Shown: positions 1 through 64,000 of the stretch, piece by piece
How the letters are laid out: every line of letters starts with the position of its first letter
Position numbering within the stretch: the first letter of the stretch is position 1
The notes under the pieces: generated by a model
Told to the model about the DNA's origin: nothing
What the model saw: the letters and a program-made list of their open reading frames with translations, nothing else
Database searches by the model: none
From: a virus
Direction: 5' to 3' (one strand)
DNA: 64,000 nucleotides
Virus record (IMG/VR): IMGVR_UViG_3300045988_114440
Coordinates: 37,704 to 101,703 of that record
Position numbers and translations under genes: made by a program

Positions 1-1
1 C

Positions 2-185
2 GCTATGCCGTTTGAGGATATTGGAAGGGATGTAAATGTTGTGTATCCTATTGAAATAGGAAAGATGTTTAAAGGATTTTACATTCTTAGTAATGGTGCT
101 GTGGCTATTGATTACGAACTTACAGACAATGGAGGCTTTGAAAATGACGATAGCATTGGTAAAATCGACATGAATCTAAATTGAT
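2..185 (+). CDS. 3' end of a gene that starts upstream of the window (partial)
   Basis: Frame 2 is open from the window edge to TGA at 183-185; no start codon inside the window. Confidence 0.3.
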
Positions 186-190
186 ATATT

Positions 191-724
191 ATGGTATTAT
201 ATATAGCAGCAGATCCTGGAAAAGACGGAGCTATAGCCTGCATCGATCAAGACAGCAAACTAATATCAAGAATATCCACTCCGAGAATATCAGCTTCAGG
301 GCCGGTAGACTTGACTAAAGAATATGTTTTTTGTCGGGATACGATTGTAGAAAACAATCCTGATAGGGTAGTGTTTGTCATAGAGGACGTCCACGCACTG
401 TACGGGGTCAGCACGTCCTCTACAGCCTCCCTCATGGAAAACAAAGGCCAACTGCATGGACTGTTCCTCTCCCTCTGCATGGCATTTACGGACATAAGTT
501 GCTCCGTTAATTTCATAGCCCCTAAAACATGGCAGAAATTGGTTTGGACGCATTCTGATAAGGTCATGGAAGCCAGTAAGGTAAATACTAAGAAAACGTC
601 ATTGGCTTGCGCTAAAAGGCTGTGGCCAAACGATACGTTCGTTAAAAACGAAAGATGTAAGACAGCCCATGACGGTATAGTTGATGCGATGCTTATAGCA
701 GAGGCAGCAAGAAGAACCATTTAA
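191..724 (+). CDS. RuvC-like Holliday junction resolvase
   Basis: N-terminal IAADPGKDGAIACID (RuvC DxG acidic motif), central VFVIEDVHA glutamate, C-terminal AHDGIVDAMLIAEAA matching the RuvC HD..DA..IA catalytic tail. Confidence 0.55.
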   Translation: MVLYIAADPGKDGAIACIDQDSKLISRISTPRISASGPVDLTKEYVFCRDTIVENNPDRVVFVIEDVHALYGVSTSSTASLMENKGQLHGLFLSLCMAFTDISCSVNFIAPKTWQKLVWTHSDKVMEASKVNTKKTSLACAKRLWPNDTFVKNERCKTAHDGIVDAMLIAEAARRTI

Positions 725-820
725 TCTATTTTAAATCATTTTAAATCAAATTAATTCGTAATTAGATTTTAAAATAATACATTTGCAGTGTTAGATAATC
801 ATAATCGTAAGTTTTAAAAA

Positions 821-1930
821 ATGAAAGTAAGAGTTCCTGGCATACTAATGAATGAGAAACTTTCAAACATTTCAAAGATGTTTGATAAGGTTCTAAAGGA
901 TTGTGTCACATCGAATATAAAAATTACTTTATATTTTGATCATATCCGGATACAAGCCATGAACGAACGTATAACATATACGGATGATATTTTCGATGTG
1001 AATACTGATATTTCTTGTGACTATAAGTTTTCTCTTTTAGTAGATGCCGGGACTCTTATTTCATTTTTTAAAAATCATAACCAGGATATAGAGATAGAGA
1101 TTAAAAACGATTACAGTATCGTTTTTAAATACGATAGAGGATCTTTTTCTTCTATTTGGATTGAGGATAAGGCTTTCCCCGATTTCTTTTATCCTGTAGG
1201 TGATGGTATTCGTGTTATGAGCTCGTCTTTCATTCAGTCTATGAAAAGATCTTTTGCGTTTGTTGGATCGGATGAATTTAGACCGGCTATATGCTCGATT
1301 CTTCTTAATGTGAAGAAGGACTATATTGACATTGTTTCTACTGATATGTTCCGTCTGTTTATAAACAGGAAAGAATATGCTAATGCAGTAGAAGAAAGGT
1401 CGATTATGTTAAGTGAGGTCGCAGCTTCTATTTTATACCGCTTTCTATCTGATAAAGATACGGAGATCAGTATTTCCACAGATGGCGTTAGGACGTTCTT
1501 ATGCTTTGATAATGTGATTATATCGGATATGAACGTAGAGCAACAGTATCCTAACTACGAATACGTATGTAACAAATTCGAAAAATCGTCGAGTGTTAAG
1601 TTTGACCGGGATTTACTTATATCGGTTCTTAATTCCATGACTTTGGTGGATAATGTTGTTAATGTCAAGGTAGATGAAGAAAACGGTATAACGGTAATGT
1701 CTGAGGATTTTGGAAATAGAAAAAAGATAATGGAATCAATGCCTTTGAATGCGCTCGAAGGTCCGTGTTTTAATTTTTCTATCGGTAAGGAAAATATACT
1801 GTCTTCCGTAAAATCACTTATAAAAGGAGATACTGTCATGGATTGGTCTGATCAGTATAAGATGATAAAGATGTTCAATCCTAAATACGAATCAACATAC
1901 GTCTTAAATCAAACATTGTATAATCTATAA
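821..1930 (+). CDS. hypothetical protein, 369 aa; clamp-sized and sits in the replication module, but no diagnostic motif
   Basis: Long ORF co-oriented and tightly packed between the resolvase and the SSB-like gene. Confidence 0.5.
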   Translation: MKVRVPGILMNEKLSNISKMFDKVLKDCVTSNIKITLYFDHIRIQAMNERITYTDDIFDVNTDISCDYKFSLLVDAGTLISFFKNHNQDIEIEIKNDYSIVFKYDRGSFSSIWIEDKAFPDFFYPVGDGIRVMSSSFIQSMKRSFAFVGSDEFRPAICSILLNVKKDYIDIVSTDMFRLFINRKEYANAVEERSIMLSEVAASILYRFLSDKDTEISISTDGVRTFLCFDNVIISDMNVEQQYPNYEYVCNKFEKSSSVKFDRDLLISVLNSMTLVDNVVNVKVDEENGITVMSEDFGNRKKIMESMPLNALEGPCFNFSIGKENILSSVKSLIKGDTVMDWSDQYKMIKMFNPKYESTYVLNQTLYNL

Positions 1931-1943
1931 AAAAAATAATAAT

Positions 1944-2918
1944 ATGGCTTTTAGAGAAAACAGAAGTTTTGGTACAACTTATTATCTGTATATTAATTCA
2001 GATGGTAACTTGTATGAAAAAAGTAACGAACCAAAAGAAGGTTTTGTTCAGCACATAAATCCTAATAGCGGTCAGCCGGCGGGATATTGGAAAGAGTATT
2101 ATAATGGAGTAGTTGGATACATCAACTACATCGGGTTAAAGTCAAGCACTTTCTCTAATGGAAATACTGTTACTAATTTCCTTATCGTATTAAAAGATTA
2201 CGAGCTTAATGAAAACTATTGTATTTCCATACCTCTCGTCAATCAAAAAGGAAATATCAAGGGCTTTGTTAAGAGCTTCGTAAAATACTACGAAAACATC
2301 GATTTCAGTCGTGAAATTTATTTCAATGTCTTTAAGAAGAAGAAAGATGATGAGTTTGGATCTTCGGAACTTATTATCGCGTATGCCGGAGTAGACGGAG
2401 AAAAAGATCAGCTTGTTGAACGTTTTTATAAAAAGGGCGTAAATGGCTGGCCTGATCCTGTTGAGGTTACAGGATTTGATGGTAAGAAAAGCCTTGATTA
2501 TTCAGCTCAAAACAACTTTACTTATCAGAAGATTACTGAATATTCAAATAGATTCAATGCTTCTATTAAAGACATAAGAGCTGGAATAATGGCTAAATTA
2601 GGTTTAGGAAGTAATACTCAGCAAGAGCCTACAGCTCCTCAGACTTATACCCAGCAGACGGCTGCTCCTCAACAGGTTCAACAACCTCAGTCTGTTCCGA
2701 GTGCTATTCCGTATCAGAATTACCAACAACCTGCTCAACAGCCAGCACAGTATCAGGCACCGGCTTATACGCCACAGCCGACTGCTCAGCCTGCTGCACC
2801 TGCCCCGGCACCTACTACAAGGAGCACCAAGCCGCAGCATCAGACGCAGCCGCAGCCGCAGCCGCAAGCACAGATGCCGAACTTCCCTCCTATGGAAGAA
2901 GATGACCTTCCATTTTAA
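1944..2918 (+). CDS. single-stranded DNA-binding protein-like, with Q/P-rich linker and acidic C-terminal tip
   Basis: C-terminus ...PNFPPMEEDDLPF mirrors the bacterial SSB DDDIPF tail; long Gln/Pro/Ala low-complexity linker precedes it. Confidence 0.5.
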   Translation: MAFRENRSFGTTYYLYINSDGNLYEKSNEPKEGFVQHINPNSGQPAGYWKEYYNGVVGYINYIGLKSSTFSNGNTVTNFLIVLKDYELNENYCISIPLVNQKGNIKGFVKSFVKYYENIDFSREIYFNVFKKKKDDEFGSSELIIAYAGVDGEKDQLVERFYKKGVNGWPDPVEVTGFDGKKSLDYSAQNNFTYQKITEYSNRFNASIKDIRAGIMAKLGLGSNTQQEPTAPQTYTQQTAAPQQVQQPQSVPSAIPYQNYQQPAQQPAQYQAPAYTPQPTAQPAAPAPAPTTRSTKPQHQTQPQPQPQAQMPNFPPMEEDDLPF

Positions 2919-2927
2919 TATAAACAT

Positions 2928-2960
2928 CAGCCCAGGAGAATAACATCTCTTGGGCTTTTA
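2928..2960 (+). terminator. candidate intrinsic terminator after the SSB-like gene
   Basis: Hairpin agcccagg...cttgggc followed by TTTT. Confidence 0.4.
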
Positions 2961-2964
2961 AAGA

Positions 2965-3222
2965 TTGTGTAGAATGACAGTAGAAATAGTTACAAGATTT
3001 CCCCTTATTAAGCTTCGTAGGAAAGTGACAGAAGAAAGGATTATGGCGAAGCATGGGGATAAATTATGTATGATCTACTCAGAAACCAGAGAAAAATATA
3101 AGCAAGGAGATGAGTGGGTCGATGATCCTAATGATGCAGACATAAGTACTTTTCGTGAGTGTTATGAATCAACGAAGGACATAAAAAAAGAAGGTATTGT
3201 TTATTGTACTATAAAAATATGA
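2965..3222 (+). CDS. hypothetical small protein
   Basis: ORF in the gene-dense + block; start uncertain (internal Met possible). Confidence 0.3.
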   Translation: MCRMTVEIVTRFPLIKLRRKVTEERIMAKHGDKLCMIYSETREKYKQGDEWVDDPNDADISTFRECYESTKDIKKEGIVYCTIKI

Positions 3223-3875
3223 TCATGGACAAGTTAGAAGATATTGAAAGACTTCTTTCTGAAAAAGAAGATAATAAGAAGGATACTGTTTCTGAAAAGA
3301 ACAACAAACATAAAAAAGAGGATAAGGTCGTTAATAAAATACCTGAATCGTATTTGACTCCAGGGTATCAGAAGACTGTTCAGGTAGGTATTAAGAAGCT
3401 GTATCCTGATGTCGTGGCACCTGAATACAAACATGATGGTGATGCCTGTTGTGATATTCGTGCATATAGAGTAGTGAAGATGATGAATGACATGGGAGTA
3501 GAAATAGATGTTCCTTCCGATTTTGAATCAATTACCTTATATCAAGGTTATTCTGTTAGAATCGGAACAGGATTCAAGTTGAATATACCAGAAGGTTGGT
3601 GTGTGAATGTGGAAGGAAGATCTGGATTCTCTTTTGACGAGGGAGTGGTAGTTACTAACGCTCCTGGCAAATGCGAATTTATCTACAAAGGAGAGTATAT
3701 GGTTAATCTTACTAAAATCAATAAAAAACCGACCGTAATCCGCAAAAACGATCGAATAGCTCAGATGGAAATCGTTCCACAATACAAAATGGTATTGGAA
3801 GAAGTAACAGATATTGAGGTAGAAGACGGGAATGAACGTGGAGAAAAAGGTCTTGGTAGTTCTGGAGTTAAGTAA
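3204..3875 (+). CDS. dut: dUTP diphosphatase (dUTPase) with about 60-aa N-terminal extension
   Basis: dUTPase motifs: DACCDIRA (motif 1-like), GRSGFS (motif 2), RIAQMEIV (motif 4), RGEKGLGSSG (motif 5). Confidence 0.8.
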   Translation: MYYKNMIMDKLEDIERLLSEKEDNKKDTVSEKNNKHKKEDKVVNKIPESYLTPGYQKTVQVGIKKLYPDVVAPEYKHDGDACCDIRAYRVVKMMNDMGVEIDVPSDFESITLYQGYSVRIGTGFKLNIPEGWCVNVEGRSGFSFDEGVVVTNAPGKCEFIYKGEYMVNLTKINKKPTVIRKNDRIAQMEIVPQYKMVLEEVTDIEVEDGNERGEKGLGSSGVK

Positions 3876-3893
3876 TGTTTAAATATTTTTAAA

Positions 3894-4652
3894 ATGAGCA
3901 TGTTAGGTTTTACATTCATCACAGACAGCAAGCTGTCAATGTACAGGGAGAAAGCTATTAAATCCGAAAATCTTGCAAAAGAAATTGAGGAAATGCAGGA
4001 TAAGGCCGCTTCTTACAAGGAAAGGCTTTCCGAACTCAAGTCAGATATCGCTTCAAAGGATAAAGAGATTTTATCTGTTGGCAAAGATCTTTCTGAGTCT
4101 AAGGAAAAGATTGACGCCTTGAAGGAAAATCAGAAAAAGTTGATAAAAAGCGTCAAGAAGAAAACGGAAGAACTTGATGCTGTCAATGTCGATCTTGACA
4201 AAGCCAGGTCTGATCTTGATGAGGCTAATTACAAAATCAGAAACTTGGAAGAAAAGAAAAACAGTATCTCATCTGAATTAAAAAAGAAATCAAATGCATT
4301 GATTGAAGCCAGGATCAGAATAGGAGATTTGGAAAACGAGGTTTCGGTTGGGTCCAAAACAATACAAGAGTTAGAATCGAAGCTGAAATTAATGCAAGTA
4401 GAATTAAGAGGCTACCAAATAGGTATAATCGGGAAAGATAAAAACAATGTCGCTGAGCCGGAATTGGATAAAGATGAGGAGTCAGATAAGGATGTGGCAG
4501 AATCGGAGAAATTTGATGAAAATAAGGAAGTTAAATACAATACGCTTCTTTATACAGATGTGATTCAGGAAGAAGCAGGTGACATTGTGGAGCCCGAAAA
4601 CGAAGCTGAACGAGTAAAAGACACTAAAAAGAAGAAGAAAAAAAAGAAGTAG
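3894..4652 (+). CDS. coiled-coil protein with poly-Lys C-terminus
   Basis: Heptad-like K/E/L-rich sequence; ends KKKKKKKK. Confidence 0.5.
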   Translation: MSMLGFTFITDSKLSMYREKAIKSENLAKEIEEMQDKAASYKERLSELKSDIASKDKEILSVGKDLSESKEKIDALKENQKKLIKSVKKKTEELDAVNVDLDKARSDLDEANYKIRNLEEKKNSISSELKKKSNALIEARIRIGDLENEVSVGSKTIQELESKLKLMQVELRGYQIGIIGKDKNNVAEPELDKDEESDKDVAESEKFDENKEVKYNTLLYTDVIQEEAGDIVEPENEAERVKDTKKKKKKKK

Positions 4653-4797
4653 GTATTTTAATCCTTTTTATATTTTAATGTTTGCCATATTATGGGTTAG
4701 TACTTAACTTTGCGTTGAGAGAGTTTTTAGGATAATTATTGGTTAAAAATTTAGCTGTTATATGCAGGCGTCTGTGAAGGCTCCTGCATATTTTTAA

Positions 4798-4870
4798 GGT
4801 CCTGTAGCTTAGTGGTGAAAGCAGGCGGCTCATAACCGCAAGATCGTGGGTTCAAATCCCTCTGGGACCA
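4798..4870 (+). tRNA. tRNA-Met/fMet (anticodon CAT; Ile-lysidine not excluded)
   Basis: Cloverleaf by eye: acceptor ggtcctg/tgggacc, D-stem gctt/aagc, anticodon loop cuCAUaa, T-loop ttcaaat; CCA not encoded. Confidence 0.7.
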
Positions 4871-4871
4871 C

Positions 4872-4942
4872 TGTCCAATGGTGTAGTGGTAGCACAACAG
4901 ATTTTGGTTCTGTTAGCGGAGGTTCGAATCCTCCTTGGATAA
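4872..4942 (+). tRNA. tRNA-Gln (anticodon TTG)
   Basis: Acceptor tgtccaa/ttggata, anticodon stem acaga/tctgt with loop ttTTGgt, T-arm ggagg-ttcgaat-cctcc; begins 1 nt after the previous tRNA. Confidence 0.7.
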
Positions 4943-5012
4943 CGGTACATATTTTGTGTAAAGTGTTAATTATCTAAGTGTTTGTGGTGTGTGAACATAG
5001 CAAACATTAAAT

Positions 5013-5084
5013 GGCCCATTAGTTTAACGGATAAAACCCTTGAGTCCTAATCAAAAGTTGCCTGTTCGATTCAGGCATGGGCTA
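5013..5084 (+). tRNA. tRNA-Arg (anticodon CCT)
   Basis: Acceptor ggcccat/atgggct, D-stem gttt/aaac, anticodon loop gtCCTaa, T-arm gcctg-ttcgatt-caggc. Confidence 0.6.
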
Positions 5085-5087
5085 CAT

Positions 5088-5159
5088 GGCTTGTTGGATG
5101 AGTGGTTTAGTCAGGGATCTGCAAAATCTCGTAGGGCGGTTCGATCCCGCCACAAGCCT
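5088..5159 (+). tRNA. tRNA-Cys (anticodon GCA)
   Basis: Perfect 7-bp acceptor ggcttgt/acaagcc, anticodon stem gggat/atctc with loop ctGCAaa, T-arm ggcgg-ttcgatc-ccgcc. Confidence 0.65.
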
Positions 5160-5177
5160 CTAAAAAAAAGTAAGACA

Positions 5178-5870
5178 ATGAACTACCCAGAGCAACAAAT
5201 GCTTAAGATCCTTAATAGGGATCTGTTAAGTAATCCGATGTATGTTATTAACAATCTTCATATATATGATTGGGAATCTGACTTCCTGGCCATAACAAGA
5301 TCATTGTACGCTTATGAAGTAGAGGTCAAGATGTCTAAACAAGATTTCTTTAACGACTTCAAAAAGGATAAAAAACATAAGGTTCTTAAAGACGGCATTA
5401 TTAAGGTAGGTGGTGTCATAAGCTATCCTCCAAACTATTTCTACTACGCCTGTCCGCCTAATATGATTGACGTAAGTGAAGTTCCGTCTTATGCTGGACT
5501 GATTTATGTCGATGTTAGTAAAAATAGGAAGAACATCGTTAAGGCCGCACCTTTAATTCATAGACAGAAGTTTGATGTAGTGGGCAGGAAACTGGTGGAT
5601 AAGTTTTACTACAATATGCTTACTTGGAAGAAAAGAGCTATTTCAAACGTGTATGCTGACCCAGCCAAGGAAAGAGAGAAGGGCGTGCGTGCCGGAGCTG
5701 AGGCTGTAAGGAAGTCGGCCTGGGATGCGTTCAGGGCGCAGTGCCCGCACATCGCTTTTCCCTATGGAAAAGAATTTCCGATGTGTGACGATCATGAACA
5801 AGATCATCCCATGAGAGACTGCATACTTCAGTGTGAAAAAGGTAGAATATTTAAAAACGTATTAAAATGA
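5178..5870 (+). CDS. hypothetical protein; D...EVEVK is a possible PD-(D/E)XK-like motif
   Basis: The track ORF 5040-5870 overlaps two tRNAs, so the start was moved to ATG 5178 (MNYPEQQ...); DWESDFLAITRSLYAYEVEVK resembles a D-x(n)-E-x-K nuclease core. Confidence 0.45.
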   Translation: MNYPEQQMLKILNRDLLSNPMYVINNLHIYDWESDFLAITRSLYAYEVEVKMSKQDFFNDFKKDKKHKVLKDGIIKVGGVISYPPNYFYYACPPNMIDVSEVPSYAGLIYVDVSKNRKNIVKAAPLIHRQKFDVVGRKLVDKFYYNMLTWKKRAISNVYADPAKEREKGVRAGAEAVRKSAWDAFRAQCPHIAFPYGKEFPMCDDHEQDHPMRDCILQCEKGRIFKNVLK

Positions 5871-6136
5871 GCACCCCACGTGAATTAAGCAGGATAGCTA
5901 ATAAAATAGCCAGTAAGATGACTGATGATGGATGGGTCAGCCCCGGTAGAAAGAATCTTGTCTCTGATAAGAAGGTCATGGAATTAATAGATTTGATCTT
6001 TAATGAAATATGGAGGGAATTAGATGACGGGAAAAGAGTCCATATCATAAAACAGATGATTTTTAAAAAGATTTTTGTCAGTAGGCAAAAAGATAAATAC
6101 TACATACAATGCATAGAAAAAAGGGACGCCAAATAG
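5867..6136 (+). CDS. hypothetical protein
   Basis: ORF overlapping the previous stop (ATGA); co-oriented. Confidence 0.4.
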   Translation: MSTPRELSRIANKIASKMTDDGWVSPGRKNLVSDKKVMELIDLIFNEIWRELDDGKRVHIIKQMIFKKIFVSRQKDKYYIQCIEKRDAK

Positions 6137-6167
6137 ACGCCCCTTTTCTTTTTTCTGTAAGTAATTG

Positions 6168-6824
6168 TTATTTCATTACTTTCCTTACCAACTTAGAAAC
6201 AGCTTGAGTGATAGTCCACCTGATGTTTGCATTAACGTTGATAGTCTGAGGAGTACCGTTTGCATCCAAGTTAATTACCTCCTTGTCTATTTCCAAGAAC
6301 GGATCACTTGCTGTCTGGGTAATAACCGTATTAGCCGTCTGACCTCCGGCGGCCGTCACCTTAAGAGTATTTACCAGATCGTTTACATCAGTGTTCGCAG
6401 CAATATCGGAGAATACGATACTGAAAGCAAAGGCTCCTGTTGCACCAGGGTCGTCGGCGATAACAGCGCCGTTGTTGGTAGCCTTACCTGCCGCCTGATA
6501 GGAGGTAGGTATTTCCAACGTCAGAGGATGAGTTTCGTCCGGAGTTAAGGAGAACGTTAATTTAGTTGAGTTACTTGTACCGTTGATTGTTACAGTACCA
6601 CCTCCTTTCCCTACAGATGCAGTAGGATCTATTTTTACGAACTCAGCTACCGGAGATTGGTTGATGGTAGCACTTTTCTTAACACCCCCTGATTCGGCAC
6701 CAAATTCTACTTGTTGCGTGCGTTGTACACGACCTTCGTATTTTTCACCTGATACGGTAACCGCCTGATCACCATCACCTGATCCCGGATTGAAGGTTAC
6801 AAAACCTATTTTCAATTCTGCCAT
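6168..6824 (-). CDS. hypothetical T/N/G/A-rich beta-type protein encoded opposite to the surrounding genes
   Basis: 218-aa ORF on the - strand with an AT-rich upstream region; protein-like composition; converges on the 5867-6136 gene. Confidence 0.55.
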   Translation of the reverse strand: MAELKIGFVTFNPGSGDGDQAVTVSGEKYEGRVQRTQQVEFGAESGGVKKSATINQSPVAEFVKIDPTASVGKGGGTVTINGTSNSTKLTFSLTPDETHPLTLEIPTSYQAAGKATNNGAVIADDPGATGAFAFSIVFSDIAANTDVNDLVNTLKVTAAGGQTANTVITQTASDPFLEIDKEVINLDANGTPQTINVNANIRWTITQAVSKLVRKVMK

Positions 6825-7069
6825 GACATAAATAATTTTGTAGTTAATTGATATCTTGACAAATATAGGTTTATTATACGTAAGTCTTATTATTCATATT
6901 TATAAATTAAAAGCTATATTTGACCAAAATAAGATAATTATGAGAAGAAGATTTTTTAACAAAATAAGGGGGGGGGGAGCTCCCTACTAATAATTTTATA
7001 GTTTTTGATAAATCAGTACAAAATCCTGCCAATATAACAATAAGCGAAAACAGTGATTTTTTAAATCGT

Positions 7070-8056
7070 TTGATTACCAGTGGCTTCTATAGAGTTCTTT
7101 GCAAGAGCGCTATGGGAGGAGGAGAGGTTTTTGTATGTAGATTAAAAGATAGCGACAGCAACCTGTATCTTGATGGCAGTCCGGCTGTTCTTACCGGACA
7201 AGAAGGTGATGTGATGGTCGTTTTCCTTGAATTTTGGTATAAGTGGTATAAGGTGGATGACAATAGATTCCTTTATCATTTTGCTGATCATAATATCGAT
7301 GGCACTTACATTCATGTTCCGAAATCTCTTGTTGGAGCATATAAAGGATATGTGTCTTTAAATAAACTATATAGCTGGAGTGATGTTAAGCCTTCAACAA
7401 GCATATCATTTAATGATTTTAGAAGATATGCAAAAGCGCGTGGCACCGGGTATCAGATGATAGATTTTCAACAACATTGCGTGATTGCTATGATGTTGTA
7501 TGCTAAGTATAAAACACGCGACCTTCAAGGCGTATTGGGAGCCGGTGGTGCAACCTATGATCCGACTACAACAACTGGAAGCAGCAACGCAACCGGTGGT
7601 GCGGATACTAAAAACGAAAGTTCAAAGTACGTTTGCGGCTTAGGTTTGGAAGGGGTTTTTGGTGGCATTAACGAATGGGTGGAAGGCGTAGAAATTAACA
7701 ACCATGTTTGGACAATCACCGACCAGGACGGTTCTACACGAAAAGTAAATGCTGGAAAATCAAGCGGATATATAACCAATGTCGCAGCCGAAAATGGGCC
7801 TTTTTTCGATATGGTGCCAACAAATGTCGGCGGTAGCGATTCCACGCATTATTCAGATTACTATAGTCGGACATCGAACAATTCCATTGTTTTAGCGCGC
7901 TCTTGTGACAGTTCGAGTTCGTTTGGCGGTGTGGCGTTTGCGTATGCGTCTTACGTTGTTTCGAGCACGCATTCGTACTCCGGTTCTCGTCTCGCTTTCC
8001 GTGGAACCATATCCGAAGTGAGTATGGAGCAGTTTAAAAAATTACCTGCATTATAA
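7070..8056 (+). CDS. hypothetical protein with Gly/Ser/Thr-rich low-complexity segments
   Basis: Track ORF begins at TTG 7070 (internal ATG possible); segments GAGGATYDPTTTTGSSNATGGADTKNESS and SSSSFGGVAFAYASYVVSS. Confidence 0.45.
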   Translation: MITSGFYRVLCKSAMGGGEVFVCRLKDSDSNLYLDGSPAVLTGQEGDVMVVFLEFWYKWYKVDDNRFLYHFADHNIDGTYIHVPKSLVGAYKGYVSLNKLYSWSDVKPSTSISFNDFRRYAKARGTGYQMIDFQQHCVIAMMLYAKYKTRDLQGVLGAGGATYDPTTTTGSSNATGGADTKNESSKYVCGLGLEGVFGGINEWVEGVEINNHVWTITDQDGSTRKVNAGKSSGYITNVAAENGPFFDMVPTNVGGSDSTHYSDYYSRTSNNSIVLARSCDSSSSFGGVAFAYASYVVSSTHSYSGSRLAFRGTISEVSMEQFKKLPAL

Positions 8057-8136
8057 TATCATATTTTAACTGTTTTTAAATCGTATTGTTGATATTATTA
8101 TGTATGTTTGCAATATCAATATAAAATATTATAACC

Positions 8137-8547
8137 ATGAAAGTAGATTTTTTTAACAGTAAGGATTTTTTAGGATCTAAAACTAAAGAGAGTAAGATCC
8201 GGAAGTTGTCAATCAGCAAAAGTAAGATAATGACTATCTCTGTCGATAATTTGAATTGGATGGGGGTAACGGATGCGGTTGTTATCGGCTTAGAAGAAGG
8301 GAAGATATTTGAAGGAGTTGAAAATACGGTCTTTTATCTGGCTGCTTCTGATGTTGAAGACGAGAGATCGTTTAAGGTAAATAACCTTGGTGTAAAATAC
8401 AAGAGGATTTACTTAAAAGACTTGCTCGATTATCTTGGATGGGATATAGGAGAAAATTCTTATGCTGTGTATGATATTATAAAAGAAGATAGTAATCTAT
8501 TCCGTCTTCAGTTTAGGGTAATAAAAAAGAGTAGGAGTGAAAAATGA
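8137..8547 (+). CDS. hypothetical protein
   Basis: ORF preceded by a TAtgTTTG (-7-like) element. Confidence 0.45.
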   Translation: MKVDFFNSKDFLGSKTKESKIRKLSISKSKIMTISVDNLNWMGVTDAVVIGLEEGKIFEGVENTVFYLAASDVEDERSFKVNNLGVKYKRIYLKDLLDYLGWDIGENSYAVYDIIKEDSNLFRLQFRVIKKSRSEK

Positions 8548-9104
8548 TGAGCAATATAGATATTAAAAACAAAAGAATACTGCTATTCGATTTTGACGGG
8601 ACGCTTATAGAAACCGCTTCTGGGAATACGTTCGCTACAGACTTGACAGATATGAGGATTAAGATGGATGTGGTGAATAAGGCTCTTGACCTCATGCAGG
8701 AGAACGGTGTTAAGGTGTTTGCTATCGTAAGCAATCAAGGAGGAGTAGAAGCTGGGTTTGTTTCTGGAGCTGATATTGAAGCTAAGATAGAATACGTACT
8801 GAGGTCCGTACATGATCTGGCGGTAAAACGTGGCATAAGAGGCGTCCTATATGAAAAAAGGTTGTGTTATTCCAATGACAAACAAGATCCGATGAGGAAG
8901 CCTAACACGGGCATGATTGATGATATTCTTATGAAGTGTAAAGACACGGTAATGCGTGGTATGAACTTTAGTCAACTTAAGGGATGTTCGTTGATGGTCG
9001 GAGACGCCAGTGGTCTGCCAGGGCAGTTCTCTGATTCGGATAAGGTATGTGCTGAGAATGCCGGTATTGACTATATGGACGTTATCACGTTTGTTGGTAA
9101 ATAA
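8544..9104 (+). CDS. HAD-superfamily phosphatase (HisB-N/GmhB/PNK-3'-phosphatase-like)
   Basis: Motif I LLFDFDGTL (DxDGT), motif II VSNQGG, motif III/IV K...MVGDASG..D. Confidence 0.7.
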   Translation: MMSNIDIKNKRILLFDFDGTLIETASGNTFATDLTDMRIKMDVVNKALDLMQENGVKVFAIVSNQGGVEAGFVSGADIEAKIEYVLRSVHDLAVKRGIRGVLYEKRLCYSNDKQDPMRKPNTGMIDDILMKCKDTVMRGMNFSQLKGCSLMVGDASGLPGQFSDSDKVCAENAGIDYMDVITFVGK

Positions 9105-9116
9105 TTTTAGGTAGTT

Positions 9117-10088
9117 ATGTGCAATATTATGAAGGTGAATAAAACGGCGATAGTTTATCATAAATCGGATTTAGATGGCGTTGTGTCGGCAGCCATCGCA
9201 ACCATGTACGAAAACAGTAAAAACAAGGATGTTATTTATATCCCGTATTCGTATGAAGATGATGTAAAGAAAGTTATTGATAAAGTAGATGAATGTGGGG
9301 TTGTTTACGTTCTTGACGTGTCTTTCGGAGCCGATTCTAAAACGATTTTCAAGAAATGGCTTGATGAAGGAAAGAGCCTGATGTGGATAGATCATCACAA
9401 GGGAATTATCGAAGATAGTAAGACATGGGGGTTCGTAGTTCCAGGGTTGAGGAGAGTCGGTACCGGTGCGTGCGCACTGGCCTCGGACCTGCTGATGGGG
9501 AAGGTGCCGGCGATAGTCAGGTGCTTATCAGACTACGATGTGTGGAATAAAGAATCCGGTTTAGGCTGGGATACGGTAGTAGCCGTCCAGTATGCCTTGA
9601 GATCAAAAATAAGACTCAATGTGTTAATAGCATTGTCGTATTTGTATGACCATTTTAAAGAAAATATGAAGGACAATGAGGTGGATTTAATTTTCTATGA
9701 TCTCGCTAAAGAAGGACGTGCTATAATTAATTACATGGCCGGCAAAAACGAACAAGAGGTAAGTGCGTGCTCGTTCGAAGCTTACGTAGACGAGGTTAAG
9801 GTCGTGGCGATGAATACTACAGAATTTAGTTCCAAAGTATTTGATTCTCTTACACCTGACTGGTTAGATGGTAGAAAAATTAAAGCCCTGATGCCATTTT
9901 GTATCATGCCAGGTGGTAAAGTCCGGTTCTCTCTTTATGAATGCGTAGAAGACAGTGCAGATTGCTGTGAGGTAAGTAAGAGATTTGGTGGTGGAGGACA
10001 TGCTGGTGCTGCTGGATTCGTTATAGACGTATCAAGTGACCAGTTTAAGTACTTCCTTGAAAACCACAAACTTACTTCAATTAAATAA
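9117..10088 (+). CDS. DHH-DHHA1 family phosphoesterase (NrnA/RecJ-like)
   Basis: DHH motifs YHKSDLDGVVSAAI, VLDVSFG, MWIDHHK; DHHA1 motif GGGGHAGAAGF near the C-terminus. Confidence 0.8.
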   Translation: MCNIMKVNKTAIVYHKSDLDGVVSAAIATMYENSKNKDVIYIPYSYEDDVKKVIDKVDECGVVYVLDVSFGADSKTIFKKWLDEGKSLMWIDHHKGIIEDSKTWGFVVPGLRRVGTGACALASDLLMGKVPAIVRCLSDYDVWNKESGLGWDTVVAVQYALRSKIRLNVLIALSYLYDHFKENMKDNEVDLIFYDLAKEGRAIINYMAGKNEQEVSACSFEAYVDEVKVVAMNTTEFSSKVFDSLTPDWLDGRKIKALMPFCIMPGGKVRFSLYECVEDSADCCEVSKRFGGGGHAGAAGFVIDVSSDQFKYFLENHKLTSIK

Positions 10089-10109
10089 ATCAATGAGGTA
10101 GTGTTTTAA

Positions 10110-10143
10110 ATAGGATTGGTTGCCATCAATCCTATTTTTTTTG
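10110..10143 (+). terminator. rho-independent terminator
   Basis: 9-bp stem ataggattg/caatcctat with 8-nt loop, followed by T8. Confidence 0.7.
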
Positions 10144-10170
10144 TGTTGAGCTGGAAGAGGTGGGTGAGAT

Positions 10171-10309
10171 AATGTTTGTGTGAGGAATGGAAATGATGCT
10201 GAAGGGCATATGTGGTGTGAGAGATGAAAAAGGTTTGTGTAATAAGGGAGAGGATAAAATGTTTATATAATGGGAGAGAGATAAAAAAGGTTTGTGTAAT
10301 GGGAGAGAG
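10171..10309. repeat. purine-rich direct repeats (GTTTGTGTAAT[AG][AG]GGGAGAG twice, plus a related GTTTGTGTGAGG copy)
   Basis: Repeat copies at about 10226-10252 and 10283-10309; a third partial copy near 10174. Confidence 0.5.
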
Positions 10310-10338
10310 GGGGTACCTATCACGAACCTCCCGCCCCC

Positions 10339-10396
10339 GAAACGCGTTTTCTCCCCCCACACCCCCTTCGCTGGAAAACCGGAAACGCGTTTTTAC
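10339..10396. promoter_or_regulatory. two copies of the perfect palindrome AAACGCGTTT flanked by C-tracts (candidate dimeric protein-binding sites)
   Basis: gaaacgcgtttt at about 10339-10350 and again at about 10383-10394; CCCCCC/CCCCC runs between them. Confidence 0.4.
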
Positions 10397-10789
10397 CTTA
10401 AACCTACAAACTCGCTGATTATCAACATTTTATTTAAATTATTGATAATCAACGTATTATTGTAACCTATTGATTATAAGCCATTTAAATAAACATATAT
10501 CCTACATATTAATGTACGCGTATAATACCGCTCTTGTGTATTTTGTAACTTGCTAATAATCAGATAATAGAATCGAAATTAATACAAGTTAACAAAAAAA
10601 AGATAGTATATATATTTGTAGTAACAATAAAAGTAGTATATTTGCAATGTGTTAAAGCGATAACACATGCTGACATGATGATCCTATATAGTGTACCCGT
10701 TGGGCAAACTATATCTGTATCTGTAATTGCCCGCGTTGTGGGTTATTAAGTTGAATATCATTTGTTTAACAATTAAAATATATTGGATT

Positions 10790-11329
10790 ATGATTACAAA
10801 GAAAAACGTTAACAAACTACAAAACACTGTTATTAAAGAAAATGCTTCTAATTTGGTAGGCGCGGTAAAATTGTATAACGCTTTATTTTCGAATGGAGCT
10901 GACTTGAAAGCAATTTGTAAGACGTTGGAAATACCAACCGAATATGCTGTAAAGGTTGCGGCACTCGCAAAGGACAAAAAACGGTTGGTTGCCGTGTGTA
11001 GCCAAATGTTACCTAAAGTAGGTGATACCTTTGTTAAGTTTTCTTTATACTCTAAAGTATATAAGGATAACAAGGTGGACAAGGAAAAAGGAATTGAGGC
11101 AAAAACGGCTGACTGGTGCGCTGATAATGTGGTTTATGGCGGGGAATATAAATCTTTCGGTTTTTCAACCGCTGAAACATTGGAGACAAAAAAAAGCACA
11201 AAGTGGCTTGTTAAAGAAACGGACGAGTATAAAGCTACTTATGTAGCCGTTAAGATCAAGTCTTATTCAATTCGTACCGTTGCAAAGTGTGTGAGTGAGT
11301 ATTTGGCGCACGAAAGCAACCAGCAGTAA
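10790..11329 (+). CDS. hypothetical protein
   Basis: Track ORF 10727-11329 trimmed to ATG 10790 (MITKKNV...); preceded by a TTTAACAATTAAAAT motif. Confidence 0.45.
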   Translation: MITKKNVNKLQNTVIKENASNLVGAVKLYNALFSNGADLKAICKTLEIPTEYAVKVAALAKDKKRLVAVCSQMLPKVGDTFVKFSLYSKVYKDNKVDKEKGIEAKTADWCADNVVYGGEYKSFGFSTAETLETKKSTKWLVKETDEYKATYVAVKIKSYSIRTVAKCVSEYLAHESNQQ

Positions 11330-11800
11330 AAAAAGGTTAGGCGCGTACCGTTAAACGCGTCTGTACGCCGTTGTCAGTGGGTGCACGTCCCGCGTATGCT
11401 TTAGACTGAAGCTGACAAAACAGAGAGTTATTTTACATATTGGAGATAGATATACCTTTGCCCTTGCCGTTGGCAATTAAAGGGCTGGTATTGCTGCATG
11501 AACTGCACTAAATAAGTGTGGTTTATGTTAGGTATGTTAGTACAGTTTGGAAAACATACCGTTGTACGCGGTTTATCTCCAGACCGAAACGTGTCTTACT
11601 TGCCTACACGTAAAATAGGACAAGGCTGTAGATTAAATTACAGGGTATAAACATGTAGCCTACCATGTAGGAGCGTGATATATCAAAACGCAAGGACACA
11701 ATCGCCTTTATTTGTGGCTAAGTTGTGTAGCAGACGGAAAATATAATAACAACATAGTACGGGCCTGTACACAAGAACTACGTACTAATTACGGGCTGTT

Positions 11801-11863
11801 GGTTGTAGCATAAAATTCGTATAGAATAGGAATGCGTGTTCGGTTCGATTCCGGAGCAACCTC
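11801..11863 (+). ncRNA. tRNA-like minihelix element (acceptor-like stem plus canonical T-arm)
   Basis: ttcgg-TTCGATT-ccgga T-arm; 5' ggttgt pairs with 3' gcaacc; no anticodon arm found by eye. Confidence 0.3.
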
Positions 11864-11886
11864 TAAATTATAAACAATATAATAAC

Positions 11887-12057
11887 ATGGGAAAGAAAGC
11901 AATGATCAACGCTTTAACTGAAGCGTTCAATAAATCTAAAAACAGTTGCGTAAAAATAACATTGCGTAACTATATCGAGACGGTTGAAGCACTAAGCGAA
12001 AGTGAGTACAAAGAGGCGGAAGGTTTCTATATTGAAGCACTTAACCGCTGGGGTTAA
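11887..12057 (+). CDS. hypothetical small protein (56 aa)
   Basis: ATG at 11887 (MGKKAMINAL...); the track ORF began at an upstream GTG that overlaps the tRNA-like element. Confidence 0.35.
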   Translation: MGKKAMINALTEAFNKSKNSCVKITLRNYIETVEALSESEYKEAEGFYIEALNRWG

Positions 12058-12079
12058 TCATAATTAAAGCATAAAGAAA

Positions 12080-12286
12080 ATGAAAAGGAAATTTAAATCT
12101 CACATGGTAGACGTCCGCGGTCTGTCCAGGAAAGAAGCTAAAGAAAAGCGGAAAAGAGCGTATCGGGAATTTATGTTGTATCGTGATCTTAAAGAAGCGT
12201 ATCATGCCGATACAGGAAAGGATAAATGTAAGCGTAAAGTTCATACATCACGAACATACGTCAAGGAAAATATAAACAGTATTTAA
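12080..12286 (+). CDS. small basic (K/R-rich) protein, possibly DNA-binding
   Basis: MKRKFKSH...KEAKEKRKRAYREF; co-oriented. Confidence 0.45.
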   Translation: MKRKFKSHMVDVRGLSRKEAKEKRKRAYREFMLYRDLKEAYHADTGKDKCKRKVHTSRTYVKENINSI

Positions 12287-12290
12287 ATAG

Positions 12291-12330
12291 GAGTAGGGTT
12301 TTTTCGAATATCGGAGCAGCCCTATTTTTG
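12291..12330 (+). terminator. possible terminator hairpin
   Basis: taggg...cccta stem with long loop, followed by TTTT. Confidence 0.3.
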
Positions 12331-12392
12331 TATCCTACTCTTTCTATTTACGGGTATGATATTCTGAGAGTGAACGGCGAATGTGGACAATA

Positions 12393-12484
12393 TTGGTCTA
12401 AAACGAAACAAAAATAGGAGCGTTCGGATATAATGCCGGTATTTTGTCTATATCATGTCGTTAAAATTGGTCTAAAACGAAACT
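12393..12484. repeat. two 21-nt direct repeats A[AT]ATTGGTCTAAAACGAAAC separated by a roughly 53-nt spacer
   Basis: Copies at 12390-12410 and 12464-12484. Confidence 0.5.
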
Positions 12485-12814
12485 TGAGGCGGTTTTCTGA
12501 CCCAAAATAGGGTGTCGGATGCCGCCTTTTTCATCTCTATGGATTGAAAATTAGGCTTATTGTATTTTTCTTAAAAATGAGGTATGCTTGATTATCAATT
12601 AGTTAGGTTTTATAATCCCCGTATTTTTGGACATACTTATTGTATTTTTTTATTCTATGTGGTGGTTTTTATTAGTAGCTGATCTTTATTTTCTGTCGGT
12701 TGGTATTCGCTCTATGTTGGAGTACGGACCGGATCAGTATAATATTGTAATGGTCTTTTGCTTTTCTTTGTTGGCTTTGATTATAGGTTTAAATATCTAT
12801 CTTGATAGGAGGAG

Positions 12815-12952
12815 CAGGCGGTAGGGCGTGGGCTGAAGGCTCTCTATTCTCTCTATGGAATGATATTATCTCCAAATCCCCCATACTCCATGCCAGAGTA
12901 TAAGCTTGTAGCGCTCTCCGTATGCCGGTAGTGAGGCGGTAGGGCGTGGGTT
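12815..12952. repeat. GC-rich direct repeat AGGCGGTAGGGCGTGGG, two copies about 120 bp apart
   Basis: Copies at about 12816-12832 and 12934-12950, inside a long noncoding stretch. Confidence 0.5.
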
Positions 12953-13023
12953 CTATGCGGAAAGCCGGAGGATTAGCGGGAGTTGGAGAGGGGGAGAGGG
13001 AGGGCACTCCCTACCAACAAAAT

Positions 13024-13140
13024 TCAATAGATAAGCGTTTTAAAACAACATTATGTAGGGTTTTCCCACAAAATTAAGGATTACAGTGCTTTAAAACAGC
13101 ATAATGTGAGTTTATTCTACAAAATTCAATAGGTTGAGAG
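13024..13140. repeat. tandem imperfect repeats of about 45 bp (TTTAAAACA[AG]CAT[TA]ATGT.GGTTT....ACAAAATT)
   Basis: Two adjacent copies; AAAATTCAATAG also recurs at 13019 and 13111. Confidence 0.45.
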
Positions 13141-13194
13141 TTGAAAACTATATTCTATAGATTAGTGGTAATCGGAATGTTTAACAATTAAAAT

Positions 13195-13464
13195 ATGGAT
13201 GGTATGAACGTATATGATTTTGCACCCGATTTAGATTTGAGTAAAGAAGTAGAAGGTTCTATTTTTGGGGTGAAAGGAATAGAAGGCAGTGATGGTATAG
13301 TATATGCTAAGGTAGTTAGCTTTATAGAAGTTAGGGATTACAGTTGTGAGGGGTGTATTTTTAATGATTGTTATAAGGATAAATGTTTATTATCGCGTAG
13401 TGATAGTTGTATAGATGGAGATTGGATTTGTAGGTACGAACAGGCTGCCATAGAGGGGGAGTAG
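13195..13464 (+). CDS. small Cys-rich protein, paralog of the 14655-14879 gene
   Basis: FAPDLDLS... CEGCIFNDCYKDKC aligns with FGPDMDLS... CKDCIFFNNSERC in the 14655-14879 product. Confidence 0.5.
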   Translation: MDGMNVYDFAPDLDLSKEVEGSIFGVKGIEGSDGIVYAKVVSFIEVRDYSCEGCIFNDCYKDKCLLSRSDSCIDGDWICRYEQAAIEGE

Positions 13465-13567
13465 GCGGCGCCTTGGGCTAAGGCCTGCGGTTGTAGGTGG
13501 AACGTAGGTCGGAGCAGAGCCTGGACAGTTTATTGTGGAACGTAAAAAAGAAGGAGGAGATAGCGAT

Positions 13568-13648
13568 ATGAAAAAGGCATTTAAGATATTTTTTATTATG
13601 CTTGTCATAGAAATAGTGCTGATAGCTATTTTAGATGCTATGGCGTAA
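13568..13648 (+). CDS. 26-aa hydrophobic peptide (MKKAFKIFFIMLVIEIVLIAILDAMA)
   Basis: Strong AGGAGG Shine-Dalgarno 8 nt upstream; single predicted transmembrane helix; too short for the ORF track. Confidence 0.3.
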   Translation: MKKAFKIFFIMLVIEIVLIAILDAMA

Positions 13649-13727
13649 GTGAGAAAAATTTCTTCATTAATTTTCTTATGCTTTAGACAAAGTGCTCCCG
13701 TCTGCGAAGATCGGAGCACTTGCTTTA

Positions 13728-13772
13728 TGGGATTCATGGTGCGGTAGGTCGGTTCGATTCCGGCGATCTCAC
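13728..13772 (+). ncRNA. tRNA-like minihelix element
   Basis: 5' tgggatt pairs with 3' gatctca (two G-U pairs), flanking the T-arm gtcgg-TTCGATT-ccggc; discriminator C; 30 nt upstream of the 13802 start. Confidence 0.3.
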
Positions 13773-13801
13773 ACAACATTAAAAACAAAGGAGGAAAGAA
13801 A

Positions 13802-14149
13802 ATGAAAGATGGCATTAAATTGCATCCAGAACACGGATTGAATCCGTCTATAGAAGTCTGCATGATATGTGGCGAAGAGATGGGGATTGCTTTATTAGGG
13901 AATAATATCAAAGGGCAGGCACCGCATCATATATGCACGGGCGGAGTATGTGACAATTGCAAAAAGATAATAGATGACGGAGGCTGTTTTATTATCGAAG
14001 TCGAGGATGGATCAGATCAAAAGAATCCGTATCGTACAGGGAGATATTGTGCGATAAAGAAAGAGGCGGCAAAGAAGATATTTGGACAGGAGCATAATAT
14101 TGTGTACATGGAAAAGTCTGCATACAGTCAAATAATACCACAAAAATAA
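13802..14149 (+). CDS. Cys-rich (zinc-binding) hypothetical protein
   Basis: AAGGAGG Shine-Dalgarno; CxxC...CxxC arrangement (CMICGEE...CDNCKK). Confidence 0.5.
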   Translation: MKDGIKLHPEHGLNPSIEVCMICGEEMGIALLGNNIKGQAPHHICTGGVCDNCKKIIDDGGCFIIEVEDGSDQKNPYRTGRYCAIKKEAAKKIFGQEHNIVYMEKSAYSQIIPQK

Positions 14150-14157
14150 AGAAGGAT

Positions 14158-14481
14158 ATGTTTACAAAAGAAGAGCGATTATTTATTTGGAAAGAAGCAT
14201 ATAGGGAAATCGAAGAATTACGTACTGGAGAATATATATGCGTTGCATTGAAACATGCAGTATTTAAATTTTTTGTAACTCCTAAAAATTCCGGAACTTT
14301 TTATGGGATGCCTTTATATGAACTGGTGAGAACATATTTCCCGGAATTGGAGAAAAAGAAAAGTATGGCTACAGAACCAGAAGGAAAATGGGGTATGTAT
14401 GGATGGTTTGGCTGTATTAGTCCAGAAACGAGGGAGGTGAGGCTAAATATCGTAAAAGACATTATAAAAGAATTAGAATAA
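14158..14481 (+). CDS. hypothetical protein
   Basis: Co-oriented ORF with tight spacing. Confidence 0.45.
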   Translation: MFTKEERLFIWKEAYREIEELRTGEYICVALKHAVFKFFVTPKNSGTFYGMPLYELVRTYFPELEKKKSMATEPEGKWGMYGWFGCISPETREVRLNIVKDIIKELE

Positions 14482-14527
14482 TATTTTTGTTAATCTATTT
14501 TATTCATCAAATTAAGTTTTGGGTTTT

Positions 14528-14634
14528 GGCATGTCGGTTCGTGAGGATAGACATGCCTATTTCTGTATCATAGAGGGATGACGCGGCGTGCCGGTGCGTA
14601 TGTGCCGGTTCTGGTTCGATTCCAGGAATCTCAC
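14528..14634 (+). ncRNA. tRNA-like element: 8-bp hairpin followed by a canonical T-arm and acceptor-like 3' strand
   Basis: ggcatgtc...gacatgcc hairpin; tctgg-TTCGATT-ccagg; 3' aatctca-c is almost identical to the 13765-13772 element; a full cloverleaf was not resolved by eye. Confidence 0.25.
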
Positions 14635-14654
14635 AAACAATAAATCATAATCAT

Positions 14655-14879
14655 ATGGAAGTAATAACATTCGGTCCGGATATGGATTTGTCTTCTAAAA
14701 AAGCAGGAGATGTATTTAGATTAAAATTGTATGGCATAGAGTATGATGTCAAAGTAGTTGGTGACGATGAAGATCCTCTTATGTTCTGCAAAGATTGTAT
14801 ATTTTTTAACAACTCCGAACGGTGTTCACTCTCAGAATCGCAAGACTGGTGCTTAAAAAAAGCAAGTTGTTTACTGTAA
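14655..14879 (+). CDS. small Cys-rich protein, paralog of the 13195-13464 gene
   Basis: Shared FxPDxDLS N-terminus and CxxCIF...C...C spacing. Confidence 0.5.
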   Translation: MEVITFGPDMDLSSKKAGDVFRLKLYGIEYDVKVVGDDEDPLMFCKDCIFFNNSERCSLSESQDWCLKKASCLL

Positions 14880-14887
14880 AATAAGAC

Positions 14888-15079
14888 ATGATGGGGGAAT
14901 TTAATGCGAAAGACGCCAATTTCTTATGGCGTCAAATTGGTAGGATTGATGGGGTGATAGAAACTCTGAACCGTACCGAAGGAGAGATGCCGGAAATTAT
15001 AGCTGGAGTGCTAAAAAGAATAAGAGATGATATAGATAAGTTTGTAGATAATAAAACAAAAGATTATGAGAATATATAA
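14888..15079 (+). CDS. hypothetical small protein
   Basis: Co-oriented ORF. Confidence 0.35.
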   Translation: MMGEFNAKDANFLWRQIGRIDGVIETLNRTEGEMPEIIAGVLKRIRDDIDKFVDNKTKDYENI

Positions 15080-15296
15080 AAATGATATTATAAAGGCGTC
15101 AGCAATAAGCACCGGCGCCGACAGAGGTGTGTTGCTGTGTTCAATAACAGATTCAGGATTCACGTCTATAGCGGGCGTAATATCGGCTGTTAAAGATAAG
15201 TTACCAGGCAAAGATCATAAGAAGATGATTTTTGAAATACGGAATGATGGAAGAAACGAATATGGCAGATATAATAATTGTGGAGGAAAAATATGA
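15066..15296 (+). CDS. hypothetical small protein
   Basis: Co-oriented ORF overlapping its neighbours by a few codons. Confidence 0.35.
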   Translation: MRIYKNDIIKASAISTGADRGVLLCSITDSGFTSIAGVISAVKDKLPGKDHKKMIFEIRNDGRNEYGRYNNCGGKI

Positions 15297-15505
15297 AATA
15301 CAGAGGTCTGTTGCTCCCTATGATATTAGCTGCAATGTGTGGAGATGATGCCTTTATGTTAAATACTAAAAGGGGAAAAGGAATGCAATCTACATATAGA
15401 AGAGAAAAGATTGTCAGAACAGAAAAAGAATTTGATATTAATGGTACTAAAGTAATGGCATACTCAAGAAAGGATGCCATTAAAAGATTAAAACATAAGA
15501 AGTAG
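15278..15505 (+). CDS. hypothetical small protein
   Basis: Co-oriented ORF. Confidence 0.35.
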   Translation: MWRKNMKYRGLLLPMILAAMCGDDAFMLNTKRGKGMQSTYRREKIVRTEKEFDINGTKVMAYSRKDAIKRLKHKK

Positions 15506-15613
15506 AAAACGGATTTTTATGTTAATGTTAGTTTTTCATTTTTATTGAAAGGAGCGCCGACCTGTGAAGGTATGCGCTCTTTGTATTTGTATAATGCATA
15601 AAACAATAATAAT

Positions 15614-15868
15614 ATGACAGATAATAACATAGATGTGAATATCGTACCTGTAAAGAATGGTGCGAAACGTGTTGTGGTATCATATTACCATTATTCACGC
15701 AAGGACAAAAATCATATGAGTTCCCAAACGGATTACGTTTGGGAAACAAAGAATGAAGAAATGTTTAAATACTTTGAGGCCAGGAAGACAAAAGTATTTT
15801 ATAGTCAGATTCGTGCCATGTGTAGATTCTATGGCAAGAAAAATGTACGTAAATACAAAAAGCTATGA
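15614..15868 (+). CDS. hypothetical small protein
   Basis: Co-oriented ORF; stop overlaps the next start. Confidence 0.4.
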   Translation: MTDNNIDVNIVPVKNGAKRVVVSYYHYSRKDKNHMSSQTDYVWETKNEEMFKYFEARKTKVFYSQIRAMCRFYGKKNVRKYKKL

Positions 15869-16674
15869 TATTAAAAACGACAACCAACGAGTTTTGTTTC
15901 ATCAGCGTAAGTTTCTATGAAACAATAGCAGATCCTCGATATTTCTTTGAACAAGATTATGAAGAGATGCCGGAATATGAGGAAGAATCGGATTTTGATT
16001 TTGATTCTTATTGCAATAAGTTTATTCCTTTTGTACAGAAATGGGCGAATGAGGTAAGTGAACGCCTTTACGGATATGGCGTGAATAACATAAAGGTAAC
16101 ATCGGTCGGACATCCGAGAGAATATAATTATGGTACTGATTGGATGAACGTAGAGGTAGAGTTTTGTGATGAATGGAGGCAAAAGATGTTATCTAACATT
16201 GGTAAGATTGTCAATGATGATAAATGCAAGAAGTATGCGGAGGCTAATTACCGGTCGGTACTAGGATACATCTTTTTTGGGCCTGAAGATTTAAAGGAAT
16301 TTGAAGAGGAAATAATAGAAAGAAAGTCAGATTCGGGATATGATGTAACAATATTATTAAATATGTATCTAACTTTGGCTTTTGTAAAAGAATTTGGATT
16401 TAAAGCCGGAGAAGCATGGAGTGAAATAACAGAATATGCTTACGGATGTTTATCGTATTCCGATTTTGCAACAACAGAGATGCTTATACCGGAAGGTTCG
16501 GAGCATTTATTCAAAGACATTTACACGGCAAAGGCCGACGAATTATATCATCATGTCCTGGATAAATTCGGATGGGCGTGGCGTGATCCGAAATATAAGT
16601 CAGAAACAGAATTATGCGCGATGCTAAAGTGGGCAAAAGAAAAAGGCTTGACCATTGAAGAGTTAAGTATTTAA
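15865..16674 (+). CDS. hypothetical acidic protein (269 aa)
   Basis: Long co-oriented ORF. Confidence 0.5.
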   Translation: MILKTTTNEFCFISVSFYETIADPRYFFEQDYEEMPEYEEESDFDFDSYCNKFIPFVQKWANEVSERLYGYGVNNIKVTSVGHPREYNYGTDWMNVEVEFCDEWRQKMLSNIGKIVNDDKCKKYAEANYRSVLGYIFFGPEDLKEFEEEIIERKSDSGYDVTILLNMYLTLAFVKEFGFKAGEAWSEITEYAYGCLSYSDFATTEMLIPEGSEHLFKDIYTAKADELYHHVLDKFGWAWRDPKYKSETELCAMLKWAKEKGLTIEELSI

Positions 16675-16701
16675 TTGTTAAACATAAGGCAGTAGTGGTG
16701 C

Positions 16702-16986
16702 GTGAGTATAGGTGCTGCCGTTAAAATATTTTATAAGATGAAAAAAGAAGAGATTCAAACTATTTTATACACAATCAAAGAAGGAGACAGTATTAAAATC
16801 AAAGTACAAGACAAAAGTGAAGAGATAAGACTGCGGGATCATGTAAGAAGAGTACAGAAATACGGATACAGGTTTTGTTTGTCTCATTTACATGATGGAA
16901 TTTTCTATCTGGAGAAGTTGAAAGAAGGGGATAAGGATAAATACTATAGAGTAATAAACAGAGGAAATGGAAAGACCGGAGTATAA
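16702..16986 (+). CDS. hypothetical protein
   Basis: Co-oriented ORF. Confidence 0.4.
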   Translation: MSIGAAVKIFYKMKKEEIQTILYTIKEGDSIKIKVQDKSEEIRLRDHVRRVQKYGYRFCLSHLHDGIFYLEKLKEGDKDKYYRVINRGNGKTGV

Positions 16987-17260
16987 TAAGCTACGCAAAA
17001 TGGCTAAGACTACTCCAGGTCTGATAGTGGACGAGGTGCAAAACATGATGCGTGTATCGCTGTATGATAATGGGGAACTTAAGAAGGTGGTAGTAGTAAT
17101 GAAATGCGATTCTTTTTTACAGTCAAAAAGTAACATAGAAAAGATAATGTTATTATCATCTTCTATAGAAGATAGAAAAAACAAAGAAAAAAATAAAACA
17201 AAATCAGAAAATGAACAGAATAACAAAAATAAGAGAAGAAATAGGAGGAAAACAGGTTGA
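16967..17260 (+). CDS. hypothetical protein with K/N/R-rich tail
   Basis: Co-oriented ORF. Confidence 0.4.
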   Translation: MERPEYNKLRKMAKTTPGLIVDEVQNMMRVSLYDNGELKKVVVVMKCDSFLQSKSNIEKIMLLSSSIEDRKNKEKNKTKSENEQNNKNKRRNRRKTG

Positions 17261-17594
17261 TTTGACCTTTTACGGGCGCTTTTGCAGCCTTATCGAAGGT
17301 GATAGGAAGATAATACTAAGGGCAATAAAAAACGGTCGTAAGAAGGGCGTAATTGGGGCCATTCAGCCTGGGAGACATGATAGAATTTGGACCACATGGT
17401 CTGTCGCTTTTGATGATCTGAAGGTAGGGGATACGGTAGAGTTCAGTACATCTGGAAAATACAATCCCGGATTTCATGCTACGGAAAAGTATGTAGGGTG
17501 TGTAGAATGGATAAAAGGATCGGAATGTGCGATAAAAACCGGTAAGGGAATAGCAGTAGTATTAATTAAACACATAGAAAGGGTGGTAAAATGA
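17211..17594 (+). CDS. hypothetical protein
   Basis: Co-oriented ORF; 5' overlap with the previous gene suggests a later start. Confidence 0.4.
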   Translation: MNRITKIREEIGGKQVDLTFYGRFCSLIEGDRKIILRAIKNGRKKGVIGAIQPGRHDRIWTTWSVAFDDLKVGDTVEFSTSGKYNPGFHATEKYVGCVEWIKGSECAIKTGKGIAVVLIKHIERVVK

Positions 17595-17875
17595 TGGGGT
17601 TGAGAGAATTTGTAGAACTCTTTGATAAGAATGATGTAAAGGATTTGTTTAAGTCATTATCTTTATGTATGGAATACGTAAGGATAGATTTGCATGTATT
17701 TAATATAGGTGCCTATGTTACGTGCCTGTACAGTAATGATCTTGAATCGCTTTCACAGACAGAAGGTTGTAATGTGAATATGATAATAGAGGTACCACAC
17801 TTATTCGAAGCATTCATGGAATACGCTTCACCGGAAATGAAGTTGTATTACGAAAAACTAACAGAGACAGTATAA
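17591..17875 (+). CDS. hypothetical protein
   Basis: ATGA-type overlap with the previous gene. Confidence 0.4.
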   Translation: MMGLREFVELFDKNDVKDLFKSLSLCMEYVRIDLHVFNIGAYVTCLYSNDLESLSQTEGCNVNMIIEVPHLFEAFMEYASPEMKLYYEKLTETV

Positions 17876-17876
17876 T

Positions 17877-18350
17877 ATGAAAGAGGAAGTAGAACGGATA
17901 AAGAAGTTGGTTGGCATAGATCATAATAGATGGGAGCAGCCTTGTACATGTGATAAATGCAAGAACATGTGTGAGGTTCCTTGTATTGGTACGCCAAAAG
18001 ACATAGAAGCTATCATAGATGCCGGATACGCTGACAGGCTAAAAGAAACAATGTGGATGGTAGGGTATCTTGCAGTGAAAGAAAAACCAATAGCGATGAT
18101 CCAGCCAACAGTGAAAGACGGGTGGTGCGCATTCCGCCAGCCGGACGGTCTCTGCGAGCTGCATGACCGAGGACTAAAGCCGACCGAAGGAGTTCTGGCT
18201 TCTTGTAAGGTGGTTGAAGAAGACGATATTCCGACATACGAGACATCCGTACTTAGAGCAGTAGCTCATGAGTGGGTTAAGGTGGAGAACTTTGGAAATG
18301 TAATGAAGGTCGTTTTTAAATTTTTGCATGAAAATGAACGTAGAAAATAA
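17877..18350 (+). CDS. hypothetical Cys-rich protein
   Basis: CTCDKCKNMCEVPC cluster. Confidence 0.45.
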   Translation: MKEEVERIKKLVGIDHNRWEQPCTCDKCKNMCEVPCIGTPKDIEAIIDAGYADRLKETMWMVGYLAVKEKPIAMIQPTVKDGWCAFRQPDGLCELHDRGLKPTEGVLASCKVVEEDDIPTYETSVLRAVAHEWVKVENFGNVMKVVFKFLHENERRK

Positions 18351-18738
18351 ATTAGATAAAGTGGTTAAGATCCTAAAAGAAAAAGGATTTGTGGTATATA
18401 GAAAGGGAGGAAAGGAGCCGGGTGTATTTTACGCCAAAGAAGGTGACAGCCGGATAGGATTCGTTTATCCCAACAACGTATATATATACGACAGGATAAA
18501 AATGTGGTCTTTTTCAAGGGTGTATAAACCGCATAAGAAAACCGGGTCTTCGTGCTTAATGTGTGTCAGCGACGAATTTACTATAGAGAGTGCGATTAAG
18601 AGCATAGAGGATAGACTGTGGGTAAATTATATAAAAGACGGTAACAGAGAACGACCAGAAGAATATAAAAATATAAGAGAATTTGTTGGTAGCTTCACTA
18701 AATTCTACAACTCTGTAGAATTAGTTGAGGTTAAGTAG
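18328..18738 (+). CDS. hypothetical protein
   Basis: Co-oriented ORF. Confidence 0.45.
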   Translation: MKMNVENKLDKVVKILKEKGFVVYRKGGKEPGVFYAKEGDSRIGFVYPNNVYIYDRIKMWSFSRVYKPHKKTGSSCLMCVSDEFTIESAIKSIEDRLWVNYIKDGNRERPEEYKNIREFVGSFTKFYNSVELVEVK

Positions 18739-18757
18739 TTTTCCATGTAAGTTAGTT

Positions 18758-18796
18758 GCCGGCACTGGTCTGTGAAGATAGGTGTCGTTTTTTTTT
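18758..18796 (+). terminator. candidate intrinsic terminator
   Basis: cggcac...gtgtcg stem (one G-U) followed by T9. Confidence 0.4.
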
Positions 18797-18813
18797 AAGA
18801 AAGGAGGATAAAG

Positions 18814-19065
18814 ATGGAGAAAAGAGACAAGGAAATGCCTTACGAGGTAATCATACAGGAGAGAAACAAAGTGGATTTATACGGTAACGTAGTGTATTAT
18901 ATCTATTGGTTTGATAAATATGGGAACGATATTACAAACGAATGGAAATTCTGGAGCAAGGGTCCGAAAAAGAAATATGATAGAGTCAATCGTTATTTAA
19001 CGGACAGTTGGCTAAAGGAATACTGTGGGAATAACAATTTAAAAATAAGTAGAATAAAGGAATGA
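18814..19065 (+). CDS. hypothetical protein
   Basis: Strong AAGGAGG Shine-Dalgarno upstream. Confidence 0.45.
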   Translation: MEKRDKEMPYEVIIQERNKVDLYGNVVYYIYWFDKYGNDITNEWKFWSKGPKKKYDRVNRYLTDSWLKEYCGNNNLKISRIKE

Positions 19066-19152
19066 AGCTGGGAAAGTATGTTATGATAACAAACGAGTGT
19101 GGCGCCTTGGATATTATAAAAGAAAAATTTGACAACATAAATATAGTGGAAT

Positions 19153-19422
19153 ATGGATCTAAATAAATTGTATAAAGAAATAGAAGAAGCAGAGGTCAGT
19201 CTGAATGCAAAAAGATTAAAGTACATCAAAGAAGCATTAGCAGAAAACAATGGAATTATAAAGCTAAAATTCAAAGAATTTAAAGAGTTTAAAGAAACTA
19301 ATGATGCGTTTGACTTTGATGATCAGTTTCCGGTGATAATAGAAATTAATGGGATTCCTATGTTTTTAACGGAGGTGTATGTCAAAAAAAAACGATTTTC
19401 GTATAGTTCTGCTGGATTATGA
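19153..19422 (+). CDS. hypothetical protein
   Basis: Co-oriented ORF. Confidence 0.4.
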   Translation: MDLNKLYKEIEEAEVSLNAKRLKYIKEALAENNGIIKLKFKEFKEFKETNDAFDFDDQFPVIIEINGIPMFLTEVYVKKKRFSYSSAGL

Positions 19423-19508
19423 TGATATGACTTTAGGTGATTATGATAATACAGGGGAAAATGAACAGGTTGCTTATTTTATTAACTATTGTTTAAATCA
19501 AGACAAAG

Positions 19509-19697
19509 ATGGGAAAGAGTAGAAAAGATTATGAGAAGTTTCTTAACTCAATATCTCCAGATAGAGACGATGAGGCATGGATCATTGGAGGAAAGAACAG
19601 GTATTGCGGTAGAGAGAATTATGGCACTATGATCAAAAGGTATGATCCTATTGGTTTTAACGTAGGATACAGGGAGTGGATGGAACAGCCGGAGTAA
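19509..19697 (+). CDS. hypothetical small protein
   Basis: Co-oriented ORF. Confidence 0.35.
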   Translation: MGKSRKDYEKFLNSISPDRDDEAWIIGGKNRYCGRENYGTMIKRYDPIGFNVGYREWMEQPE

Positions 19698-19770
19698 GGC
19701 GGCGCCCGCCCTGGCATAAGGAAGAGATCATTGATAAGATAAGGCAATTATATACCTAAAATAATAGCTT

Positions 19771-20085
19771 ATGACATTTCGAGAATTTATGCAAGAAGTC
19801 GGCTATGACCTGATGACTACCTTTTGGGAGGATTTTAGTATAGCCGACAAGTATGGTATAGCAGGTGTCAAAGACACCTACAAACGTGCGTTTAGCGAAT
19901 GGAAAGACGATTATAAGTTCTTTACAGAATTGACGCTGGTATTGAATCATAAAATCTGGCAGCATTATGAAAGCAATTGTGAACTGGCTGCATTGTATGA
20001 CCGGTTGTGGAGGGAAGCTGACGAGTATGCCATGAACAACTTTAAGGGAGAAGAGCTTGATTATTATTACAGAGTAACAGATTAG
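19771..20085 (+). CDS. hypothetical protein
   Basis: Co-oriented ORF. Confidence 0.45.
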   Translation: MTFREFMQEVGYDLMTTFWEDFSIADKYGIAGVKDTYKRAFSEWKDDYKFFTELTLVLNHKIWQHYESNCELAALYDRLWREADEYAMNNFKGEELDYYYRVTD

Positions 20086-20088
20086 AAA

Positions 20089-20553
20089 GTGATTATGAAA
20101 AATACGATAGTAACAGGTAGCCTAATTGTATTCAGCGACGGATTTGTTTGGAAAAGATTGTCCAACGAAAAAGCCTACAAGATATGGGTGTCGGCAGAAA
20201 ATGAAGATTTTGAGTTATACAAGGTGAGGGTAGATGATGAGTCCGAGTCATTGATAGAAAGTTTGGAAGATTTACAGGATACCTTTAAACAAGGTCATCA
20301 TGTATGTATAGAAGTAGGTAAGCTACCGTATAGCATAGATTTGAATTATTTACGAAATCTGCAAGAGTTATCGGTGGAAGCTGTAGAGTATCTAACAGGA
20401 CCAAAAGAATATAGCAGAGAAGAGTCATTTAACATCATTCAAGAGTGGGCTAAAGAGTTTACGGAAAAATATGAAAATTATGATTTTAATGGTTCATGTT
20501 CATACTATGATGTAATAGATGCATTTATTGATGAGAAGTTAAAAACTATTTAA
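20089..20553 (+). CDS. hypothetical acidic protein
   Basis: Co-oriented ORF. Confidence 0.45.
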   Translation: MIMKNTIVTGSLIVFSDGFVWKRLSNEKAYKIWVSAENEDFELYKVRVDDESESLIESLEDLQDTFKQGHHVCIEVGKLPYSIDLNYLRNLQELSVEAVEYLTGPKEYSREESFNIIQEWAKEFTEKYENYDFNGSCSYYDVIDAFIDEKLKTI

Positions 20554-20565
20554 AATATAAAAAAC

Positions 20566-21366
20566 ATGGAAGACAGACTTATTACAACAAAAGAAGTAGG
20601 GAATTATCGTATAAAAATATACTATGATACTGACAGTATATGTCCTTGTGAAAGTTGGGATATGGCAGCATGTTTCTTATGGGAATATAGCAATTCATCC
20701 CGACTGCAAGATGTGTGCGATTGGAGAGAAGTGTTTGGTAAATACGGAGATAGACAACACTCGCTTATAGATGCACTACATAAACTTATTAGTGAATATG
20801 TTGAATGGAAAGACTTGCTGAGTTATTTTAAGAAAGGCAAGATTGACGGTTATCGACTGAGATATGATAACCATGATAAAATGTGGTATTATAAAGAAAT
20901 TTTTAGCATTTCTCCATCAGATCTTTACACGTATGATTATACGTATGAATTTATAGAAGACTTAGGATGTGAAGAATTGATTCAGATTCTTTCAGACTTA
21001 GGCAAGGATATATTTGTCAAAGAATGGTCCACAACAGGATACAGTCAAGGGGATTATGTTAAAGGTATAGCTTTCTGTACAAAGGAGAGGTACACAAAAA
21101 TGGTTAGTAATAATACTTCCGATTGGAAAACCCAAATTGACAAATTGATTGATGATGAAGTGAAATCCATAGGTATGTGGATGTGGGGAGATGTAAAGGG
21201 GTATGTGCTTGAAAAGAAAGTGAAATTTGTCAAGAAATACAAAGATGAATCCAGGGAGGATGAAGAGGGAGAAGAATGGGAAGAGGTTGATTCCTGTTGG
21301 GATTATTATATGGAAACGGACGAATTGATAGAAGAAATAATGAAAAAATATAACTTGAAAGAATGA
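20566..21366 (+). CDS. hypothetical protein (266 aa)
   Basis: Co-oriented ORF. Confidence 0.5.
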   Translation: MEDRLITTKEVGNYRIKIYYDTDSICPCESWDMAACFLWEYSNSSRLQDVCDWREVFGKYGDRQHSLIDALHKLISEYVEWKDLLSYFKKGKIDGYRLRYDNHDKMWYYKEIFSISPSDLYTYDYTYEFIEDLGCEELIQILSDLGKDIFVKEWSTTGYSQGDYVKGIAFCTKERYTKMVSNNTSDWKTQIDKLIDDEVKSIGMWMWGDVKGYVLEKKVKFVKKYKDESREDEEGEEWEEVDSCWDYYMETDELIEEIMKKYNLKE

Positions 21367-21370
21367 GGAG

Positions 21371-21793
21371 ATGGGGAGATCACGGGGGTGTATTATCAGA
21401 AAGAACACTAAAGAATTAAGAGAAAGCCTCATGTCATTAGGATATCGTTGGTTGGTGAAAGAAGAAGGAGCTAATTGCATAGTCACAAATCCAGAAATAT
21501 TAAAATACATGGAATTGCAAGAAAAATCAGTAGAAGCATGGAAGGATGAAGGATGGATAGATTGTGGAGCCAATGATGATATGTTTCTGGCTATAGCAGC
21601 ATTAGCAAATAATACTGACTTAGGTCAATGGCTGATAGTGACGGACGCCACAGGAGACAGGTGGGTAAAGTGCGAAGAGCTCCGGTTCAGAGGAGACGCG
21701 GCCTGCTTTGCGTGGCGTAAGGCTACAGTAGATGAAATTATTGAACATTTTAATAACATATTTTATGAAAACACAAGAAGAATATGCACTTGA
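21371..21793 (+). CDS. hypothetical protein
   Basis: Co-oriented ORF. Confidence 0.45.
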   Translation: MGRSRGCIIRKNTKELRESLMSLGYRWLVKEEGANCIVTNPEILKYMELQEKSVEAWKDEGWIDCGANDDMFLAIAALANNTDLGQWLIVTDATGDRWVKCEELRFRGDAACFAWRKATVDEIIEHFNNIFYENTRRICT

Positions 21794-22157
21794 AATTGAC
21801 GAAATTGTTCGCCGGGATGTGGAGAGTTGCCAAGGCGACTGGTTTGGGATTGACAGGGAGATATTTATGCAACCGGAAAACAAGAATAAGATATTTATTC
21901 TTGGAACCCGAAAGACCGGATGTGATTTAATAATACTGGGTGGCACTAATTGTGATGAAGGTAGTATGGATTGGCTTTTTGGGAGTCTTGGCAATGAAAA
22001 CTTCTATGTATGTAAACCGTTATCTTTCTACAAATCACAGCGGGAAATCCAGAAAGTAAATCCGCTGTATGCTTTCAAGGTGGCCACTGCTTATTTTAGA
22101 GAACAAGGGAAGGTTCCGGTATTTGAAGATAGTAACTGTAGATTAATAAAACTATGA
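21732..22157 (+). CDS. hypothetical protein
   Basis: Co-oriented ORF; 5' overlap suggests a later start. Confidence 0.4.
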   Translation: MKLLNILITYFMKTQEEYALEIDEIVRRDVESCQGDWFGIDREIFMQPENKNKIFILGTRKTGCDLIILGGTNCDEGSMDWLFGSLGNENFYVCKPLSFYKSQREIQKVNPLYAFKVATAYFREQGKVPVFEDSNCRLIKL

Positions 22158-22390
22158 GCATAAAAGTAATAAGATACAGGTTGCCATCTTATTGGGCTTG
22201 TCCGTTAATCAATGATGATTACACTGGATTAACGGATGAAGAATGTGAGGAAATCCAACGCTTCTTGGAAGCAGCAGAAGGTTATCCGGTAGATGTAGAC
22301 TGGGGAACGCAGGGGTTTTACCGTTGTAATGACGCAGGGACACTTCCCGGAGAGTGTGCAGATTTTATTTTTCATAAGTGTAATGATTAA
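22154..22390 (+). CDS. hypothetical protein
   Basis: ATGA-type overlap. Confidence 0.4.
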   Translation: MSIKVIRYRLPSYWACPLINDDYTGLTDEECEEIQRFLEAAEGYPVDVDWGTQGFYRCNDAGTLPGECADFIFHKCND

Positions 22391-22401
22391 ACTAAAATAA
22401 T

Positions 22402-23298
22402 ATGGAAACTGCAAACAAACTGTTTTATTCAGGTACAAAATTCTTTACAGAAAATGAAGAAGATTATAGAATAACAGTTAGAATCTCTTTGGATGATGAC
22501 TGCAAAAATAACATATGCGACTGGAGCATAACAGCCGACGTTGACTGGAAAAACAAGCATGGAAAATATGAGGATTACTTAGGAGGCTGCTGCCACGATG
22601 AAGTTGCAAAACATTTTCCGGAATTGGCGAAATTCATATCGTTGCATCTTTGTAACCATTATGGTGCTCCTATGTATCCGGTGGAAAATGGCATATATTA
22701 CGTTAGAAGAAGTGGTATGTCTGTGGCAATGGAGTATTTGCGTATATCAGAACAAGAATGCGTAGAATTATATAAAGCCTCTGAGGATAAGATGTATTTC
22801 AAGTATCTGCTTTTCAATCTGGGGATTGTGGATAGATGGAAACGTGAATCAGACGAGCTTCTTGTTGAACTTGAAGACCTGTGTGGCAAGAAATGGGTAA
22901 ATCCGTATACGCCGGAAAAGGAAAGGTTCACTTTGACATTAACGGACGAGGAACGTTTGCTTATTGAAGAGCGCATTAAAGCCGGGTATTATTCCGCAGA
23001 AAATATCGAAAAACGTAGGGAAGAGGATCATAAGGCAGAGATGTTGAAAAAGCGTGCTGAAATTTGTGAGCGATACGATAAGAGAATCAGACAAGCAGAA
23101 GCAGAAAAGAAGATAATGCTCTGTGTGTTTGATTATGGGTTGTCTACTGATAATGCTATATATTACCCTCACTTAAATACTTTATCTTTCAACTGGAATA
23201 GTTATGGAAAAAAAATCACACAGGAAGAGTTTGATGATTTTGTGAACAAGGTGGACCGCTCTCAGTTGCCGGAAGGTATCAAGTTTGAGCTTAAATAA
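22402..23298 (+). CDS. hypothetical protein (298 aa) with Cys/His cluster and coiled-coil C-terminus
   Basis: Co-oriented ORF. Confidence 0.5.
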   Translation: METANKLFYSGTKFFTENEEDYRITVRISLDDDCKNNICDWSITADVDWKNKHGKYEDYLGGCCHDEVAKHFPELAKFISLHLCNHYGAPMYPVENGIYYVRRSGMSVAMEYLRISEQECVELYKASEDKMYFKYLLFNLGIVDRWKRESDELLVELEDLCGKKWVNPYTPEKERFTLTLTDEERLLIEERIKAGYYSAENIEKRREEDHKAEMLKKRAEICERYDKRIRQAEAEKKIMLCVFDYGLSTDNAIYYPHLNTLSFNWNSYGKKITQEEFDDFVNKVDRSQLPEGIKFELK

Positions 23299-23599
23299 AA
23301 TACAGGATATGGAAAGATTGAATTTCGAAACACTGTTTCGTGTCGTAAGATGGGATTACAACCGCTGCTTTAAGGATGAATCACTGGACAAGGATTTGTT
23401 CATGGAAAAATACGGGAAAGTTATGGGAGAACATTATTACAACAAGTTTGTCCATGAGTTTAACGGGAATATCCTGAAGATGATTGGTTACTTCAGAGGT
23501 TCCGAAAAAGAAGGGCAAGTGTTCTGCGATATGATAACCGAATGTATTGAAAAATATGAACAAAGAGGATTATATAGTAGAGGTAAGTTAAACAATTAA
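23285..23599 (+). CDS. hypothetical protein
   Basis: Co-oriented ORF. Confidence 0.4.
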   Translation: MSLNKIQDMERLNFETLFRVVRWDYNRCFKDESLDKDLFMEKYGKVMGEHYYNKFVHEFNGNILKMIGYFRGSEKEGQVFCDMITECIEKYEQRGLYSRGKLNN

Positions 23600-23611
23600 A
23601 AAGATACTTAT

Positions 23612-24676
23612 ATGAACAATTCAATGGTCGCTCACTTATGGGCAAACGAAAAGCAAGAATCTGCAAATGGTAGTAACTTCTATTTTGAAGGAGAAAGTAT
23701 TTACTCCTATGGAAGACATTTTGAGGTTGGAAGAATAGTGCGAAACAAGCGTGGAGAAAAGGCGTATTTGATTAATGATACATATTATTCTTCTACTACA
23801 AGCAAGCATCAATATTATGTTCGTAAAGCAATACCAACTGGCTCAAAGATGTTCTATGTTGAATGTAATATATCATATTGTATCGGTAACATGATCTTTG
23901 TTACCAATATGTTGGAATCCATTAAAGATGCTATTGAAAAATACAAAAAAGCAAGAGCCGAATTGTCCTATCGAGATATTTGGGGAACGTTTAAAAATCT
24001 GATGGATTATATTGAGTTTTTCGATATGGGGACTCCCCAGCGTCTTCTTAAAAAGAGTGCAAACGAATGGCTTGGAACTAACCATGAATTATCATGGAAA
24101 TCAGATAAGATTAAACGTAAACATGCCCGTGAATTGAAACGTATTTTCCAGATATTGTTGAATCATCAAGCACTGGAAGTCCTTGGAACCGTTAATGTGA
24201 TTGTAGATGAAGTTTGTGGTGAAGGAACTTGGTTGAAATATTGGGAAAGAGTTGAAAGACATAGAGTAAATATAGAAACAAAACGGGAAAAAAAACGTAG
24301 GGCAAGGGAAGAAGAATTAGACAAATTTCGTAAGGATTTTTATGAAAGATTAGAAAAATGGAAGTCAGGAGAACTTAATTTCTTGCATTCATATTATTTT
24401 ATTGATATTGCTGACGTAAATGCTTGGATGCGTATAAAAGAAGGAATTATTGAAACAAGCAAACAAATAAAGATTGGGATAGAAGAAGCCAGAAGGATGT
24501 GGCAGGTGGTGTCGCTGTTGCACCGGGGAGGCCAGTTCCGGCATGGCCTGGTAGAGGATGTGAATGGCAATAAGTGGAGCATAAACCGGTATGAAAACGA
24601 TATACTGACAGCCGGGTGTCATCGTATTGCGTATAGCGAGATGGAAAGTATTGCAAAACAACTGGGATGGGTGTAA
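23612..24676 (+). CDS. hypothetical protein (354 aa)
   Basis: Preceded by a TTAAACAATTAAAAAG motif. Confidence 0.5.
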   Translation: MNNSMVAHLWANEKQESANGSNFYFEGESIYSYGRHFEVGRIVRNKRGEKAYLINDTYYSSTTSKHQYYVRKAIPTGSKMFYVECNISYCIGNMIFVTNMLESIKDAIEKYKKARAELSYRDIWGTFKNLMDYIEFFDMGTPQRLLKKSANEWLGTNHELSWKSDKIKRKHARELKRIFQILLNHQALEVLGTVNVIVDEVCGEGTWLKYWERVERHRVNIETKREKKRRAREEELDKFRKDFYERLEKWKSGELNFLHSYYFIDIADVNAWMRIKEGIIETSKQIKIGIEEARRMWQVVSLLHRGGQFRHGLVEDVNGNKWSINRYENDILTAGCHRIAYSEMESIAKQLGWV

Positions 24677-24716
24677 GTAACCCATCCTGTTTTATAACAA
24701 TTAAAAACGAAAAGAT

Positions 24717-25457
24717 ATGGAAAATCCAATTGTTGTTCCGTTTGATTTAAATACGGCGAGAAAAATTAAAAGTGGAGAAATAGAAGGTTTGGTATTAATT
24801 GACAATATTAAAATAGAATTTGTATATGAGTCAAAAGACTGTGCAGATCATTATAATTTACTTTTTGTAAAAAAAGATGGATCTGGAATAAGTGCTATAT
24901 ATGCCGATACAGAAGGTTATACTCTTGGCGGCAACCTTCTGGAATTGGAAGTGGAGGCTGGAGCGTATTTTAAGGAAGGAGATATATTAACAAGCACTAA
25001 AGGATGTCAATTCATATATGATGGACTTATTACCAATGGGGCAATGGGAAGTATATGCGGAATGACAACATATGGAGATCTTGAGTTTGATCGTTGCACA
25101 TTATGGACTGATGTGTATGACAGAGATAAAAATCGGAATGTAAGAAAGGCTATAGAAGAAGAGAAGAAATTTTTAGCAGAAAAGATTATAAAAGCCGAAG
25201 ACAGTAGAAAAATAAATATAATAAAAAGATATTTAAGTGAATATGAGTATCTATTAGATGAGATGCCGAAACACGACTTCAAACCATTTGAACGAGTGCT
25301 GGTGAGAAGAACTAACCAAGAGAGGTGGAAATTGCATTTATTCTCCAGAGGATCAGGAACATATGACGAATATGAATGTTTGGGAGGCGTAACATTTAGT
25401 CAGTGTATCCCATACGAAGGGAACGAACATCTTTTAGGAACTAATAAAAACAAATAA
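24717..25457 (+). CDS. hypothetical protein, tandem paralog A
   Basis: IVVPFDLNTARKIKSGE... DFKPFERVLVRR... CIPYEGNEHLL aligns with the 25462-26205 product. Confidence 0.5.
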   Translation: MENPIVVPFDLNTARKIKSGEIEGLVLIDNIKIEFVYESKDCADHYNLLFVKKDGSGISAIYADTEGYTLGGNLLELEVEAGAYFKEGDILTSTKGCQFIYDGLITNGAMGSICGMTTYGDLEFDRCTLWTDVYDRDKNRNVRKAIEEEKKFLAEKIIKAEDSRKINIIKRYLSEYEYLLDEMPKHDFKPFERVLVRRTNQERWKLHLFSRGSGTYDEYECLGGVTFSQCIPYEGNEHLLGTNKNK

Positions 25458-25461
25458 GATT

Positions 25462-26205
25462 ATGGAACATAAAATGGTGACAATACCGTTTGATTTAGAA
25501 ACGGCAAAGAAAATAAGAAAAGGCGAAAGGTTAGGTCAAATTGTGACAGAGAAAGGGCGAAATAGAGCAGAAATAGTATATGAAGATGATTTGTGCAATG
25601 CATACCCTTTATTGGTTGTAATTCATTCGATATCTGTAGTGATGACAGACTGGTTTTCAGTCACGGGGGAATCATTTAGCAGCGAAAATCGCCTCCTTCT
25701 TGAAGTTCCAGAATACACTACATTCAAAGATGGAGATGTGTTAAGCAACGAAGAAGGAGATTATATTTTTATCTTAAATACTAATGGGAAATATTTAACA
25801 TCTTTGTATGCGAGTCTTGCAGCGGGAACAGATTTTAATATATCGGATGATATTGCTGCAAACGGAAACAATATAGAACGTTATAGACTTGCAACAGATT
25901 CGGAAAAACAGATGATGATTTGCGCATTAAAGGCAAGCAATAATCCAAAGGCTAAGGAGTATCTGAAACGTTTCTTCGGAATTGAAGAAAAGCCGAAATA
26001 TGATTTTAAGCCGTTTGACAAAGTGCTGGTAAGAGACGAGGGCGATAAAGAATGGCATATCAGCTTGTTTGCAAGGGAAATTGTGGACGATTCTGATGGA
26101 TTATCTTATAAGTATGAATGTTCCAATGGAACATTATGGGACTGTTGCATTCCTTTTGAGGGCAATGAATGTCTTTTAGAAACTGCTGAAAATCCAGAAA
26201 AATGA
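25462..26205 (+). CDS. hypothetical protein, tandem paralog B
   Basis: VTIPFDLETAKKIRKGE... DFKPFDKVLVRD... CIPFEGNECLL. Confidence 0.5.
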   Translation: MEHKMVTIPFDLETAKKIRKGERLGQIVTEKGRNRAEIVYEDDLCNAYPLLVVIHSISVVMTDWFSVTGESFSSENRLLLEVPEYTTFKDGDVLSNEEGDYIFILNTNGKYLTSLYASLAAGTDFNISDDIAANGNNIERYRLATDSEKQMMICALKASNNPKAKEYLKRFFGIEEKPKYDFKPFDKVLVRDEGDKEWHISLFAREIVDDSDGLSYKYECSNGTLWDCCIPFEGNECLLETAENPEK

Positions 26206-26459
26206 AAACGGTAAAGTTATCTGATTTTTCTCCTTATGACAGAAACAAAGGAGGAATACAAGAATTGCATCATAAAATTGAGTCCAAAATACTTCAGTAT
26301 TGGGGTGAAGGTGGTGGCATTCTGATAGGCATCACTCCGATATATAAGAGACGTTTGTGGAGCGAAGAAGTGAAAGCTATAAATAACTACAAACAACATG
26401 AAACAGAACTGAAGAATTTACAGACTTTTGATATAACATTTAGAAAGAAGGGGTCATGA
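26202..26459 (+). CDS. hypothetical protein
   Basis: Overlapping stop/start. Confidence 0.4.
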   Translation: MKTVKLSDFSPYDRNKGGIQELHHKIESKILQYWGEGGGILIGITPIYKRRLWSEEVKAINNYKQHETELKNLQTFDITFRKKGS

Positions 26460-26611
26460 ATAAAACAGACGAATCAAAAGAACAAGATCAGCATTGTAGT
26501 ATATGTAAGTTTTACCAGTGCGTGAATTTCTTTATGTACTGTACGAAATTACAGCATCGTATCAAAGCGTCCAGAAAGAACGGTTGTAAACATTTTGAAA
26601 GGCATAAATAA
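26456..26611 (+). CDS. 51-aa Cys-rich (zinc-ribbon-like) peptide
   Basis: ATGA overlap with the previous gene; CSICKF..C...C...C; too short for the ORF track. Confidence 0.3.
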   Translation: MNKTDESKEQDQHCSICKFYQCVNFFMYCTKLQHRIKASRKNGCKHFERHK

Positions 26612-26719
26612 AAGAGAAATGAAAATATTAGCGTTAGATATATTTACGAAAAAATGTAGATAAAACGCATTCACTATCAGTTTTGACGTTTGTGGACACT
26701 ACATTAAAATCATAAAAAT

Positions 26720-26974
26720 ATGTATGAGAATATTTTAAGCAACATGTTAGGATGTCAGACATATTGTATATCAGACAGTCCTTCGAATAGATACTGTCTT
26801 ATTGGACCTATTGAGTGCAATGATAAGTTAATAGAAGTGTTTAAGAAGGGGATAGTAGTAAAACTCAAATACGTGGAAAAACGGGTCCTGGATACATTTA
26901 CGGACAACGGAATCAACCTGAGCAATTACACTCACTGTATTATTGTGAAGCGGAATTTTTATCTCGCTTGGTAA
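26720..26974 (+). CDS. hypothetical protein
   Basis: Co-oriented ORF. Confidence 0.35.
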   Translation: MYENILSNMLGCQTYCISDSPSNRYCLIGPIECNDKLIEVFKKGIVVKLKYVEKRVLDTFTDNGINLSNYTHCIIVKRNFYLAW

Positions 26975-27031
26975 CAGCAAAATATAAACGATATGAATAA
27001 TTTTATAAGGTATATAATCACATAGAATATT

Positions 27032-27868
27032 ATGAGCGCAAGTAAAGAATACAAGGCGGTAAGGAACTGCATACTAAATGAACTTCACCTTACCAAAGAA
27101 GATATAATCAAAAACATAGAACCATTATTGGAAAAACTTGTAAAACAGTGTATGAATAATACATATGGGAATAACAATCAAATAGAACATTGGATCAGAT
27201 GTATGGTTAATGACGAACTTAAACAAAGAGATTCTGATTTTGTAAGAAGAATATGTAAGGAGGTTATAAAAGATCATGTGTTGAATGAGTTGAACATAAT
27301 TGTAAGTTCCAAAAATGAAAGATGCGTATGTGAAAATAGAGTACCATCAAGAAAAGATGGTTTGTATCTAATCTACGGAAACGGACACGCTGAGCCGTTT
27401 ACTGGAGAGAATTTCAAAAAGAATGTGCGTTATATCGGATTAAAACACAAAGACGTATCGTTTGCCATCTCGCTGACGGAGCATGATAGAGTACAATTGC
27501 TTGACGATGATAGCCGTAAAGAATCCGGAAGTGAGACATATTACGAACGTGAATGTGATGCGCTGTTTGACATTAATGGACGCGGCAATACGGAACGCCT
27601 TGTAGTCAGAAATCCAAAATTGAGAAATCTACTGAAAGATGGCGAATACATCCCTTCGTTGAGACAGCTCAATCTAATGGCGCATTACAAAGACAGTATA
27701 AACGATGCGCTTAAATACATAGGCGCAGAACCGTTAGCCTCGGCGTGGTTTTGGTCCAGTACTGAGAGCAGTCAGTACAACGCGTGGTACGTGTACTTCT
27801 TCATTGGCGACACGGGCAGCTACAGCAAGTACGGCAGTGGCAGGGTTCGGGCGGTAATTGATTTTTAA
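27032..27868 (+). CDS. hypothetical protein; C-terminal WFWSSTE...AWYVYF...VRAV resembles DUF1566/Lcl-type lectin-like domains
   Basis: Match recalled from memory only. Confidence 0.45.
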   Translation: MSASKEYKAVRNCILNELHLTKEDIIKNIEPLLEKLVKQCMNNTYGNNNQIEHWIRCMVNDELKQRDSDFVRRICKEVIKDHVLNELNIIVSSKNERCVCENRVPSRKDGLYLIYGNGHAEPFTGENFKKNVRYIGLKHKDVSFAISLTEHDRVQLLDDDSRKESGSETYYERECDALFDINGRGNTERLVVRNPKLRNLLKDGEYIPSLRQLNLMAHYKDSINDALKYIGAEPLASAWFWSSTESSQYNAWYVYFFIGDTGSYSKYGSGRVRAVIDF

Positions 27869-27880
27869 AAAGGATTACAT

Positions 27881-28678
27881 ATGATAACATCAGTAAAAAT
27901 AAAAGACAACACAAAAACTCCATTTGAATATGTTTCTGACATAGAGGCGTTTGAAAATGGCAGAGAATTTATTTTCAAGCCAGGAGTGAATGTGATTATA
28001 GGGAAAAACGGTAGTGGAAAATCAACTTTACTTAACATCATATCAATGTATGCGTTATGTGATAAGTCCATGTGCTCTGAAATGCCGGATGAGGCGCTGG
28101 ATTTTCCACCTATATTTGATGATGATGACAAGGTTCTTGATGGGATTGATATATCATCCGATTATATAGGGAAAGTATTCCGTTTATTGCCGTCAACGGA
28201 GACAAATCGAGATAGTGTATTAAAAAACATCAGCAATTTCGATTTGTATGCGAATAGTATTCAAAAATCTTATGGGGGAAAAGTGGTGTTATCACTGGAA
28301 TCGCTTTTCAATTTAATGTTCAACCAAAAGGATTATGCGTTTCCAATGCAAGATCTTGCAGAATACAAGAAAAAATCAAATGCGTTTTGGATTAAAAGAA
28401 TTGACAACCTGTTGAAGTATTATAGAAGGAACTGCATAACATTAACAGAAAGCAGTTTTGAGTACACGGTTCTCATGGATGAGCCAGACAGGAACCTTGA
28501 CATTGACAACATAATGCAGATTCACAATGTATTGTCATTTCATAAACCACAAACACAAATTATAGCCATAATACACAATCCGGCATTGATTTACAAATTA
28601 AGTAAATTAGATTGTGTGAATTTCATAGAGATGACAGAAGGGTATCTTAATAAAACTTGTACATTTGTGTCTAACTAA
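27881..28678 (+). CDS. compact ABC-type (AAA_21/RecF-like) ATPase
   Basis: Walker A GKNGSGKST, signature-like SYGGK, Walker B/D-loop VLMDEPDRNLD, H-loop AIIHNP. Confidence 0.65.
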   Translation: MITSVKIKDNTKTPFEYVSDIEAFENGREFIFKPGVNVIIGKNGSGKSTLLNIISMYALCDKSMCSEMPDEALDFPPIFDDDDKVLDGIDISSDYIGKVFRLLPSTETNRDSVLKNISNFDLYANSIQKSYGGKVVLSLESLFNLMFNQKDYAFPMQDLAEYKKKSNAFWIKRIDNLLKYYRRNCITLTESSFEYTVLMDEPDRNLDIDNIMQIHNVLSFHKPQTQIIAIIHNPALIYKLSKLDCVNFIEMTEGYLNKTCTFVSN

Positions 28679-28689
28679 TTAAAGGTGAG

Positions 28690-29004
28690 ATGAACTGGAA
28701 GAAATTCAAAGAGGAAAAACCTTCAGAGGGAGAAGAAGTGTTGGCTTATCACCCAAGTTGGATAGATGAAGATTTCAACCCAAGAGGTATAAGAATAGGG
28801 TTTTGGAATGGAGGAGACGATTTTAAATCGGCTCATTGGTGGGATTATCAAGATTGTTATATCACAATCTCTCATTGTGATTGTGATGATAATTCTCTTT
28901 TCAGTGATAGAATAAAAAACAGCATAGAGCCAGAGTTATGGATATCACTTGATGTTATTACAAATTACTTACCTGATATAAAACAAAATCACTTATCACA
29001 ATGA
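28690..29004 (+). CDS. hypothetical protein (possible DUF551-like W...EEKP...VL / WIS...LP motifs)
   Basis: Weak motif similarity. Confidence 0.4.
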   Translation: MNWKKFKEEKPSEGEEVLAYHPSWIDEDFNPRGIRIGFWNGGDDFKSAHWWDYQDCYITISHCDCDDNSLFSDRIKNSIEPELWISLDVITNYLPDIKQNHLSQ

Positions 29005-29384
29005 GCTATTTTATATTAATGGGAAGAAGAATCCCCAAGCAAGCCATAACAGGCTTCAAATTTCAAAATGAAACAGATAACATTCGTCCTTTCTTGTCAA
29101 TCAGGATAAGGGGAAAGGACGAAATTATACCTTTCAAAGATAAAAAGGAGATACAGTCTGTAAAAGCGCATCTGTGTTCTATCTTCTCCGGATTTGTAAA
29201 AATAGGCGACTGGTATCTCAAGATGTCGGAAGTTAAGGAATATAAGCCGGTGACTGCCGAAGACATGAACCCCTACATCTTATTCAAAACATCTAAGTTC
29301 GGAAACATAAAAGTTCGTTTCCCGAAAGATGAAGATATGGATGCCGAATTATTGGTGTTAGATCAACTTTTTGATGTAGAATGA
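29001..29384 (+). CDS. hypothetical protein
   Basis: ATGA-type overlap. Confidence 0.4.
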   Translation: MSYFILMGRRIPKQAITGFKFQNETDNIRPFLSIRIRGKDEIIPFKDKKEIQSVKAHLCSIFSGFVKIGDWYLKMSEVKEYKPVTAEDMNPYILFKTSKFGNIKVRFPKDEDMDAELLVLDQLFDVE

Positions 29385-29408
29385 ATTATTAATCATCTTT
29401 TAAAAATC

Positions 29409-29660
29409 ATGACCTGGAAAGAATTAAAAGACAAAATATCCCTTATGACAGAAGAAGAGCAACAGCAAGAAGTTGCAGTTTGGGGAGAAAATATGAATCT
29501 AATGAAAGATTGTTCCTTGGAGAAAACAGACGAGGATTTGTACTATAATACTGAATGGGATTATACTTGTGAAGAGAGTGAATTGGAACCGGAAGACAAG
29601 AATGACCCTGATGTACATAAGGTATATGAAGCAGGAATGCATTATATTTATTCAAATTGA
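29409..29660 (+). CDS. hypothetical acidic protein
   Basis: Co-oriented ORF. Confidence 0.4.
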   Translation: MTWKELKDKISLMTEEEQQQEVAVWGENMNLMKDCSLEKTDEDLYYNTEWDYTCEESELEPEDKNDPDVHKVYEAGMHYIYSN

Positions 29661-29678
29661 TTTAAAAAAGATCTGATT

Positions 29679-30425
29679 ATGGCAGTATTAACAACACTAA
29701 ATATAACGGAAAAGAACGCTAATAACAGTTTGTCTGTAACTGCTAAAGTGAATGTCACCAAAGAAGGAGTGTTTACCACTACCTTGTCAAAAGAAGATGT
29801 GGACAAGATTCATTCTTATGGGATCAAATTACCTACAAACAGATTAGGCAACGAAGGATATTTCAATAGTATAGCACTTTCTGATTTGGAAAGTCAAATC
29901 AGGGAAGTTCTGAAGAGATGTTTGAGTTATAAAATAGTAGAAGAAGTGCCTGTTATTAAGTATCAACTGGAAACAACATGTGCATTTTCCTATGACAAAA
30001 ACGGAAATATTGTCCCTAACCCCTCTAAGGAATGGACAGGAAATGATGAGAATGGAAAGTGGAGGGATGGAACTTCCCGTTTAGATGCCTTAAACACCCA
30101 ACCTTTCGGTTTTAGTGTTTATGCAAAACCATTTCTAAAAAGAGTAATTGAATATGGAAATGGAGAGACAAAAGTAGAATACGATAGATTAAGTACAGAA
30201 AAAGGAACTTATACACACTGGCTGAATTGTGTAGTAAGTATATCATACAATAGACATAAACCGGTAATGGAAGTGGAATGTAACGAATGTACCTCGAAAT
30301 TATTCGTTGATATGATCAAGTCCATTTGTAATATAAGCGAACAAGTTAAGAGTTTTATCAATCCAGAACAAATAAAAGCAATTGCGGAGTCAAATGAACC
30401 GATTTTGCTTTTATCTAACAACTAA
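29679..30425 (+). CDS. hypothetical protein (248 aa)
   Basis: Co-oriented ORF. Confidence 0.5.
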   Translation: MAVLTTLNITEKNANNSLSVTAKVNVTKEGVFTTTLSKEDVDKIHSYGIKLPTNRLGNEGYFNSIALSDLESQIREVLKRCLSYKIVEEVPVIKYQLETTCAFSYDKNGNIVPNPSKEWTGNDENGKWRDGTSRLDALNTQPFGFSVYAKPFLKRVIEYGNGETKVEYDRLSTEKGTYTHWLNCVVSISYNRHKPVMEVECNECTSKLFVDMIKSICNISEQVKSFINPEQIKAIAESNEPILLLSNN

Positions 30426-30431
30426 AAAATC

Positions 30432-30572
30432 ATGAGGTATGTATGTGTTTTTATCTGCTTTCTGTTATGGCTTATTTTTACATTGTTATTATCATCAACT
30501 GTCATAGGATTGGTTATAAGCGTGAGTGATGAATGGCAGGAAATGGGTGACAAAATAATAGATAAACTTTAA
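30432..30572 (+). CDS. 46-aa predicted membrane peptide
   Basis: MRYVCVFICFLLWLIFTLLLSSTVIGLVI hydrophobic core; too short for the ORF track. Confidence 0.3.
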   Translation: MRYVCVFICFLLWLIFTLLLSSTVIGLVISVSDEWQEMGDKIIDKL

Positions 30573-30578
30573 AAATAA

Positions 30579-30863
30579 TTGAGCATGAGTAAATATACAG
30601 CAAAACAAATTGCCGAGTCCGATGATCTGTTTGATAAGCAAATACATAAAGTCAGAAAGTTTTATTTGAGTCGTAATCCTGATAAAATGATGATACTCGA
30701 AGAAAGAAAAGCTGTTATCAAAGAACGAAATAAAGGTCTTTCCCCAGAATATGATAAGGAATATTATTGCGGAACCTGCGGAGCTAAAGACGGTGCGGAG
30801 CATCCTAAAACCGGATATTGCTTTCACTGTGATACGGATAATTGGATTTCAAAAAATAACTAA
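30579..30863 (+). CDS. hypothetical protein with C-terminal CGTCG...CFHCD zinc-binding motif
   Basis: Co-oriented; the overlapping - strand ORF 30495-30827 is judged spurious. Confidence 0.4.
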   Translation: MSMSKYTAKQIAESDDLFDKQIHKVRKFYLSRNPDKMMILEERKAVIKERNKGLSPEYDKEYYCGTCGAKDGAEHPKTGYCFHCDTDNWISKNN

Positions 30864-30883
30864 CAGCTAAAAAGAAATGAGTC

Positions 30884-31180
30884 ATGAGCGGACAAAATAA
30901 GCAATGTCCTGAATTTCCATTTTTTGGTGCATCTTATCCAGATGCTCGTTGTATCAATGGATATCTATGGGATTTGGATAAATGTGACGAAAACGGGAAT
31001 TTATATGGAGAAGGAGATATTCCTTGCCCATTCTGCAATACCGAGAAATTTATTGAGTATGATCCGTTTTCAAAAGAAGATGAATTTTATGAAGGTATTG
31101 AGAATGAAGAAAAAGCTAAAGAAAAATCCCGCGAATGGTATTTGAATTGGATTAACTATATGCGAGAACAAATTAAATGA
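30884..31180 (+). CDS. hypothetical CxxC-containing protein
   Basis: Co-oriented ORF. Confidence 0.4.
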   Translation: MSGQNKQCPEFPFFGASYPDARCINGYLWDLDKCDENGNLYGEGDIPCPFCNTEKFIEYDPFSKEDEFYEGIENEEKAKEKSREWYLNWINYMREQIK

Positions 31181-31197
31181 TTAAGTATAATTGAATT

Positions 31198-31449
31198 ATG
31201 ACAGCCGAGAAGTTTAAATCTATTTGCGAAGAGAAAGGAATAACTTGGAATGATCTTGTCCGTATTAGAGTTATCAAACCAAAGAAATTTCTCGGATTCT
31301 TTAGGCAATTAACAGGTATAACAATCGAAGGTGCGTTCAATGGCTGTTCTGCTTGTGTTGAAATAATGGCTGATGATGACAACGGTGTTTCAATGATGCA
31401 CTATATTGATTACGAAGATATTATAGGAGTTGAATTAATTAAAAATTAA
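31198..31449 (+). CDS. hypothetical protein
   Basis: Co-oriented ORF. Confidence 0.4.
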   Translation: MTAEKFKSICEEKGITWNDLVRIRVIKPKKFLGFFRQLTGITIEGAFNGCSACVEIMADDDNGVSMMHYIDYEDIIGVELIKN

Positions 31450-31635
31450 AAATAATTGAGTGAACAGTTTGCAAAAATCAGCACGAATGCGTTGTTAGGA
31501 TTATCAACATCCGCCACATAAGAACCATCTAATCCCGTAAATATCGTGATGCGTTGGTAGTATGTGTACAGATAGCAAGCAGGCGTTGGGATAAAGCATT
31601 TGGCAAACATTCACTCTAAATAAGAAATAGTAGAT

Positions 31636-32091
31636 ATGAATACAGAATTTGAAAACATGGCTTTGCTGAATATAGAAGACTACAATGAGCTTAAAGCTAA
31701 AGCCGAAGCAACAGATGAGCAGATAAAGAAACAAGCCGAAGAAATGGCTAAGCCTGAAGTTGTCACATTGAAAGTGCGCTTTTATACATACGGAGTATCA
31801 TACAATCCATATACTTGTGTTGATGTTGAGATACCATTCTATGATGATAAAAAAATCAGAGATATGCTTGACAAAGCAAGTGCTGATATAATGAAATGGT
31901 GCGACGAAAATATGGAAAAATACAACAAAGAACTCAAAGAATCCAGGTCTACAAAAAAACATTGCGAAGGACTAAGAAAGCATATCGCAAATCTCGAAAG
32001 ACGCCTTTTAAGGCATACATTGGCAAATGTTATTTTATCTATTATATCAGTTGCGACTATAATTGCCCTTTTCACATTAATTCAAAACTAA
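31636..32091 (+). CDS. hypothetical protein with C-terminal transmembrane helix
   Basis: ANVILSIISVATIIALFTLI tail. Confidence 0.45.
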   Translation: MNTEFENMALLNIEDYNELKAKAEATDEQIKKQAEEMAKPEVVTLKVRFYTYGVSYNPYTCVDVEIPFYDDKKIRDMLDKASADIMKWCDENMEKYNKELKESRSTKKHCEGLRKHIANLERRLLRHTLANVILSIISVATIIALFTLIQN

Positions 32092-32098
32092 AAAAAAT

Positions 32099-32230
32099 AT
32101 GAATAAGAATATAATCAACAACGCTCAACTTTTAGAGATTAAAACTAAGATTAGACAACTTGGAGCAATGATGAATGCATATCAATGCAGGTTTGTGGTT
32201 TCTTCGGGTCAATTGTTTTTTTGTGGATGA
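32099..32230 (+). CDS. small ORF (43 aa) overlapping a second 56-aa ORF (32175-32345) at a T7 tract; possible single gene split by frameshift
   Basis: ATG at 32099; T7 run at 32216-32222 lies exactly at the frame switch. Confidence 0.25.
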   Translation: MNKNIINNAQLLEIKTKIRQLGAMMNAYQCRFVVSSGQLFFCG

Positions 32231-32389
32231 TGAATATGCTGGAACGGTTAAACTGACTAATCTTGATAATGGAGAATCTAACATATCATTCCCTTCATGT
32301 GACGATGGATTGATAATCAATCCAGCCGATAAGCATATTAAATAATTTCAAAACTAAAAATATTTAAATTAATTAAACAATAATAAGAC

Positions 32390-32632
32390 ATGAAACAAGA
32401 TATAGAATATGCTGTTCCTCTTTTTAAAGCTGGTGCAGAGTGGCGCATTAACAGCGTATGGCACAAACCGAGTGACATAGCTGAACCAGGAAAGGATTGT
32501 TTGGTTGAACACATGGATATAGACGGAAATGTCTGCATTTGTATTGATTGGCGTTCTGAATATGAATGGATAAAATCTTGCCATTACAACAAGATTTTGC
32601 GTTGGGCATACATCAAAGATTTATTACCTTAA
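32390..32632 (+). CDS. hypothetical protein
   Basis: Co-oriented ORF. Confidence 0.4.
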   Translation: MKQDIEYAVPLFKAGAEWRINSVWHKPSDIAEPGKDCLVEHMDIDGNVCICIDWRSEYEWIKSCHYNKILRWAYIKDLLP

Positions 32633-32680
32633 AACAAGATAAACAATATGGAAAGCGAAAAGAAGAAAATATGAAAGGTT

Positions 32681-32884
32681 ATGACTGACAGAGAACTTCT
32701 TGAAGAAAACAATAAGATGTTAAAGGAAATTCTAAGTTTTGTGAGAAAAGTTGACTCTGTTGAATACAGGGATCATCAAGACTTTATGGAATTTCTTAGA
32801 AATGTGGCAGCCGATATATGGGTGGAATATACGGAGCCTGAACAAAGAAGTAAGTTGTTTAATTTAATAAATAAAGAAAAATGA
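32681..32884 (+). CDS. hypothetical protein
   Basis: Co-oriented ORF. Confidence 0.4.
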   Translation: MTDRELLEENNKMLKEILSFVRKVDSVEYRDHQDFMEFLRNVAADIWVEYTEPEQRSKLFNLINKEK

Positions 32885-33549
32885 AAACAGTTTTTGATTT
32901 AAGCAGAGATGAGATTGTGGCATTGACAGACGAAGACATAAGTCTGTATATAGACAAAGAGCTTGCTAATAAAGGTATTCCAATTGAAGCTAAAAACTGG
33001 AATATAAAGAACAAAAAAGAAGTCGTGTATCCAAGAACTGGAGTTCCGGTATTTATGTTAAAAGATATCGGCATCGGTTTTAGAACCATAGAAGGTGCAA
33101 CTGAGGTGGCTAATTTGCTTGTCAAGTATAATGCATTTAAAACAGAATCGAGATATCTGGCAGGATCGTATGAACAGTTTTGGATCATGAAGGAGGGTGT
33201 TTGCCCGGCTGTTAAAGGAGAAACAGGATATAGCAAGGAAGAGTTTGATAAGATAGATGAGAAAAATAAAAACCCTGAATTGACAAGTATAAATACCTTC
33301 AATGACACCGTGAAAAAAGCCAATGAAATTAAAGACAGGGTGTTGAAATGCGTGTACAACATAAAACAAGAGCGTTCATATAACAATGACCTGGTTGGTA
33401 TCTTTGAAAGGTATAAAGATATAGCAGACGGTGATATGGAGGTAGCTATGAATTTTATTAAGGAAGCCTATCCATTCAATGAAGAAACAGAGTCGTTTAT
33501 CAGAAAAAAGTTTGACATGCCTATACCGGACGAATCAAAAGAGCAGTAA
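32881..33549 (+). CDS. hypothetical protein (222 aa)
   Basis: ATGA-type overlap. Confidence 0.5.
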   Translation: MKTVFDLSRDEIVALTDEDISLYIDKELANKGIPIEAKNWNIKNKKEVVYPRTGVPVFMLKDIGIGFRTIEGATEVANLLVKYNAFKTESRYLAGSYEQFWIMKEGVCPAVKGETGYSKEEFDKIDEKNKNPELTSINTFNDTVKKANEIKDRVLKCVYNIKQERSYNNDLVGIFERYKDIADGDMEVAMNFIKEAYPFNEETESFIRKKFDMPIPDESKEQ

Positions 33550-33621
33550 TTAAGCTAAATTAAATCATTTTGAATCTTTTTTATTATCAAAAGACATATC
33601 TTTGTCCAAAAAACAAACATA

Positions 33622-33876
33622 ATGGAAGAAAAAGAGATAAAAGAAGCTATGATTGAAGCCCTGACGCATTTAGAGGGGTGTAAGTATTTCGTGGCTACGA
33701 TAGTAAATGAAGAGGAAAGAAGATTTGATATGAGCCAACGAATGTCACAGCATCAATTGGCGTTAGTTATAAAAGGTATCTTATCTAATAATGAGATGAT
33801 GATGATGGACGTTTTGCAGTGGTGTTCTGAAAGATTTAAAAACAGTATAGAGAAAGGAAAGAAATCAACTAATTAA
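33622..33876 (+). CDS. hypothetical protein
   Basis: Co-oriented ORF. Confidence 0.4.
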   Translation: MEEKEIKEAMIEALTHLEGCKYFVATIVNEEERRFDMSQRMSQHQLALVIKGILSNNEMMMMDVLQWCSERFKNSIEKGKKSTN

Positions 33877-33887
33877 ATATTAATACA

Positions 33888-34358
33888 ATGAATCGCTGGT
33901 TTGAAATTACGGTAAAAGCCGAGATTGATAATATTGAGAACGGCAAAAAAAAGAAAGTAACTGAAAAGTATTTGGTGGATGCCTTGTCTTATACAGAGGC
34001 AGAATCAAGATCGTTGGAGATCTTTAAAGATTTGTACAATTCTTTCGAGGTTGTAAAAATTAACCCTATTAAAGTGTCGGAAATCTTCTTCAACGGAGAA
34101 GCTGAGTACTGGTATAAGTGTAAGGTTAATTACATTACACTGAATGAAAAGAAAGGTAAAGAAAAGAAAACGCCATGCTATATGTATGTCCAGGCCGGCA
34201 ATCCGAAAGATGCTGAGGCTGTGTTAACTAAGGGGATGCAAGGTACGTTGGGCGACTGGAATTGCGAGTCTATTGCAGAAACGAAAATCATTGAAGTATT
34301 TAAATACGATCTGCAAAAAGGTGTAGAAAAATTGGGAGAAAAGAAAACTGATGAGTGA
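33888..34358 (+). CDS. hypothetical protein
   Basis: Co-oriented ORF. Confidence 0.45.
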   Translation: MNRWFEITVKAEIDNIENGKKKKVTEKYLVDALSYTEAESRSLEIFKDLYNSFEVVKINPIKVSEIFFNGEAEYWYKCKVNYITLNEKKGKEKKTPCYMYVQAGNPKDAEAVLTKGMQGTLGDWNCESIAETKIIEVFKYDLQKGVEKLGEKKTDE

Positions 34359-34581
34359 TGTTGTTTCCCGTGTAGCACTTGCGACGGCAATTGTATTATT
34401 GGTAGTAGCAGGTGCTACTTTGCTGATAGTGATTAAGACCGAAGAAGTACCGAGATGGTTAATGAACTTACCATATACGTTATCTTTAACGGCAGTATCC
34501 TTTTCAATTATATCACTTGTATTGAAATATAGAGAGTGGAAAAGAAATTATACGTCTGCGAAAGATGCGGACGAAAAGTGA
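34351..34581 (+). CDS. small membrane protein (two predicted TM helices)
   Basis: VALATAIVLLVVAGATLLIVI and YTLSLTAVSFSIISLVL. Confidence 0.4.
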   Translation: MSDVVSRVALATAIVLLVVAGATLLIVIKTEEVPRWLMNLPYTLSLTAVSFSIISLVLKYREWKRNYTSAKDADEK

Positions 34582-35054
34582 TGATAAGAAGTCATGGCTT
34601 ATGCCAGGCTTGCAGGAGTAAAGAGTTGACTCCGAAGAAAAAAGACAGAATTACATCCATTAAAAACAGCAGCAAGAAGAAAAAGTTAGAGAACCCGGAT
34701 TTATCCGGGTTTTTTCGTCTTATGCTGGAAGAGTTAAATAATAGTCGGATGTCTATGACCGGTAAGGCTATTCATTTTCCTACAGTATGTAACGTCTGTC
34801 ACATACTTCCGAAAAGGATATATAAGTCGGTTGCTACTTGCAGGGATAATATAGTTTTCCTACATGAATCGGAGCATACGATATTCGACATGTATCTCGA
34901 CCGGATGGAATTTGATAAACTTGAAACAGAATTTCCTTTTGTATGGAAGTATGCGGTAAAGAAGGTGCTGGATATGGAAGGCAGGGGAATGATTAAAGAA
35001 AGAGGCAGGTTGATTATTGAAATAATTGATAGGTATGATAGAAGAAAAGATTAA
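34536..35054 (+). CDS. HNH-like / NinG-like zinc-finger endonuclease candidate
   Basis: N-terminal CERCG...HGLCQAC zinc ribbon; CNVCHILPKR...RDNIVFLHESEH resembles an H-N-H core. Confidence 0.4.
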   Translation: MEKKLYVCERCGRKVMIRSHGLCQACRSKELTPKKKDRITSIKNSSKKKKLENPDLSGFFRLMLEELNNSRMSMTGKAIHFPTVCNVCHILPKRIYKSVATCRDNIVFLHESEHTIFDMYLDRMEFDKLETEFPFVWKYAVKKVLDMEGRGMIKERGRLIIEIIDRYDRRKD

Positions 35055-36354
35055 AATATTAACAGATTTAGGGTTTGTACCTATGGTGGAAGGAGAAGGA
35101 AATACGTTGTTTAGAATGAACGATGTTGTGATGTCGGTATCAGATCCTAATCAAACACCAGAGCAGTTAAAAAAGGAAGTTATGACTTTGATAAAGAATA
35201 AAGACATAGCCGAAAGAGGTGGACAGGTTCCAGTAGTTGAAGAGCCGGCGCCTGAGCCAGAGCAGGCCCAGAAGGAGGAACCGGAAGCTCCGGCGGAGGA
35301 AGCCGCTCCTAACCCTGGAGAAGAGGATTCGAATCCGTTTACAGAAAATCAGGAAACGTTAGAACCGTTTTATATCTGTGATGAGTTAAAGAAGATTGAG
35401 ACTCCCAAATTCGTAAGATTGACATTAGACGACAATCGTTTTTATGTAAGGAAGATGGATGATGGGACAGCCAAGATATATGCTTCGGTAACAACCTTAA
35501 TCAAAGATGGGTATGTAGATGATAAGACAGCACTTCAGGAATGGAAGCAGGAGATGAGGATGCTTGGTCGCAACCCGGAAGAGATGGCGCAGTATGAAGC
35601 CGATAAAGGAACGATCATGCATTACCTATATGGATTGTATCTAATTGGAAGAGATATGGTCTTAAATCGAAGTTTTATAGTTAAAACCGTACAAGAAGGG
35701 AAGCTTAAGATATCGAAGAAAAATCTTGACCGATTCTTTAACAGCATAGATGATCTTGACGATATGATTGTTAGGGTTATGAAGTTTGCTAAGTTTTGTT
35801 CGGAGTATAAGGTTAAGCCGATGATGATTGAAAGAATATTATCATTAGAAGATTATTTGGTAGCTACGCCGATAGATGCGATGGTTAAAATGACATTCAA
35901 GTACAAAGAAGAAGGTTATTTTGGAGCCGTATATCAAAGGGCTACAGGGCAGTTCAAAAAAGGTGATCCGAAAAAGGAGGTAAGAGAAGTGGAGAAGGAA
36001 GAAGTGGTCATTCTTGACTTTAAATCGGGAGGAATATGGGAATCATACGCATTCCAATTAGAAGCTGAAAGAAGAATGGTTAAAAACTGGTACGGAATTG
36101 ATGCGCGTATTATGAACTTTTCTCCAAAAAGCACGAGCAGTAAAGGATATACGCTGAAAGAATGGACAGAAGATAGTGTAGCACTTGAAAAGGCGGACTG
36201 TGTGTTCCAACAAGGGATGTTGAATCACCTTAGAAAAGACAAGAGGTTCAAAGTGAGAAAAGGAGTGCTGAATATCAATAAGCCTTACAATGAAGAGGAT
36301 CATATTGTTGTATATGATATTGCTGAGGAAATGTCTAAAAGATTCGTAATATGA
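35026..36354 (+). CDS. PD-(D/E)XK family nuclease (RecB/lambda-exo/YqaJ-like)
   Basis: C-terminal VVILDFKSGG...YAFQLEAERRM matches the hhhDxK...QL..Y signature; no Cys cluster. Confidence 0.5.
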   Translation: MIGMIEEKIKILTDLGFVPMVEGEGNTLFRMNDVVMSVSDPNQTPEQLKKEVMTLIKNKDIAERGGQVPVVEEPAPEPEQAQKEEPEAPAEEAAPNPGEEDSNPFTENQETLEPFYICDELKKIETPKFVRLTLDDNRFYVRKMDDGTAKIYASVTTLIKDGYVDDKTALQEWKQEMRMLGRNPEEMAQYEADKGTIMHYLYGLYLIGRDMVLNRSFIVKTVQEGKLKISKKNLDRFFNSIDDLDDMIVRVMKFAKFCSEYKVKPMMIERILSLEDYLVATPIDAMVKMTFKYKEEGYFGAVYQRATGQFKKGDPKKEVREVEKEEVVILDFKSGGIWESYAFQLEAERRMVKNWYGIDARIMNFSPKSTSSKGYTLKEWTEDSVALEKADCVFQQGMLNHLRKDKRFKVRKGVLNINKPYNEEDHIVVYDIAEEMSKRFVI

Positions 36355-36584
36355 GTGATATTGTTATTCCTAAAGGAGATTATGTGGAAATTGTAAAACC
36401 GATATGTATCAATCCTTTTGGTGATTATTTTATTAACATCAAAAGGGGGTCAAGATTAAGATTATCGAAAGATTTGAAAATAGGGGATAAGTATGCAATA
36501 TGCATACTCACATCTTACGAGAAATATGGCAAGACTGTTAATGTGACAATGCCTATACTGGTTAGAAACACAAGAAGAGTATGA
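36351..36584 (+). CDS. hypothetical protein
   Basis: ATGA-type overlap. Confidence 0.4.
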   Translation: MSDIVIPKGDYVEIVKPICINPFGDYFINIKRGSRLRLSKDLKIGDKYAICILTSYEKYGKTVNVTMPILVRNTRRV

Positions 36585-45381: not shown

Positions 45382-46397
45382 TGGTCCCGGAAACACATTT
45401 GCTATATAAGGAGTTTAATGGTGTGAAACGTCTTGCCATATCTTATTCCCAGATAGATACGTTTCTTACTTGTCCAATGAAATGGTATAAGACTTACGTA
45501 GAGGGCAAAAGGTCTACGGAAAAACAAGAAGCTACATCTTATGGTACGGTTATCCATAAGACACTGGAATACTTCTTTAAAAACGGAAGACAGCCTTCTG
45601 GTAAAGACCTTGGAGAAGCGATAAGTTACTATGCTTACCAAGAAGACATACCTTGGCAATCACCGGAAAATATGATGATGGCCATGAAGCAATCTGGGGA
45701 ACTTCTTGCTTGGATTGTGGATCTGTTCAAAAAAGACGGCAATAGGTTTATGATAACTGATAGTGATCTTAATCCCTGCGAGAAACTTATCAGACACGGC
45801 GCTATAGTTGGAGTCGAAGAAGATTTTGTGCTGCCATACCGTCTTCCTAAGCCTGTTGATATAAATGGTGACGTTCATACCCATGTGTACATAGTAGGAT
45901 CGGTAGACCTTCATCTGGCTATAAAAAGCAAGAACGTAGTTCACCATTATGTCATAGATTGGAAATCAGGGAATAAGGTTTTTGATTCTAAGAAGTTGGA
46001 AACGAATTTACAGCATCCTATATATTCGTTTTACATCTATAGAAAATATGGTGGAGTTCTGCCAGATATGAACATCTATTTCTTTACCAGAACCAGGCAG
46101 TACCAAAAGGTTAAGGTGGATGAGGAACGTAAAACAAAATCTATAGAGATGCTAAATGACACTTTGTCTAAAATGTATGATTTTGAAGATAATAGTGTAA
46201 AAACATTTCAGGCATACATCCAGGGAGCAGAAGGAGCCAGGTATAGCAAGCGGCGTGCCACCCTAAGCCAGCCTGTTCCACAAAACAAGCTACCCTGCCC
46301 GTCAGCACTGTGTTACTATTGTGACTTTGGATTACATAACAAAAACGAATGCCCTTTCTCTTCGGATTGGGATCCGTCTAAAAAGATAAAACGATGA
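45378..46397 (+). CDS. Cas4-like / RecB-family PD-(D/E)XK exonuclease with Cys cluster
   Basis: N-terminal ISYSQIDTFLTCPMKWYKTYVEG; VIDWKSG...LQHPIYSFYIY core; C-terminal CPSALCYYCDF...ECPF cysteines. Confidence 0.65.
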   Translation: MMVPETHLLYKEFNGVKRLAISYSQIDTFLTCPMKWYKTYVEGKRSTEKQEATSYGTVIHKTLEYFFKNGRQPSGKDLGEAISYYAYQEDIPWQSPENMMMAMKQSGELLAWIVDLFKKDGNRFMITDSDLNPCEKLIRHGAIVGVEEDFVLPYRLPKPVDINGDVHTHVYIVGSVDLHLAIKSKNVVHHYVIDWKSGNKVFDSKKLETNLQHPIYSFYIYRKYGGVLPDMNIYFFTRTRQYQKVKVDEERKTKSIEMLNDTLSKMYDFEDNSVKTFQAYIQGAEGARYSKRRATLSQPVPQNKLPCPSALCYYCDFGLHNKNECPFSSDWDPSKKIKR

Positions 46398-46567
46398 AAT
46401 ACGAGGACGTTCAAAAGTTAAGAACAAAATACCGGCAAGATCCGGAAGTTATAAACGTAGAATATATGAGAGACGTTGCTGTAAGATGTGGGAATTTCAA
46501 GAAAGCATTTGAACTTCAGGAGAAGCTGGAGGATATATGGTTTAACTACTTAAAGGGAGTCCAATGA
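46394..46567 (+). CDS. 57-aa hypothetical protein
   Basis: ATGA overlap on both sides; too short for the ORF track. Confidence 0.35.
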   Translation: MKYEDVQKLRTKYRQDPEVINVEYMRDVAVRCGNFKKAFELQEKLEDIWFNYLKGVQ

Positions 46568-46893
46568 AAGAAGATCTAATATGTGGAGTAGCGATCCTTT
46601 TGTATTTAGTTTTATTATACTTGCTCACGACAGCTTTCATAAAAACAGGTAGAGCAGTAGATCGTTATAAGATAAAGAAGAAAACTGACAAAATCAAAGT
46701 AGGTCAAAGATACGAACATAAGAACTACTTTGAGGATCCATTTGAAAGAGGCAAGCATGTGATTAAGATATTAGACATAAAAGAAGGGTACGTTCTATAT
46801 GAGTACGAAGAAAAACTATATATACGTTCTTCTGTGAGTCTTGAAGATATTGTTAAAAAATACATTTTAATTACTGATGTTAAACACAAGTAA
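46564..46893 (+). CDS. hypothetical protein with N-terminal TM helix
   Basis: Co-oriented ORF. Confidence 0.4.
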   Translation: MKEDLICGVAILLYLVLLYLLTTAFIKTGRAVDRYKIKKKTDKIKVGQRYEHKNYFEDPFERGKHVIKILDIKEGYVLYEYEEKLYIRSSVSLEDIVKKYILITDVKHK

Positions 46894-46896
46894 GTC

Positions 46897-47274
46897 ATGA
46901 AAAAAGAAGTCACAATCAAGGAAGATATGGCTGTGTTTTATAAAAATACAGGAAAAGAACTATGGATTTATAACGGACTTTTCAGAAACAAGGTGTTGTC
47001 TATAAAAAAAGATAAAGCCATTATCATGTGTGAAACTGATGCTGAATATGCTGTACTGATAGAAGATAATCAGTTTATTGCCGTAGCAAAAAACATGGAT
47101 TATGATTACTGCTGCGCATTCACATTAGGTAATGCCGAGGCTTATGGGGATCGTATGGGCATATCGTGCAGTGTATGCTTGCTTGAAGATAACGAAGATA
47201 AAGCAAGAGAGATGCTAAAGGAGGCAATAATAGAACTTTCAAAAAACAGTAAAATAGATTGCGATGGGCTTTGA
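46897..47274 (+). CDS. hypothetical protein
   Basis: Co-oriented ORF. Confidence 0.45.
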   Translation: MKKEVTIKEDMAVFYKNTGKELWIYNGLFRNKVLSIKKDKAIIMCETDAEYAVLIEDNQFIAVAKNMDYDYCCAFTLGNAEAYGDRMGISCSVCLLEDNEDKAREMLKEAIIELSKNSKIDCDGL

Positions 47275-48685
47275 ACTTAGACCTTACCAAAAAGAGGCAG
47301 TAGATGCCGGGCTTAAGTTTCTTACAGGAAGATCTAAGAAGCCTGGCATAATCGTAGCCCCATGCGGAGCGGGTAAGAGCCTTCTGATATCCAAGATAGC
47401 GCATGAGATAAATAGACCAACGTTAGTATTGCAGCCATCAAAAGAAATTCTGGAGCAGAATTATGCTAAGGCTGTATCATTCGGTTCTAAACCTACCATA
47501 TATTCTGCTTCATGTGGTATAAAGGAACTGTCGGCTATGACTTATGCAACATTAAAGAGCATAAAGAAAGACGTAGCAAGGTTGAAAGATATAGGGATAG
47601 ACACCTTATTGGTGGACGAATGCCACTCGGGGTATTCCCCTGAGGAAGGTTCTGAATTTATGGAGTTTATGAGCGAGTTTCCCGAGGCGAAGGTGCTGGG
47701 CTTCACCGCCACTCCCTGCCGCCTCAGAGCCTACAGTTCCATGCTGGAAGGAAACTATAGCAAACTTAATATGCTGACAAAAGACGAGCATAACTTCTTC
47801 AAGAAGTTAGTTCATGTAATACAAATACAAGAGCTAACTTCTCAAGGTTTTTGGTGTCCACTTAAGTACGAACGATGGTCATTTGATGAATCGGCTCTGA
47901 TGTTAAACAGTACCGGAGCCGAATACACCAACGAATCTATTAAAGAAAGCATCGTACGAAATGGCTTAAACAACTCTATCTACAAGCGCCTTCTTCAGCT
48001 TATGAACGAACGTAAAGCCATTTTGGTTTGTATGGATTCTATCGAATCATGTAATAGAATATCAGAGTTTATGAATGCCAGGATGGGAGCCATAACCGGT
48101 GTCGTAACATCGCTAACAACCAAAAAGAAAAGAGAACAAATCATATCCGATTTCAAAGAAGGCAAGTTGAAGGTGGTTTTTAATTATTCAACGCTTGCTA
48201 CCGGATTTGACTTTCCTGAACTTGACTGTGTGATGTTTGGGCGTCCAACATTCTCATATTCAGTATTTTACCAGATTGTAGGCCGTGCCGTTCGCATCCA
48301 TCCTGACAAGAAAGAGGCACTGATAGTTGATTGCTGCGACAACATGAGGCGTTTCGGTCGGATAGAAGACTTGACAATCGAACAATTCCCTTCTAAAGGC
48401 TGGTGTATGTTTGCCGGCGATCAACTTCTGTCCAATATAAGGATGGGTGATATTATTACCAAAGACGAGATCCTTAGCCGGGCAGCCTCGCTTAAATCTG
48501 TGAATGGAGATGGTAGGAGAGAAGACGATCTTGACAGTATAATAATGTGGTTTGGAAAATATGAAGGAATTAGATTCAAGGACATACCGGTGTCGTATTT
48601 TAGGTTCTTGGCTGAGAATATGGCAGTAAAACCAGGAGATAGAAAAGAAAAGATTATCGAATATTATAATAGAATAAAAGCATGA
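47264..48685 (+). CDS. SF2 (DEAD/DEAH-like, UvsW/type III Res-like) helicase
   Basis: Walker A APCGAGKS, DEXH LLVDECH, motif III GFTATP, helicase-C region. Confidence 0.7.
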   Translation: MGFELRPYQKEAVDAGLKFLTGRSKKPGIIVAPCGAGKSLLISKIAHEINRPTLVLQPSKEILEQNYAKAVSFGSKPTIYSASCGIKELSAMTYATLKSIKKDVARLKDIGIDTLLVDECHSGYSPEEGSEFMEFMSEFPEAKVLGFTATPCRLRAYSSMLEGNYSKLNMLTKDEHNFFKKLVHVIQIQELTSQGFWCPLKYERWSFDESALMLNSTGAEYTNESIKESIVRNGLNNSIYKRLLQLMNERKAILVCMDSIESCNRISEFMNARMGAITGVVTSLTTKKKREQIISDFKEGKLKVVFNYSTLATGFDFPELDCVMFGRPTFSYSVFYQIVGRAVRIHPDKKEALIVDCCDNMRRFGRIEDLTIEQFPSKGWCMFAGDQLLSNIRMGDIITKDEILSRAASLKSVNGDGRREDDLDSIIMWFGKYEGIRFKDIPVSYFRFLAENMAVKPGDRKEKIIEYYNRIKA

Positions 48686-49038
48686 ACGACAAGAGAAGAA
48701 AAAAAATATTGGGTGTTATTAAAAACGTAGATAAGTATAAAACAGATTTTGAATACATCAAATCAAAGTTATCGGAGTTGAAGTATAACATAAATTCAGC
48801 CAAAGATGATGTTGATATGATTTTAGACGAAGAGACTGAGGCGAGAGATAATATACCGGAATCGTTACAAGACTCAGAAAAATATTGGGAATCAGATCAG
48901 GCTGTAGCTAATATGGAGGAGGTGGTTGATGACATAGAAAGTATTATAAATGATTTAGATGATGTGATTTCAACCATAGATGGGAGCATTAAAACTATAA
49001 ATGGTTCTATTAAAGTAAATTTGGAAGGAATAATGTGA
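48682..49038 (+). CDS. hypothetical acidic protein
   Basis: ATGA-type overlap. Confidence 0.4.
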   Translation: MNDKRRKKILGVIKNVDKYKTDFEYIKSKLSELKYNINSAKDDVDMILDEETEARDNIPESLQDSEKYWESDQAVANMEEVVDDIESIINDLDDVISTIDGSIKTINGSIKVNLEGIM

Positions 49039-49140
49039 GTCCATAAAAACACTATAAGTAAAATTTAACACTATAATCTTTTATTAATGTATCATGATGC
49101 ATATATTTGCATCATGATATTTTTTTTAGTGTTATATTTC

Positions 49141-49896
49141 ATGAAAACAAATGTTACAATGGTATCGAAAGATCGGGAACTGTTTGGTGTTATAATTAAA
49201 CAAGACACCAAAACATCATTTATGTCCTTAACAGACCTACAAGAGGCTTATACGAGAAAAAGGATAGAAATGGGATGGAATGAAAAGAGAATAGAAAACA
49301 TTCTGTCCAACAAAGAAAGTGCTGAACGAATATACTATATCCTTGAAAAACAAGGATATACGATAGAAGCAGGATTTCCTGGTTTTATCCAATCTGTTGA
49401 AAAAGAATCACTTATAAAAGTGATGAAAAAGATGGGGGCTTATAAAACTATGGGAAGAGGAGAGAATAGGAGAACGATGTGCAATCCTTATATATGGGTT
49501 CTTGTAGCTATGGAGCTTAACCCTATGCTGTATGCTGAAGTAGTAACATGGTTGACGGACAAACTTATTTTAAATAGGATAGAGGCGGGAGATAAATATA
49601 ATGTCCTATCAAGGGCTATATCAAGATTTCCTGATGCAGATTATACAAGAATGGCTAAAGGCCTCAAATGGATCGTTTTTAACGAACATGAGAGCATGAT
49701 AAGAAACAGAGCGACTCAAGAGCAGTTAAAAGAACTTGAAATGCTTCAATCCAATCTTGCATTTTGTATAGAAATGGGAACCATATCTTCTTTTTCCGAT
49801 TTAATAAACATGATGGGGACTATATATAAGAAAAAGTGGGGATCGGGAGCAGTATCTTCTAAAAATATAAAATCTTCAAATAATGGAAACAAGTGA
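49141..49896 (+). CDS. hypothetical protein, possible KilA-N-like domain
   Basis: Track ORF 49087-49896 trimmed to internal ATG 49141 (MKTNVTMVSK...); weak KilA-N-like pattern. Confidence 0.4.
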   Translation: MKTNVTMVSKDRELFGVIIKQDTKTSFMSLTDLQEAYTRKRIEMGWNEKRIENILSNKESAERIYYILEKQGYTIEAGFPGFIQSVEKESLIKVMKKMGAYKTMGRGENRRTMCNPYIWVLVAMELNPMLYAEVVTWLTDKLILNRIEAGDKYNVLSRAISRFPDADYTRMAKGLKWIVFNEHESMIRNRATQEQLKELEMLQSNLAFCIEMGTISSFSDLINMMGTIYKKKWGSGAVSSKNIKSSNNGNK

Positions 49897-50188
49897 ATTA
49901 AGGGAAATACTTAAATTGTATGGTCTTCAACATGATGTTGTTATCAACAAAAGTTCAAGAAGATATTCTATTATCTTAGATAATAACATAATAGGAACCG
50001 ATCACGCTGAAGAGAGGGTGGTTGTGTTCCGTCCTATACCGGAAGGGAAAAACACATTCTGCATGGAGCGAGATAGGTTCTACACGGAGTTTGAAGAAGC
50101 TTTTGATGACGATAAAGCCATAGAAGCCGTAAGACAATATTTTGAAAACAATAAAACCGAAAGTCATGAACGAAAACGAAGTATTTAG
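49883..50188 (+). CDS. hypothetical protein
   Basis: Co-oriented ORF. Confidence 0.4.
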   Translation: METSELREILKLYGLQHDVVINKSSRRYSIILDNNIIGTDHAEERVVVFRPIPEGKNTFCMERDRFYTEFEEAFDDDKAIEAVRQYFENNKTESHERKRSI

Positions 50189-50513
50189 ATTAAAGGGCAG
50201 AATAGCTATATCCAACCTATCACGTGAGGACAAGGATATGATAAATAGCATCCTTGATGGTGTCAACAAAAAGGATGAAGAGGAAAAAGGATATGTCTAT
50301 ACCGTGAGAGCAAAACTAAACAACGAAAAGATTGTACATGCTACTTTATTTTTTAAAAGCAAGACAGGTCCCACATTTGAAGAATTAAAGAAGGAGCTTG
50401 ATGATATGGGAGTTAAAAGTGGTGATTATAGCGATAACGGCATAATTATCATTAACCGCATTGTTATGAGCGGAGAAGAATTTGATCGCTTTATAGGCGA
50501 AGAAGAAAAATAA
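50142..50513 (+). CDS. hypothetical protein
   Basis: Co-oriented ORF; true start probably later (overlaps the previous gene). Confidence 0.4.
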   Translation: MKTIKPKVMNENEVFRLKGRIAISNLSREDKDMINSILDGVNKKDEEEKGYVYTVRAKLNNEKIVHATLFFKSKTGPTFEELKKELDDMGVKSGDYSDNGIIIINRIVMSGEEFDRFIGEEEK

Positions 50514-50557
50514 TGGACTATATCATTATACTAATTGATTAAAACAACGATAAAACG

Positions 50558-51124
50558 ATGGAAAAAATGGACAATAATACTAAAAACATCCTTTATCCAA
50601 AAGGATCTATTTTTCAAACACTGAAAGATGATAAGATAGATAAAAACACTATAATATACAAAGGATCTTTAGTGACTTCAGCAACAAACATAAAAGAAAA
50701 TGACAAGTTTGCTGAAGTTTATTACAATGGAGGCGCAATTATTATAGAAACAGACATTATGGAACTTATTCGTGTAGGAGATCCAGAAAAAAGTACTTCA
50801 ATAAAATCAGTGAAAAATGACATCATTGACGACAAACTACGATGGGATTTGCTTCCGATGGAAGAGATTGAAGACATTGTAAGAGTCTATCATGCCGGAG
50901 CCAAGAAATATGGATCTAATAATTGGCAGAATCTTGACAACGGATTTGAACGGTATCGAGCTGCAATGTTTCGACACCTGATGGAATACATGAAAGGAGA
51001 AAGAGTGGATTCCGATACAGGATGTTTTCATCTTGCACAATGTGCATGGAACTGCATAGCTATGCTGTGGTATGACAAGCATGGAAAAGGGTTGATACCA
51101 TTAAATAAGGAGGAAAAGAAATGA
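50558..51124 (+). CDS. MazG-like dATP/dGTP pyrophosphohydrolase-like protein
   Basis: RWDLLPMEEIEDIVRVYHAGAKKYGSNNW...RHLMEY...DSDTGCFHLAQCAWNCIAMLWYD; family assignment recalled from memory. Confidence 0.45.
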   Translation: MEKMDNNTKNILYPKGSIFQTLKDDKIDKNTIIYKGSLVTSATNIKENDKFAEVYYNGGAIIIETDIMELIRVGDPEKSTSIKSVKNDIIDDKLRWDLLPMEEIEDIVRVYHAGAKKYGSNNWQNLDNGFERYRAAMFRHLMEYMKGERVDSDTGCFHLAQCAWNCIAMLWYDKHGKGLIPLNKEEKK

Positions 51125-51429
51125 CAACAGAACAACTAAATTATTTATTAAGAAAAGAGCTTTATGCTATAAAAAACCATAAAGACAATATTGATAGAAT
51201 CAAAAAAGAATATTTTGATTCCAATTATGGGTTAAAAGAAGGAGATAAGATCCGTATTTTACACGAAACAGGAGATGAAATGATAGGCTTCTTGAAAAAA
51301 GTTGAAGTATGTGAAGACGGAGATCTGTACTTGACAATCCAAAAACAAAACAAAAAAGGTGACAAAGGCAGAGGAACATGGAATATGTATCTATCATCAA
51401 AATCAATTAAAATTGAAAAATGTGTATAA
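51121..51429 (+). CDS. hypothetical protein
   Basis: ATGA-type overlap. Confidence 0.4.
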   Translation: MTTEQLNYLLRKELYAIKNHKDNIDRIKKEYFDSNYGLKEGDKIRILHETGDEMIGFLKKVEVCEDGDLYLTIQKQNKKGDKGRGTWNMYLSSKSIKIEKCV

Positions 51430-51433
51430 TGTC

Positions 51434-52558
51434 ATGAGAGTGTTAAGTTTATTTGACGGAATGTCATGTGGTCAAATAGCGTTAAAAGAAATAGGGATCA
51501 CGCCTGAAGTATATTATGCGTCAGAAATAGATAAGTTCGCTATTAAACAAACGCAATTAAATTTTCCTAATACGATACAAGTAGGAGATGTAAGGGATTT
51601 GAATGTAGAAGATCTTGGACACATAGATCTTATTTTAGCCGGCAGCCCATGTACGGATATGTCTTTTTCTGGAAAAAGAAAAGGGTTGTCTACCGTAGAA
51701 GGAATAGAAATCAAATCACTTAATGAGTATCTTGAATTAAAAAAACAAGGATTTAAGTTTGCCGGTCAGTCTTACTTATTCTGGGAGTTTATTCGTATTT
51801 TGAATGATGTAAGAAAAACTAATCCTGATGTATTATTTCTTCTTGAGAACGTTAAGATGGGAAAGAAATGGGAGCCGGTATTTGATGATGCTATAGGGTG
51901 TAAAGGCAATCATATTAATTCAGCACTTGTTTCCGCTCAAACCAGGAAACGTATTTATTGGACTAATATTCAAGGCGGCATTATCCCTCAACCTAAAGAC
52001 GAAGGTTTGACTATAAGTGATATAGCGGAATATGAAGTAGATGAAAAATATTACTTATCTGAAAAAGTTTTAAACAATTTAGCTTTTCACTTAAAAAGAA
52101 ATCACGACAAGGGAAATTATTATGGAGCTAATATTAAAACAAAAGATGAGAAATCCAATACTGTTACCGTAAAGGGTAAATACATATACGATCTTATTTG
52201 TGTAGCAATGAGAGGCAGGAATCCAGAAAAACCTACATGTAGAGAATCTGGTCTCACAACAGTTCAGAAAGATAATCTTATTTTCCAAATACCAAGAGGA
52301 TTTAACAAAGGTGGATTTCATGAAGATAAGGCTCCAACATTATCTTGTAATTCATATGATAGAAACAATTTTATCATACAGAGAGCATTACATGGCGATT
52401 TCAGAATAAGAAGATTAACCCCTACAGAGTGCTCCAGGTTACAGACTGTACCAGATTGGTATAAATGGGAATGCAGCGAAACCCAACAGTACAAGATGTT
52501 GGGAAACGGGTGGACTATTAAAGTGATTGAACATATGCTTAAAAGAATAAAAGAATAA
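51434..52558 (+). CDS. DNA (cytosine-5)-methyltransferase
   Basis: Motif I LSLFDGMSCG, motif IV GSPCTDMS, ENV (LLENVKM), QxRxR (SAQTRKRIYW), C-terminal GNGW; start moved to ATG 51434. Confidence 0.85.
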   Translation: MRVLSLFDGMSCGQIALKEIGITPEVYYASEIDKFAIKQTQLNFPNTIQVGDVRDLNVEDLGHIDLILAGSPCTDMSFSGKRKGLSTVEGIEIKSLNEYLELKKQGFKFAGQSYLFWEFIRILNDVRKTNPDVLFLLENVKMGKKWEPVFDDAIGCKGNHINSALVSAQTRKRIYWTNIQGGIIPQPKDEGLTISDIAEYEVDEKYYLSEKVLNNLAFHLKRNHDKGNYYGANIKTKDEKSNTVTVKGKYIYDLICVAMRGRNPEKPTCRESGLTTVQKDNLIFQIPRGFNKGGFHEDKAPTLSCNSYDRNNFIIQRALHGDFRIRRLTPTECSRLQTVPDWYKWECSETQQYKMLGNGWTIKVIEHMLKRIKE

Positions 52559-53088
52559 TGATTAGAGCAAGATTTTACATTAAAAAATCCGACTGCGGTA
52601 ACGACTACCGTCCAGTCAAATGGCCTATAAAATATCCATATTGGTGTAGTGCAGAATCCAGTAATTCATTTGTATTGGTAGCGTATGCTGAAGATGAAGA
52701 CAGCATAAAAAAACTGTGGCCGGAGGCGTATGATATTAATATCTTAGAGAAAGATACCGAAATTAGATTCACATTAAGATTTCCTAAACCGGAATGGTAT
52801 GAATTGTACGAAAGGGAATTAGAAGAATGTGATAGGTTTATATGGATTACAGATGCGTGCATGAGAGACGGTGTAATAAGAAAAGTAAAAGCTAAAATAG
52901 AAGATTATGGTGGTCTTTTGTTAGCCGACATTCCTGATAGGATCACTTCTTATGAAATAGGAAGGGATGCTTTTGAGAGCAAAGAAGAAGCTTTAAAACA
53001 TGCAGAGGAACGGAGAACGCACCTGATCGAGTCAATTAAGAAACAATTGAATGAACTTGAAAATCTAAAATTCGAATGTGATGATTAA
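52558..53088 (+). CDS. hypothetical protein
   Basis: Co-oriented ORF. Confidence 0.45.
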   Translation: MIRARFYIKKSDCGNDYRPVKWPIKYPYWCSAESSNSFVLVAYAEDEDSIKKLWPEAYDINILEKDTEIRFTLRFPKPEWYELYERELEECDRFIWITDACMRDGVIRKVKAKIEDYGGLLLADIPDRITSYEIGRDAFESKEEALKHAEERRTHLIESIKKQLNELENLKFECDD

Positions 53089-53794
53089 CTACGCAGCAAA
53101 AGCCAGGAAGGCTTATTTGATAAACAATTTCGATAAGATTCTTAACAGTCTTAACACACTTCATTCAACGGTTGAGACCATGACATTATTTGTAAACGAC
53201 CAGGCTTATAATTACATTCTTAAGCTAAAGGAAGTAATTAAAACCAGTCCTATGTATAAGCACAATATCAAGCGTCTTTTAAATGACATGGACAAAGAGA
53301 TAAAGAGGTACAATGCTTCTATCTACTACATAAATAAAGAGCGTAGTGGGGTTATAGCTGATATAACACAAGCGATGGAAGATTGCCTCATGCCATACAT
53401 AGACGACCTGGCCGGCGCTATAAGGGCAGCCGTGTGGTCGAAGGGCGTGTCCGAGGAGCGGACGGAAGCGGCGGTACTGTCCCTAATCGTATCCTCCTTG
53501 GCTACGACATCAGGCAGACTTATCTCAGGTGGATATCAGATCATGAAAGAAATGGGTGGAGGTCAAGGTGGTAATCCATTTACGTTTATGAGCATTGATA
53601 AGATAAGACACTTATCTACATCATTATCTGATGCTATTACCGGTGGAGAAATAGCTCTTGAAGAAAAAGAAGCCAATGACATAACTAAGGCAATGGATGT
53701 TTTTATTGAGAAAATGTCTGATTCGGATATTGTTGACAAGGTGATCAGCATACTCGAAGAGGCAGAATCTAAAAACAAGGAGGAACGATCGTGA
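53078..53794 (+). CDS. hypothetical protein
   Basis: Co-oriented ORF. Confidence 0.45.
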   Translation: MMINYAAKARKAYLINNFDKILNSLNTLHSTVETMTLFVNDQAYNYILKLKEVIKTSPMYKHNIKRLLNDMDKEIKRYNASIYYINKERSGVIADITQAMEDCLMPYIDDLAGAIRAAVWSKGVSEERTEAAVLSLIVSSLATTSGRLISGGYQIMKEMGGGQGGNPFTFMSIDKIRHLSTSLSDAITGGEIALEEKEANDITKAMDVFIEKMSDSDIVDKVISILEEAESKNKEERS

Positions 53795-53982
53795 ATTATT
53801 TGGATGGGTACGTGAAAGAAGTTCTTTCTGAGCCGTACTATGATGATTACGGCTCTGGGATTTTTAGGTGGTGGGTGGAAGTGTCTTACGTTTGTGAAGG
53901 AATAGGAGCTGTCACTACCTTAATGTTTGATACGAGAGAAGAAGCGGAAGCTGTAAAACCAGGTTACAAATTTTTATGCTGA
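53791..53982 (+). CDS. hypothetical small protein (GTG start)
   Basis: AAGGAGG Shine-Dalgarno before GTG. Confidence 0.35.
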   Translation: MNYLDGYVKEVLSEPYYDDYGSGIFRWWVEVSYVCEGIGAVTTLMFDTREEAEAVKPGYKFLC

Positions 53983-53989
53983 AAATAAT

Positions 53990-54127
53990 ATGAGGTATTT
54001 TGTTTTATTGATGGCACTTGTGTTATCATCATGTTCGCATGATGATAATCAGGTTAATGACGGATGGGTTATATATGATCTATCTCCTTTAAATGGTGAA
54101 CGTGTGATATATACCGATTATTATTGA
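53990..54127 (+). CDS. 45-aa lipoprotein with Bacteroidetes-type surface-export signal
   Basis: MRYFVLLMALVLSSC lipobox followed by SHDD (negatively charged +2 to +4 residues). Confidence 0.45.
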   Translation: MRYFVLLMALVLSSCSHDDNQVNDGWVIYDLSPLNGERVIYTDYY

Positions 54128-54130
54128 AAG

Positions 54131-54200
54131 TGTTTGTAAACACGTTTAACAAACAAATAAAGGATTTTCTTTGTTTTAGAAAAACAAAAGGGTATTTTTG
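54131..54200 (+). promoter_or_regulatory. inverted-repeat operator plus Bacteroidetes-type promoter (TTTG N19 TAttTTTG) for the Panacea gene
   Basis: IR TGTTTGTAAAC-ac-GTTTAACAAACA at 54131-54155; TTTG at 54170-54173; TATTTTTG at 54193-54200, 20 nt before ATG 54220. Confidence 0.4.
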
Positions 54201-54219
54201 TCATCAAAAAAATAGAAAA

Positions 54220-54714
54220 ATGGAAACGAGCCGAAAACTTCAAAAGATAGACTCATTAGTCTTATGTGAATATATTGTTAAGCATTATGGCTCTATGTCT
54301 CACTTAAAATTGCAAAAATTGTTGTTTTATTGTGACGCATACCATCTTGCTTACTTTGGTACAGAATTGGTTTCTGATAAATTTCAAGCGTGGGTTCATG
54401 GGCCGGTTAGCCGTAAAGTGTACGACAGTTTAAAAGACAAATCAATTTTATACTCAGAATTGTCCTATAGTTATGCTCCCGGTGATATAGATGTTGACGC
54501 TGAGTTTGCCAAATTAACAACAGACCAGAAAGATTTAGTGAGTACTGTTTTGGAAAATCTTTCAGAATGGAATCAGTTTCAGCTTGAAACAGCAATACAT
54601 AGAGAGTTGCCTTGGATACAAGCGCGTGTAGGTTATGGCCCAGCTGATAGATGCGAAGTTTATATCTCCAAAGAAACAACAATGAAGTTTTATAAATCAG
54701 AGTTAAATGCCTAA
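54220..54714 (+). CDS. Panacea-domain (DUF4065, SocA-like antitoxin domain) protein
   Basis: HLKLQKLLFYCDAYHLAYFG...FQAWVHGPVSRKVY matches the DUF4065 core; start set at ATG 54220 rather than the track TTG 54124. Confidence 0.55.
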   Translation: METSRKLQKIDSLVLCEYIVKHYGSMSHLKLQKLLFYCDAYHLAYFGTELVSDKFQAWVHGPVSRKVYDSLKDKSILYSELSYSYAPGDIDVDAEFAKLTTDQKDLVSTVLENLSEWNQFQLETAIHRELPWIQARVGYGPADRCEVYISKETTMKFYKSELNA

Positions 54715-54954
54715 ATCTTTTCAGAAAAAAAATAAAGAGTCTTTTATTGATTCAGTGGATACCAAGGGGAATACAATATCGGAGATTCTGTTAAGATCGT
54801 AAAAGTGAAATAATATGAAAAATAATTTAAAACTCGTATGTCCGAAATGTGGCACCCCTCACCAGCCTCATTCTCCGCACACGATGGATGCAAATGGATT
54901 TGAAAGGTAAACGTACCGAGCGGATGGAACACCCTTGGATGTGGTGGAAGAAAA

Positions 54955-55164
54955 ATGTATATCAATATCGAAGGGAAAGGCATTGTTGTATCAAATAACT
55001 GCTGGTGTCAAGGTGATGTTTCGGACGCATTCAAGGATCTGATGCCTGATAATGCTACCTGGGCTACGAAGGAGGAATTTGACAAAGCTCCTGTAGTAGG
55101 ATATATTATAGAAGGTATTGGTTTAGTTTTCACAAATAGGGAAGGTCATGAAATTAATGCTTAG
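54955..55164 (+). CDS. hypothetical small protein
   Basis: Isolated ORF in an otherwise noncoding tail region. Confidence 0.3.
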   Translation: MYINIEGKGIVVSNNCWCQGDVSDAFKDLMPDNATWATKEEFDKAPVVGYIIEGIGLVFTNREGHEINA

Positions 55165-55276
55165 AAACTTGTTTCATATTCCTCTTAGAATAGTTGAAAG
55201 GAAATCAACTAATGGGGAAGTAAGAAAGAAGAAAAGAGGGTAAAGGTAGTGGACTCTTGTTACAATAAACGGTTTT

Positions 55277-55323
55277 AACAATTATGGCACCAATAGTTCT
55301 TGGTGCCATAATTGTTTTTTATT
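55277..55323. terminator. strong rho-independent terminator at the convergence point (17-bp perfect stem)
   Basis: aacaattatggcaccaa-tagttc-ttggtgccataattgtt followed by TTTTTTATTT on the + strand. Confidence 0.7.
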
Positions 55324-55532
55324 TAAACTCATATCGCAATTGTTTGGTACAACATAAAAGAAACCGGTTCCCTATCATCCCTGACTGAGAACCGGTAAGA
55401 AAACAATTTCAGAAAAAATTAAACCTACATAATCTTTCAAGTAAGAACAAAAAACGTACAATCTACTCTTTGACGATGCTAATATAGCATATTGGAATCA
55501 TACCAAAACAATGCAAGTCCGATATTCTTCGT

Positions 55533-58500
55533 CTATTTGTAGCTAACATCATCGTCTCCTTCCGAATCAGGAGTGGCGCCGATGAAGAACATCATTGACT
55601 TGTTGTTCGTCTGCTGCCACCAATTATAGGCGCGCGCTACGTCTTCCGGCGTCTTGATATTATACCATTGTTTGATAAACGTCTGTTTGGCGAGTTGCCT
55701 AAATAACTTAGACTCTCCCTTGTATGTACCGGATGTTACTTTATCAAGTGAATAATTCCTAAGATCGGTAAGATCCTTCAGCTTCCGTCCCATGACGAAC
55801 GGATCGTTAATGATATCTACCACGTTAAGCTCCATAATAAACGGCATCTGTGAAGCTATTTCGTTTATGGTTCTGAATCCGACATAGGATCCAAATTGAG
55901 TAAGCCAACTTTCTTCGTTTTCATCATCATCACGCCATCCGGCAAGAAGCATAGATACGGCCTGCATGATAAGGAACGTGCCGGCATAGACACTGAGACG
56001 TTTGAGATTGGTTTTTTCTACCTCATTCATATTGTCTTTATTTTCGTTCCAGGCATCTATGATGTTTTTCATACCAGACTCGGAAGCTAAGCTAAATGTT
56101 TTGGCTATCATATTCTTTAACGTAATTGACAGTCCTTCCTCTTCTTGCATTGTCTGGAAATTGAAGCCACGTCTTTTCCACAGACGTTGAGCCGCCAGCA
56201 CCAACCATCCTCGGTGGGCGGTCATGAACCTGGCTATCCAGTTGCGCGATGCGGCAGTTCGGTTTTCTTCATTCAAAGATCCGTTACATATCTGCGACAA
56301 GCTACGAACTTGATTTCTGGTTATAGCCATCTGGGTTTCAACTTCCTCAACAGTAACACCTGATCCGGGCTTTACAACCACCTTCCCATCCACGACATCT
56401 ACCATACTCCATAAAGTACGATCTTTTAATGCATTCCATTCTCTTTTTATGGTACTCTGTTCTTTATTACGTTCTTTTTCCATCTTGAAATCTTGGAACG
56501 TGTAGAACCGACCTTTGTAATAACGAACATTGTCCATAGTAGCAATCATAACCTGCGGATCAAGAGGGTAGTTCAGGATTTCCATAAAAGCATACATAGG
56601 CGAACGCATTAAGGTCCTGGCCACTCTATTGTATCCGGCACCATACATACGATTTCGGATATTGAATATCCCCATTCTCTCACCTATGACATATAATTTG
56701 CTTTTCCTATCTATGTCTCCGGTTTCTGCTATACAAGATGGAGCAAGGCGTGAAAATTCAGCCGATGCGTATTTAAGGGAGTCTTTGCTTATATACTGTC
56801 CTACGGCAGATTCCATGATGAGGTTGATATGACCTGTTAAGGCGCCGGTAGCTGCCACAAACGGAGACAGTGCCAAGTTCATGACCGACATAAATCTTTC
56901 AACAGCCATCATAATTCTTGTAAGGTCTACCGTATATCCTCCGATGTTCACCGTAAGTTTTTTGGTGTTCATCCTAATGCCATAATAATGATCGTTGAAG
57001 AAGTCCCTGAACATCTGATATGCTTGGGTTGCTTCAGCCTTTTTACCACCTTCAAATTGTTTATTCAGTAACATCTGCTCCAGTCCTTGAGCGAGCTCTA
57101 TAGACTTCTGCTTTTCGTTGTATAACGATGACTGCATCATAAGCATAGAATAAGAGTAGCCAAAATCGTGAGATACATCATCTTGGTTCTCCAATTCATA
57201 TATGTAGTATTTGGGTATAGACCTAAGTCTGTCTTCCGGATCATATACTTCCCCTTGTCTGGTTTTACCGTATAAAGAATCGTCTACTCTGTCCAGGCAC
57301 AGATCTGATACAAAATTACGAACCGTATTTTTGAAGTTAATACCCAATCCTTCTATACGTTCTATATCTTGTTTTGATATCTGTGGAATAGCATACAGGT
57401 TCGGGCTCTGCTCTTTGTATAGATCAAGTGATTGTCTTTTTATTTCCTTGAGTTTTTGAATCATATTCCACTGATCTACGTTTTTAGTAGCAACTTCATT
57501 ACCGTCAGCATCATACTTGATACCAAAGTCATTGAAATACGATTCGTCACGATACAGGCTTTTCTTAGGCATGCGATGACCATACCCATGATCTTTTACA
57601 TAATCAGGATTACGGCCGCTATTTTCGGCTTCAGATTCAGCCACCCATGCCCTTGCAGGGTCGAAAGAAAGGTACGATATGTCCATGCCATAATCTTGGG
57701 TGGATGTTCCGTTCTGTACGTCTTTAACCATCTGCGCCACATCTATCTCACCTCGACCAATTTTGTCGATCATAGCCGCATATCCGGTAGGTGCCATGCG
57801 TTTATAGTATGAAAAGACCTGGCTCCTGGCAAATTCATTAACAATAGCATTAGCCTCTTCTATACCTGATTCTCTTGTGTTATTTAAAAACAAGCTGGCC
57901 ATTTTAGCATTGACGGCATTCCTAAAATCTCTACCGTCTAATTCTTTGCTTATTCCAAGCTTTTCTGACAAGTAGTTGGTTTCAGATACGGTAAACAGAT
58001 ACCGGTTATCAGCAGCTTTGAATAACTTATCCCTTAAGGCTTGAATCCTTTTTGCTTTCTTCGCCGTAGTATGACGTTGTACGAACTTCCATTCCACTTC
58101 CTTGGAGTCAGCAAGAGCATTTAAATAAGACTGATTTACTTCGTTTTCAGCCTTACTGCTTTTAGTAAGGTACTTATCAATATCTTCAAGACCCACCATC
58201 TTAGCATAATCTATTAAGATAGCGTAATCGGCTTCAATAGCTTCAGATGCGGCCCTAAAAGCATCTCTTTCAGATGAGGTAAATGTCGCTTCATTAATTT
58301 CTCCGATATCAGCCACATCGCGATTGTTTCCGATTATTTCCTTTATAATAGCCTTATTTTTTTCTATATCTTTTACAATCGAATCCACGTCAGTTGCATC
58401 TCTATCACTTGTCGTAGAACTAATGATGTCTTGTGCCATTTTAAGATACGAAGCCTTGTTATTTGATTCGGTACGCGCCGATTGTTCTGATTCTACGTCA

Positions 58501-61500
58501 TTCCAAAACCGATCGTTGAATGACAGGTGCCCCCCCAACATAAGTGTCTTCAGCGCAGCTTCTCCTCCTGACTCGTTCTGAATCGTTCTCAATTTTTGCA
58601 AAAACGATTCTGATACGACATTAGTGACATTATTTGATTCCTTTCTCCAAACTTCATTTATAGCTTGTATTTCTTTGGCCATCTTAAGTTGGTCGCCGGT
58701 TTTTTCCACTCTCCTGGTTCCTACATATATGTATTCTGAAGCTGCTTCCTTACGTTGTTTACGAAGCAGTCCTTCTTCTTCGTAGTTACTACTCTTATAG
58801 TAAGCAACCTCATCAAAATTACCATTGCTATCAATAAAAGGCTGCCTCAATATCCGCTTCTGCCGAGAAAGAGCATTAAGGTATTCTTTGGTTGTTTGAG
58901 AAACCGGATGCCCTAATTCTTCTTCGGCCTTTTTGTATATGGATTCCATTCTTGTGGCATAACTTTCACTAAATTCCAGTTCTGAATTTTCAGCATCCCA
59001 CTTCTCCATCTGTTCTGTATAAATCTTTTCCTGCTCGATGGTAAAAATATCGGTATTAACCCTATCGGACGACGGTTTAAATTTAGCGTTCTCGGTAACC
59101 GTATTTCCGTCCTTGTCAACTACTTCTCTTTTAAATACGTAATTACGGTTATTGTCAACCACATCATTGATTTCTTCTTCTGATATCTCTATGTTCATGG
59201 CGGTCGCAAACGCTCGCATCTGCGCCAGCTTCTTATTACGATCGTATTTAGCCATATCAAGGGCACTACGAAGGTAATTAGAAGTTTTGCCGTCTACTTT
59301 CTGAAGCAGTTTTTCAAATTCAGATTTGTTAAAACCATGCTTTTTCGCATATGCCAGGAAATCGGATATGGCGGGCTGGGCATTCACCATCGCATTGTAA
59401 TTGTCTTTGGCAATCATAGCTCCAAGAGCGTTATTGAACGGGCTGGAAGAATGCTCTAATATACCGAACCACCTACTTATCCAAGATACATCGTGTTGAA
59501 CCTTGTCAAAAAATTCTTTTACTCTCTTTACCTTATCTGCCGGCACATGAAGTTCGTTCATTAACTTATCAAGCAACGTGCTTTCATCAAGGTCTTGTAC
59601 TGATTTAATATCAGACTGAATACCATTGATGTCTGCAATGACGGTATTGATCCTATTTGTATAATCCTGCTTTTCACGTTCATCAAATTCGGTACTTCTG
59701 TTACGGATATATCCTCGAAGATCGTTCATGATCGGAAGAACCTGATTGTTGATAATATCTACGTTCTTTCGATCATTGGTATTGAAGTGAAGCTTGCCGT
59801 CTTTGGTATCACCATGAAGGATGGTGTTCACCACATTGCTTAAGTATCTGACCTGAGCTTCGGCTGTAGAGATCATGCTGTTCATGGCAGCCGCCATCTC
59901 ATTCTTGTCTATTTCGGTCTCTACCTTATTTATCTTATCTTCTATGGTCTTAAGCTGAGCAAGGGTCATAGACGTAGTTACAGCCCTATCAGAGCTTATC
60001 TGACGTAAGTCTCTTAACGTTTTTCTCAATGCCCTGATTTTAGACTCAAGAAACTTGTTCTTGTTCATAGAAGAAAGGGAGTATAATGTAAAGTCATTAT
60101 CCTTCAAAAGAGAAGTATCAAATCCTTTATCTATGTCGGTAATAGCAAGATCACGAATATTTTTAATAACGTTATTCAAATCCTGTCTTTGGGTTGATAA
60201 AGCTGATTTAAGCCAGTTTACAATTCCAGAGAGAAGCTGCCGGACGCGCCCCAGGAAGGAGGTGGGCTCTACCGGCGCCTGTGCTGTGCCGGTCTGCATC
60301 TCCCTGGCGAGGATCTTTCCAAGAATTTCTCTCCTAACAGCATTATCAAGCTCAGCTCCTTCATATACCTTACCGTATGTATTATAATACTGACCTGCAT
60401 ACTGATTCCATTCTTCAGTGCCTTCTACATCTTGCAGAATAGCCTCAACAGCATTCTGATCTCTGTACGCCTCTACGAGGAAGTGGGCTGTTTCTTCTAC
60501 TAAATCAGATAAAGTAGCATCTTCGCCAACTGCTATTACGTTATTGGCAATATCCGCCAATGCCTTAGCAGAAGGTTCGTGCCCGTATTTGGTTTGGTAC
60601 TTCTCTATATAATCGGTCATACCAACGACACTAACGCCCAGCGTTTTCAGTATCTCAACAATAGAATTTCGTTGATTACGTTCCTCTTGGCTATAATCCG
60701 ATACGATCTTAGCTTTAGTATCAGCATAAAGATCATTGTCTTCTAATATGAATGAAACTACAAGCGCATCAAAATGATCGTACTTGGCGTCCAATTCATT
60801 GTATCTTCCAGACTTAAGATCGCTCTTTATCTGCTCCTTGCTAACTCTTTCTGTTCCCCCGGTGGCGAGTCTCATAGTTACCTTACTATTATCCAATGAA
60901 TTTATGGTTATCATACCCTGGTCGTTCATGGAAACATCGGAACCAAAATGATTACGGAGCTCAGTGTAGGATAAGGCTGAATTGAAAAGTCTAATTTGTC
61001 CTGTATGTCCTTCTCCTGTAATATAATAGCTTCTTGTTTCCGGATCGAATATCTTGGATCCGGACAAAAGACCTTTCTTTATAAGGTAGTTAATTATACC
61101 GCCTTTTGTTGATAAAGAAGTAGAAGCAGAAGCGGTCATGACCGGTATAAAAGACTTGGGATTATTAAGAACATACTTTCCAGCCTTGTAAGTAATGTCT
61201 GCCACTCCATCCACGGTAGATTCTTGAACGATGCCTGATAAGAATCCTATTCTAATATCATTCCCTCCAGAGCGAAGAGCTTCTCCGTAATCTTCAAATA
61301 ATTGATTACGATCATTCATAAAAAACAAACGAGGTTCTCCAGTCTGATACGTTACACCCACAGGATTAGAATCTGTTTCTGGTAGCTCTTCTGGACTAAA
61401 TATCTTAAGACCGTCTTTTATGACCATATAATCAACACCCTTATCCTGTACCATAGATACGGGAGTGAAGTCTGAAGATATAGCATCTTGTAGATACTGG

Positions 61501-61955
61501 CCGGCGTCTATTCCCGGTCCTTCCGGTATGGAAATACCGGAAGGAACCATAGCATCCACCAACATAATATTATCACCCAGATCCTGGCTATAGAATCCAA
61601 AGCCTGATTCTTGAATCCCATAAGGTGCATCTGATTTCGACACAAGAATAGGGTTGCTCATCTTAGAAGCCTTATCCAGCACCCTTTCTCTATAGGCTTC
61701 CGGAATAAGGTCGATATTGGATTTTACCTTATTGTAAGCCTGTTTGTTGATAGGCACATTCCTTCTCCAGTCACCAAAAGCCTTTAAGAACTTATTAGAA
61801 AATACGGTTTTAAAAACAGTAGTAGCCCGTTCCCTATTTTCCATAAGAGGAATAGATGCTATCTTATCGAATAACATAGACCTGTCCCCTGATCTGGTAG
61901 AGACAGAAACAACTTTCTTTTTATTATCTCTTTTAATAATACACGTTGATACCAT
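55533..61955 (-). CDS. giant protein (2140 aa) of unknown function; possibly virion/tail-associated (tape-measure- or ejection-protein-like)
   Basis: Single uninterrupted 6.4-kb ORF; long alpha-helical K/E/N-rich middle; hydrophobic segments near the C-terminus; no NTPase or polymerase motifs recognised. Confidence 0.7.
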   Translation of the reverse strand: MVSTCIIKRDNKKKVVSVSTRSGDRSMLFDKIASIPLMENRERATTVFKTVFSNKFLKAFGDWRRNVPINKQAYNKVKSNIDLIPEAYRERVLDKASKMSNPILVSKSDAPYGIQESGFGFYSQDLGDNIMLVDAMVPSGISIPEGPGIDAGQYLQDAISSDFTPVSMVQDKGVDYMVIKDGLKIFSPEELPETDSNPVGVTYQTGEPRLFFMNDRNQLFEDYGEALRSGGNDIRIGFLSGIVQESTVDGVADITYKAGKYVLNNPKSFIPVMTASASTSLSTKGGIINYLIKKGLLSGSKIFDPETRSYYITGEGHTGQIRLFNSALSYTELRNHFGSDVSMNDQGMITINSLDNSKVTMRLATGGTERVSKEQIKSDLKSGRYNELDAKYDHFDALVVSFILEDNDLYADTKAKIVSDYSQEERNQRNSIVEILKTLGVSVVGMTDYIEKYQTKYGHEPSAKALADIANNVIAVGEDATLSDLVEETAHFLVEAYRDQNAVEAILQDVEGTEEWNQYAGQYYNTYGKVYEGAELDNAVRREILGKILAREMQTGTAQAPVEPTSFLGRVRQLLSGIVNWLKSALSTQRQDLNNVIKNIRDLAITDIDKGFDTSLLKDNDFTLYSLSSMNKNKFLESKIRALRKTLRDLRQISSDRAVTTSMTLAQLKTIEDKINKVETEIDKNEMAAAMNSMISTAEAQVRYLSNVVNTILHGDTKDGKLHFNTNDRKNVDIINNQVLPIMNDLRGYIRNRSTEFDEREKQDYTNRINTVIADINGIQSDIKSVQDLDESTLLDKLMNELHVPADKVKRVKEFFDKVQHDVSWISRWFGILEHSSSPFNNALGAMIAKDNYNAMVNAQPAISDFLAYAKKHGFNKSEFEKLLQKVDGKTSNYLRSALDMAKYDRNKKLAQMRAFATAMNIEISEEEINDVVDNNRNYVFKREVVDKDGNTVTENAKFKPSSDRVNTDIFTIEQEKIYTEQMEKWDAENSELEFSESYATRMESIYKKAEEELGHPVSQTTKEYLNALSRQKRILRQPFIDSNGNFDEVAYYKSSNYEEEGLLRKQRKEAASEYIYVGTRRVEKTGDQLKMAKEIQAINEVWRKESNNVTNVVSESFLQKLRTIQNESGGEAALKTLMLGGHLSFNDRFWNDVESEQSARTESNNKASYLKMAQDIISSTTSDRDATDVDSIVKDIEKNKAIIKEIIGNNRDVADIGEINEATFTSSERDAFRAASEAIEADYAILIDYAKMVGLEDIDKYLTKSSKAENEVNQSYLNALADSKEVEWKFVQRHTTAKKAKRIQALRDKLFKAADNRYLFTVSETNYLSEKLGISKELDGRDFRNAVNAKMASLFLNNTRESGIEEANAIVNEFARSQVFSYYKRMAPTGYAAMIDKIGRGEIDVAQMVKDVQNGTSTQDYGMDISYLSFDPARAWVAESEAENSGRNPDYVKDHGYGHRMPKKSLYRDESYFNDFGIKYDADGNEVATKNVDQWNMIQKLKEIKRQSLDLYKEQSPNLYAIPQISKQDIERIEGLGINFKNTVRNFVSDLCLDRVDDSLYGKTRQGEVYDPEDRLRSIPKYYIYELENQDDVSHDFGYSYSMLMMQSSLYNEKQKSIELAQGLEQMLLNKQFEGGKKAEATQAYQMFRDFFNDHYYGIRMNTKKLTVNIGGYTVDLTRIMMAVERFMSVMNLALSPFVAATGALTGHINLIMESAVGQYISKDSLKYASAEFSRLAPSCIAETGDIDRKSKLYVIGERMGIFNIRNRMYGAGYNRVARTLMRSPMYAFMEILNYPLDPQVMIATMDNVRYYKGRFYTFQDFKMEKERNKEQSTIKREWNALKDRTLWSMVDVVDGKVVVKPGSGVTVEEVETQMAITRNQVRSLSQICNGSLNEENRTAASRNWIARFMTAHRGWLVLAAQRLWKRRGFNFQTMQEEEGLSITLKNMIAKTFSLASESGMKNIIDAWNENKDNMNEVEKTNLKRLSVYAGTFLIMQAVSMLLAGWRDDDENEESWLTQFGSYVGFRTINEIASQMPFIMELNVVDIINDPFVMGRKLKDLTDLRNYSLDKVTSGTYKGESKLFRQLAKQTFIKQWYNIKTPEDVARAYNWWQQTNNKSMMFFIGATPDSEGDDDVSYK

Positions 61956-62096
61956 GATAAAACATTTTTGTTATGAGACAAAGGTAGCTAAAAATCAAGC
62001 ATATCATAAAAAATTAAGCCATCTAACTTCTCAGTCTGATGGCTTAAAAATAATATGAAAAAAAATTATAATCTGACGCAAATCGTCAAGTTACGC

Positions 62097-62420
62097 TTAT
62101 GCATTGTATTTGTACCCATTTCTATGAATAAACCTTCCTGATTCGAACCTTTCCACATCATCCGGTCCAATAGGTCCGCAGTCTTCCCTCCTTGCCTCAT
62201 ACCACAGCCCAGGCTTACGGAGCCGGCAGGTTATGACGTATTTAAAACAGTTGTGAGTAAAATGGAATACGGAGCCTACTGGGAAATACCTGGTAGTTTG
62301 AAACACTATTCTTTTTCGTTTAGTATCAAACACTATATCTCCTACTACCTTAGTTACGTAATAGCTTCTGCCATTTAACGTTTCATCTGTTTGTGGTATC
62401 CAATAATAACCTTTTGTCAT
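62097..62420 (-). CDS. hypothetical protein
   Basis: Co-oriented with the giant gene, tightly spaced. Confidence 0.45.
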   Translation of the reverse strand: MTKGYYWIPQTDETLNGRSYYVTKVVGDIVFDTKRKRIVFQTTRYFPVGSVFHFTHNCFKYVITCRLRKPGLWYEARREDCGPIGPDDVERFESGRFIHRNGYKYNA

Positions 62421-62449
62421 GCCACAAATATATGAAAAAGTCGGATAAC

Positions 62450-62770
62450 TTACGTACCCGACTCTATTATTTGTTTAAACAGACCAATTCCGTCTATTAT
62501 AATATGACCGCTTCGCATACGACCATTATTAGGATTATAAAGAAAATTAAAACCACTTTCTTTTTCTTGTCTTTCAAAAGAACTGATATCCTTTCCTCTA
62601 CAAGCTCTTCCAAAAGCCTTCTTGAACAACTTTCCTCTGAAGGTCTTGACAAGGTTCTTGGTAGCGTTATTGCCGGCTCTTACCATTGCTTTCCTTGCCT
62701 GGTCCTCCGAGACAAAACTGCTTCGGAAAATATACGATGTTGCTGCTTGTATATCTTGCTTGGTGATCAT
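62450..62770 (-). CDS. hypothetical protein
   Basis: 4-nt overlap with its upstream neighbour. Confidence 0.45.
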   Translation of the reverse strand: MITKQDIQAATSYIFRSSFVSEDQARKAMVRAGNNATKNLVKTFRGKLFKKAFGRACRGKDISSFERQEKESGFNFLYNPNNGRMRSGHIIIDGIGLFKQIIESGT

Positions 62771-63117
62771 ATGACAAACATTTCTTTCAAGGTACTGATA
62801 TTTATTGTGTATATCATTTTCATTTCATCTTTATCATATACGTCAAAAAAGGATTTACTTAAGTCCTTTGAATCTTCGCTCAATTGAATTATGCAATTAC
62901 CAGTATAAACCTTAAGCTTGTAATTATCGGAATATATATCATGCATGGTTTCAAATGTCTCAATTAAATTTTCAACAAGTGCTCTGTTTAATGAAAAAGA
63001 TTCTTTACCATCACCTTTAAATGTGATATGATCTAAATCCCTGTTGTCAAATTCATACTTTAATTGATTGCCGTCCATCATATCATAAAATATTGACTTT
63101 CTGATTATAAATCCCAT
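62767..63117 (-). CDS. hypothetical protein
   Basis: Co-oriented ORF. Confidence 0.45.
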   Translation of the reverse strand: MGFIIRKSIFYDMMDGNQLKYEFDNRDLDHITFKGDGKESFSLNRALVENLIETFETMHDIYSDNYKLKVYTGNCIIQLSEDSKDLSKSFFDVYDKDEMKMIYTINISTLKEMFVI

Positions 63118-63135
63118 ATTGTTTTATTTTTTTAG

Positions 63136-63441
63136 TTAATATAAATCTTCTGAATACAATTGTTTTCTAATAGCATTCCTATCTACTACCATCTCCTGAT
63201 TATTGTTCTTAACAAGCTCAGACGCTTCCTCTCTTGTTAGAAACCGGTTCTTGCTTGTCAAAAATCCTTGAATACTACGGTTTTTATGGGCTATGCCGTA
63301 TGCAGCAAGTTGCGATATTATGGAACAGTGTCTCAATCCACAAAATACGGTTCCGGATGGTATATTGGTGGGCTGATGAGGACGCTTCTTGCCGTCCTGC
63401 ACCCAGATGGCCGCGCATATTACTATTTCTTTATTATACAT
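63136..63441 (-). CDS. hypothetical protein
   Basis: Co-oriented ORF. Confidence 0.45.
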   Translation of the reverse strand: MYNKEIVICAAIWVQDGKKRPHQPTNIPSGTVFCGLRHCSIISQLAAYGIAHKNRSIQGFLTSKNRFLTREEASELVKNNNQEMVVDRNAIRKQLYSEDLY

Positions 63442-63478
63442 GATACGTTTTTCTATTAAATTTATTAAATCCGTTCAT

Positions 63479-63931
63479 TTACTTTAATATAATCGGATGC
63501 CTCTTCCCTCTAATGAGTTTAAACTTTTTGCGTGAAACATCTTTTGAATTTTCTCCGTTGAAATCCCTGATATTGAAACTCCCTGATTTTCTCCTTCCAT
63601 AAACAAAGAATATTTTATTGTTATACAACACTTTATCAAACAACCTAAAACCGAAAACCTCAAAAGGAGCTTGATTGTTTTTCTTCTTCCCCCCTTTTAA
63701 AATTTTCATTTTATGTATTTGTCTATTATGTCTACGAATTAAACGTTTTAAATATTGACGTTCGATTCGTTTCGCATTAATATTCTTAGAAATGACAAAC
63801 GCGTCGGATGTATGGGATTTTTCAATCCCATATTTAATCCGATTATGTTTCGTAATGTAACCAAACGTCATAAAAACTCTGTCGTATCTGGATTTTAACT
63901 CTTCATACAACCTCCATTTCATAATTCCCAT
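63479..63931 (-). CDS. hypothetical basic (K/R-rich) protein
   Basis: Co-oriented ORF near the window edge; the true start could lie upstream. Confidence 0.45.
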   Translation of the reverse strand: MGIMKWRLYEELKSRYDRVFMTFGYITKHNRIKYGIEKSHTSDAFVISKNINAKRIERQYLKRLIRRHNRQIHKMKILKGGKKKNNQAPFEVFGFRLFDKVLYNNKIFFVYGRRKSGSFNIRDFNGENSKDVSRKKFKLIRGKRHPIILK

Positions 63932-64000
63932 TACGGCTGCGTCGCGAAGCGACTTGCCTCTTCTGATCTTTAAATCTATATTACCTTTATGGTATTCTTT

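Follow-up and report, generated by a model that had tools for sequence, protein, structure and literature searches.

A hyp136–HAD–DHH gene unit of an epsilon crAss-like phage as a candidate operon for processing nucleic-acid ends

Described relatives of the phage enzymes

Among the described DHH-DHHA1 enzymes, NrnA, Pde2, CnpB, DhhP and TmPDE (COG0618) resemble the phage DHH protein analysed here in size, two-domain architecture and the GGGH motif, whereas motif IV of NrnA has the form DTGxF and that of the phage protein reads YDVW. The signature RxRxR of NrnA, which acts as a 5'-phosphate clamp (PMC9779919), is replaced in the phage clade by (R/K)xSLY. Similarly, NrnB (COG2404), especially its short clades B and C, comprises stand-alone DHH-DHHA1 proteins that match the phage protein in approximate size and in the helical linker between their domains, and the absence of RxRxR from the phage protein adds to this likeness. 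It has been reported that all tested NrnB enzymes work in the 3'→5' direction and do not cut c-di-AMP, and the described NrnB clades are those of Bacillota and Campylobacterota, not of phages (PMC12709177). The closest solved structure is that of archaeal RecJ2 (MJ0831 of M. jannaschii), which has the DHH-DHHA1 core and the catalytic motifs in common with the phage protein, but the two are only 14% identical, and RecJ2 is longer, at about 430 aa including additional domains, while the phage protein is compact (318 aa). RecJ2 is a 3'→5' exonuclease that is blocked by a 3'-phosphate (PMC5615345), and by analogy this block fits the phosphatase partner of the phage enzyme. The CRISPR-associated NrN of B. 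fragilis, a SAM-AMP phosphodiesterase, and the DHH-DHHA1 ring nuclease of Sulfolobus also belong to the DHH superfamily. The host clade of NrN, Bacteroidia, is relevant to a crAss-like phage, but NrN has about 260 aa and GGGIN in place of GGGH, and the Sulfolobus enzyme is membrane-associated, whereas in the phage protein hydropathy over 19 residues does not exceed 1.35 and a membrane segment is absent.

The second enzyme of the locus is comparable to the PNKP-type DNA 3'-phosphatases (the phosphatase domain of mammalian PNKP, TIGR01664), with which it shares a full-length PNK3P domain and all four HAD motifs; the kinase and FHA domains of PNKP are absent, and most phage alleles add an uncharacterised C-terminal domain of 105 aa. 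To our knowledge, the pairing of a PNKP-type phosphatase with a DHH nuclease has not been described before.

Layout of the locus

The window, that is, the whole stretch of 64,000 nucleotides that was analysed, derives from an epsilon crAss-like phage and is 91% identical to crAssE-Sib, whose record already annotates the dUTPase, HAD and DHH genes; the crAss-like phage with the HAD–DHH operon is abundant in the human gut. Epsilon crAss-like phages are reported to lack a DNA polymerase of their own, with Bacteroides, Parabacteroides and Porphyromonas as predicted hosts (PMC11054128). Genes for RuvC, SSB, a sliding clamp and an MmcB-like repair protein are also present in the window region. The open reading frames at 3204–3875, 8544–9104 and 9117–10088 were confirmed. 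An earlier note on this DNA had read them as a nucleotide-metabolism trio of dUTPase, HAD phosphatase and DHH-DHHA1 phosphoesterase; the three family assignments are correct by Pfam, PHROG and motifs, but the genes are not contiguous, the dUTPase gene lying 4.7 kb upstream in a separate block, with nine features in the interval. The features between dUTPase and HAD are genes for a coiled-coil protein, for four tRNAs (3 kb upstream of the unit), for an MmcB-like and for a small protein, one gene on the opposite strand, a variable tail-like gene and hyp136.

The trimeric-type dUTPase occupies 3225–3875 on the plus strand; its likely true start is ATG 3225, as annotated in crAssE-Sib, although the reading frame opens at 3204. 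It matches Pfam PF00692 (32.7 bits, cut-off 22), PHROG 135 (6.8e-39) and dUTPases of the PDB (to 1.4e-16), carries an N-terminal extension of about 50 aa and has a dN/dS of 0.066. All five dUTPase motifs had been claimed, which is true only loosely: membership of the family holds, but motif III reads GKCEFIYKGE, in which Glu replaces the Asp of GT-ID-xDYRGE in solved dUTPases.

The actual transcription unit consists of hyp136, HAD and DHH-DHHA1 and is closed by a conserved hairpin terminator; the terminator noted earlier was confirmed, and the discrete unit proposed with it has hyp136 as a third gene. The first gene, hyp136 (8137–8547, plus strand), encodes a protein of 136 aa with no match in Pfam, PHROG, NCBIfam, PADLOC or the PDB, and its stop codon overlaps the start codon of HAD (ATGATG). 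It sits 5' of HAD in every contig of the lineage except L056 and occurs as two alleles, about 62% identical, with a dN/dS of 0.13. At 8103–8110 on the plus strand, 27 nt upstream of hyp136, a candidate Bacteroidetes-type -7 box, TATGTTTG (TAnnTTTG), can be read from the sequence, but it is a weak lead only, because the window shows no enrichment of the complete -33/-7 pattern (5 found, 3.9 expected). The terminator-like hairpin (10108–10145, plus strand), 20 nt past the DHH stop codon, has a 13-bp stem, a 4-nt loop and T8, with a free energy of -13.5 kcal/mol (z = -3.7), and 85 of 141 related contigs retain its stem.

The HAD phosphatase and the DHH-DHHA1 protein

The HAD-IIIA hydrolase (8544–9104, plus strand, 186 aa) is, by its profile matches and motifs, a polynucleotide 3'-phosphatase of the PNKP type rather than a generic phosphatase. 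Its residues 12–178 give a full-length PNK3P match (PF08645, 3.7e-22, 79.2 bits, cut-off 22); TIGR01662 scores 53.3 bits against a cut-off of 44.6, TIGR01664 is matched at 1.1e-20 with 74.2 bits, which is below its equivalog cut-off of 107.65, and an alignment to mouse PNKP is obtained at 7.8e-07. The motifs are DFDGT (residue 16), SNQ (63), KP (119) and GD...DSD (153–166). The motifs named in the earlier note (DxDGT, SNQ, GD..D) are present, but the description as an ordinary pool-sanitising enzyme is not supported by the PF08645, TIGR01664 and PNKP matches; the gene is also the conserved, co-transcribed partner of DHH. The allele of the window lacks the C-terminal extension of about 105 aa carried by most relatives, and most homologues have 292 aa; IMG labels homologues 'DNA 3'-phosphatase'. 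With a dN/dS of 0.18, the gene is under purifying selection.

The stand-alone DHH-DHHA1 phosphoesterase, a predicted metal-dependent exonuclease, lies at 9132–10088 on the plus strand (318 aa); ATG 9132 is the likely true start, following the crAssE-Sib annotation, and the numbering below is that of the 323-aa form read from ATG 9117. It matches PHROG 4771 'DHH phosphoesterase' (4.3e-26), and its structure model (pLDDT 92.8) shows the DHH fold with the complete set of catalytic residues. The motifs are DLD (18–20), DHH (92–94) and GGGH (292–295); a second DHH tripeptide, which had been listed, is not there, since the only one is at 92–94. The catalytic residues are invariant across 29 alleles, and dN/dS is 0.12. 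From their sequences, both the HAD and the DHH enzyme look active and under selection. The two domains of the model are linked by a helix of 33 residues (181–213), which resembles the RecJ core.

Subfamily assignment by profiles and structure, as the earlier note had suggested, finds RecJ, archaeal RecJ and NrnA at about the same distance from the protein, and its polarity and substrate are therefore extrapolations. All NCBIfam matches of 66 family members are far under the cut-offs (TIGR00644, 20 bits against 396.9); the RecJ and archaeal RecJ models weakly match 28, 25 (archaeal RecJ) and 17 members, and NrnA matches 21 but not the protein of the window. Foldseek E-values of the model are similar across DHH subfamilies. 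A profile of the family matches a 355-aa DHH protein of H. pylori (6mtz), which we take to be H. pylori NrnB, at an E-value of only about 1e-8, over the DHH domain including a D-[VI]-W motif IV. Three homologues are labelled NrnB/COG2404 by IMG, and the GenBank record of crAssE-Sib labels the gene NrnA. The substrate specificity of DHH enzymes is not revealed by sequence. Signalling nucleotides are in fact hydrolysed by some DHH enzymes whose active sites are nearly the same, an observation that counts against the end-processing reading preferred below.

Distribution and gene neighbourhoods

Sequence searches place the DHH protein in a very large clade of compact viral DHH-DHHA1 enzymes, with 4,624 clusters at 50% identity (E<1e-30) and at least 413 viral contigs; by structure, relatives are also found in jumbo phages and in giant viruses of eukaryotes. 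The view that such a protein is less usual in phages accordingly holds for deposited phage genomes (19 of 50,697 records by tblastn) but not for the wider clade. A full-length DHH gene directly follows HAD in 77 of 78 contigs of the lineage and in nearly all of 62 more; this adjacency persists in the distant relatives L005 and L009, at 35% DHH identity, and in one case (P0006) the two genes form an in-frame fusion. An IscB-like mobile gene splits HAD from DHH in some relatives, so tight coupling is not required, and natural N-terminal deletion variants (P0016) mean that the DHH gene is dispensable at least sometimes. The region around the DHH gene is mosaic in this lineage.

In other phages, the DHH gene has no HAD partner within 5 kb, the partner being lineage-specific, and it lies in conserved replication and nucleotide-metabolism modules, outside variable islands. 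There it comes right after genes for an SF2 helicase and for a PD-(D/E)XK nuclease, as in another gut-phage lineage, with a MazZ-like dNTP diphosphohydrolase nearby, or, in L010, after DNA polymerase A. The family also includes a DHH-Nudix fusion and a homing-endonuclease insertion.

Possible functions of the unit

The context of the gene in other phages points to nucleic-acid metabolism, and the closest characterised relatives, NrnB and RecJ2, suggest by analogy a 3'→5' exonuclease. The reading that we prefer, and to which we give about an even chance, is that hyp136, HAD and DHH form one small operon for processing nucleic-acid ends, in which the phosphatase unblocks and the exonuclease degrades. 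HAD would strip fragments of DNA or RNA of the 3'-phosphates left on them by damage, lyases, toxins or metal-independent RNases. DHH, a two-metal phosphodiesterase, would then act as an exonuclease and break the freed single strands, whether oligo- or polynucleotides, down to mononucleotides, most likely 3'→5', as NrnB and RecJ2 do. The net effect would be to dispose of fragments and reuse them, and to tidy up intermediates of replication or recombination, in a phage without its own DNA polymerase. Shown directly are the protein families, the complete active sites, the purifying selection on the genes and their conserved order in one operon, whereas we infer whether RNA or DNA is the substrate, in which direction it is degraded and that the two enzymes are coupled. 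The fallback suggestion of the earlier note, a nanoRNA or oligonucleotide scavenger, lies in the direction in which the evidence points.

The DHH enzyme might instead hydrolyse a host immune messenger and so blunt abortive infection, the candidates being cyclic oligoadenylates, CBASS cyclic di- or trinucleotides, c-di-AMP or its product pApA, and SAM-AMP of the Bacteroides type III-B CRISPR/CorA system. Cellular DHH-DHHA1 enzymes cleave such messengers, with B. fragilis NrN degrading SAM-AMP (PMC10600005), and the predicted hosts include Bacteroides (PMC11054128); the mosaic region, a Tad2-like gene 2 kb downstream of the DHH homologue in L002 and the occasional natural deletions, which fit an accessory gene, also favour this idea, which is not new, having been proposed for jumbo-phage DHH enzymes by Iyer et al. 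2021 (PMC7824862). The analysis yielded no positive sign of such a role, which we consider unlikely. Similarity to B. fragilis NrN was not detected (E = 7.7, against an NrN sequence recovered by OCR), the NrnA-type RxRxR motif is missing, and tested NrnB enzymes leave c-di-AMP uncut (PMC12709177). Unlike typical, patchy anti-defence genes, the gene is present in nearly every contig of the lineage that was checked and has a conserved place in the replication modules of other phages; structural relatives occur in giant eukaryotic viruses, where bacterial systems are irrelevant, and the conserved 3'-phosphatase has no obvious part in messenger destruction. It is similarly improbable that the protein is a RecJ-like 5'→3' ssDNA exonuclease that joins the phage helicases in resecting ends, in recombination or in removing primers and flaps, while HAD mends 3'-phosphate DNA ends as PNKP does. 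The commoner weak RecJ and archaeal RecJ matches, the inter-domain helix, the helicase, nuclease and polymerase neighbours elsewhere, the repair and replication genes of the window region and the missing phage polymerase (PMC11054128) are consistent with it, but the TIGR00644 score is very low, an OB-fold or other DNA-binding extension is absent (318 aa, against 550–750 for RecJ), 5'-phosphate-clamping residues are not evident, and the nearest structure is that of RecJ2, which prefers RNA and works 3'→5', and not that of the 5'→3' RecJ1 or GAN type (PMC5615345).

Compared with the preferred unblocking and degradation of 3' ends, a role in the healing or quality control of RNA (tRNA) 3' ends would have DHH open or trim damaged ends and HAD take off the 3'-phosphate for CCA addition or decay, countering host ribonuclease toxins. 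This is quite doubtful, since a polynucleotide kinase and an RNA ligase are not annotated in the crAssE-Sib genome, the nucleotidyltransferase gene has no homologue in the window, Ro60 and the tRNA-Tyr/Lys genes are far off in the genome, and neither position nor co-variation ties these genes together. In its favour, the crAssE-Sib genome has genes for a TROVE protein resembling Ro60, for six tRNAs and for a nucleotidyltransferase of the poly(A)/CCA type, four tRNA genes lie upstream of the unit, stand-alone HAD 3'-phosphatases of jumbo phages have been assigned to RNA repair (PMC7824862), and DHH-DHHA1 domains are found fused to tRNA nucleotidyltransferases (PMC12709177). Least of all is a pAp (3'-phosphoadenosine 5'-phosphate) phosphatase to be expected, which would clear pAp, an inhibitor formed as a by-product in sulfur metabolism and when the phosphopantetheinyl group is transferred to the phage acyl carrier protein: the idea goes back to one structural similarity with 16% identity, the neighbouring separate 3'-phosphatase would then be superfluous, and no sulfur-assimilation or phosphopantetheinyl-transferase gene is seen nearby. 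Acyl-carrier-protein genes do lie a few genes from DHH in another phage lineage, and they are also present in crAssE-Sib.

Organization and Genomic Context of the HAD–DHH Unit

The three open reading frames named in an earlier note on this DNA, which encode a dUTPase, an HAD phosphatase and a DHH-DHHA1 phosphoesterase, all exist, but they do not form one trio, as 4.7 kb with many features separates the dUTPase gene from the HAD gene downstream of it. The real unit is hyp136 (8137–8547, 136 aa), HAD (8544–9104) and DHH-DHHA1 (9132–10088), all on the plus strand, and the stop codon of hyp136 and the start codon of HAD overlap. The strong terminator described at the end of the unit is a hairpin at 10108–10145 with a 13-bp stem, a 4-nt loop and a T8 tract (−13.5 kcal/mol, z = −3.7), and it is kept in 85 of 141 related contigs. 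The hyp136 product has no match in any library searched or in the PDB; the Bacteroidetes promoter pattern shows no enrichment; and the PADLOC defence families give no match for hyp136, HAD, DHH or the HExxH protein encoded near DHH in some relatives.

Positions 8000–10400 are 91% identical to crAssE-Sib (GenBank OR575929.1), a 151-kb human-gut genome entered in GenBank as csAssE-Sib, crAssE-Sib being the spelling of the paper. The gene order around hyp136-HAD-DHH is the same in both, and the genes are already annotated in this near-identical genome; the paper describing it does not discuss them (PMC11054128). It has been reported that crAssE-Sib belongs to the epsilon crAss-like group, which has no DNA polymerase of its own and whose hosts, according to CRISPR spacers, are Bacteroides, Parabacteroides and Porphyromonas (PMC11054128). 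The lineage is abundant, with DHH or HAD copies 86–99% identical retrieved from over 140 viral contigs. A MazZ-like dATP/dGTP diphosphohydrolase at 50558–51124 is 74% identical to its crAssE-Sib counterpart, while the window holds no homologue of the crAssE-Sib poly(A)/CCA-type nucleotidyltransferase. In crAssE-Sib, a Ro60-like (TROVE) protein gene adjoins tRNA-Tyr and tRNA-Lys, at a location outside the window; the comparison of these genes covers positions 137063–137725 and 73091–74725 of the crAssE-Sib record.

A full-length DHH comes after HAD in 77 of the 78 contigs fetched via HAD and in nearly all of the 62 fetched via DHH, within surroundings that are mosaic, with two hyp136 alleles (62%), two HAD alleles and a tail-like gene present or absent. 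The linkage extends to two distant loci (L005 and L009, 35% DHH identity), where HAD is still directly upstream of DHH. In some relatives (L058 3748–4974, L060 3781–4974, also L067 and L081), a gene of ~400 aa lies between HAD and DHH; its RuvC-like motif, arginine-rich RRxRR helix and HNH motif mark it as IscB-like and mobile, and its presence implies that HAD and DHH need not be contiguous. The other phage lineages examined have no HAD gene within 5 kb of DHH. One gut-phage lineage, represented by 17 loci, has a PD-(D/E)XK nuclease, a conserved gene and an SF2 helicase ahead of DHH, and after it two small genes, a MazZ-like gene, an acyl carrier protein and additional genes; at locus L010, DHH comes after DNA polymerase A, and at L003, it directly precedes a MazZ-like gene.

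A 130-aa HExxH (HEASH) protein without library matches was also considered as a universal DHH partner and rejected, as it is seen only in crAssE-Sib-type genomes, L002, L005 and L009 and is absent from the window. Its gene (L001 11282–11674; L002 5585–5986; L005 4328–4687; L009 3346–3702) lies 3' of DHH in crAssE-Sib and ~40% of the lineage contigs, directly 5' of DHH in L002, and, in L005 and L009, two genes ahead of HAD.

The HAD Phosphatase

The HAD protein carries the four motifs of its family (DFDGT, SNQ, KP and GD...DSD), of which the earlier note had listed three (DxDGT, SNQ and GD..D); the note's view of an ordinary pool-sanitising enzyme gives way to a more specific match, and the protein is not a generic phosphatase. 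PF08645 (polynucleotide kinase 3'-phosphatase) covers the full length of the protein (3.7e-22, 79.2 bits against a threshold of 22), HAD-IIIA TIGR01662 is above its cut-off (53.3 versus 44.6), and the protein aligns with mouse PNKP (7.8e-07). The DNA 3'-phosphatase model TIGR01664 matches at 1.1e-20 but under its equivalog cut-off (74.2 versus 107.65), and the bifunctional kinase model TIGR01663 reaches 48.9 against a cut-off of 502.8, the kinase domain being absent. By its motifs and the Pfam and HAD-IIIA matches, HAD belongs to the PNKP-type polynucleotide 3'-phosphatase family (PF08645; HAD-IIIA). Two HAD allele types, 66% identical, occur in the lineage. The window allele is short (186 aa); most alleles are 292 aa long and end in an uncharacterised C-terminal domain of ~105 aa that the window allele lacks (for example, L001 9488–10363).

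Active Site and Classification of the DHH-DHHA1 Protein

The DHH protein, numbered here as 318 aa from the ATG at 9132, contains the DxD and GGGH motifs, with one DHH tripeptide rather than the two originally counted. Its Pfam domains score slightly under gathering, and PHROG 4771 'DHH phosphoesterase' matches at 4.3e-26. H10, D13, D15, D62, D87-H88-H89, D136 and GGGH (G287-G289-H290) are invariant in 66 homologues of 29–94% identity, and all 29 distinct alleles of the lineage keep the identical catalytic residues, have no internal stops and are under purifying selection (dN/dS 0.12). Motifs I–IV (H..D.D, D, DHH and D) in the N-terminal domain, GGGH in DHHA1 and the two-domain fold, which define DHH-DHHA1 subfamily 1, are all present. 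The AlphaFold model is a confident two-domain structure (pLDDT 92.8, pTM 0.88), globular from residue 4, in which a 33-residue helix (181–213) runs into the DHHA1 domain.

The top structural neighbour of this model is RecJ2, the DHH nuclease of the archaeon M. jannaschii, and NrnA-like structures rank after it (structural scores of 14.3 for TmPDE, 14.1 for DhhP and 12.5 for S. aureus NrnA); the H. pylori DHH protein 6mtz scores 14.0, RecJ-Cdc45 13.9 and bacterial RecJ 11.9. Foldseek gives similar E-values for all DHH subfamilies, and the family profile matches DHH proteins of the PDB only at 1e-9 to 1e-5, the match to 6mtz (7.2e-09) spanning the complete DHH domain with its motif IV, D-[VI]-W. 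Among the 66 members, the weak NCBIfam matches are to RecJ (28), archaeal RecJ (25), NrnA (21) and GdpP-like (1) models; the NrnA model NF053633 does not match the window protein and matches the 21 members at best at 3.4e-06. It has been reported that the RxRxR motif in the DHHA1 domain of NrnA binds the 5'-phosphate of the substrate (PMC9779919). Unlike NrnA, the phage protein has V-R-F-S-L-Y in this segment, and the clade consensus there is (R/K)265-x-S267-L-Y269, with the tyrosine in 61 of 66 members. IMG gives the name NrnB/COG2404 to three homologues ~30% identical to the window protein, where NrnB is defined by COG2404 assignment together with a DHH domain and GGGH (PMC12709177).

It is concluded that the DHH protein belongs to a clade of its own, viral for the most part, whose members are compact DHH-DHHA1 enzymes that stand alone and lie closest, within the superfamily, to archaeal RecJ and NrnB. 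This placement, apart from NrnA, from GdpP and from NrN, the SAM-AMP phosphodiesterase of Bacteroides CRISPR systems, is an addition of the present analysis.

Distribution and Natural Variants

A profile search of 1.84 billion representative sequences returned 4,624 clusters (50% identity) at E < 1e-30, and at least 413 viral contigs encode DHH relatives, close relatives making up most of what the DHH and HAD profiles retrieved from viral contigs. Structural relatives in BFVD (TM ~0.7) come from the jumbo phages PaBG, Y3, PhiEaH1, RP12, ME3 and AR9, the last labelled 'NrnB', and from the giant eukaryotic viruses Klosneuvirus, Marseillevirus and Pithovirus. Of 50,697 deposited phage genomes, 19 match DHH by tblastn, namely crAssE-Sib, Prevotella Lak megaphages and three uncultured phage records; in bacterial genomes, the family profile finds only 19 weak matches, all in metagenome-assembled genomes. 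The clade comprises thousands of sequence clusters across gut phages, jumbo phages and giant viruses, and its database labels are inconsistent (NrnA, NrnB, phosphodiesterase, exopolyphosphatase). Full-text literature searches brought up no experimental work on a DHH enzyme from a phage.

Natural variants also occur. HAD and DHH are fused in frame in the homologue P0006, whereas in P0016, HAD is fused to a DHH protein without its first ~90 residues, so that all metal-binding motifs are gone; P0171 carries a C-terminal Nudix domain after DHH-DHHA1, and in P0182, the DHH gene is split by a NUMOD4/HNH homing endonuclease.

Proposed Catalytic Pathway and Alternative Functions

RecJ2 acts as an exonuclease in the 3'→5' direction, with a preference for single-stranded RNA, and is inhibited by a 3'-terminal phosphate (PMC5615345), and the NrnB enzymes tested were all 3'→5', none of them cleaving c-di-AMP (PMC12709177). 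A two-step pathway can be proposed in which HAD would take off blocking 3'-phosphates and DHH would then degrade the single-stranded fragments to mononucleotides. This pathway fits the lack of a 5'-phosphate clamp, the conserved, co-transcribed 3'-phosphatase partner and the replication and nucleotide context, and we give it about an even chance of being correct. The family assignments, the intact active site, the selection and the linkage of the genes are demonstrated, and the type of substrate, the polarity and the coupling of the two steps are inferred. The nanoRNA scavenger suggested in the earlier note is partly supported; the anti-signalling role suggested alongside received no positive support.

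An anti-signalling role for jumbo-phage DHH enzymes has already been proposed by Iyer et al. 2021 (PMC7824862), and Bacteroides type III-B systems signal by SAM-AMP, which is degraded by the DHH enzyme NrN (PMC10600005). Because DHH specificity is unreadable from sequence and this messenger operates in Bacteroides, such a role keeps some weight, but it is unlikely: the phage protein has no similarity to B. fragilis NrN (tblastn best E 7.7, with an OCR-recovered, frameshifted synthetic-gene query from the supplement), it is far from GdpP (catalytic domain score 9.0), and its gene is a conserved part of the module, not a patchy accessory. GdpP carries a membrane anchor and, ahead of its DHH-DHHA1 part, PAS and degenerate GGDEF domains, features that the phage protein does not share; the Sulfolobus membrane-associated DHH-DHHA1 ring nuclease, compared on its N-terminal anchor alone, likewise differs, as the phage protein has no membrane segment (maximum Kyte–Doolittle 19-residue mean 1.35). 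The narrower proposal of a Bacteroidia-tuned anti-CRISPR or anti-signalling nuclease, independent of host NrN and with the 3'-phosphatase finishing its products, seems highly improbable; if true, it would make DHH the first counter-defence enzyme of its family from a virus, and this in a gut phage group that ranks among the most abundant.

A RecJ-like 5'→3' DNA exonuclease acting with helicases is also an unlikely identity for DHH; RecJ has an OB fold and ~550–750 aa, compared with 318 aa and no extra domain in the phage protein, and the bacterial RecJ model TIGR00644 gives 20–21 bits against a cut-off of 396.9, over residues 3–95 only. That HAD and DHH together heal RNA or tRNA ends, for which the Ro60-like gene and tRNAs of crAssE-Sib speak, is quite doubtful, since the annotation shows neither a kinase nor a ligase and the window lacks the nucleotidyltransferase gene; a pAp phosphatase activity of DHH can be given hardly any credence.

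If the two-step pathway is true, it would provide a working function for a very large uncharacterised viral clade, a modest but useful gain, with a simple two-enzyme logic in which a 3'-phosphatase unblocks ends for a 3'→5' exonuclease, and it could account for the recycling or clearance of nucleic-acid fragments in a crAss-like phage that has no polymerase. If DHH is instead an anti-signalling enzyme, it would establish a new class of viral counter-defence enzymes, in phages of Bacteroides. Both readings are directly testable with two recombinant proteins; what is added here is the correct operon, the PNKP-type identity of HAD and a phosphatase-plus-exonuclease mechanism open to test.

dUTPase and Flanking Regions

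The identification of the first open reading frame as a dUTPase is borne out by PF00692 (32.7 bits versus 22), PHROG 135 (6.8e-39) and PDB dUTPases (to 1.4e-16), with the NCBIfam equivalog under its cut-off (90.8 versus 103). All five motifs had been reported; motifs I, II, IV and V are present (GDACCDIRA, GRSG, RIAQ and RGEKGLGSSG), but motif III (~3666–3695) lacks the canonical Asp. It reads GKCEFIYKGE against the canonical G-x-I-D-x-x-Y-x-G-E, and sequence comparison places Glu158 of the 223-aa ORF (codon 3675–3677) where three solved dUTPases have Asp. This Glu is common to closer relatives, whereas relatives ~44% identical retain I-D. Strong purifying selection acts on the gene (dN/dS 0.066). 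Catalysis may be changed in this dUTPase, or a further role gained.

The interval between dUTPase and HAD contains a coiled-coil gene, four tRNAs, an MmcB-like gene, a small gene, a gene on the opposite strand (6168–6824), a variable tail-like gene and hyp136. The tRNAs (Met, Gln, Arg and Cys, with anticodons CAT, TTG, CCT and GCA) lie at 4798–5160, between the dUTPase block and the MmcB-like gene, and Rfam finds nothing beyond them over 2800–12000. A mechanically called ORF at 5040–5870 overlaps tRNA-Arg and tRNA-Cys; its true start is probably ATG 5178, as in the crAssE-Sib annotation. The tail-like gene (7070–8056, 328 aa; PHROG 14959 2.6e-45, PHROG 5302 3.7e-32) encodes a product resembling the C-terminus of phage tail or giant structural proteins. 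It lies within the replication-gene region, occurs in about half of the related contigs and is absent from crAssE-Sib.

Past the terminator, the intergenic stretch 10208–10493 is rich in repeats and could be a regulatory or origin-like region. It contains two 46-nt direct repeats (10208–10253 and 10265–10310, 80% identical), two copies of CCSGAAACGCGTTTT (10336 and 10379), each internally palindromic, and nested inverted repeats around TTGATAATCAA (10413–10493); further downstream, a −33/−7 Bacteroidetes-type promoter match is located at 10615–10644.

Follow-up and report, generated by a model that had tools for sequence, protein, structure and literature searches.

The locus analysed here raises the question of whether a run of ten G residues on a phage genome switches a gene on and off and, if so, which of its two neighbours is switched. 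The run lies in the window, that is, the whole 64-kb stretch of DNA that was analysed, next to a gene of 218 codons transcribed from the minus strand. A first-pass annotation of the same DNA had taken the minus-strand gene for a moron-like island with an autonomous promoter, and had placed the G run in an intergenic region shared by two divergent genes, from where slippage could vary the expression of either of them. The closest and sole near phage in GenBank is crAssE-Sib (OR575929, 151 kb, human gut), at 94-96% identity. It is classed with the epsilon crAss-like phages, in the proposed genus Epsilonunovirus (Viruses 2024;16:513, PMC11054128), and the window is assigned to an epsilon crAss-like gut phage closely related to it.

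Direct reading and scripts placed the G10 homopolymer at 6968-6977 of the plus strand. It is the sole run of G or C longer than 7 in the 64-kb window, which has 37% GC; the next-longest run is 7, and the chance expectation for G runs of at least 10 in the window is 0.013-0.022. The reading frame that starts at ATG 6940 crosses the tract, encodes the 16 residues MRRRFFNKIRGGGAPY and stops at TAA 6988-6990, so that 6940-6990 (plus strand) is the 5' end of the gene in its OFF state. The body of the gene (6968-8056, plus strand) lies in frame 2 and is open from the first G to TAA 8054-8056. Removal of one G (G9) yields a 371-aa ORF and addition of two (G12) an ORF of 372 aa, ending at 8056, and with G10 or G11 termination occurs at 6988 or shortly downstream.

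The G9 version of the protein, used as a database query, returned 186 relatives. The full-length homologs are 370-372 aa long, are covered at 100% and start with MRRRFFNKIGGG[YNDG]LPTDNF, the N-terminus MRRRFFNKI being conserved among them. This identifies ATG 6940 as the genuine start codon and the G run as coding for a glycine linker. It follows that the hypermutable tract occupies codons 10-13, with G9 and G12 in frame and G10 and G11 out of frame, and that the divergent intergenic region is the AT-rich stretch of 115 nt at 6825-6939; the shared region of 245 nt proposed earlier had been drawn without this start. Database entries of 352 aa (start MVFDKSV) or 314 aa (start MGGGEVF), which are common among the relatives, are gene-caller truncations of out-of-frame alleles.

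The palindrome GGGAGCTCCC that had been reported after the G run was found at 6975-6984. It is a by-product of the G run, the following AG and the CTC CCT (Leu-Pro) codons, and is specific to the window allele: it is not conserved in the relatives, in which Gn is followed by TAATCTCCC, CGGTCTCCC, CGATCTCCC or TATTTACCT. An exact-pattern scan of IMG/VR with the window's own tract context gave no match; the allele AAG-G10-AGCTCCC is unique, and the relatives were consequently reached through the protein.

Comparison with crAssE-Sib by blastn and alignment revealed that this phage lacks 6876-8056 (plus strand), an accessory segment of 1181 bp that spans the poly-G gene and the sequence upstream of it, and has 57 unrelated bp instead. 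The breakpoints, 6875/6876 and 8056/8057, are clean. In 80 related IMG/VR loci (L082-L161), collected via the 218-aa protein, the poly-G gene occupied the same slot in 23 and the slot was empty (about 185 bp) in 55; two or three loci differed otherwise. The poly-G gene sits among replication genes and has their orientation. The 218-aa gene was present and syntenic in 80/80 loci and in crAssE-Sib. The presence/absence comparison that the first-pass annotation had called for thus revealed no absences of its presumed island, and the conserved synteny is the very outcome that it had named as speaking against its reading: the minus-strand gene is core, and the accessory moron-like unit is the plus-strand poly-G gene.

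We then considered the tract in related genomes. Its length ranged from 4 to 11 G in 59 related IMG/VR genes. With the flanks AATA-Gn-TATTTACC, the gene was ON at n=6 in one genome and off at n=7 in 4, n=8 in 15, n=10 in 2 and n=11 in 1, and at n=9 it was ON in two genomes and off in one, in which the upstream T6 had become T7. With the flank Gn-CGGTCTCC, the gene was ON at n=8 in five genomes and also at n=11, and off at n=6, 7 and 9. Contigs from gut metagenomes in ENA likewise carried tracts of 4-11 G, 10 of them ON and 34 off, including contigs that were ON at n+3 (G11). The IMG/VR and ENA sets overlap in part; 16 of 91 records were identical duplicates, and after their removal 75 distinct epsilon crAss-like records remained, of which 25 were ON and 50 OFF.

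Among 33 genome pairs with identical 927-nt bodies and identical variable regions (VRs), tract length differed in 45%, and clusters with no more than two differences contained G6, G10 and G11 together, or G8 and G9. The T6 and A4 runs adjoining the tract were changed in one genome each of about 59. The frequency of length differences between otherwise identical genes, with the neighbouring runs stable, makes the tract by far the fastest-changing site of the gene. As for the other long homopolymers of the window (T9 and A9 runs, among them those at 18788, 19384 and 40492), one could be anchored in crAssE-Sib and nothing notable was seen. The length heterogeneity that the first-pass annotation had proposed to look for is thus present across related assemblies, from 4 to 11 G and in both frames. 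Its suggestion of slippage-prone phase variation holds in that the length varies and would turn a flanking gene on and off; the means would be a switch of reading frame inside the plus-strand gene and not a change of promoter spacing.

Probably, changes in the length of the homopolymer turn an accessory gene of this epsilon crAss-like phage, encoding a DGR-type lectin, on and off, and the window shows the OFF state. In this proposal, 6876-8056 is an accessory cassette for a 371-aa putative ligand-binding protein, in which the poly-G of codons 10-13 encodes a glycine linker joining the conserved MRRRFFNKI peptide to the folded body. The length of the tract would be altered by slipped-strand mispairing when the phage DNA is replicated; in-frame lengths give the full protein (ON), and the others stop translation after 15-20 codons (OFF). 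The G10 of the window is an OFF allele for a 16-residue peptide, and the gene would be restored by the loss of one G or the gain of two. The likely consequence is that the phage population always contains subpopulations with and without the auxiliary binding protein, which would amount to hedging its bets on adsorption or host range. Slippage as the mechanism, its reversibility within a lineage and the switching rate are inferred from differences between assemblies.

It could be objected that the tract is a mere mutational hot spot, and that OFF alleles are the first stage of pseudogene formation in a cargo gene that the phage can do without and that is being lost from the lineage in an ongoing, non-adaptive decay. 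The ON fraction, 25/75, equals the one third that would result from tract lengths unrelated to the reading frame, so there is no sign of selection on the ON/OFF state itself, and OFF in two thirds of the records is the neutral 2:1 expectation. Decay would also agree with the dispensability of the poly-G gene, which is absent from 55/80 relatives (about 70%) and from crAssE-Sib, with an orphan VR that has neither TR nor RT in the window and in the epsilon contigs searched, with the stops in the bodies of L053 and L054 and with the partial copy in L120. We nevertheless consider decay unlikely. The body is stop-free in 57/59 genes and its pairwise dN/dS is 0.26 at a dS of 0.29, a divergence at which a neutral ORF of 1.1 kb would have gathered several stops, which argues for purifying selection even though two thirds of the alleles are OFF. 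Tract length moreover evolves faster than any point substitution in the gene, which means that lineages revert to ON at a rate sufficient for selection to operate. Finally, most alleles retain a long tract free of interruptions, even though 'locked-ON' alleles in which it is short and broken up (G5-C-G) occur and are functional.

An error of sequencing or assembly, with a true tract of G9 (or G12), an intact gene and a population variation made up of homopolymer miscalls, is very unlikely as an account of the locus. Several platforms are prone to errors in homopolymers of 8-11 nt, and a one-base mistake would suffice to explain this window. The lengths, however, range from 4 to 11 and do not lie within one base of a single value, an identical out-of-frame length turns up in many independent assemblies (G8 next to the TATTTACC flank in 15 IMG/VR and 6 ENA contigs), ON alleles occur at n and n+3, and the adjoining T6 and A4 runs are stable. 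A spread of this kind across related genomes cannot be sequencing noise. The earlier suspicion of a sequencing-problem hotspot therefore does not apply to the population pattern; the single allele of this window may still contain a one-base error.

Recoding, by which the G10 allele would be expressed through transcriptional slippage or +1 ribosomal frameshifting and the genotype would not be OFF, appears highly improbable. Long homopolymers can induce RNA-polymerase slippage, and a +1 shift at the tract would join both frames. Programmed sites, however, fix one configuration, unlike the tract here, for which no out-of-frame length is conserved and all three frames occur among the relatives, many of them directly in frame. 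The analysis revealed no stimulatory structure, the palindrome is absent from the relatives, and slippage would at most yield leaky expression.

The upstream motif attributed to the minus-strand gene does exist: TATATTTG was found at 6867-6860 (minus strand), 35 nt before the minus-strand ATG at 6824, and again at 6915-6922 (plus strand), 17 nt before ATG 6940. The pattern TAnnTTTG, which corresponds to the Bacteroidetes -7 motif, was slightly over-represented on the plus strand of the window (41 against 31 +/- 5 expected) and was not enriched upstream of the ORFs of the window (4 against about 2.6 expected). As to the 'autonomous promoter' of the first-pass annotation, the motif is thus in place and its distribution in the window lends it no added weight; the 6825-6939 region may function as a promoter. 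The version that places the tract in a promoter region common to both genes, where it would vary either of them through spacing, and that takes the minus-strand gene for a moron, can draw on this AT-rich divergent region and on the TAnnTTTG motifs on both strands but is hardly tenable, as the tract lies downstream of the conserved ATG 6940, encodes Gly in the homologs and is at least 144 nt upstream of the minus-strand ATG, and as most relatives lack the tract altogether and yet keep the minus-strand gene, which is core, together with its proximal upstream region. Indeed, the tract-less relatives align up to 6875 and retain the upstream region of the minus-strand gene, so that the switch is unlikely to act on that gene.

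The product of the poly-G gene had no match in Pfam and NCBIfam searches. In PHROGs the matches were to the C-terminal part of phrog_5302 (E 6e-32), a family annotated as 'tail protein', and to the last part of a family of giant proteins. An AlphaFold2 model built with 32 homologs was confident (pLDDT 94.2) and consisted of an N-terminal beta domain and a C-type-lectin (FGE-like) fold of the type of DGR variable proteins, with the variable region at the C-terminus as in DGR targets. By tblastn the protein shared about 31% identity with the Hankyphage DGR variable protein. In bacterial relatives, the domain follows fimbrillin-like lipoprotein N-termini (PF13149). From the fold and these homologies we read the poly-G protein as a putative stand-alone ligand-binding module of DGR-target type, which corresponds to the C-terminal part of a tail protein of small temperate Bacteroides phages; it may be associated with the virion.

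A VR-like region homologous to the template repeats (TRs) of related DGR phages was located at 7889-7993 (plus strand), with 53% GC against 41% for the gene. It contains the hypervariable codons at 7904-7981 (plus strand; CDSSSSFGGVAFAYASYVVSSTHSYS), whose residues ARS...GSRLAFRG are hypervariable among relatives that are 80-93% identical overall. Positions 1 and 2 of the VR codons take 3-4 different bases and position 3 is nearly fixed, a pattern that, as read from the aligned codons, is the signature of adenine-specific mutagenesis of AAY codons. In the VR, dN (0.52) exceeded dS (0.31).

Distant homologs on contigs of 18-35 kb (L058, L062-L077, L206-L214) carry a canonical DGR cassette. In these small phages the domain ends a 700-aa tail protein, downstream of a baseplate-like gene, and is followed in the order VR, TR, RT; the TR lies about 270 nt downstream of the VR, all mismatches are at TR adenines, and the RT is 48% identical to that of Hankyphage. 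The VR of the window agrees with the L072/L058-type TRs at nearly all non-adenine positions, with a few non-A differences. The VR-TR homology ends at CGTCTC, which is seen in the small-phage TRs, and a TR search with the 3' end of the VR was uninformative. No second copy of the VR (TR) was found in the 64-kb window, and the matches of two scans of IMG/VR with the TR core were limited to small DGR phages, with none in epsilon contigs. Similarly, tblastn with the Hankyphage RT gave strong matches beside the TR in small phages and none in either the window or the regions flanking the epsilon loci; the RT of the genus lies about 40 kb away, outside the window. The DGR of crAssE-Sib was considered as the source of the window VR and rejected, its TR being unrelated.

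Across the epsilon phages the VR alleles group into 6-7 families, each common to many genomes, which indicates that they are not rewritten in every sample. The poly-G gene itself is a mosaic: nucleotides from about 600 to 1000 are 83-100% identical (60-nt windows) to the gene of the L058-type small phages, and the 5' half is 30-65% identical to it. The simplest reading would be an orphan VR whose alleles are imported by recombination with DGR-active phages, trans-retrohoming being less likely. A diversification in two layers, in which the poly-G tract would gate expression and the alleles of the binding site would come from the active DGR cassettes of unrelated small temperate Bacteroides phages by recombination or trans-retrohoming, is a doubtful proposition at present. 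The small-phage TR core was found in Bacteroides ilei (twice), in one Bacteroides MAG and in one Parabacteroides MAG, which hints at a host shared with the epsilon phages.

The remaining gene of the locus, at 6168-6824 on the minus strand, had been described as an ORF of 218 aa rich in T, N and G, and a direct reading of the translation bears out both its extent and its composition. Its lone orientation was likewise recovered in crAssE-Sib, where the homolog is the sole opposite-strand CDS of the block of replication genes. This is the orientation of the structural genes of the phage, which makes late expression plausible. The protein forms 2156 clusters at 90% identity; a hot spot of DGR type was considered in it and rejected, since the substitutions are scattered across the protein in spite of this number of clusters.

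Searches among 1.84 billion cluster representatives gave 447 relatives of the 218-aa protein, most of them of about 200 aa. In giant relatives a module of roughly 70 residues occurs in 8-12 copies, which Pfam classes as BACON and viral BACON. Of 42 remote family members, 29 matched Pfam BACON and 12 BACON_2; the window protein itself stayed below thresholds and matched neither. Searches of the PDB with a shallow profile gave no match, and the deeper family profile was needed for the match to the N-terminal BACON domain of BoGH5A (3ZMR residues 42-92, E 8e-4). The AF2 model of this protein was unusable (pLDDT 32), and its secondary structure consists mainly of strands. The guess that the protein is beta-rich or Ig-like is thereby supported indirectly, through its BACON-like family. 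Judged by its relatives and synteny, the 218-aa gene is a core gene for a divergent BACON-like (Ig-like repeat) protein and lies outside the switch. It resembles the BACON proteins of crAss-like phages and Bacteroidota (PF13004, PF19190; BoGH5A, 3ZMR) in that members and repeats of its family match BACON and viral BACON. Compared with BACON proteins such as BoGH5A, however, it is short, stand-alone and without a catalytic domain, and the 'GH5/xyloglucanase' label of its homolog in GenBank is therefore an unjustified over-annotation.

The closest precedent for the poly-G gene is provided by Campylobacter phages, for which hypermutable poly-G tracts in receptor-binding protein genes have been described (Sorensen et al., Cell Rep 2021;35:109214; as reported in PMC12823448). 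The two cases share a poly-G inside a CDS of receptor-binding type, a length that sets the frame and the occurrence of ON and OFF subpopulations. They differ in that the gene studied here belongs to the epsilon group of Crassvirales, with a host of another phylum, has the C-type-lectin fold of DGR type, and is an accessory gene in the replication module for a putative virion protein, its switching being inferred from metagenome assemblies.

Homopolymeric tracts are also found in bacterial contingency loci, as in Neisseria, Haemophilus and Campylobacter. The poly-G gene resembles these loci in the position of the repeat near the 5' end of the ORF, in being ON at 3n with the rest of the gene intact and in belonging to a surface or ligand-binding type, and differs from them in residing on a phage genome of virulent type and not on a bacterial chromosome. 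With the DGR variable proteins TaqVP (5VF4), TvpA (2Y3C), Mtd (1YU0) and that of Hankyphage (BK010646) the poly-G protein shares the C-type-lectin fold. Unlike their genes, the poly-G gene lacks a TR or RT beside it, and none was found elsewhere in the 64-kb window or among the epsilon contigs that were scanned; its VR alleles belong to a few shared families and are not unique to each sample; and its 3' IMH-like sequence has diverged and has no significant hairpin, any inverted repeat, hairpin or terminator after the gene being no better than in shuffled sequence (z -0.11). The DGR of crAssE-Sib (PMC11054128) belongs to the same genus and also targets a TaqVP-like C-type-lectin protein, but its target is a different gene, for a 686-aa putative tail fibre (43837-45894 of OR575929), with unrelated VR and TR. 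Neither 'homopolymer' nor 'frameshift' occurs in the crAssE-Sib paper (PMC11054128), and the literature searched contained no report of a switch of the poly-G kind in crAss-like phages or on a DGR-type target.

For annotation, these results mean that gene callers split or truncate the poly-G gene, giving the 352- and 314-aa entries, and that the BACON gene beside it carries a wrong label, that of a glycoside hydrolase. Through its mosaic kinship with the DGR targets of temperate Bacteroides phages, the poly-G gene gives a clue to which host the uncultured epsilon phages infect; if diversification in two layers were true, it would point to Bacteroides or Parabacteroides as the host of these crAss-like phages.

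The crAss-like phages are among the most abundant viruses of the human gut, and the question addressed by the frame switch proposed here is how they persist beside hosts with phase-variable surfaces. If the proposal is true, a slippage-driven switch on an auxiliary binding protein of lectin type would be a phage-side counterpart of the phase variation of the host.

Analysis of the slot between the minus-strand BACON gene, which encodes the 218-aa protein, and the gene coding for a 136-aa protein revealed more variants in three related loci, L120, L156 and L160. L120 (IMGVR_UViG_3300045988_110030) harbors a larger insertion together with a partial copy of the poly-G gene, the accessory plus-strand gene carrying the G10 tract, in a gap of 2310 bp, and the 136-aa neighbour gene is missing in L156 and L160. 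The slot looks like a hot spot of cargo exchange. Immediately upstream of the region studied, at window 4798-5160, four tRNA genes are clustered (Met-CAT, Gln-TTG, Arg-CCT and Cys-GCA), and this cluster is kept in the close annotated relative crAssE-Sib (OR575929).

The BACON gene (window 6168-6824, minus strand) has a homolog in crAssE-Sib (OR575929 5004-5660, WOZ57225) labelled in GenBank as 'glycosyl hydrolase family 5 / xyloglucanase'. Similarity could be detected solely to the BACON domain of BoGH5A (3ZMR residues 42-92), which is not catalytic, and the 218-aa protein is short and BACON-like and lacks a catalytic domain. In the protein database, 2156 distinct clusters were found for it at 90% identity, one cluster holding 13,055 member sequences. 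The polymorphism was spread over about 25 surface-like positions, in which a DGR-like hot spot was not found, and this suggests a very abundant phage lineage in which this protein shows high microdiversity.

Two relatives, L030 and L008, each show a change in a second short homopolymer, located within codons 1-9 of the poly-G gene. For the standard TATTTACC allele, G9 gives an in-frame gene and G8 an out-of-frame one. In L030 (IMGVR_UViG_3300029552_000014) a T6 to T7 change accompanies G9 and the gene is out of frame, while L008 carries an A4 to A5 change with G8 and is in frame; this latter change may be a compensating shift. Elsewhere in the window, in the DnaB-like helicase region, ORF 39360-40493 has an A9 run (40492-40500) at its stop codon and overlaps ORF 40355-41110 by 139 nt. 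At the same site crAssE-Sib reads A8T, with the same overlapping ORF annotation.

The poly-G gene was compared with the tail-protein gene of small DGR-bearing phages, at L058/L210 (IMGVR_UViG_3300014922_000092) and other loci. In its 3' half (window about 7540-7940) identity to that gene reaches 83-100% in 60-nt windows, whereas in its 5' half it is 30-65%. This unevenness indicates that an epsilon crAss-like phage has recently recombined with unrelated phages.

The core of the template repeat that the small DGR phages carry was present in bacterial genomes (L264-L267), namely Bacteroides ilei Marseille-P3208 (NZ_LT635801.1, two sites), a Bacteroides MAG and a Parabacteroides MAG, which suggests that these phages reside there as prophages. 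These genomes provide an indirect hint to the host of those epsilon crAss-like phages, so far uncultured, that undergo recombination with the small DGR phages.

What the first reader, a model, noticed from the sequence alone, without database searches (positions are those of the whole stretch)
10089..10789. 700-nt noncoding region with origin-like architecture
After the 10110-10143 terminator the region shows three features. (i) Purine-rich direct repeats GTTTGTGTAAT(A/G)(A/G)GGGAGAG twice, plus a related third copy. (ii) Two perfect 10-bp palindromes AAACGCGTTT spaced about 45 bp apart and embedded in C5-6 tracts (G-tracts on the other strand, so G-quadruplex potential). (iii) An AT-rich stretch with inverted TGATTATCAA / TTGATAATCA repeats. 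Iteron-like repeats, dimeric binding sites and an AT-rich unwinding element together are the hallmarks of a replication origin or a major regulatory switch.
Basis: seen in the sequence. Interest (0 to 1): 0.6.

Follow-up and report, generated by a model that had tools for sequence, protein, structure and literature searches.

The report
Conserved control region in crAss-like phage
This 700-base gap in a 150-kb gut crAss-like phage is a real, strongly conserved, single-copy cluster of protein-binding sites, but its right third is an ordinary promoter plus mRNA leader, its "iterons" are a dispensable variable repeat, and no test available here shows it to be a replication origin.

Summary
The window is an epsilon crAss-like phage, 93% identical to csAssE-Sib. 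The region has five parts. (1) An intrinsic terminator. (2) A purine-rich tandem array. Close relatives carry 1-14 boxes, some distant lineages carry 0-1, and the array breaks many assemblies. (3) A near-invariant C-rich core with two AAACGCGTTT palindromes. (4) The longest AT-rich stretch of the 64 kb. It holds 4 of the window's 7 IHF-consensus sites and a third ACGCGT palindrome. (5) A Bacteroidetes-type promoter (invariant GTATATTTGCA) and a 5' leader whose hairpins show compensatory changes.

Positions 10302-10620 are more conserved than the adjacent gene. The same module sits upstream of homologues of that 179-aa gene down to about 27-40% protein identity. ACGCGT occurs only three times in the 151-kb relative, all here.

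No GC-skew inflection, DnaA-box cluster, recognisable initiator or Rfam match was found. The apparent terminal repeat was an assembly artefact.

Best reading (0.4): upstream control region and leader of a conserved gene cassette about 2 kb from the PhageTerm-predicted genome end. An origin remains the main rival (0.3).

The parts
10108..10143 (+). Intrinsic terminator closing the upstream operon (DHH phosphoesterase gene 9117-10088).
   Evidence: 13-bp stem, 4-nt loop and T8 run. Fold energy -13.5 kcal/mol, z = -4.07.
10145..10312 (+). Purine-rich, almost C-free tandem array. Boxes (G)TTTRTGTRATGGGAGAG lie at 10233, 10261 and 10290, with degenerate copies near 10172 and 10208. It behaves as a VNTR-like duplication of the left border of the core.
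   Evidence: for the repeats; GC skew +0.8 to +1.0. Among 66 close relatives there are 1-14 boxes at 27-34 bp spacing. The array is hypervariable, with 20-70% gaps. Sixteen IMG/VR contigs end inside it. Lineages L297, L300 and L299 have 0-1 box.
10309..10400 (.). Near-invariant core: GGGGGTACC, then C-runs, with two 10-bp palindromes AAACGCGTTT at 10340-10349 and 10383-10392.
   Evidence: Column entropy is 0.02-0.13 over 64 distinct relatives, against 0.2-0.5 in the adjacent gene. The palindromes are unique in the window. The core is recognisable upstream of gene homologues at about 38-40% protein identity.
10413..10495 (.). AT-rich block with TGATWATCA-type dyads at 10416, 10443 and 10471. 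Four matches to the IHF consensus WATCAANNNNTTR lie at 10420(+), 10435(-), 10447(+) and 10463(-).
   Evidence: 4 of the window's 7 consensus matches fall in 56 bp, and 4 of 13 in the 151-kb relative. The first site is kept in L286, L288, L291, L293 and L295. Nested inverted repeats I1 and I2.
10502..10527 (.). Invariant element CTACATATTAATGTACGCGTATAATA containing the palindrome TACGCGTA (10515-10522).
   Evidence: Entropy 0.08. This is the third of only three ACGCGT sites in the 151-kb relative. It is present in flipped orientation (TACGCGTACATTA) in L286, L288, L297 and L300.
10554..10618 (+). Conserved block holding a fourth TGATAATCA-type site (10554-10562), AATCGAAA (10571-10578), and promoter-like P1: TTAACA (10589) - 16 nt - TATATTTG (10611-10618).
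   Evidence: Entropy 0.05-0.22. P1 scores 10 of 12 in the sigma-70-type scan. AATCGAAAA is kept next to the promoter in L286, L288, L295 and L300.
10636..10646 (+). Promoter P2: GTATATTTGCA, containing the Bacteroidetes -7 element TAnnTTTG (10637-10644). The inferred transcription start is near 10649.
   Evidence: TATATTTGC is invariant or >=90% conserved in all 76 aligned relatives. It is kept in most distant loci: identical in L288, L290, L291, L298 and L299, and with changes only outside the -7 box (or GTACATTTGCA) in L286, L287, L293, L295, L297 and L300; L292 has a different -7 box (TACCTTTG). Similar boxes lie in other intergenic gaps at 8102 and 41214. The consensus itself is from established knowledge of Bacteroides primary-sigma promoters.
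10649..10789 (+). Structured 5' leader of the 179-aa gene. Hairpins lie at 10649-10666 (loop AAGCGA), 10686-10714 and about 10728-10744. The translation-initiation leader TGTTTAACAATTAAAATAT is at 10763-10781.
   Evidence: RNA fold z = -3.2. RNAalifold on 76 sequences: hairpin 1 has compensatory changes in 3 of 6 pairs (27, 30 and 16 sequences) with almost no broken pairs, and hairpins 2 and 3 also covary. An exact second copy of the 19-mer lies at 13178 before the next gene.
10790..11329 (+). 179-aa gene of unknown function, always found with the module.
   Evidence: No Pfam or PHROG match. 38 cluster representatives found, down to 24% identity. Confident AF2 model (pLDDT 89) with no significant fold match.

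Best explanation
The region is the upstream control region and 5' leader of a conserved gene cassette (the 179-aa gene and what follows it). The cassette lies about 2 kb from the PhageTerm-predicted end of an epsilon crAss-like phage genome.

Shown:
- Transcription from the upstream operon stops at the terminator.
- A host-type promoter, the invariant -7 box GTATATTTGCA (with a second promoter-like site 26 bp upstream), precedes a leader that begins with a covariation-supported hairpin.
- Upstream of the promoter lies a single-copy, extremely conserved set of dyad-symmetric sites: two AAACGCGTTT, one TACGCGTA and TGATWATCA-type sites. These are interleaved with four IHF-consensus sites.

Inferred:
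- A dimeric DNA-binding protein occupies the ACGCG-centred dyads.
- IHF/HU-type proteins, which every crAss-like phage encodes, bend the AT-rich DNA so that the distal sites (-130 to -310) contact the promoter. This would switch the terminal transcription unit on or off.
- The purine-rich tandem array is a lineage-specific, unstable duplication of the core's left border. At most it adds extra binding sites.
For: - The promoter box is invariant or >=90% conserved in 76 relatives and kept, identical or with changes outside the -7 box, in most distant loci.
- The leader hairpins show compensatory changes and fold with z = -3.2.
- The module is found directly upstream of homologues of the same gene at about 27-46% protein identity, while the gene further upstream differs between lineages.
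- Palindrome symmetry is kept by symmetric substitutions: AAACGCGTTT, AAAACGCGTTTT, AGAACGCGTTCT. The half-site is reused as direct repeats (GGCAACGCGC x5) in L292.
- IHF-consensus sites are clustered. IHF is a signature gene of crAss-like phages (PMC7886860).
- Positions 10302-10620 are more conserved than the coding sequence next to them.
- A related G-rich + array + identical 19-nt leader arrangement precedes the next transcription unit at 12975-13196.
Against: - No regulator has been identified. The 179-aa protein has no HTH or other recognisable fold.
- The dyad sites lie 130-310 bp from the promoter, which is far for a simple operator.
- The core is far more conserved (about 85% over 37 nt) than the co-inherited protein (about 40%). 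That suggests recognition by something more conserved than a private regulator.
- The sites are unique in the genome, which fits an origin, packaging site or centromere as well as a single-target regulator.
- The IHF consensus used is that of E. coli. The specificity of Bacteroidetes or phage IHF-like proteins is unknown.
Confidence: 0.4

Rival explanations
1. Replication origin, possibly an ori-plus-initiator cassette with the 179-aa protein as a new initiator. An initiator would bind the ACGCG dyads (and the array boxes), IHF-type proteins would bend the DNA, and the adjacent AT-rich stretch would melt to load the phage DnaB-like helicase and the host polymerase. Epsilon crAss-like phages encode no DNA polymerase.
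For: - The architecture matches: direct repeats, dyads, IHF-type sites and an AT-rich block, in the order seen upstream of rep genes in iteron replicons.
- 10421-10630 is the lowest-GC 200-nt and 300-nt stretch of the 64 kb.
- It holds the strongest tandem repeats in the window, and there is no other iteron-like array near the replication genes.
- The sites are single-copy in 151 kb.
- Conservation exceeds that of the coding sequence.
- The cis-module and the gene are co-inherited as a cassette.
- The magnitude of GC skew rises from about 0.17 to about 0.33 across the region.
- Crassvirales origins are unmapped (PMC10136315).
Against: - There is no sign change or cumulative-skew extremum here. 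Skew follows gene orientation, and the structural block shows no matching step.
- There is no DnaA-box cluster.
- The 'iterons' range from 1 to 14 copies among close relatives and 0-1 in some lineages.
- The box sequence is unrelated to the dyads, unlike the Rep iteron/operator pairs.
- The 179-aa protein has no Rep-like or winged-helix fold.
- The region lies 25 kb from the primase/helicase genes.
- The promoters point away from the AT-rich block, unlike T7 or T4 transcription-primed origins.
Confidence: 0.3
2. Part of the DNA-packaging or genome-end apparatus. It would be a terminase/IHF assembly site analogous to lambda cosB, or a boundary of a terminal repeat.
For: - The start of the csAssE-Sib record was set by PhageTerm (P = 1.5e-22; PMC11054128). 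It maps to window 12368|12369, about 2 kb to the right.
- IHF-type sites are clustered, and the crAss IHF gene sits in the structural/packaging block (PMC7886860).
- The site is single-copy.
- Contig ends pile up at 10095-10320 and at 13005-13130.
Against: - Contig ends fall at different offsets inside perfect tandem units.
- Contigs that end at the second array restart just after it, with 34-42-nt overlaps. They are circular assemblies broken at repeats, not a 2.8-kb terminal repeat.
- Logan 2.77-kb contigs are simply bounded by the two arrays.
- 2 kb is far from the predicted cut.
- A more cos-like arrangement (two ATTGGTCTAAAACGAAAC repeats plus one IHF-type site) lies right at the predicted end, 12392-12605.
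Confidence: 0.08
3. A structured nucleic-acid element. The two palindromes would pair with each other (a 12-13-bp stem with a C-rich loop of about 30 nt) in RNA or unwound DNA. It could serve as a hairpin promoter or entry site for the virion RNA polymerase, a priming signal, or a non-coding RNA. The purine-only array would favour R-loop formation.
For: - The inter-copy stem is the minimum-free-energy fold.
- In L291 and L298 the copies AAATCGCGTTTTT and AAAAACGCGATTTT are exact reverse complements although neither is self-palindromic. L288 and L299 are the one-mismatch intermediate.
- The phi14:2 virion RNAP transcribes denatured DNA and has no known promoter motif, and long early intergenic regions are highly transcribed there (10.1101/2020.03.07.982082).
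- GC skew is +1 over the array.
Against: - Fold z-scores of the core are not significant: -1.45 on the plus strand and +0.46 on the minus strand.
- There is no covariation among 76 close relatives.
- L293 keeps only one palindrome.
- The single compensatory event could equally be gene conversion between inverted copies.
- There is no Rfam match.
- The element lies between a terminator and the mapped promoter box, so transcription across it is not shown.
Confidence: 0.08

Closest known systems
Iteron-type theta origins with the rep gene downstream (pSC101 ori/repA, R6K gamma ori/pir, P1 oriR/repA; from established knowledge)
   Same: - Same order of parts: direct repeats, dyad repeats, IHF-type site(s), an AT-rich block, then the promoter of an adjacent small gene pointing away from the site.
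- Single copy in the genome.
- The cis-site and the gene travel together.
   Different: - The direct repeats vary from 0 to 14 copies and are unrelated in sequence to the dyads.
- The period is about 30 bp rather than about 22 bp.
- There are no DnaA boxes.
- The adjacent protein has no winged-helix Rep fold.
- There is no skew signal.
- The core is much more conserved than the protein, whereas Rep and its iterons normally co-diverge.
Complex phage or bacterial promoters controlled by distal dimer sites plus IHF bending (e.g. Mu Pe, lambda pL, sigma-54 enhancers; from established knowledge)
   Same: - Dyad-symmetric sites 100-300 bp upstream.
- IHF-consensus sites between them and the promoter.
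- A transcribed, structured leader.
   Different: - The regulator is unknown.
- The promoter is of the Bacteroidetes -33/-7 type.
- Four IHF-type sites arranged as nested inverted repeats is unusual.
- The sites occur nowhere else in the genome.
Predicted twin origins and terminal region of the prototypic crAssphage, Carjivirus communis (PMC10983915)
   Same: - Two repeat-rich non-coding spots about 2.6-2.8 kb apart, lying in the same stretch as the mapped or predicted genome end. Here they are at about 10.2 kb and about 13.0 kb, with the PhageTerm end at 12.37 kb.
   Different: - In C. communis they sit at the strand switch next to repL, and coverage data support them.
- Here the region is inside a co-directional gene block, no RepL was detected, and no coverage data are available.
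- Sequence-level comparison was not possible because the record is absent from the collection.
Early, highly transcribed long intergenic regions of crAss-like phage phi14:2 (10.1101/2020.03.07.982082)
   Same: - Long non-coding gaps flanking small early-type genes near a genome end.
- Shared TTAACAATTAAAA leader and tRNA-like GGTTCGAnTCC elements in neighbouring gaps.
   Different: - phi14:2 has no ACGCGT dyads, no C-rich core and no IHF-site cluster in its first 9 kb.
- No homologue of the 179-aa gene was found by tblastn.

Membership tests
Iteron-type replication origin | Several conserved direct repeats (iterons) that are required, and retained, across related replicons. | tested here: not met
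   Box number is 1-14 in close relatives and 0-1 in L297, L300 and L299, which keep the rest of the module. Unit sequences differ between lineages.
Iteron-type replication origin | An adjacent initiator (Rep) protein with a recognisable Rep, winged-helix or initiator fold. | tested here: not met
Replication origin (any type) | An AT-rich, easily melted stretch next to the binding sites. | tested here: met
   10421-10630 is the lowest-GC 200-nt window of the 64 kb at 22%. Other intergenic gaps reach 23-25%.
Replication origin (any type) | Strand-composition switch (cumulative GC-skew extremum) at the site. | tested here: not met
   Skew is positive on both sides. The sign changes only where genes change strand, at about 55 kb in the window and at 17.4 and 110.8 kb in csAssE-Sib.
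Replication origin (any type) | DnaA-box cluster (for host-DnaA-dependent origins). | tested here: not met
   One single-mismatch box in the region. Across the window there are 34 such boxes against 22 expected, with no clustering here.
Replication origin (any type) | Replication actually starts here (marker-frequency peak or autonomous replication). | not testable with these tools
   No read data or experiments are available.
Bacteroidetes primary-sigma promoter | A -7 element TAnnTTTG, with a transcript starting a few nt downstream. | tested here: met
   TATATTTG at 10637-10644 is invariant or >=90% conserved in 76 relatives and kept in most distant loci. A covarying hairpin starts 5 nt downstream. 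The start site itself has not been mapped.
Bacteroidetes primary-sigma promoter | A -33 element TTTG 19-21 nt upstream. | tested here: inconclusive
   TTTG at 10615-10618 gives an 18-nt spacer in the window. It reads TATG in about half of the relatives.
Intrinsic terminator | A stable hairpin followed by a T-run at the end of a gene. | tested here: met
IHF binding sites | Match to WATCAANNNNTTR, enriched over background. | tested here: met
   4 of the 7 window matches lie in 56 bp. Actual binding, and the specificity of Bacteroidetes or phage IHF, are untested.
Direct terminal repeat / genome end | The same segment present at both ends of complete contigs, with fixed boundaries. | tested here: not met
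   Contig ends are scattered inside tandem units. Contigs ending at the second array restart after it with 34-42-nt overlaps.
Known RNA family (Rfam 15) | Covariance-model match. | tested here: not met
   No hit at E<=1 in 9000-12000. There are no gathering-score hits in the region.
G-quadruplex element | Four G-runs with short loops, conserved in relatives. | tested here: not met
   Only a loose motif with a 14-nt loop at 10330-10366 on the minus strand. It is absent at the homologous place in 8 distant loci.

The most novel reading that the evidence does not exclude
The near-invariant core (ACGCG dyads able to pair with each other, a C-rich loop, flanking IHF-type bends and the AT-rich block), together with the co-inherited 179-aa protein of novel fold, is the replicon cassette of polymerase-less epsilon crAss-like phages and their relatives. 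It would be a new origin-plus-initiator type that recruits the host replisome. It might also support a plasmid-like carrier state.
Probability: 0.2. Interest if true: 0.75.

Novelty: new member of a known kind. Interest (0 to 1): 0.45.

Why it matters
Neither the way Crassvirales start replication nor the way they control their early or terminal transcription units is known. This work defines a precise, single-copy cis-module of about 330 bp (10309-10646) that is conserved across deep divergence, together with its partner gene. That gives a concrete fragment to test for origin activity, regulator and IHF binding, and promoter control in one of the most prevalent human-gut phage groups.

It also explains a practical nuisance. 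The two variable tandem arrays at about 10.2 kb and about 13.0 kb are where assemblies of these phages break, producing thousands of orphan contigs of about 2.77 kb.

Tried and rejected
1. A 2.8-kb direct terminal repeat bounded by the two contig-end hot spots. Rejected: the ends lie inside tandem units and the contigs are circular assemblies.
2. Known RNA families. None matched.
3. A conserved G-quadruplex. Not conserved.
4. Coding potential of the internal ORFs. Broken by indels in the C-runs.
5. A host-derived sequence or attB. The only hit was one mis-binned MAG contig among 185,579 species genomes.
7. Alignment-driven locus search. Replaced by exact-protein look-ups.
8. Comparison with the prototypic crAssphage. 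The record is not in the collection.
9. Pfam scan of csAssE-Sib 'DNA-binding' genes for an IHF/HU domain. No hits.
10. Unrelated phages also carry paired GAAACGCGTTTC-type sites, but in other contexts: next to a replication-type gene, or in an XRE-repressor operator region. This only shows that such palindromes are generic binding sites for dimeric proteins.

Full report
**Identity and setting.**
- Positions 9000-12000 of the window match phage csAssE-Sib at 93% identity. csAssE-Sib (OR575929) is a 151-kb epsilon crAss-like phage from human gut.
- From its annotation, the window's plus strand carries one long co-directional block. It starts about 5 kb upstream of window position 1 and ends near 55 kb.
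- The finding lies inside this block. Upstream are nucleotide-metabolism and replication-accessory genes, the last being a DHH phosphoesterase at 9117-10088. Downstream is a long run of small genes of unknown function.
- Epsilon crAss-like phages encode no DNA polymerase (PMC7886860, PMC11054128).

- The terminator (10108-10137 plus T8) is real (z = -4.1).
- The repeat pattern occurs 3 times against 0.17 expected. It is the top tandem repeat of the 64 kb.
- AAACGCGTTT occurs twice in the window, only here, against 0.05 expected.
- The TGATTATCAA / TTGATAATCA pair is part of a set of TGATWATCA-type dyads.
- Composition is extreme. GC skew is +0.8 to +1.0 over 10140-10300, then -0.3 to -0.45 over the C-rich block, then GC content of 17-30%.

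**Contig ends: a lead that turned out to be an artefact.**
- I fetched 80 IMG/VR loci with the downstream gene. Sixteen contigs end 470-700 nt upstream of it and about 17 end 1.5-1.8 kb downstream. This looked like a 2.8-kb terminal repeat.
- The ends fall at different offsets inside tandem units.
- Contigs that end in the second array (13017-13160) begin again just after it, with 34-42-nt overlaps.
- Logan contigs of about 2.77 kb simply run from array to array.
- So both arrays are assembly break points, and there is no evidence for a terminal repeat.

**Comparative footprint among close relatives.**
- I compared 64 distinct sequences and the 76-row alignment A1.
- The array is hypervariable. 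It holds 1-14 boxes of (G)TTTATGTGATGGGAGAG at 27-34-bp spacing.
- By contrast, 10302-10400 is almost invariant (entropy 0.02-0.13) and 10400-10620 is at 0.05-0.35. Both are more conserved than the adjacent coding sequence at 0.2-0.5.
- Extra-conserved islands are ...ATTAATGTACGCGTAT... (10502-10527), 10562-10621, the box GTATATTTGCA (10636-10646) and TGTTTAACAATTAAAATAT (10763-10781).
- Length changes of 1-2 nt in the C-runs rule out the internal ORFs.

**The right third is a promoter and an mRNA leader.**
- GTATATTTGCA contains the Bacteroidetes -7 element TAnnTTTG. The consensus is established knowledge, not something tested here.
- Immediately downstream, RNAalifold finds hairpins with compensatory changes. 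In hairpin 1, three of six pairs switch between GC/AU/GU or UA/AU in 16-30 sequences, with almost none broken. Hairpins 2 and 3 also covary.
- The leader folds with z = -3.2.
- The 19-nt stretch before the start codon recurs exactly before the next gene at 13178. It also resembles the leader in phi14:2.

**Deep conservation.**
- The 179-aa protein has 38 cluster representatives, down to 24% identity.
- Loci encoding homologues at 27-46% identity all carry the same module upstream of the gene (sequences). The order is:
  1. terminator
  2. C-poor purine-rich repeats, differing in each lineage
  3. GGGG(T/A)ACC plus a C-rich block with (A)AAACGCGTTTT sites
  4. an IHF-type site
  5. an AT-rich block with TACGCGTA
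  6. AATCGAAAA...GTATATTTGCA
  7. leader hairpin
  8. gene
- The 37-nt core is about 85% identical where the proteins are about 40% identical.
- The gene upstream of the module differs between lineages, so the module travels with the 179-aa gene.
- Three lineages (L297, L300, L299) have no array or a single box, so the array is dispensable.
- Dyad symmetry is preserved by symmetric changes: AAACGCGTTT, AAAACGCGTTTT, and a single AGAACGCGTTCT in L293.
- L292 instead uses five direct GGCAACGCGC repeats.
- In L291 and L298 the two copies are exact reverse complements of each other without being self-palindromic. This is either inter-copy pairing or gene conversion.
- The TACGCGTA element occurs in both orientations. 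That favours recognition of double-stranded DNA by a protein.

**Uniqueness and IHF-type sites.**
- In the whole 151-kb relative, ACGCGT occurs three times, all in this region. AACGCGTT occurs only here.
- The IHF consensus WATCAANNNNTTR has 7 matches in the window, which is the chance expectation (7.6). However, 4 of the 7 lie in 10420-10475.
- An IHF homologue is one of the eight signature genes of crAss-like phages (PMC7886860).

**Tests of the origin idea.**
- Against: cumulative GC skew has no extremum here, and skew follows gene orientation in both the window and the full relative.
- Against: the magnitude of skew is lower to the left (about 0.17) than to the right (about 0.33), but the structural block shows no complementary step.
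- Against: there is no DnaA-box cluster.
- Against: the 179-aa protein gives a confident model with no Rep-like or any significant fold match.
- Against: the iteron criterion fails, as described above.
- For: the AT-rich block is the lowest-GC 200-300-nt stretch of the window, though only narrowly.
- For: no other repeat-rich candidate exists in the window.
- For: single-copy status, very high conservation and cassette-like inheritance all fit an origin.

**Genome-end context.**
- The csAssE-Sib authors set the record start with PhageTerm (P = 1.5e-22; PMC11054128). That point maps to window 12368|12369, about 2 kb to the right of the finding.
- Beside it lie two ATTGGTCTAAAACGAAAC repeats and another IHF-type site.
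- The whole 10.1-13.2-kb segment is gene-poor: the module, the 179-aa gene, a non-coding stretch with a tRNA-like T-arm, two small ORFs, a terminator, the predicted end, and the second array.
- Its organisation is kept in distant lineages.
- It recalls the early, highly transcribed intergenic regions of phi14:2 (10.1101/2020.03.07.982082). It also recalls the paired 'origins' and terminal region proposed for the prototypic crAssphage (PMC10983915).

**Verdict.**
- Shown: - Inferred as most likely (0.4): the remainder is a nucleoprotein control region for that promoter.
- A replication origin (0.3) cannot be excluded and is the most interesting alternative.
- Packaging-related roles and structured-nucleic-acid roles are less likely (about 0.08 each).
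- The module is not described in Rfam or in the papers searched. I file it as a new member of a known kind.

Noticed in passing
window 12975-13196: A second variable tandem array (about 51-nt unit, ACAAAATTCAATAGATAAGCGTTTTAAAACA...) lies at 13017-13160. It is preceded by a G-rich block (GGAGAGGGGGAGAGGGAGGG) and followed by the same 19-nt leader as at 10763. It is an even stronger assembly break point than the first array, and it looks like a paralogous module before the next transcription unit.
   Followed up: partly
window 12368|12369, 12392-12409, 12466-12483, 12593-12605: The PhageTerm-defined start of the csAssE-Sib record maps here. Next to it are two copies of ATTGGTCTAAAACGAAAC 74 bp apart and an IHF-consensus site inside TGATTATCAA. 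This makes it a candidate packaging (pac/cos-like) site.
   Followed up: partly
window 11838-11865 and 13745-13770; L302 (phi14:2) 1826-1846 and 4473-4500: tRNA T-arm-like elements (GGTTCGATTCC flanked by complementary arms) sit in non-coding stretches and are not called by ARAGORN or Rfam. The early intergenic regions of phi14:2 carry similar elements, there ending in ACCA or CCA. They may be tRNA-like 3' ends of early non-coding RNAs.
   Followed up: partly
window 44685-44914 (+): Rfam HEARO RNA (RF02033), 90 bits, above the gathering score. This is the guide RNA of IscB/HNH-type IS200/IS605 elements. An insertion element therefore appears to sit inside the replication-gene block.
   Followed up: no
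csAssE-Sib whole genome (L082-L085): The hexamer ACGCGT occurs only 3 times in 151 kb, all within the module. This suggests genome-wide avoidance of this palindrome (restriction pressure?) except where it is functional.
   Followed up: partly
window 12816-12832 and 12934-12950: A perfect 17-nt direct repeat, AGGCGGTAGGGCGTGGG, occurs 118 bp apart in the non-coding stretch before the second array.
   Followed up: no
L001 8959-9351 versus window 10088-10108: csAssE-Sib has an extra 130-aa gene between the phosphoesterase and the terminator that is absent from the window. In many relatives identity drops from about 91% (right of the array) to about 83-86% (left of it). The array therefore marks a mosaic or recombination boundary.
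   Followed up: no
window 4798-5160: A cluster of four tRNA genes (Met-CAT, Gln-TTG, Arg-CCT, Cys-GCA) lies inside the replication-accessory gene block.
   Followed up: no
L295 2340-3000: In the most distant homologous locus examined, the conserved promoter box is followed by a leader of about 650 nt before the gene. The leader may contain a separate structured RNA.
   Followed up: no

What the first reader, a model, noticed from the sequence alone, without database searches (positions are those of the whole stretch)
11801..14634. Three tRNA-like minihelix elements with the invariant T-loop GGTTCGATTCC, each placed just upstream of a small gene
At about 11839-11863, 13748-13772 and 14610-14634 the same canonical T-arm (5-bp stem plus TTCGATT loop) occurs. 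Each is followed by a 6-7 nt acceptor-like 3' strand that can pair with a nearby 5' segment (ggttgt/gcaacc; tgggatt/gatctca with G-U pairs; and in the third case only a weak 6-of-7 pairing of aatctca with tgaggat lying about 70 nt upstream inside the hairpin loop). Together they form tRNA minihelices without an obvious anticodon arm. Two of the 3' ends are nearly identical ((g/a)atctcac). Each element ends 20-40 nt before a start codon (11887, 13802, 14655). Possible roles are RNase P/tRNase Z processing punctuation of polycistronic transcripts, tRNA-like regulatory or decoy RNAs, remnants of attP-like tRNA 3' ends, or real but atypical (long-variable-arm) tRNAs that cannot be folded by eye. 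These are in addition to the bona fide four-tRNA cluster at 4798-5159.
Basis: seen in the sequence. Interest (0 to 1): 0.7.

Follow-up and report, generated by a model that had tools for sequence, protein, structure and literature searches.

The report
Phage tRNA-like minihelices before small genes
Three short RNA elements in this gut phage copy only the top half of a tRNA and sit just before small genes; similar elements occur in many unrelated phages and probably serve as cutting signals for the host's tRNA-processing enzymes, although no cleavage has been shown.

Summary
GGTTCGATTCC occurs exactly at 11842, 13751 and 14613, each inside a 5-bp T arm. A 3' strand follows that pairs with a nearby 5' strand, and a start codon lies 20-29 nt downstream. 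ARAGORN and Rfam call none of the three as tRNA, tmRNA or any other family.

About 100 related phage contigs support the pairings, mostly through G-U-preserving changes plus a few compensatory ones. The variation therefore fits a plus-strand RNA.

One correction: the 5' partner of element 3 is GGGATG at 14575-14580, not the upstream hairpin loop.

All three share a 6-bp acceptor stem beginning with G, a GG-containing linker or dispensable central arm, a canonical T arm, and a discriminator followed by C. True phage tRNA genes have the same N73-C74 signature.

An unrelated phage lineage carries an equivalent element with strong covariation (9 of 11 pairs). A model built from that lineage ranks elements 3 and 2 as the top two hits in the window. 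Broad scans found 84-89 further distinct families with the same layout: structured upstream, minihelix, then about 20-30 nt to a start codon.

The most likely function is an RNase P/RNase Z processing signal within polycistronic phage mRNAs. This is inferred, not shown. A host-tRNA (attP) origin is not supported.

The parts
11801..11863 (+). Element 1, a tRNA-like three-way junction. Acceptor GGTTGT (11801-11806) pairs with GCAACC (11856-11861). Central arm: GCAT (11808-11811)/ATGC (11832-11835) with inner ATTC (11815-11818)/GAAT (11824-11827). T arm: TTCGG (11839-11843), loop TTCGATT (11844-11850), CCGGA (11851-11855). Discriminator T 11862, then C 11863.
   Evidence: The sequence is. The proposed fold is the minimum-energy fold. 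In 15 distinct variants all 19 pairs are 100% paired, two pairs show changes on both sides, and 0 of 500 shuffles reach the observed score. The 3' half aligns with the phage's tRNA-Cys, with one acceptor pair fewer.
13690..13721 (+). Hairpin upstream of element 2: AAGTGCTCC...GGAGCACTT with inner GTCT/AGAT and a GCGA tetraloop. It ends 7 nt before the minihelix.
   Evidence: The terminator scan does not call it, because the T run is too short. It is conserved in relatives.
13729..13772 (+). Element 2, a minimal minihelix. Acceptor GGGATT (13729-13734) pairs with GATCTC (13765-13770); T 13728 could add a seventh pair with A 13771. 13-nt linker CATGGTGCGGTAG (13735-13747). T arm: GTCGG (13748-13752), loop (13753-13759), CCGGC (13760-13764). 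A 13771, C 13772.
   Evidence: Across 11 variants the stems are kept while the 3' part of the linker varies, which breaks the alternative minimum-energy pairing. Model R1 gives 19.6 bits, E = 0.035, full length. Near-identical linkers occur in unrelated phages, for example L274 CATGGTGCATTG.
14528..14557 (+). Hairpin upstream of element 3: GGCATGTC...GACATGCC with inner TTC/GGA and a GTGA tetraloop.
   Evidence: Relatives change GGA to GAA, keeping the pair. It is absent in L013, where the element is retained.
14575..14634 (+). Element 3. Acceptor GGGATG (14575-14580) pairs with AATCTC (14627-14632); this is 5 pairs here and 6 in most relatives, where 14627 is C. GG-containing mini-hairpin/linker ACGCGGCGT (14581-14589). 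Dispensable central hairpin GCCGG (14590-14594)/CCGGT (14605-14609). T arm: TCTGG (14610-14614), loop (14615-14621), CCAGG (14622-14626). A 14633, C 14634.
   Evidence: In 27 variants 98.3% of cells are paired, with 15 extra pair types, nearly all reached through G-U. Model R1 gives 25.2 bits, E = 0.0019, the best hit in the window. The central hairpin is deleted in L044 and L074.
11864..11886 (+). A/T-rich unstructured 23-nt leader between element 1 and the ATG at 11887.
13773..13801 (+). 29-nt leader between element 2 and the ATG at 13802.
   Evidence: In relatives a different gene follows, with the junction about 12 nt after the element.
14635..14654 (+). 20-nt leader between element 3 and the ATG at 14655.
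   Evidence: In L074, L184 and L185 a different gene follows, with the junction about 10 nt after the element.

Best explanation
The three elements are transcribed on the + strand as parts of the intergenic regions of polycistronic phage mRNAs. Each folds into the top half of a tRNA:
- a 6-bp acceptor stem stacked on a canonical T arm;
- a GG-containing linker or small arm that can dock on the T loop, as a D loop does, to form a tRNA elbow;
- a 3' end with a discriminator followed by C74, as in the phage's own tRNA genes.

I infer that they act as cutting signals for the host's tRNA-maturation enzymes.
- RNase P would cut just 5' of the first G. The upstream mRNA would then end a few nucleotides after a stable hairpin.
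- RNase Z, or another 3' tRNA-processing activity, would cut after the discriminator/C.
- The result would be a 45-65-nt tRNA-like RNA and a downstream mRNA with a short, unstructured 20-30-nt leader in front of its start codon.

Such an element would uncouple and insulate neighbouring gene cassettes. It would be a natural counterpart of plant mitochondrial t-elements and of engineered tRNA-spacer arrays.

Shown: the sequence features, the conserved pairing, the strand specificity, the genomic layout and the wide distribution.
Inferred: transcription, elbow formation and every cleavage step.
For: 1. The motif and T arms are real and non-random.
2. The pairing is maintained in relatives.
 - Element 1: 100% of cells paired, two compensatory pairs, 0 of 500 shuffles reach the score.
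 - Element 3: 98.3% paired, with variation almost only through G-U intermediates. These pairs would be C-A mismatches on the other strand.
3. The parts that matter for decoding are missing, variable or deleted in natural variants, while the acceptor and T arm are always kept.
4. The invariant features are the ones I know to favour bacterial RNase P: a G+1-C72 pair, a T loop and elbow, and an R73-C74 tail. The phage's four true tRNAs lack CCA but all have C74. So do 97% of 387 other phage tRNAs, which points to the same maturation route.
5. An unrelated phage lineage, anchored on a conserved upstream protein, has an equivalent element at a fixed position.
 - 9 of 11 pairs are compensatory, 97.9% of cells are paired, and 0 of 500 shuffles reach the score.
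 - A model built from that lineage finds elements 3 and 2 full-length as the two best hits in 64 kb. True tRNAs match only locally.
6. The layout holds across 84-89 further distinct families.
 - The upstream 45 nt are more structured than controls: median -10.8 against -7.3 kcal/mol, p = 2e-4 to 2e-8.
 - The next same-strand ORF starts a median 32 nt after the element, and within 60 nt in 54 of 84 families.
7. The downstream gene differs between genomes that carry the same element.
8. Plant mitochondrial t-elements are a precedent for tRNA-like mRNA processing signals (PMC1920247).
Against: - No RNA data were available, so neither transcription nor cleavage is shown.
- Folding energy is no better than shuffled sequence. 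For elements 2 and 3 the tRNA-like fold is not the minimum-energy fold.
- The close relatives are about 85-100% identical, so covariation within the window's own family is thin. The acceptor stems of elements 1 and 2 hardly vary.
- A 6-bp acceptor gives an 11-bp stack, which is not the canonical 12-bp ruler length for RNase P and RNase Z.
- A plain processing site does not obviously explain why 6 bp is the norm.
- The broad scans were seeded with patterns that required the T loop and the CAC tail. Only the protein-anchored family and the by-catch sample are unbiased.
- Distant homologues of the downstream protein in other phages have no such element.
Confidence: 0.45

Rival explanations
1. The released minihelices are the functional product. 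They would be small trans-acting tRNA mimics that titrate or redirect a factor recognising the acceptor/T-arm half of tRNA. Candidates include defence toxins that attack tRNA 3' ends, the CCA-adding enzyme, tRNA-modifying enzymes and synthetases. On this reading, processing is only how the RNAs are made.
For: - The T loop and N73-C74 are strictly conserved, and a 6-bp acceptor is the norm across unrelated phages. That looks like more constraint than a cleavage site needs.
- There are several paralogues per genome: 3 here, and 3-5 in L309 and L328.
- Pairs G2-C71, G3-U70 and G4-C69 of elements 2 and 3 and of L036, counted in the 7-pair numbering where the unpaired nucleotide before the first G is position 1, match the alanine identity set of tRNA-Ala. 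The comparison with tRNA-Ala is from my own knowledge; the sequences are.
- The phage encodes a polynucleotide kinase/phosphatase near its tRNA cluster, which suggests a conflict centred on tRNA.
Against: - The tight 20-30-nt spacing to a start codon and the upstream hairpin are not explained by a purely trans-acting RNA.
- G3-U70 is not kept in all variants or families.
- No partner protein is conserved between the two phage groups.
- No abundance or CCA-tailing data are available.
Confidence: 0.2
2. The element stays attached and acts in cis on the downstream gene. It could be a 5'-terminal protective structure against 5'-end-dependent decay, or a ribosome-recruiting or standby structure next to the ribosome-binding site.
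For: - The distance to the start codon is fixed and short, and the leader downstream is unstructured.
- In the second phage lineage the variable-arm loop carries GGGGGA, like the downstream Shine-Dalgarno sequence.
Against: - Any stable hairpin would protect a 5' end, so this does not explain the invariant T loop and C74.
- The window's elements carry no Shine-Dalgarno-like loop.
- The same element precedes unrelated genes.
Confidence: 0.15
3. The elements are decaying remnants of phage tRNA genes with no function of their own. They would persist by chance and matter only as short repeats that cause recombination and deletions.
For: - The acceptor and trailer of element 1 look like the phage's tRNA-Cys minus one base pair.
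- L103 is a recombinant between elements 2 and 3 at the shared T loop.
- Deletion variants of the central hairpin exist.
Against: - Pairing is maintained through compensatory and wobble changes with almost no disruptions.
- The acceptor and T arm are kept while the rest decays.
- The same reduced design recurs in unrelated phages, with strong covariation and a fixed position relative to genes.
Confidence: 0.08
4. The conserved 11-mer and its flanks work at the DNA level, as a promoter, a protein-binding site, or an attP-like core copied from a host tRNA gene.
For: - The 11-mer is identical in all three copies, whereas the stems differ.
- Gene-content breakpoints lie within about 12 nt of the elements.
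Against: - Variation preserves G-U pairs on the + strand only.
- No host tRNA with this 3' end was found in 185,579 species genomes. There were 51 hits, about the chance number by my estimate, and 2 unrelated tRNAs.
- No promoter-like excess was seen.
- The 5' strand covaries with the 3' strand in the related class.
Confidence: 0.05

Closest known systems
t-elements of plant mitochondrial mRNAs (Forner et al. 2007, PMC1920247)
   Same: Both are tRNA-like structures without decoding function, embedded next to protein-coding genes. In plant mitochondria they define mRNA 5' and 3' ends through RNase P and RNase Z cleavage. That is the same logic as proposed here.
   Different: t-elements are organellar, are usually fuller cloverleaf-like remnants, and are experimentally mapped. 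The elements here are in bacteriophage DNA, are reduced to an acceptor/T-arm minihelix with a 6-bp acceptor and an N73-C74 tail, and have no mapped ends.
mascRNA / MALAT1 and MEN-beta tRNA-like 3'-end modules (own knowledge)
   Same: A tRNA-like element directly follows a stabilising structure. RNase P cleavage creates the protected 3' end of the upstream RNA and releases a small tRNA-like RNA. The hairpin-then-minihelix order is the same.
   Different: Those modules are eukaryotic nuclear long non-coding RNAs. The upstream protector there is a triple helix rather than a hairpin, mascRNA is a full cloverleaf with a 7-bp acceptor, and no downstream gene is involved.
Minihelix model substrates of RNase P, RNase Z and the CCA-adding enzyme (own knowledge, e.g. 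McClain, Guerrier-Takada and Altman 1987)
   Same: An acceptor stem stacked on a T arm is the minimal unit these enzymes accept. Element 2 is essentially such a substrate with a 13-nt linker.
   Different: Those are artificial constructs with a 7-bp acceptor and a 3' RCCA. The natural elements have 6 bp, only N73-C74, and a GG-containing linker.
Transfer RNA (Rfam RF00005) and the phage's own four-tRNA cluster at 4798-5160
   Same: They share the T arm, the acceptor stem, the discriminator plus C74 and the lack of an encoded CCA. Element 1 looks derived from tRNA-Cys.
   Different: The elements have no D stem and no anticodon arm or anticodon, and the acceptor is one pair short. They fall below the tRNA model's threshold: there is no hit for elements 1 and 2 at E <= 10, and only a weak tRNA-Sec hit for element 3 (17.6 bits against a cut-off of 47).
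Bacterial Y RNA YrlA tRNA-like domain (Chen et al. 2014, PMC4201824) and the tmRNA tRNA-like domain
   Same: Both are non-coding RNAs, found in bacteria and phages, that copy the acceptor/T-arm/elbow half of tRNA.
   Different: YrlA also has a Ro60-binding stem and lies next to rsr. tmRNA has a tag reading frame, pseudoknots and an encoded Ala identity set. Neither the models nor these extra parts are found here.

Membership tests
Transfer RNA (functional tRNA gene) | Cloverleaf with a D arm and a 5-bp anticodon stem carrying a 7-nt loop; detectable by ARAGORN or the Rfam tRNA model | tested here: not met
   ARAGORN calls only 4798-5160. The Rfam gathering search finds three of those four tRNAs and nothing at the elements. 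The permissive search gives only tRNA-Sec at 17.6 bits (cut-off 47) for element 3. The central regions are variable, 5-10-nt loops without U33, or absent.
Transfer RNA (functional tRNA gene) | 7-bp acceptor stem directly stacked on a 5-bp T stem with a T-loop consensus | tested here: inconclusive
   The T arm is canonical in all three. The acceptor has 6 pairs (5 in this window's element 3), followed by an unpaired or discriminator base. Only element 2 could form a seventh pair.
tmRNA | tRNA-like domain combined with a tag reading frame and pseudoknots; detectable by ARAGORN tmRNA mode or the Rfam tmRNA models | tested here: not met
   ARAGORN reports no tmRNA. No Rfam tmRNA hit appears even at E <= 10.
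tRNA-like mRNA processing elements (t-element / mascRNA type) | Non-decoding tRNA-like fold embedded in a longer transcript next to other genes | tested here: met
   All three are intergenic, on the same strand as the flanking genes, and lie 20-29 nt before a start codon. Pairing is conserved. That they lie inside a longer transcript is inferred from gene spacing, not measured.
tRNA-like mRNA processing elements (t-element / mascRNA type) | Cleavage by RNase P at the 5' side and RNase Z at the 3' side, defining the ends of flanking RNAs | not testable with these tools
   No RNA-end data or enzyme assays were available.
attP core copied from a host tRNA gene | Identity of the element's 3' part with the 3' end of a host tRNA gene, usually with an integrase nearby | tested here: not met
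   The scan for GGTTCGATTCC-N4-ATYTCAC in 185,579 species genomes gave 51 hits, close to the chance number by my estimate. Most were in unrelated contexts that ARAGORN does not call as tRNA, two were gammaproteobacterial tRNAs, and one was a 3.9-kb contig that is the phage itself. The 3' end of element 1 was not scanned. No integrase is annotated in the parts of the related record that were fetched.
Bacterial Y RNA (YrlA) | tRNA-like domain joined to a Ro60-binding stem, encoded next to rsr; Rfam model | tested here: not met
   No Rfam hit. No Ro60-like product appears in the annotation of the related record that was fetched. The rest of the window was not searched for a Ro60 gene.
Phage 'elbow minihelix' class proposed here (not a curated family) | G-initiated 6-bp acceptor, GG-containing linker or arm, canonical T arm, discriminator followed by C, structured upstream flank, start codon about 20-30 nt downstream | tested here: met
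   Elements 2 and 3 are the two best full-length hits of a model built only from the unrelated phage lineage (25.2 and 19.6 bits). Element 1 meets the listed features but scores only locally with that model and has T rather than A as discriminator.

The most novel reading that the evidence does not exclude
The three elements may belong to a large, so far undescribed class of phage-encoded 'elbow minihelix' RNAs. The design is a tRNA reduced to a 6-bp acceptor, a roughly 10-15-nt GG linker, a T arm and an N73-C74 tail. It would have arisen repeatedly or spread across unrelated phages of gut and environmental bacteria. On this reading phages use them as a general, host-enzyme-driven system to cut and insulate gene cassettes, and the released RNAs may also act as tRNA-end mimics in phage-host conflict.
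Probability: 0.35. Interest if true: 0.8.

Novelty: new variant of a known kind. Interest (0 to 1): 0.66.

Why it matters
If the elements are RNase P/RNase Z cutting signals, phages would use a compact 45-65-nt module, powered by the host, to punctuate operons and to make exchangeable gene cassettes independent of their neighbours. Organelles use this principle, and engineers use it in tRNA-spacer arrays. I found no description of it for bacteriophages in the searchable literature.

There is also a practical point for annotation. tRNA finders and Rfam both miss these elements, and one is annotated as part of a protein-coding gene in the related GenBank record (L001 2541-2699).

The class is easy to test, because predicted cleavage positions are given to the nucleotide.

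Tried and rejected
- **Rfam, all 4227 families.** I searched the window at gathering thresholds, the region at E <= 10, and eight loci of the second lineage. Nothing matched at the elements.
- **ARAGORN tRNA/tmRNA.** Nothing was called at the elements.
- **Thermodynamic z-scores.** Not significant. Energy is not a usable argument here.
- **Alternative hairpin-like pairing of element 2** (GUG.GGU ... AUC.CAC, the minimum-energy fold). Rejected because relatives change GGT to AGC, AAC or AAT.
Rejected in favour of GGGATG at 14575-14580.
- **attP/host tRNA origin.** The genome-wide scan was negative.
- **Link to the downstream protein family.** More distant homologues (47-57% identity; L182, L186) sit in tight operons without any T arm, so the element is not tied to that gene.
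- **Isolate phages carrying the second-lineage element.** No match.
- **Alanine identity (G3-U70).** It is present in elements 2 and 3 and in L036, but not conserved across variants or families. I kept it only as a side note.
- **Literature searches** for a description of such phage elements found none. The library lacks most subscription journals, so prior description cannot be excluded.
- **The 'inside a long ORF' statistic** was uninformative and was discarded.

Full report
**1. What is in the window**

The 11-mer GGTTCGATTCC occurs exactly three times outside the tRNA cluster, at 11842, 13751 and 14613, all on the + strand. With one mismatch allowed, the only extra hits are two of the true tRNAs. 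That makes 5 hits against 0.83 expected, and 0 of 100 shuffles reached 5.

Each copy is the centre of a 5-bp stem with a 7-nt TTCGATT loop. A window-wide scan for such T arms finds only these three and three of the four tRNAs.

ARAGORN calls only the four tRNAs at 4798-5160 and no tmRNA. Rfam at gathering thresholds finds three of those tRNAs and a HEARO RNA, and nothing at the elements. A permissive search of 11500-14900 gives only a tRNA-Sec match of 17.6 bits (cut-off 47, E = 5.9) for the third element.

The start codons at 11887, 13802 and 14655 are confirmed. The downstream proteins are small and have no informative family match.

**2. Anatomy**

- **Element 1 (11801-11863)** is a three-way junction.
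 - Acceptor GGTTGT/GCAACC, 6 bp.
 - A central arm, GCAT/ATGC with inner ATTC/GAAT.
 - T arm TTCGG/CCGGA, followed by T-C.
- **Element 2 (13729-13772)** is minimal.
 - Acceptor GGGATT/GATCTC.
 - A 13-nt linker, CATGGTGCGGTAG.
 - T arm GTCGG/CCGGC, followed by A-C.
- **Element 3 (14575-14634).**
 - Acceptor GGGATG/(A)ATCTC.
 - A GG-containing stretch, ACGCGGCGT.
 - A central hairpin GCCGG/CCGGT.
 - T arm TCTGG/CCAGG, followed by A-C.

A GNRA-capped hairpin precedes elements 2 and 3, at 13690-13721 and 14528-14557. The terminator scan does not call either hairpin.

Folding energies are no better than shuffled sequence (z = -0.70, 0.01, -0.18). The tRNA-like fold is the minimum-energy fold for element 1. 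It lies 2.5 kcal/mol above the minimum for element 2 and 4.4 kcal/mol above for element 3.

**3. Relatives of this phage**

The window is about 89-94% identical to phage csAssE-Sib (OR575929.1), a 151-kb human-gut phage. That record carries the same four tRNAs and, a few kb from them, adjacent genes for a polynucleotide kinase/phosphatase and an NrnA-like phosphodiesterase. In it, element 3 lies inside an annotated 'hypothetical protein'.

A pattern scan of IMG/VR returned more than 100 contigs of this phage group. From these I collected 15 distinct variants of element 1, 11 of element 2 and 27 of element 3.

- **Element 1.** All 19 proposed pairs are paired in every variant. Two pairs change on both sides (C-G to U-A in the T stem and in the inner hairpin). 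None of 500 column shuffles reaches the observed pairing or covariation score.
- **Element 3.** 98.3% of cells are paired. The 15 additional pair types arise almost entirely through G-U intermediates. The shuffle control is uninformative for this element.
- **Strand.** G-U pairs would be C-A mismatches on the other strand, so the constraint is on a + strand RNA.
- **Element 2.** The stems are nearly invariant while the 3' half of the linker varies. That variation destroys the alternative minimum-energy pairing.

Natural variants show what is dispensable:

- L044 and L074 lack the central hairpin of element 3.
- L013 lacks the hairpin upstream of element 3.
- L103 is a recombinant between elements 2 and 3 at the shared T loop, and has lost the two genes between them.

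The gene following an element can differ between genomes, with the junction 10-12 nt after the element.

**4.

- **Host tRNA 3' end (attP).**
 - I scanned one genome from each of 185,579 bacterial and archaeal species for GGTTCGATTCC-N4-ATYTCAC.
 - The scan gave 51 hits, which is about the chance number by my estimate. Most lie in unrelated contexts that ARAGORN does not call as tRNA.
 - Two hits are gammaproteobacterial tRNAs. One is a 3.9-kb contig binned with a Veillonella genome that is simply the phage.
- **Atypical real tRNA.** This is excluded by the missing or variable central parts and the failed tRNA models.
- **Tie to the downstream protein.** More distant homologues (47-57% identity) lie in tight operons with no T arm nearby.

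**5. A shared 3' signature with true phage tRNAs**

None of the phage's four tRNAs encodes CCA, but in all four a C follows the discriminator (A-C, A-C, A-C, T-C). The elements end in T-C, A-C and A-C after a 6-bp acceptor.

The acceptor and trailer of element 1 resemble those of the phage tRNA-Cys with one base pair removed (ACAAGCC-TCTAAA against RCAA-CC-TCTAAA).

In a sample of 387 distinct ARAGORN tRNAs from diverse viral contigs, 97% have C74 although only about 38% encode full CCA. ARAGORN detection does not depend on C74.

The elements therefore copy the discriminator-plus-C74 end of phage tRNA genes on an acceptor stem that is one pair short.

**6. An unrelated phage lineage with the same design**

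The first scan also hit small environmental viral contigs that encode WhiB-like proteins and have no sequence similarity to the window.

I anchored on the conserved 148-residue protein upstream and fetched 80 loci with 61-100% protein identity. Nearly every locus with enough downstream sequence carries a tRNA-like element at the same position. The downstream gene varies: a DNA methyltransferase, a zinc-ribbon protein and others.

Over 30 distinct sequences:

- the 6-bp acceptor and 5-bp T stem are 97.9% paired;
- 9 of 11 pairs show changes on both sides;
- 0 of 500 shuffles reach the observed score.

Other features:

- The first paired base is G, and the base before it never pairs with the A that follows the 3' strand.
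- A-C after the stem is nearly invariant.
- A small hairpin with a GG loop takes the place of the D arm.

Rfam has no family for this element, and no isolate phage carries it.

A covariance model built only from this lineage (R1) was run over the whole window without filters. Element 3 (25.2 bits, E = 0.0019) and element 2 (19.6 bits, E = 0.035) were the two best hits, both full-length. The true tRNAs matched only locally on the T arm (15.4 bits or less), and element 1 matched only on its T loop. One training sequence (L036) shares the GGGAT/ATCTC stem with elements 2 and 3, which gives a small bias.

**7. How widespread the design is**

Two further scans required only the T loop, eight free positions and CAC.

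- Of 190 matches not called by ARAGORN, 80 have a perfect T stem and a perfect 6-bp acceptor partner starting with G. The shuffled-acceptor control gave 19.
- Many are minimal like element 2, with 10-14-nt linkers built around (A/T)GGT.
 - Examples are AATGGTTAAT, AACGGTTTAA and TATGGTAGACAG.
 - In L274 the linker is CATGGTGCATTG, almost the same as element 2's.
- In the by-catch of the same loci, which was not selected by the CAC pattern, 26 of 74 non-ARAGORN minihelices are followed by AC after 6 bp. Another 13 are followed by AC after a seventh G-C pair. The chance expectation for AC is 1 in 16.

Across 84-89 distinct families:

- The 45 nt upstream are more structured than controls. The median is -10.8 kcal/mol, against -7.3 for shuffled or distant windows and -4.5 for the downstream flank. 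The p-values are 2e-4 to 2e-8.
- The next same-strand ORF starts a median 32 nt after the element. It starts within 60 nt in 54 of 84 families, against 21 of 84 in the opposite-direction control.

**8. Interpretation**

The following are shown:

- A conserved, strand-specific RNA fold equal to the acceptor/T-arm half of a tRNA.
- A linker able to supply the two G residues that dock on a T loop.
- The same 3' signature as phage tRNA genes.
- A recurrent layout of hairpin, minihelix, short unstructured leader, then start codon.
- Indifference to which gene follows.

From established knowledge, an acceptor/T-arm minihelix is the minimal substrate of RNase P, RNase Z and the CCA-adding enzyme. G+1-C72, the elbow and R73-C74 are positive determinants for bacterial RNase P.

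The best explanation is therefore a processing signal, analogous to plant mitochondrial t-elements (PMC1920247) and to the MALAT1/mascRNA module. RNase P would cut 5' of the first G, leaving the upstream RNA ending at a hairpin. A 3' cut would free a downstream mRNA with a defined 20-30-nt leader. I give this 0.45.

I cannot separate it cleanly from two related readings: that the released minihelix itself is a tRNA-end mimic (0.2), or that it stays attached as a cis-acting leader (0.15). Neutral tRNA decay (0.08) and DNA-level or attP roles (0.05) fit the data poorly.

Two points remain unexplained: why the acceptor is systematically 6 bp, and why C74 is so strongly kept in both the elements and true phage tRNAs.

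**9. Novelty**

I found no description of such elements in phages in the searchable literature. One large survey of viral structured RNAs mentions 'tRNAs or tRNA-like structures' only in general terms and for ARAGORN-overlapping cases (PMC10690425). The library lacks most subscription journals.

I rate this a new variant of a known kind, tRNA-like processing or mimic elements. It is likely to be a sizeable unannotated class.

Noticed in passing
window 44685-44914 (+): There is a full-length match to the HEARO RNA family (RF02033; 90.4 bits, E = 5e-17), which I know as the omega-RNA scaffold of IscB systems. No IscB-sized ORF follows it; the next ORF (45378-46397) encodes an unrelated 339-residue protein.
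   Followed up: partly
window 12290-13190: This is a roughly 900-nt non-coding, repeat-rich stretch between elements 1 and 2. It holds three ~51-nt tandem units (13017-13160), a 29-nt repeat at 12381 and 12455, and a 17-nt exact repeat at 12816 and 12934. The related GenBank record is opened inside it. It may hold an origin or a promoter array.
   Followed up: partly
loci L267-L505 (diverse IMG/VR contigs); window tRNAs at 4798-5160: C at position 74 is present in 377 of 387 distinct phage tRNA genes, although only about 38% encode full CCA. All four tRNAs of this window follow the rule. ARAGORN detection does not depend on C74.
   Followed up: partly
L103 (about 817 on the reverse strand); L044, L074, L013: Several natural rearrangements occur at the elements. 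L103 joins the 5' half of element 2 to the 3' half of element 3 at the shared T loop and has lost the two genes between them. L044 and L074 have lost the central hairpin of element 3, between two direct GTGCCGGT repeats. L013 has lost the upstream hairpin and most of the preceding gene.
   Followed up: yes
L187-L266 (for example L209 1989-2063, L187 1984-2049): In the second phage lineage the variable arm of the tRNA-like element carries a conserved GGGGGA loop resembling the Shine-Dalgarno sequence of the downstream gene. The one or two hairpins upstream carry CCTTTCC or CCTTCCG loops resembling the 3' end of 16S rRNA. This hints at an added translational control layer.
   Followed up: no
L328 (reverse strand, about 405-2977): At least four minihelices lie in one locus. 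Three are followed, after two or three bases, by a TTGACAC-N4-GTGTCAA palindrome, which could be an operator or -35-like site. In that phage the elements may sit at the ends of transcription units.
   Followed up: no
window 5114-5130, compared with 13729-13733/13766-13770 and 14575-14579/14628-14632: The acceptor helix GGGAT/ATCTC of elements 2 and 3, including its G-T wobble, is identical to the anticodon stem of the phage's tRNA-Cys. The acceptor of element 1 resembles the tRNA-Cys acceptor minus one pair. Either a shared origin or coincidence is possible.
   Followed up: partly
L001 2541-2699 (OR575929.1 148558-148716): In the deposited csAssE-Sib annotation, the homologue of element 3 lies inside a 52-residue 'hypothetical protein' CDS. 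That CDS is probably a miscall over a structured RNA.
   Followed up: partly
L186 5666-6904: A more distant phage that carries a homologue of the 13802 gene encodes a PolyA_pol/CCA-adding-enzyme family protein (PF01743). It has no tRNA-like element near the homologous gene.
   Followed up: no
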